Assembly: GCA_029856435.1 (NCBI GenBank)
Contig: JAHQXB010000173.1
Location: 1-12,805 of the forward strand
From: Candidatus Jordarchaeia archaeon
GTDB lineage: Archaea > Asgardarchaeota > Jordiarchaeia > Jordiarchaeales > Jordiarchaeaceae
Length of the DNA: 12,805 nt
Direction: 5' to 3'
Shown: positions 1 through 12,805 of the stretch, in pieces
How positions within the stretch are numbered: the stretch's first letter is position 1
Layout: every line of letters begins with the position of its first letter
Position numbers and translations under genes: made by a program
Notes under the pieces: generated by a model
What the model saw: the letters and a program-made list of their open reading frames with translations, nothing else
What the model was told of the DNA's origin: nothing
Database searches by the model: none

Positions 1-46
1 CTATACCGGCACCTACAATTACCGCGTCAAAATCATAATCCATCAT
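1..46 (-). CDS. 5' end of a probable FAD/NAD(P)-binding oxidoreductase (partial, runs off the left edge)
   Basis: Not in the ORF track. My translation from ATG 46 (or ATG 43) gives MMDYDFDAVIVGAGI, the classic N-terminal Rossmann beta1-GxG start (D-x-x-I-V-G-A-G). Only 15 codons are visible. Confidence 0.6.
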   Translation of the reverse strand, partial: MMDYDFDAVIVGAGI

Positions 47-123
47 GAAAATCAATTCCTAAAACATATTCAAAAATTGTGTTTTAACTCCATTTGCCAC
101 CCTTTAAACTTTATTCTCAACAG

Positions 124-140
124 GAGGTTGTCCCATAATT
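124..140 (+). repeat. IS terminal inverted repeat (left)
   Basis: GAGGTTGTCCCATAATT is the exact reverse complement of 1641-1657. Confidence 0.9.
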
Positions 141-325
141 ATTCTAGGCTCTTTTTTTGTTGCTCCGGACATACAGGGTATGCCACAATCCTTCAACTGC
201 GGTGGCATGCGGCGTCAAGGCAAGCGCTCTATACTGACCAATACACCAATCTGCAACGGTTGTTTCTACCTGCCCTCCACTGCTCTCCTCCTATTGTCCA
301 TTCCTTTTCTTCCCTCTTTGGAGAT

Positions 326-1486
326 TTACTGTGCAGCAGCATAGGGTGTGAGCGGAGCTACCTGTTGTTGGAGGAGTTCCTTTACGGGTTTCACTGATGC
401 GGCCTCGGTCAGCTGGACCAGTATGAGAAGGTTGTGGGTGAAGCACATGAAGGCAGTTTCCACCTCTCGGTTTTCCTCCCTTCGGGAGCTGAGACTGGTG
501 CTGTTCCTAGACCAGAGGTTTCCGAACACCGCTTCCACGAGTCCCCGGTACCGGTACAGTTCCTTCATCTCTGAGAACATCTTCCTCAGACACGCCAGAA
601 GCCGGTTCTCCTTCTGTCCTTCGGGGCGGGTCTTGGGCTTGAACAGGGGAAGAAGGCCCTCTTTTAGGCTGCTCTTGAGGTTTTCCAGGTTGAAGTAGGC
701 TGAGTCCCCTAGAGTTAAGCCTATGAGTTCTCCCACTCTTCTTATCTTTTCGAGGAAGATCTGGGCGTTGGGGGATTCCAAGAACTCCCTGAGCCTCTCT
801 ATGAACGACGCGGCTGATCCCAGTACGGTTCTGACCCGTTCAGGCATCCCCGCTACCTCTCCTAGAATTCGCTTCTGGAGGTGGTGGAGTTCTCTGAGGA
901 AGGTGCTGAGGCTGCCGATGAGTTCCCTGTAGATGGGGGAGTCGTTCCTGTTTTGGGGGGTGAGCTTGTACCCCAAGATGAGGTTTGTGAAGAGTGTGGT
1001 TGTGATGTGGAGCTTCTGGTAAGCCTGTTTCAATACTTTCTTCATAGCACGGGTTGTTTCCTTCTTTTCTGGAACCGTGAGGCCTGTGGAGTCGGTCACG
1101 AGGAGCAGGAGGGGGAAGGGGAGGAGGAACACCACCGTCTTAACTACCTGTTTGCTCATCTCGTCTACGATGGGCTTCAGCTTAGGGTTTGTGGCGGCGC
1201 GCCATATGGTGTTGTCGTCGGGTGCTATGCCCACGAGCGAGGGGGCCAGCATCTCTAGAAAAACATAAGAGCAATGGATGATTTGTTTTATTACGGCGAG
1301 GGCGATCAGCTTTCCTAGAGGGTAGCTGCGCTGCCTTCCCCTTCCTCGTGGGCATCCAAGCTGACCGTCCTCGAAGTGGTTGAAGAGCGTCTCAACGAGA
1401 AACACTATCAGCCGGAGGAAGCGGGCCTTCCGCGCCCTGAAGTAGTTCTGGTAGTAGCTATCCCTACGTTTGTGAACCTTGTTCAT
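326..1486 (-). CDS. DDE transposase, IS4/IS5 superfamily (DDE_Tnp_1-like), 386 aa
   Basis: The catalytic triad appears intact: VTDSTG (D1), LGDSAY (D2) and YRYRGLVEAVFG (Y-x2-R-x3-E signature). It is preceded by an AGGTGA Shine-Dalgarno. Confidence 0.9.
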   Translation of the reverse strand: MNKVHKRRDSYYQNYFRARKARFLRLIVFLVETLFNHFEDGQLGCPRGRGRQRSYPLGKLIALAVIKQIIHCSYVFLEMLAPSLVGIAPDDNTIWRAATNPKLKPIVDEMSKQVVKTVVFLLPFPLLLLVTDSTGLTVPEKKETTRAMKKVLKQAYQKLHITTTLFTNLILGYKLTPQNRNDSPIYRELIGSLSTFLRELHHLQKRILGEVAGMPERVRTVLGSAASFIERLREFLESPNAQIFLEKIRRVGELIGLTLGDSAYFNLENLKSSLKEGLLPLFKPKTRPEGQKENRLLACLRKMFSEMKELYRYRGLVEAVFGNLWSRNSTSLSSRREENREVETAFMCFTHNLLILVQLTEAASVKPVKELLQQQVAPLTPYAAAQ

Positions 1487-1490
1487 AGAA

Positions 1491-1496
1491 TCACCT
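1491..1496 (-). promoter_or_regulatory. Shine-Dalgarno of the transposase
   Basis: AGGTGA lies 4 nt upstream of ATG 1486 on the minus strand. Confidence 0.6.
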
Positions 1497-1640
1497 GGGG
1501 AGGAATGTAGGCGCTTCCTCCCTTCTAAAACTTCCCCGCGGAACGAGCGTTCTCAGTATTTTAATTCAATACGTGCAGTGGGTGGCGCCATGCTCAACGG
1601 AGGGCTTGGCTTTCCCAAACCTGTTAAAAGAATCCAACAG

Positions 1641-1657
1641 AATTATGGGACAACCTC
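1641..1657 (-). repeat. IS terminal inverted repeat (right)
   Basis: AATTATGGGACAACCTC is the exact reverse complement of 124-140. Confidence 0.9.
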
Positions 1658-1884
1658 GGCGAAACCGAACAATTCTACATCGCCGTGGGCATGCACGAAG
1701 TCAACGTAGAACAGGTTGTTGAACTCCCCAAAGAATTCGGCCAGCACCCCCCTCAGCATCACCTACCCCCCTCAAATATTTTCCTCGCCCTCTCAACTAC
1801 ATAACATTTCCTTTCACCACCACTCCTCTTCCTCAGCGCGGCAAGCAGTGATGGAAGAGCGCCTCCAGACGCCCACCGCACCAT
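1658..1884 (-). pseudogene. GC-rich remnant of a translationally coupled ORF pair, cut by the IS
   Basis: ORF 1759-1884 (MVRWASGG...KIFEGGR*) overlaps through TGATG with an ORF starting at ATG 1759 (MLRGVLAEFFGEFNNLFYVDFVHAHGDVELFGFA), which has a GGTAGGTG SD-like sequence. That ORF runs into the IS right TIR and stops at 1643. No family recognised. Confidence 0.3.
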
Positions 1885-2241
1885 CCACTTCGTACTGAGA
1901 ACCGTGTTCTGTTTCTATCCCCCAATATAGCTGTTGATGAAAAGTTAAAAATGAAGTGATAAAAATATAAAAACAATTAACAATTCGAAAGTACTGCTTG
2001 GGGGATGGTGACTTGCAATTTTTAGTAATGCTGGGAACGGAAACCAACCTAACTAAAAAATTCTCGAGTTATGGGCGATTAAAAACCTCAAATAAACCCT
2101 GAGTTAACCTGCTTTTCATGATCCTGAATCAATTTTAAATAAAGCTACTGACTAAGTTTACAAAGATACCAAGAAGATATTAAAAACCCCACATTTTTTT
2201 AAAAACTATAAGAGTCAATTTTAGAGCATCGGTGGTCATCT

Positions 2242-3543
2242 GTGAAATACATTGTAATTATTGGAGACGGAATGGCAGACTATTCCCTAGAGGAACTGAA
2301 CGGGAAAACCCCATTACAAGTAGCCTATAAACCAAACATAGATTATATCGCTAGGAAGGGAAAGAACGGAATACTAAGAACCATCCCCGAAAAATTACAG
2401 CCAGGATCCGACATAGCAAACCTATCCATCCTAGGCTACGACCCACTAAAATACTATACAGGAAGAGGCCCCATAGAAGCGGTTTCACTTGGAATAAAAC
2501 TAAAGAGAGAAGAAACAGCTTTTAGATGCAACTTAGTAACACTAGAGAAGGGAAAAATGGAAGATTACAGTGCCGGGCACATAAACAGCAACGAAGCAAA
2601 GGAAATCATCAAAACTCTAAACAAAAAGCTGGGCAGCAACTCTATAAGGTTTTATAATGGGGTAAGCTACAGACACATCCTACTGATAAAGAATGAAAAA
2701 ACTGAAAGGGCAGAATGCACACCACCCCACGACATAACAGGCAAAACTATTACACCTCACCTTCCGAGAGGAGAAGGAAGCGAAATTCTACTAGAACTCA
2801 TTAAAAAATCCCAAGAAATTCTAAAAAACCATCCAATCAACATAAAAAGAGTTCAAGAAGGGAAAAAACCCGCAAACTCCATATGGCTATGGGGGCAAGG
2901 CAAAACCCCCCATCTAGAAAGCTTTAAGGAAAAATTCAGAGTTAAAGGCGCCATAATATCCGCAGTAGACTTAATAAAAGGAATAGGCAAACTAATAGGC
3001 CTCAAAACCATAGAGGTCCCAGGAGCCACAGGATACTACAACACAAACTATACTGGAAAAGCTGAATACGCCTTAAAATATTTGAAAAACTATGATTTCA
3101 TCTATATCCACGTAGAAGCCCCAGATGAAGCAGGACATGCTGGAGACATAGAAAACAAAATAAAAGCCATAGAAAACATAGACCAAAAAATAGTAGGAAA
3201 AATCCTGAACAATGTCACTGACCTAGACGACAACTACAAAATCGCAATCCTACCTGACCACCCAACCCCCATAAAAATAAAAACACACACCAACGACCCT
3301 GTCCCCATAGCAATATACTGCAACAACGAAAAAGGCGACAAAATACAAATATTTGACGAAAACTCAGCCCAAAAAGGGGCCCTAGGCTACTTAATAGGAG
3401 AACAATTCATGTGCCTCCTAACCAAAAAAGAACACTCTCAACCCAAACAACAAACCAGCAAAAACACTAATCCCTACAAAAAAACCAAAATACGAAGTAA
3501 AAAGGAAAGGGAAGAATTGGGAGGAGGGAAGGACCAAAGATAA
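2242..3543 (+). CDS. apgM: Cofactor-independent phosphoglycerate mutase, ApgM family (alkaline phosphatase superfamily)
   Basis: Motifs IIGDGMAD, GKTPL, PGSDIANLSILGYDP (catalytic Ser), TGRGPIEA, HVEAPDEAGH, PDHPTP and HTNDPVP. GTG start with GGTGG upstream. The last ~38 aa are low-complexity. Confidence 0.92.
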   Translation: MKYIVIIGDGMADYSLEELNGKTPLQVAYKPNIDYIARKGKNGILRTIPEKLQPGSDIANLSILGYDPLKYYTGRGPIEAVSLGIKLKREETAFRCNLVTLEKGKMEDYSAGHINSNEAKEIIKTLNKKLGSNSIRFYNGVSYRHILLIKNEKTERAECTPPHDITGKTITPHLPRGEGSEILLELIKKSQEILKNHPINIKRVQEGKKPANSIWLWGQGKTPHLESFKEKFRVKGAIISAVDLIKGIGKLIGLKTIEVPGATGYYNTNYTGKAEYALKYLKNYDFIYIHVEAPDEAGHAGDIENKIKAIENIDQKIVGKILNNVTDLDDNYKIAILPDHPTPIKIKTHTNDPVPIAIYCNNEKGDKIQIFDENSAQKGALGYLIGEQFMCLLTKKEHSQPKQQTSKNTNPYKKTKIRSKKEREELGGGKDQR

Positions 3544-3960
3544 GTTGGGAGAAGAGAAAAATAACAACATAGAAACACGCCACGCAAATCATATCAAAGA
3601 ACAAACTTCCCTTTCCTTCAATCAAAGTAAAATTTAGCGCTCTCCAGTAATATATAAAAATTTGTATTATCACATAAATACAAAGAAAATACTCCTTCAC
3701 TCTCCGCAAACATGGACTCAAAAATTCAAAACCCTAAACCAAACCTAACAAATATCACAAAACAAGAAACACTAAAAATCTATGAAAAACACCCTACTTC
3801 ACAAAATGCAAGATCACTAAATCATATCTAGAATACCAAAACCCAACAAACTCATGGACCAAAAAAAACAGTAACGCTTTCTGAATAGTGCTCCCATACT
3901 AATAATGTAAAACATAGATAAATCGAACTTCAAACTATGAAAAGTGTTTCTACATGTGAA

Positions 3961-3981
3961 TAAAAGAAAAAAGAAAAAGAG
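3961..3981 (-). terminator. Oligo-T archaeal terminator downstream of actin
   Basis: The minus strand reads CTCTTTTTCTTTTTTCTTTTA, about 20-40 nt after the actin stop codon. Confidence 0.55.
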
Positions 3982-4002
3982 GAGAGATACATTAGTACTA
4001 GT

Positions 4003-5157
4003 TTAGAAGCACCGGTGGATAGCGGCAGCGCCTTGCTCTTGATACTCCTTCCGAGTGACCCACATCTTCTGGAAAGTCTTCAAAGAAGATAATATGCTTC
4101 CGCCGATCCACACGGAGTACATTCTTTCTGGTGGCGCAATTATTTTGATTTCGATGTTTTCTGGCACTAGTTCACTAATCTCTTTATGCAGGCGCTCCTT
4201 AAGGCCGGGAAACATGGTGCTGCCACCGCTGAGAACAATGTTCCCATACAAGTCACGCCTCAAGTCAACATCGCACTTCTTGACACACTCCACTATTACC
4301 TCATCAAGAGGCATCGCATCCAGACCCACTACGCCCGGGTTAAAGAACACCTCAGGCGCCAAAAAGCGTTCGCTGGAAATTGTAATGGTTTCACCATCTG
4401 GCAACATGTAAGTCTTTTCCATACCCGCAACCTTCTCAGCTAGCTTCAGCTCCTTCTCAGGGTCCAGAGCAACGTAGCAAAGCTTTTCCTTTATATCACG
4501 CACAATTTCTCGCTCTGCGCTCGATACCAGAGAGTAGCCTCTTTGCCTCAGCAGTCGGCGGAGATACTCTGTAAGGTCTCTACCTGCGAGATCTATCCTA
4601 GTGATAGCATGGGTAAGTGCAAAACCTTCATATATGGGTACAATGTGAGTCACGCCATCACCAGAGTCAATCACCAGCCCGGTGGTTCGCCCAGAAGCAT
4701 ACAGCGAAAGCACCGCCTGCATGGCAACATACATTGCAGGTACATTGAAGGTCTCAAACATAATCTCCGCCATCTTCTCACGATTCTTACGCGGATTCAA
4801 AGGCGCCTCAGTCAGTAGCACGGGGTGCTCAGCAGGGTCAACCCTCAAATCATTAAAGAAAGTGTAGTGCCAAATCTTCTCCATAGCATCCCAATCATTA
4901 ACCGTACCATGCTCAACGGGATAGACTAGTCTCAGCACGCCTCGTAGGTTTAGGGCCTCTTCTCCGATGTAGTATTCTCGGGTGTAGTGTTCGACGTCGG
5001 TCATGATTGAGGCGTATTTTGGGTAGCCTATGCATGTAGGCCACACGGATCTTGGTTGGTCTTCTCCTGCGTATCCGTTTTTGGTTAGTCCTGTGCCATT
5101 GTCTAGGACTAGGGGTTTTGCGGCTACGAGTTCTTCTTCGGGTGGACCTATCGCCAT
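4003..5157 (-). CDS. Actin (Asgard Lokiactin type), 384 aa
   Basis: Actin-specific motifs: LVLDNGTG (phosphate 1), [64 protein letters not shown] (phosphate 2), [30 protein letters not shown] and C-terminal HRCF. It is much closer to eukaryotic actin than to MreB. No introns; prokaryotic gene neighbourhood. Confidence 0.97.
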
Positions 5158-5441
5158 ATCTTTTTCCTCTTCTTTATTTTTTTATGATTCATTTATTTTT
5201 AGTGATTTTTATTTTATTTTTTTGTGGTTGGTCTTATTGTTGTTGGATGTGTTTTATCTTGCTTTTTACATTAAGTTTTTGTTTGATTATATTATTGATT
5301 TTGGTTCTTTTAAATGTTTTTTTTACCTAATCTTTATCATCGATATCATCCATAGAGTTGATGTTCCCTCTTTTGTTGAGATTACACAAATTATGTCTGA
5401 GTAGTAGTGCAGGATCGTTCTAAGCATAGTTTTCACTTAAA

Positions 5442-5456
5442 TTTTTATAATTAATA
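5442..5456. promoter_or_regulatory. Candidate bidirectional TATA-like element in the actin / wHTH-CARF divergent region
   Basis: TTTTTATAATTAATA lies roughly midway in the 535-bp intergenic region. Other TATA-like runs exist (5310-5315, 5651-5660), so the assignment is uncertain. Confidence 0.3.
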
Positions 5457-5692
5457 TGAGGGATGCAGTGACTATTTTTTGGAGGTGAAAAACTCACGTT
5501 TGGTATTATCGGGGGCTTTTTTGGGTTAGATTTATTATTTCGTGTTGGAAATTTTAATTTGGTATTGATTATGAGTTTCGCGCCCTGTTGGATTGTCTTG
5601 TGCCATTCTATCTAGAGAAAAAGGCGCCACTTTCAGTTTGGTGGGTTGGCTTTATTTATTTGGATTGATAATCCTAGGTGTTCAGTATTTAA

Positions 5693-6394
5693 TTGTTGTT
5701 GGGTGTGTTGGACTTGATTGATCCCTTGATAATTGTTGAACGGGCTATTGGAGGCGTTGAGGCGCGTCGGATTATTTTAAAGGAGTTGTTAGAGGGTCCT
5801 AAAACGGGGTATGAGCTTAGGGACGCTTTAGCTAAGGAGTTGGGGGTTAATGTAGATGATATTAGTGACGCTAAATTGTATTTTAATCTGCAGGCGTTAG
5901 AGAATAGTGGGCTTATTAATCGGTATCGTGAATGGAAAAGTAAGTATGCAGAGATTGTTCCAACTATGGTGCAGGCGGTTCGTAGGTATCTGAATGTTAG
6001 GGCGCCTATTTTGTGTTTGTGCAGTTTAGACAGTGAGCCTCTACTGGTGAGGGAAGTTGGGCGGCGCTTAAGGGAGCAGACAGGAATCGACCCTGATAGT
6101 TATGTTTTTATTGCGGAGAGCGAGATGCGTACTAGAGTTGGTGGTAAGCCAGACAATGCGGAGATTATTTGGATTCCTGAGTATGCGATGCATGATTTTA
6201 AGAGGATTTACGAGGTAGCCAAGAGTATTGTGGAAAGGGAAATAGGCAGAAAAGAAGTCATTCTAGATGTGACTGATGGTACTCGTATTAGTGTTGTAGC
6301 TCTGCAGCAATTAGCTTGGGAGTACGGTCTGCGTCTCTTCTATCTTAAGGGTAAAAAGGACGAAGCTCGCAAAGTTGTTTGGATCCGTGAGTAA
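5693..6394 (+). CDS. Putative transcriptional regulator: N-terminal PadR/ArsR-like winged HTH plus C-terminal CARF-like Rossmann domain
   Basis: N-terminus RRIILKELLEGPKTGYEL...ISDAKLYFNLQALENSGLI is a wHTH pattern. C-terminus ILCLCSL / DPDSYVFIAES / DFKRIYEVAKSIV / EVILDVTDGTRISVVALQQLAWEYGLRLFYL follows the CARF strand-helix order, including the D/N-x-T-G-G-x-K/R-like loop. TTG start; the true start may be a few codons later. Confidence 0.7.
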   Translation: MLLGVLDLIDPLIIVERAIGGVEARRIILKELLEGPKTGYELRDALAKELGVNVDDISDAKLYFNLQALENSGLINRYREWKSKYAEIVPTMVQAVRRYLNVRAPILCLCSLDSEPLLVREVGRRLREQTGIDPDSYVFIAESEMRTRVGGKPDNAEIIWIPEYAMHDFKRIYEVAKSIVEREIGRKEVILDVTDGTRISVVALQQLAWEYGLRLFYLKGKKDEARKVVWIRE

Positions 6395-6570
6395 GAATAA
6401 GCTTCGAATAGTATCTCTGGTAGCTCCTATATACGCTATTAAAAGCATATTTTAATTCTTTGCTTGGGAAATATAAGTTTATGGATGTTTGCCTAAAAAG
6501 AATCTACTTGGGTCTTTGATAGGTGATAAAAAGAGTTTCTGTAATTTTTCAAATTCTGAAATATTCTTAC

Positions 6571-7296
6571 CTATTTCTGGAAGGCTTGATTCTTGTAGGT
6601 GGGTACGGTATTTGTGATATTTAGTTGGCTGCAATATTGTACGTCTTTTTGGAATCCTATTTGTGTTAAGTATTGGGCGTTAGGCGTGTTGTATATTTTT
6701 TGGGTTATGTTTTTTGGAATAGGGCTGTTTTGAATGTATTTTTTTATTATTTGGGCGGCAATGTAATCTTCTGGTGCATATTCGTCAAGTCTTCCCACAT
6801 GGATTATTGTGATTGGTTTTCTTGTCTTTAGAGCCATTTTTTTAGCTTTTTGGGCTACCGATTTGGCATTAATTAAGCAACCTATAAAAAGGTGTGGAGC
6901 GGTTCGGGCGTTGTTCGCCACTCTTGTAAGGTTAGTGGTGGTAAGTATTATTATTTTCCCTTTTACTATTTCAGGTTTGTATTCGAGTGGGCTGTTTCCT
7001 AGTTGAAAATTTTGAATTTTGAATCCTTGTCTTTCTCCCGCGAGGACGACTTTGTCTCGGATTTCTTGCGCCAGTTTTTTTGCCTCTTCTACTGTTGCGG
7101 CTGTTATAACTTTTTTAGCCCCATTGTCTAATGCAGTAGTAATTGTTGTGCTGGCTCTTAAGGTATCAACCAGCACTACAATGTGTTTTTTTTGTGCTGC
7201 TCTTAAGGCCCCTCGTGTCCCGAATGCGAGGTGAACTAAGTCTTCCCCGTCTTGATTTCGCTTTTCCTTTTCTGGAATTAGAGACATTTTTTTCAC
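6571..7296 (-). CDS. comB: 2-phosphosulfolactate phosphatase
   Basis: Motifs VVLVDTLRASTTITTAL, LAGERQG, GNSPLE, ILTTTN, LFIGCLINAKSVA and APEDY. The GTG start overlaps the comA TGA (GTGA); an alternative ATG is at 7287. Confidence 0.9.
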   Translation of the reverse strand: MKKMSLIPEKEKRNQDGEDLVHLAFGTRGALRAAQKKHIVVLVDTLRASTTITTALDNGAKKVITAATVEEAKKLAQEIRDKVVLAGERQGFKIQNFQLGNSPLEYKPEIVKGKIIILTTTNLTRVANNARTAPHLFIGCLINAKSVAQKAKKMALKTRKPITIIHVGRLDEYAPEDYIAAQIIKKYIQNSPIPKNITQKIYNTPNAQYLTQIGFQKDVQYCSQLNITNTVPTYKNQAFQK

Positions 7297-8102
7297 TTTT
7301 TTGCTAGGAACCTAGTCATAGTATCTCCCCTTAATCCTATGCGAAGTGTTTCGAGGGGAATAACATCGGTGGGTCTAATGTTCCCAAGGTTTACATTAGG
7401 TCCAAACCGTGTAATGAGCCATAACTGTTGGGATTTGAGTGGGGCTTCCCAGATAATTTTTTTGGATGGTATTTTGGCAACAATCTCTTCTATAAATGGT
7501 TCTTTTACTTTTCCTTCCTCGTCGTAGGGGCCTATTCCAATTCCGCTTTCCCGCGCCTCGATGGTTACATAATCCGCCCCGGAGTCTAAATCGGTTTGAA
7601 TTTGTTTTATGCGGTCAGAAATTTTGAGCTGAGCGTCCTCAGTTTTGATTTTTCTGCCCACTTCGGTTATTACAGTTTGAAACCCTAATTGTTTAGCCTT
7701 TTTTATTAGTTCCGATTTTTCCTGAGAGGATATATTAACCACTCCTGTGGAAATTTCAATAGCGGTAAATCCTAGAGTTTTGAGTGTTTCTAGAAACGCT
7801 TCGGTTTTCCCCATTATTATAGCGGCTTCTAGGGCGGAACCTCCACTGAGAGTTTTTATTCCGTGGGAATGATAGAGTTTTAGCTTCTTTTTTAGTAGAT
7901 TTTTGGGCTGTATGAGCCAAGTCGCCCATCCAAACTTGCAATAATCAATATAATTCGCGGCACTTTCAACTACATCTTTTGTTATAGGGAGGCCTTGGCC
8001 AGTATCAATAATGGCTGTTATTCCCTCAATTCTTGGTTTATCTGTTCTATTTACCTCAGAGAGCTTGAAGATTTGCTTATTATGATTTGTCAAGTTCATC
8101 AC
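7293..8102 (-). CDS. comA: Phosphosulfolactate synthase
   Basis: Motifs GITAIIDTG, YIDYCKFGW, GFTAIEIS, TEVGRK (conserved Lys), GADYVTIEARESG, IIWEAPLKSQQ, NVNLGNI and LETLRIGLRGDT. The likely start is ATG 8099 within GGTGATG. Confidence 0.93.
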   Translation of the reverse strand: MMNLTNHNKQIFKLSEVNRTDKPRIEGITAIIDTGQGLPITKDVVESAANYIDYCKFGWATWLIQPKNLLKKKLKLYHSHGIKTLSGGSALEAAIIMGKTEAFLETLKTLGFTAIEISTGVVNISSQEKSELIKKAKQLGFQTVITEVGRKIKTEDAQLKISDRIKQIQTDLDSGADYVTIEARESGIGIGPYDEEGKVKEPFIEEIVAKIPSKKIIWEAPLKSQQLWLITRFGPNVNLGNIRPTDVIPLETLRIGLRGDTMTRFLAKK

Positions 8103-8200
8103 CAGTAATTTTACTATCTTAGAAACTTACTGACTTTAGACTTAGCCCTTTTTTAATATTACTAGTTTTTAAAATGTTCTAGTTGGTTTTAATTACTGGT
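8101..8200. repeat. Perfect 10-bp inverted repeat bracketing the thrC-like/comA intergenic region
   Basis: ACCAGTAATT (8101-8110) and AATTACTGGT (8191-8200), with an 80-nt spacer. An inner ACTAG...CTAGT pair (8161-8183) surrounds TTTTTAAAA. Confidence 0.6.
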
Positions 8201-8202
8201 AT

Positions 8203-9477
8203 TTAATACAGTAACTGGGGGTTCTCCTCTAAAATTTGGCTTATAGTTGTATCTTTAGATACCGGTCCGATTCTCTCGAAATTATAATGCCTTTTTTCCC
8301 TTTCCGCCCCCGTGTACCCTATGATTACCACGTCACCTGAGTCGAATTGGTCTGCAAGTTCTATCGTTGCTTGAATGGCTATAGCCGCTGGAGACATTAT
8401 TTGTATTTCGAAGATGCTTTCAGAGTTTTCGTAGATTTCCTTAGATTTCTCCTCGTTCACCTTGTGAAATAGCCCAAGAGTTTCCCTTACTACATATTTA
8501 ACGTATGGGTAACAATTTTTAGGATATTCATTTTCAATGATTTTTGCCCAAGTCGTTGAATTTATTCTCTGAGTGATTCTATCTTGCCCTTTTATGGCGG
8601 GATCCACTATGGAGGCGCACCCTTCAGGTTGGACACATACAAGGTGCATGTATTCTTTAAGAAAGCCGTATTCCCTCAACCGTTCAATCGCCTGATACCA
8701 ACCTAGTAGACCATTACCACTCCCTGTGGGATGAATATACCAAACTTTTCCAGAATCCATTAAACTTCTCGCATGTTTTCCATATTTTTCATAAAGCTGA
8801 TAGCAGGCCTCATATGCCATAGTCTCTAAACCCGCTATCTGGTTAGGATTAGCAAAACCTCCATCCAGTACATATGAAGTTTCTTCAGCCATTCTGATTG
8901 AAAGAGATGTAGCGTCAACGTATCGCCCATTAACCAATATAATATGGGTTCTTTCATTTTCATCATCGAAATTAATCAGATTTTCCATTTCTGTAGGTAC
9001 GAATATGGCTAATTTTTTGAAGGCCCTCTGATTATATAATCCATAAGACGTTGCTGTGTTTCCCGTACTCGAAAGTGTAATATTTGGTATGTTGCGTTCC
9101 TTGTAAACTGATAAGGCTACCGATGCGCTCCTGTCTTTTATAGTTCCAGTAGGGTTAGTACTTTCATCCTTTACAAGAAAAGTAACATCGCTGCGTCCCG
9201 CCATTCTAGCTATTGTTTGGTCCTCATAAAGATTGGTTCGCCCCTCCCCCAAGTGAATCATATTTGAAGCAGGTTTTAGTAGGGGGAGCACTTTCTGAAA
9301 AATCCACATTCCAGGAAGGCCTCTTTCGGTTAAATCGCTTAATTTTTTAGGTCGGAGATTAGGATAACAATATTGAAGTATTCCCCCACATTCTTCACAG
9401 GAGGTCTTGTGCCCCACTGCGGGGGAAAGATTACCGCACTCGAAGCACTCATAGAAGATTTCACGCAGACATATCAA
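8203..9477 (-). CDS. Threonine-synthase-like PLP enzyme (fold type II); threonine synthase or cysteate-synthase-like
   Basis: N-terminal Zn ribbon (CFECG...CEECGG), HLGEGRT, KDESTNPTGTIKDR (PLP lysine), SSTGN, AGLETMAYE, PTGSGNG and VCVQPEGC. TTG start. Substrate not assignable from sequence. Confidence 0.85.
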   Translation of the reverse strand: MICLREIFYECFECGNLSPAVGHKTSCEECGGILQYCYPNLRPKKLSDLTERGLPGMWIFQKVLPLLKPASNMIHLGEGRTNLYEDQTIARMAGRSDVTFLVKDESTNPTGTIKDRSASVALSVYKERNIPNITLSSTGNTATSYGLYNQRAFKKLAIFVPTEMENLINFDDENERTHIILVNGRYVDATSLSIRMAEETSYVLDGGFANPNQIAGLETMAYEACYQLYEKYGKHARSLMDSGKVWYIHPTGSGNGLLGWYQAIERLREYGFLKEYMHLVCVQPEGCASIVDPAIKGQDRITQRINSTTWAKIIENEYPKNCYPYVKYVVRETLGLFHKVNEEKSKEIYENSESIFEIQIMSPAAIAIQATIELADQFDSGDVVIIGYTGAEREKRHYNFERIGPVSKDTTISQILEENPQLLY

Positions 9478-9682
9478 CTCCTTCTATTTAGTGTCCTCTT
9501 AATTTTGAGGATTTGTCTTAAAACTTGTTAAATTAACGTGTTGGCCTTGAGAATTTTTCTCTCTATTCTCCTCCTAAGTCTATTGTTTGTTTTTCCGACT
9601 CCTTAGATGTAAAATATGGCTTTTCCATTTTTAGGAAAAGTTCGTGAATGCAATTACGTCTTACCAAGCTTTTTCGGCTTAT

Positions 9683-10234
9683 TCACTTTTTAACCGCATT
9701 TTCAAATCTGTTCTTTATATCTTGAGGGTGCATTTCTATTATGGGTACGTCGGCGTTTCCTTTTTCTACTTTTGCAATAATTACTGTTAACCCCTTTTTA
9801 GATTTCCTATAAGCTTCTCTCAGTTTTTGAGGAGACTCCGCCACAAAAACCCTTTTAATCCCTGCAGCCCGCGCCAAAGCCGCTAAATCTGTTTTACCTG
9901 CAGTGTAACTTGGTTGCCCTCCTGTCGACCCATAGGACTTATTATCAAAAATAATTAATGTTAAATTTTTAGGAGACCAATTGGCTATCGTTACCAGAGA
10001 ACCCAAGTTCATTAGGATAGACCCATCCCCATCCATAACTACTACACGTTTATTTACTGATAAGGATAGTCCCAAACCTATGGAGGAAGCCAAACCCATA
10101 GAACCAAGCATATAGAAGTTTTCAGGTCTATCCCCTACACTGTATAGTTCTCTTGAGGGGAAGCCGAGATTACAAATCACCAACTCCTTCTCAAGTTCTT
10201 CCACAATATTTTTAATAGCTTCTATTCTCTTCAT
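9683..10234 (-). CDS. comE: Sulfopyruvate decarboxylase beta subunit (ThDP-binding)
   Basis: Motifs CNLGFPSRELY, NFYMLGSMGLASSIGLGL, ThDP motif DGDGSILMNLGSL...DNKSYGSTGGQ. Overlaps comD by 23 nt. Confidence 0.9.
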   Translation of the reverse strand: MKRIEAIKNIVEELEKELVICNLGFPSRELYSVGDRPENFYMLGSMGLASSIGLGLSLSVNKRVVVMDGDGSILMNLGSLVTIANWSPKNLTLIIFDNKSYGSTGGQPSYTAGKTDLAALARAAGIKRVFVAESPQKLREAYRKSKKGLTVIIAKVEKGNADVPIIEMHPQDIKNRFENAVKK

Positions 10235-10724
10235 TTTTCATCAATTCCCTTTCTATTAGTACCGCTACTGGAACCTTATTGCTGTGAAATGACTTTTTTG
10301 CTCTTTCAAAAGCCTCAGGAATTTGTTCTGCATTTTTTGGCGTATAATGGGGGATGCCTATAGCGTCCAATAGCGCTGGAGTAGCTTTTCCCATAGGTAT
10401 CTGTGCGGGAATTGTTTCCCCTTTTCCACCCCGTTGAGCTATTAGAATTAGAAGTGGTATTCTGAAAACCATATTAAGAGAAGCAAGTGCATTAATTGAG
10501 TTGCCTAGACCACTATTTTGCATAATTAATGCTGGTGTTTTACCCCCCAAATATGCTCCCGCAGCTATCCCCACACCCTCCTCTTCTCGAGTTACAGGCA
10601 CATGCAATATTTCTTTTGCCTCATCCAGCATGTCTAAAAGATTTTTAAAAAGACTACTGGGAACAGATACAACAAAATCAACACCTAATCGAATAAGTTC
10701 TCTGAAAATAATATTTGTTATCAT
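10212..10724 (-). CDS. comD: Sulfopyruvate decarboxylase alpha subunit
   Basis: Motifs DFVVSVP, VTREEEGVGIAAGAYLGG, LIMQNSGLGNSINALASL, IPLLILIAQRG and PAQIPMG. Confidence 0.9.
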   Translation of the reverse strand: MITNIIFRELIRLGVDFVVSVPSSLFKNLLDMLDEAKEILHVPVTREEEGVGIAAGAYLGGKTPALIMQNSGLGNSINALASLNMVFRIPLLILIAQRGGKGETIPAQIPMGKATPALLDAIGIPHYTPKNAEQIPEAFERAKKSFHSNKVPVAVLIERELMKNEENRSY

Positions 10725-10838
10725 AAATAAAAGCTTCCTGAGCGTGAATAATCAGAACTATCACATTTTAGAAACCTACCCTACTTTAAATACTTTTCAG
10801 GTTTATCCTCATTTTTCCTGAAAAATATGAACCATTTT

Positions 10839-11474
10839 TCACGTAGTGATGCTGCTTCTGTGTAGTTTTTTAAGCGCTACTGCAATACGATAAAACGCAG
10901 TAAAATTGGCCAGTATTCCCGCAATTATTAAACCATAAATTGGAAATCTGGCGTCTAATGGATAAAGAATGGAAAATACCAAGAGGATGAACAATCTTTC
11001 TGATCTGCCTGCTACACCGCAGTCCAAATCAAGGTTATAGACTTCCCCCTTAGATCTTGTATAACTCACCATTATAAATCCCGCTAAAGAAATAATCACC
11101 CACAGATTAAGTGGAACTAAAAAGTAAAAGTTTGCCGCTTCCCTCCAAAATAAGAATCCTAAAATCAGAATAAAATCAGAGTATCTATCTGATAAAGAGT
11201 CCAGAATACCGCCTCTGGGCGAGGCGGAGCATGTAATTTTGGCTAGGGCGCCATCCACCCCATCTAATAGACCCGTAATAAATACCAAAACTCCATAAAG
11301 AATGGGGAAACCATGTGAAATTGTGATAGATGCAAGTAAAGATAAACCAAGTGCGAGGATAGTAACTTGATTAGGGGTTAAACCTGCGCTTGCAAAACCC
11401 TTTGCTATTTTATAAATTATTGGTTTGAAGATGCGCCGGATTCTATATTTAGAAGGCAAATCGTGCCTCTCCAA
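10839..11474 (-). CDS. CDP-alcohol phosphatidyltransferase (archaetidylinositol-phosphate-synthase/PgsA-like membrane protein)
   Basis: GLTPNQVT, signature DGVDGALAK-x7-GGILDSLSD, MVSYTRSKGE, GVAGRSERLFIL, and several hydrophobic helices. TTG start. Confidence 0.88.
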   Translation of the reverse strand: MERHDLPSKYRIRRIFKPIIYKIAKGFASAGLTPNQVTILALGLSLLASITISHGFPILYGVLVFITGLLDGVDGALAKITCSASPRGGILDSLSDRYSDFILILGFLFWREAANFYFLVPLNLWVIISLAGFIMVSYTRSKGEVYNLDLDCGVAGRSERLFILLVFSILYPLDARFPIYGLIIAGILANFTAFYRIAVALKKLHRSSITT

Positions 11475-11480
11475 CTAATT

Positions 11481-12506
11481 CTACACCGATGGAAATAAGA
11501 GATTTTTATACAGTACCGCATTGGAATATTGATTATTTTCCTCCACAATAGCATTTCCAAAAAGCACAGAGTTCTGGATGATCGCGCTGGAGGAAATCTC
11601 ACACTCACTCCTCATAGACACAAAGGGGCCTACTTTGCTCCTAGGGCCAATTTGGCAATTAGATTCGAGTACGGTGGGACCACTTATGATAGAAGTTCTA
11701 TCTAACCCAATTTTCCACTTTTTCTTTATAGGTCCTCTAACTTGTTTCGAGTTCTTGACGTAGAAATTGTTTTGAGGTATCAACCCTTTTATAAGTGCAA
11801 ACTTGTTCGCCCTTAGAACGTCAGATATAAAGTCTACATCGAACCAATAGTTTTTAGAAACATCAATGAAGCAAACTGGTTGGCCGTCTCGGATAAAGAG
11901 ATTTAATGCGTCCAAAAGTATATTTAATCCATTTTCAAGGGCCTTGTGAATGTAATGAAAAATCGAGGAGTTGCATAGAAGAAGGCTAACACATAGATGT
12001 GGCTCCCCCCCTTCTAAAATAGGTTTATGGAATCCAGAAACGCGACCATATTTTAGCCCTGTGGGGCAAGTATACACAGTAGTTCCCAATTTGGAGTCAG
12101 AGGCAATATCTACAGCAATAGTCACTCCCTTCCTTGAATGTTTTTTCTTCACAGTTTCGATCGCCCTAGGATCTATAATAAAATCTCCAGGACTCACAAA
12201 AAATTTATTTGAAGAAATTTCTTCCTCCGCAGCAAGCAATGAATATATGGGTCCTAAATTATAGTTTTTAGACTCCCTATACCTTATCGACACCTCGTAC
12301 TGAGCGCCATCCTCTAATTGATTTCTTATCTTACTTCCAAGATGCCCTGTCACAATTATGAAATCGGAAATTCCAGCTTTCTTATATGCCAGAATAAGGT
12401 GCTCAATTATGGGACGATTAGCTATGGGGATGAGTGGCTTGGGAATGAATTGAGATAGGGCACCCATACGTGTACCCTTGCCAGCGGCCAGTATTACAGC
12501 TTCCAA
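11481..12506 (-). CDS. Sugar-phosphate nucleotidyltransferase with C-terminal hexapeptide (left-handed beta-helix) repeats
   Basis: AVILAAGKGTRM, PKPLIPIANRPIIEH, GPIYSL, PGD and WFDVD. The C-terminus IISGPTVLESNCQIGPRSKVGPFVSM...IIQNSVL is hexapeptide-like. TTG start. Confidence 0.88.
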   Translation of the reverse strand: MEAVILAAGKGTRMGALSQFIPKPLIPIANRPIIEHLILAYKKAGISDFIIVTGHLGSKIRNQLEDGAQYEVSIRYRESKNYNLGPIYSLLAAEEEISSNKFFVSPGDFIIDPRAIETVKKKHSRKGVTIAVDIASDSKLGTTVYTCPTGLKYGRVSGFHKPILEGGEPHLCVSLLLCNSSIFHYIHKALENGLNILLDALNLFIRDGQPVCFIDVSKNYWFDVDFISDVLRANKFALIKGLIPQNNFYVKNSKQVRGPIKKKWKIGLDRTSIISGPTVLESNCQIGPRSKVGPFVSMRSECEISSSAIIQNSVLFGNAIVEENNQYSNAVLYKNLLFPSV

Positions 12507-12766
12507 TTCTAAAAACCTCAGAAGAATAATATGTAAACTAATTTTCGTTAGTGAAAAGTGGTTTATTACAGTTTCCTTTCGGTAACCTTAATTACCCTTT
12601 TTCCAAACTAGTATCCTATCCTTCCTCTTTTCCCTAAAAATTTGGACATCTCTCTGATAGAGCTTTCTTAGCAACATACATCTTTAGTGGCTTTCTGCCC
12701 CAATAATGTTCGGAAGATTTTTAGGATAAGTTTTCGTTTCTTAAAGTGCTTATTTTTGGTGACGAA

Positions 12767-12805
12767 ATGTGGAAACAGCCACTTCCTGTCTGGAAGACAA
12801 CTACA
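12767..12805 (+). CDS. Possible 5' end of an unknown gene (partial, runs off the right edge)
   Basis: GGTGA SD at 12758-12762, ATG 12767, open to the window end (MWKQPLPVWKTTT). A TTAAA TATA-like run lies at about 12741. Confidence 0.45.
   Translation, partial: MWKQPLPVWKTTT

Follow-up and report, generated by a model that had tools for sequence, protein, structure and literature searches.

Described coenzyme M loci

Coenzyme M (CoM) has long been regarded as a marker for methane and alkane metabolism. The Type 1 pathway of class I methanogens includes ComA, ComB, ComC, ComDE and ComF/MMP16, and the Type 2 locus, found in Methanosarcinales and some Asgards, consists of genes for cysteate synthase, ComDE and MMP16. 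In the bacterial CoM route, thiolation is catalysed by a PLP enzyme (PMC9457059). For Freyarchaeia and Jordarchaeia, a ComABC-type CoM pathway without MCR is on record, and CoM-type methyl transfer without MCR has been described earlier in these lineages (PMC11291895, PMC9723677).

The window analysed here, a stretch of 12,805 bp, belongs to the genome of a Jordarchaeia/Freyarchaeia Asgard that shares its genus with the closed Freyarchaeum genome. An earlier note, made from the sequence of the window, had proposed that its com genes represent a mosaic or new route to CoM or another C2/C3 sulfonate in an organism that may lack MCR. CoM synthesis without MCR is already known for this genus and class, and the cluster mainly confirms the pathway on record for MCR-free Asgard archaea. 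The locus is read here, with a probability of roughly 60%, as a PEP-dependent (Type 1) CoM/sulfoacetaldehyde pathway accompanied by an accessory, order-restricted PLP enzyme tied to ComDE. Where genomes need to be told apart, G000 is the window's genome, G117 a closed congener, G118 a further congener and L003-L005 are hot-spring relatives; C2, C34, C117, C138 and C179 are other contigs of the window's genome.

Gene content of the com locus

As the earlier note had described, the minus strand carries five co-oriented ORFs, namely comD, comE, a ThrC-like PLP gene, comA and comB (Table 1), and an actin gene is present nearby. As judged by the coordinates, comD and comE overlap by 23 nt and comA and comB by 4 nt. 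The ThrC-like gene in the middle of the cluster is separated from its neighbours by 205 and 100 bp and starts with a TTG preceded by a GGAG of its own, so that position is its one tie to the pathway. Neither comC nor an aminotransferase gene was found in the window by ORF list and profile search, again as described, and an Rfam search of the window gave no matches. The housekeeping genes that flank the locus (Pribosyltran, CGI-121, Sua5, PadR, actin and aPGM) are also syntenic in relatives.

Table 1. Features of the com locus and neighbouring genes in the window.
Feature	Coordinates	Strand	Profile evidence or remark
actin	4003-5157		PF00022, 458 bits
comB, 2-phosphosulfolactate phosphatase	6571..7296	-	PF04029 203 bits; TIGR00298 156 vs cut-off 175
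comA, phosphosulfolactate synthase	7293..8102	-	TIGR03849 292.5 bits vs cut-off 280
ThrC-superfamily PLP enzyme, N-terminal Zn ribbon	8203..9477	-	PF00291 102 bits
spacer, 205 bp	9478..9682	-	comF/MMP16 slot in relatives
comE, sulfopyruvate decarboxylase beta subunit	9683..10234	-	TIGR03846 250.1 bits vs cut-off 221.5
comD, sulfopyruvate decarboxylase alpha subunit	10212..10724	-	TIGR03845 191.8 bits vs cut-off 147.95
CDP-alcohol phosphatidyltransferase	10839..11474	-	PF01066; best NCBIfam match archaetidylinositol phosphate synthase 136 vs 180
sugar-phosphate nucleotidyltransferase, LbH tail	11481..12506	-	PF00483 77.5 bits; Arch_glmU 141 vs 292

ComA, ComD and ComE exceed the curated equivalog cut-offs, as expected for the Type 1 pathway, and ComB is a member of its Pfam family that scores below the cut-offs of the NCBIfam equivalogs. 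These scores bear out the assignment of the cluster to CoM or sulfonate synthesis. A phosphonate enzyme was considered for ComDE and rejected, as ComD scored 122.7 against a cut-off of 312.5 with the phosphonopyruvate decarboxylase model and passed its sulfopyruvate decarboxylase model. ComA and ComB are common to all 11 genomes of the order. The comE gene was likewise found in 11 of 11, and of 400 Asgard genomes 89 have a match above the TIGR03846 cut-off; comA is above the TIGR03849 cut-off in each of the 11, yet in only 12 of the 400.

Predicted pathway

Given this gene content, ComA would join sulfite to PEP and ComB would remove the phosphate. An Ldh_2-type dehydrogenase encoded on another contig, the ComC candidate, would then form sulfopyruvate, which ComDE would decarboxylate to sulfoacetaldehyde. 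The conversion of the aldehyde to the thiol, with CoM as the presumed end product, may depend on the single COG1900 enzyme of the L-ASST type or on sulfide chemistry. The ThrC-like enzyme would most plausibly act on an amino acid, by beta-replacement or elimination, and so feed or tune the sulfonate pathway.

The ComC candidate is the product of the single Ldh_2 gene on contig C179, for which the best match is L-sulfolactate dehydrogenase (PF02615 417 bits; NF040650 262 vs cut-off 500). With this candidate, the known route could reach sulfopyruvate, and a new route such as the earlier note had considered is therefore not needed for this step. However, the score is below the cut-off and no Ldh_2-type ComC gene was found in the sister family f2, and the dehydrogenase step is thus not secured. 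Besides the ComC candidate, the locus resembles the Type 1 system in the presence of the MMP16 gene in the same cluster of congener G118. It differs from that system in the additional ThrC-like gene, in the loss of MMP16 from the window's genome and from the closed congener, and in the lack of MCR, as a search of the window's genome for MCR alpha, a check proposed by the earlier note, found none.

Possible users of CoM in the genome include 4-5 MtrH, 14 URO-D/MtaA-like genes and 62 CCG-domain matches. None of the CoM-specific consumers searched for scored above a curated cut-off, the best MtaA-like match reaching 189 against 235. ATP sulfurylase and a PAPS-reductase family protein are a possible source of sulfite.

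Loss of comF

The earlier note had proposed a genome search for comF, and MMP16/ComF (TIGR03287) was not found in the genome; the best match, at 146.6 against a cut-off of 364, is a CBS-tailed protein of the L-ASST type. MMP16 was also not found in the closed congener, and it is present in G118 and in family f2. In L003-L005 and G118, an MMP16 gene of 430-434 aa (TIGR03287 484 bits) lies between comE and the ThrC-like gene. The corresponding slot in the window is a clean indel with no MMP16 remnant, and the 205-bp spacer, which includes an AT-rich box and GGAG ahead of the TTG start, is conserved among G119-G121. MMP16/ComF is lost from the lineage of the window's genome, and the single L-ASST-type COG1900 enzyme is likely its back-up. 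MMP16 is reportedly conditionally dispensable according to recent genetics. The finding that the gene for a dedicated CoM synthase comes and goes inside one genus is new and fits such dispensability.

Identity of the ThrC-like protein

The ThrC-like protein scored 70.4 bits with TIGR00260 (thrC), against a cut-off of 167.1, and 66.8 bits with TIGR03844 (cysteate_syn), against a cut-off of 324.9 and scores of 428-564 for true Asgard cysteate synthases. Three genuine ThrC paralogues are encoded elsewhere in the genome, on C2, C34 and C117 (367, 243 and 219 bits with TIGR00260, respectively), and a plain threonine synthase was therefore rejected. The protein also lies outside the core ThrC clade of 24 rows, from which the ThrC-like clade is split at 100/99 (SH-aLRT 99 under LG+C20, with LG+C20 support values taken from a quick tree). 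Together with the slot shared with relatives, these results uphold the suggestion that the gene encodes something other than a plain threonine synthase and is syntenic in relatives. A recognisable cysteate synthase was rejected likewise, given the TIGR03844 score and a cysteate synthase clade that is formed at 100/100 without the protein. Of 400 Asgard genomes, 15 encode a true cysteate synthase, and none of these belongs to the order. An AU test did not reject constraining the ThrC-like clade to the ThrC side (p 0.66), a result that does not discriminate because a basal branching of the clade within the non-ThrC side would agree with the constraint too, and that showed the quick tree to be non-optimal.

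Among 1.84 billion representatives, only Jord/Frey proteins are more than 45% identical to the ThrC-like protein. A PDB sequence search returned threonine synthases only, at ~50 bits, and an Atlas search returned 'putative threonine synthase' clusters only. The motifs of PLP fold-type II could be aligned, with the catalytic Lys in 'TGTIKDR', the 'STGNT' loop, in which Asn is replaced by Asp in two clade members, and the glycine loop 'GSGNG'. A loop Arg, presumably a phosphate-binding residue by comparison with Thermus ThrC, is conserved in nearly all other aligned sequences and is replaced by Gln or Met in the clade. As a sign of lost phosphate binding this replacement counts for little, as Gln is also found in the C34 paralogue and in P0044, which score above the ThrC cut-offs or group with ThrC.

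The locus has in common with the Type 2 system that a ThrC-superfamily PLP gene adjoins comDE here and MMP16 in relatives, but the PLP enzyme is not a recognisable cysteate synthase, and ComA and ComB are present. A true hybrid, in which both known entries to ComDE are combined in one cluster, is possible but doubtful. The ThrC-like enzyme would then be either a cysteate synthase that has diverged strongly or a variant independent of phosphate, with sulfite and serine or cysteine as substrates, and its product would be transaminated to sulfopyruvate. Its gene neighbours comE, as the cysteate synthase gene lies beside comDE in the Asgard genomes G127 and G398, and the trees group the protein with SDR-RpiB beside the cysteate synthases (81/89; SH-aLRT 87 under C20), though this placement unites the three longest branches. 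The 'GGF.N' and 'GSG.G' loops are common to the protein and the cysteate synthase side of the family, but the ThrC-type 'KDR' is found instead of 'KEL' and the 'RRDG' pair of cysteate synthases is missing. When group HMMs were compared, our own cysteate synthase HMM gave the lowest score (87 bits), as against 195-232 for other groups and 126 for SDR-RpiB, the HMM of which was built from two sequences. No aminotransferase is linked to the cluster, and ComA/ComB would make a second route superfluous. The mosaic put forward in the earlier note is likewise possible but doubtful, with the score from the cysteate synthase model and the dispensability of the gene in the order (see below) standing against it.

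A further group on the cysteate synthase side, P0031, also favours the hybrid, as its genes adjoin ComD/ComE-like pairs and sulfite-forming genes on metagenome contigs. These putative enzymes are the nearest outside relatives of the ThrC-like protein (31% identity), and the adjacency of decarboxylase and PLP genes is as in the window. One member lies alongside corrinoid methyltransferases, an HdrD-like protein, APS reductase and ATP sulfurylase. The group differs in forming a separate clade and in keeping an 'RRE' loop that is missing from the window's protein.

Distribution and possible role of the ThrC-like gene

The ThrC-like gene is present in 6 of the 11 genomes of the order; it is missing from the other five, closed genome included, and is frameshifted in a sixth genome. 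It is dispensable in the order because of these five absences. In comparison with an 80%-identical lineage, dN is 0.114 and dS is saturated; as judged from such sequence comparison, the gene is under strong purifying selection. The gene lies between comE and comA both in Jordarchaeia and in a Freyarchaeota lineage whose copy is 45% identical, although the cluster has been rearranged elsewhere. ComDE-type genes also adjoin members of other non-ThrC branches in the family, which supports a predicted sulfonate-linked role. No complementary pattern of presence and absence was found between ComC and the ThrC-like gene.

The ThrC-like protein is the lone new element of the cluster, an extra, lineage-restricted enzyme. 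As a conserved and strongly constrained PLP enzyme from a thus far unstudied part of the threonine synthase family, it may, tentatively, be a new enzyme of the CoM pathway, either a cysteate former independent of phosphorylated substrates or a PLP sulfur-handling step where MMP16 is lost. If so, it would represent a further archaeal variant of CoM biosynthesis, in a non-methanogen. Assignment of its reaction would add to what is known of how sulfonate cofactors are synthesised and aid the reading of the many ThrC-like genes that bacteria and archaea carry next to ComDE-type decarboxylase genes.

It is unlikely that the gene is an unrelated paralogue from amino acid metabolism, lodged between two com operons and kept there by general synteny. 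The housekeeping flanks are equally syntenic, the gene has its own spacer and start and is dispensable, and its best-supported sister group occurs in an unrelated SDR-PALP-RpiB context. However, the slot was held across 45%-identical lineages despite the rearrangements, and the recurring linkage of other non-ThrC branches to ComDE makes coincidence less likely.

A role at the thiol end of the pathway is rather improbable. In this case, a PLP C-S lyase or beta-replacement enzyme, acting for instance on an adduct of sulfoacetaldehyde and cysteine, would supply or replace the MMP16 reaction. The ThrC-like gene does lie 25 bp after the MMP16 gene in relatives and is kept in the MMP16-less genomes G000 and G119-G121, but these genomes are one lineage with 95-97% identity. 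Moreover, both genes are present in G118 and L003-L005 and neither is in G117, so that there is no complementary pattern. The PLP enzyme that performs the thiolation in the bacterial route offers a precedent, but it is of a different PLP type (PMC9457059).

Upstream nucleotidyltransferase and CDP-alcohol transferase genes

It is very improbable that the cluster and the upstream gene pair together make a lipid head group or a solute with a sulfonate instead of free CoM. The arrangement NTPt-CDPOH-ComD-ComE is found in every genome of the order, with gaps down to ~45 bp, but 11 other Asgard genomes lack the pair at their comDE loci, and nucleotidyl activation of a sulfonate is not known. The CDP-alcohol transferase gene adjoins comDE throughout the order, and with the nucleotidyltransferase gene it probably forms a unit separate from the com cluster preferred here as a Type 1 pathway. 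A second such pair, with IPCT/DIPPS as its best match, stands alone on C138, which also speaks against the lipid product.

The coenzyme M gene cluster

The com cluster as first described was borne out by the gene calls on contig C65 and by the model matches in the table. The contig belongs to an assembly of 3.54 Mb with a completeness of 97.8%. The comD and comE genes overlap by 23 nt and comA and comB by 4 nt. The ThrC-like gene is separated from its neighbours by 205 and 100 bp and carries a GGAG motif and TTG start of its own. The com cluster is followed by a PadR-like gene, an actin gene and an aPGM-type mutase gene.

Features of the com gene region and the left part of the window
Feature	Position	Strand	Remark
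Nucleotidyltransferase	11481-12506	minus	first in transcription order
CDP-alcohol phosphatidyltransferase	10839-11474	minus	second in transcription order
comD	10212-10724	minus	passes NCBIfam curated equivalog cut-off
comE	9683-10234	minus	passes NCBIfam curated equivalog cut-off
ThrC-like PLP enzyme	8203-9477	minus	N-terminal zinc ribbon; between comE and comA
comA	7293-8102	minus	passes NCBIfam curated equivalog cut-off
comB	6571-7296	minus	clear Pfam member
aPGM-type metalloenzyme	2242-3543	plus	TIGR02535, 594 vs 446
386-aa ORF	326-1486	minus	weak IS5/IS1182 transposase matches

Close homologues carry the names Jordarchaeaceae, Jordarchaeum or Freyarchaeota. A complete gene set for CoM synthesis via the ComABC pathway has been reported for Freyarchaeia although they lack MCR (PMC11291895), as have methyl transfer to CoM, MtrAH and Hdr, without Mcr, for Jordarchaeia (PMC9723677). 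The central inference of the earlier note, CoM synthesis in an organism without MCR, was therefore already published. Neither the pathway nor the lineage is new, and the locus shows two genuine departures: MMP16 (ComF, CoM synthase) has been lost within the genus, and an orphan PLP enzyme, as an accessory, lies among the com genes.

ComC, CoM synthase and candidate CoM users

A search of the window's own genome for comC and comF gave a candidate for the former only. The single Ldh_2 gene, on contig C179, has L-sulfolactate dehydrogenase as its top NCBIfam match, but at 262 bits it falls below the cut-off of 500 and is therefore a ComC candidate only. MMP16 was absent from this genome and from the closed genome G117 (3,576,204 bp) of the same genus. 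In G118, another genome of the genus, and in metagenome contigs L003-L005, an MMP16 gene (TIGR03287, 484 bits against a cut-off of 364) is placed exactly at the position of the 205-bp spacer between comE and the ThrC-like gene, and the DNA alignment shows a clean indel at this slot. The ThrC-like protein of L003-L005 is 80% identical to that of the window.

The only COG1900 gene in the window's genome is of the CBS-tailed L-ASST type. In Methanosarcina acetivorans, MMP16 is reported to act as the primary CoM synthase; the deletion mutant grows unless the medium lacks sulfide, and L-ASST may compensate for the loss (PMC12068725). On this record, L-ASST would provide a documented alternative for the final step of CoM synthesis. 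A source of sulfite is plausible, since ATP sulfurylase and a PAPS-reductase family member were found in the genome.

MCR alpha was absent from the genome. Candidate CoM users are abundant, including 4-5 MtrH genes, 14 MtaA-like URO-D genes (0/14 over the cut-off) and 62 CCG-domain (HdrB/HdrD-type) matches, the last two being a large thiol/disulfide and methyl-transfer repertoire for a 3.5-Mb genome without MCR.

Identity of the ThrC-like protein

A housekeeping threonine synthase was ruled out, as the protein scores 70 against a cut-off of 167 that three paralogues elsewhere in the genome (contigs C2, C34 and C117) pass. It also lies outside the core ThrC clade (100/99 in a careful IQ-TREE run; SH-aLRT 99 under LG+C20), and the view that it is something other than a plain threonine synthase was thus upheld. 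Nor is it a model-recognised cysteate synthase (67 against 325). When 1.84 billion cluster representatives were searched exhaustively, only Jord/Frey proteins exceeded 45% identity, and the next match was at 31%.

In the trees, the protein is sister to a group found in an unrelated SDR-PALP-RpiB context (98/91), and the two together adjoin the cysteate synthases with moderate support only (81/89 and 87). Because this grouping unites the three longest branches, and a purpose-built cysteate synthase HMM gives the window's protein the lowest score of the group HMMs applied to it, the possible affinity to cysteate synthase is taken as a lead and not as a result. The SDR, the ThrC-like PLP enzyme and an RpiB/LacAB-type isomerase form a conserved trio in two unrelated metagenome lineages (L108 3739-6136; L110 7286-9745), and the ThrC-like enzyme of this trio has the strongest support as sister to that of the window.

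As judged by the alignment, the catalytic lysine is kept, as are the carboxylate and glycine loops; there is an insertion of 12-13 residues, and the loop is altered where ThrC has NPxRxEGQKT. Compared with the 80%-identical lineage, dN of the gene is 0.114 (dS is saturated), the lowest of seven pathway-side genes compared, with actin lower still. It follows that the gene is functional in those genomes that have retained it.

Its place in the cluster could reflect chance lodging or a role linked to the pathway. In Asgard genomes G127 and G398, cysteate synthase directly adjoins comDE, with MMP16 nearby. The P0031 group, the closest outside relatives by sequence, adjoins ComD/ComE-like pairs, and the P0034 group adjoins a full-length TPP enzyme. 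Several non-ThrC branches thus partner with 2-oxo-acid decarboxylases, and this recurrence makes a pathway-linked role of the window's PLP enzyme more likely than chance lodging. The mosaic or new route proposed in the earlier note is possible only via this enzyme, and is unproven.

The uncharacterised P0031 clade adjoins split ComD/ComE-like genes and an aldehyde dehydrogenase gene (L114 7615-8736; L115 4681-6803; L085 403-2670). On one P0031 contig, the ThrC-like gene is surrounded by genes for URO-D/corrinoid methyltransferases, a corrinoid protein, RACo, an HdrD-like protein, APS reductase and ATP sulfurylase.

Distribution among Asgard genomes

The 400 Asgard genomes surveyed include 11 of the window's order. 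ComE exceeded the cut-off in 89 of the 400 and archaeal ComA in only 12, 11 of them from this order, in which both are universal. True cysteate synthase was found in 15 of the 400 and in none of the order. Within the order, MMP16 is present in 5/11 genomes and the Ldh_2 candidate is restricted to genus g1. The ThrC-like gene occurs in 6/11, being intact in the window's genome and G118-G121 and frameshifted in G116; neither the closed G117 nor any genome of genus g2, where the com genes are dispersed, has it. The G116 frameshift (L066 9818-11069) splits the gene inside the clade-specific insertion, and another Freyarchaeota assembly (L006) has an intact 415-aa copy.

Family f2 (G112-G116) encodes ComA, ComB and ComDE and, in most of its genomes, MMP16. 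An Ldh_2-type dehydrogenase was not found in this family at E<=1e-30, leaving sulfolactate oxidation without an accounted enzyme. Most ComE-positive Asgards, family f20 above all, have no recognised sulfopyruvate source among the two searched for (ComA and cysteate synthase). In G115, of the sister family f2, MMP16 adjoins an SBF-family transporter gene, and a TauE/SafE sulfite/sulfonate exporter gene is close by (L084 3572-7683).

Flanking genes

The order nucleotidyltransferase, CDP-alcohol phosphatidyltransferase, comD, comE is kept across the window's order, and the first two are missing beside comDE in 11 other Asgard genomes. This pair probably forms a separate unit and is not counted as part of the CoM pathway. 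A paralogous pair on contig C138 (L082 6220-7693) stands alone; its best match is the Thermococcales IPCT/DIPPS enzyme, below the cut-off, which hints at di-myo-inositol-phosphate-type solute synthesis.

The aPGM-type metalloenzyme exceeds the cut-offs of two models, one for cofactor-independent phosphoglycerate mutase and one for 'proposed homoserine kinase'. Its ORF is ~30 aa longer than those of relatives, and the gene is syntenic with actin and the com cluster. The 386-aa ORF at the left end of the contig is probably a mobile element; GC content around it is 51-54%, compared with ~39% in the remaining window.
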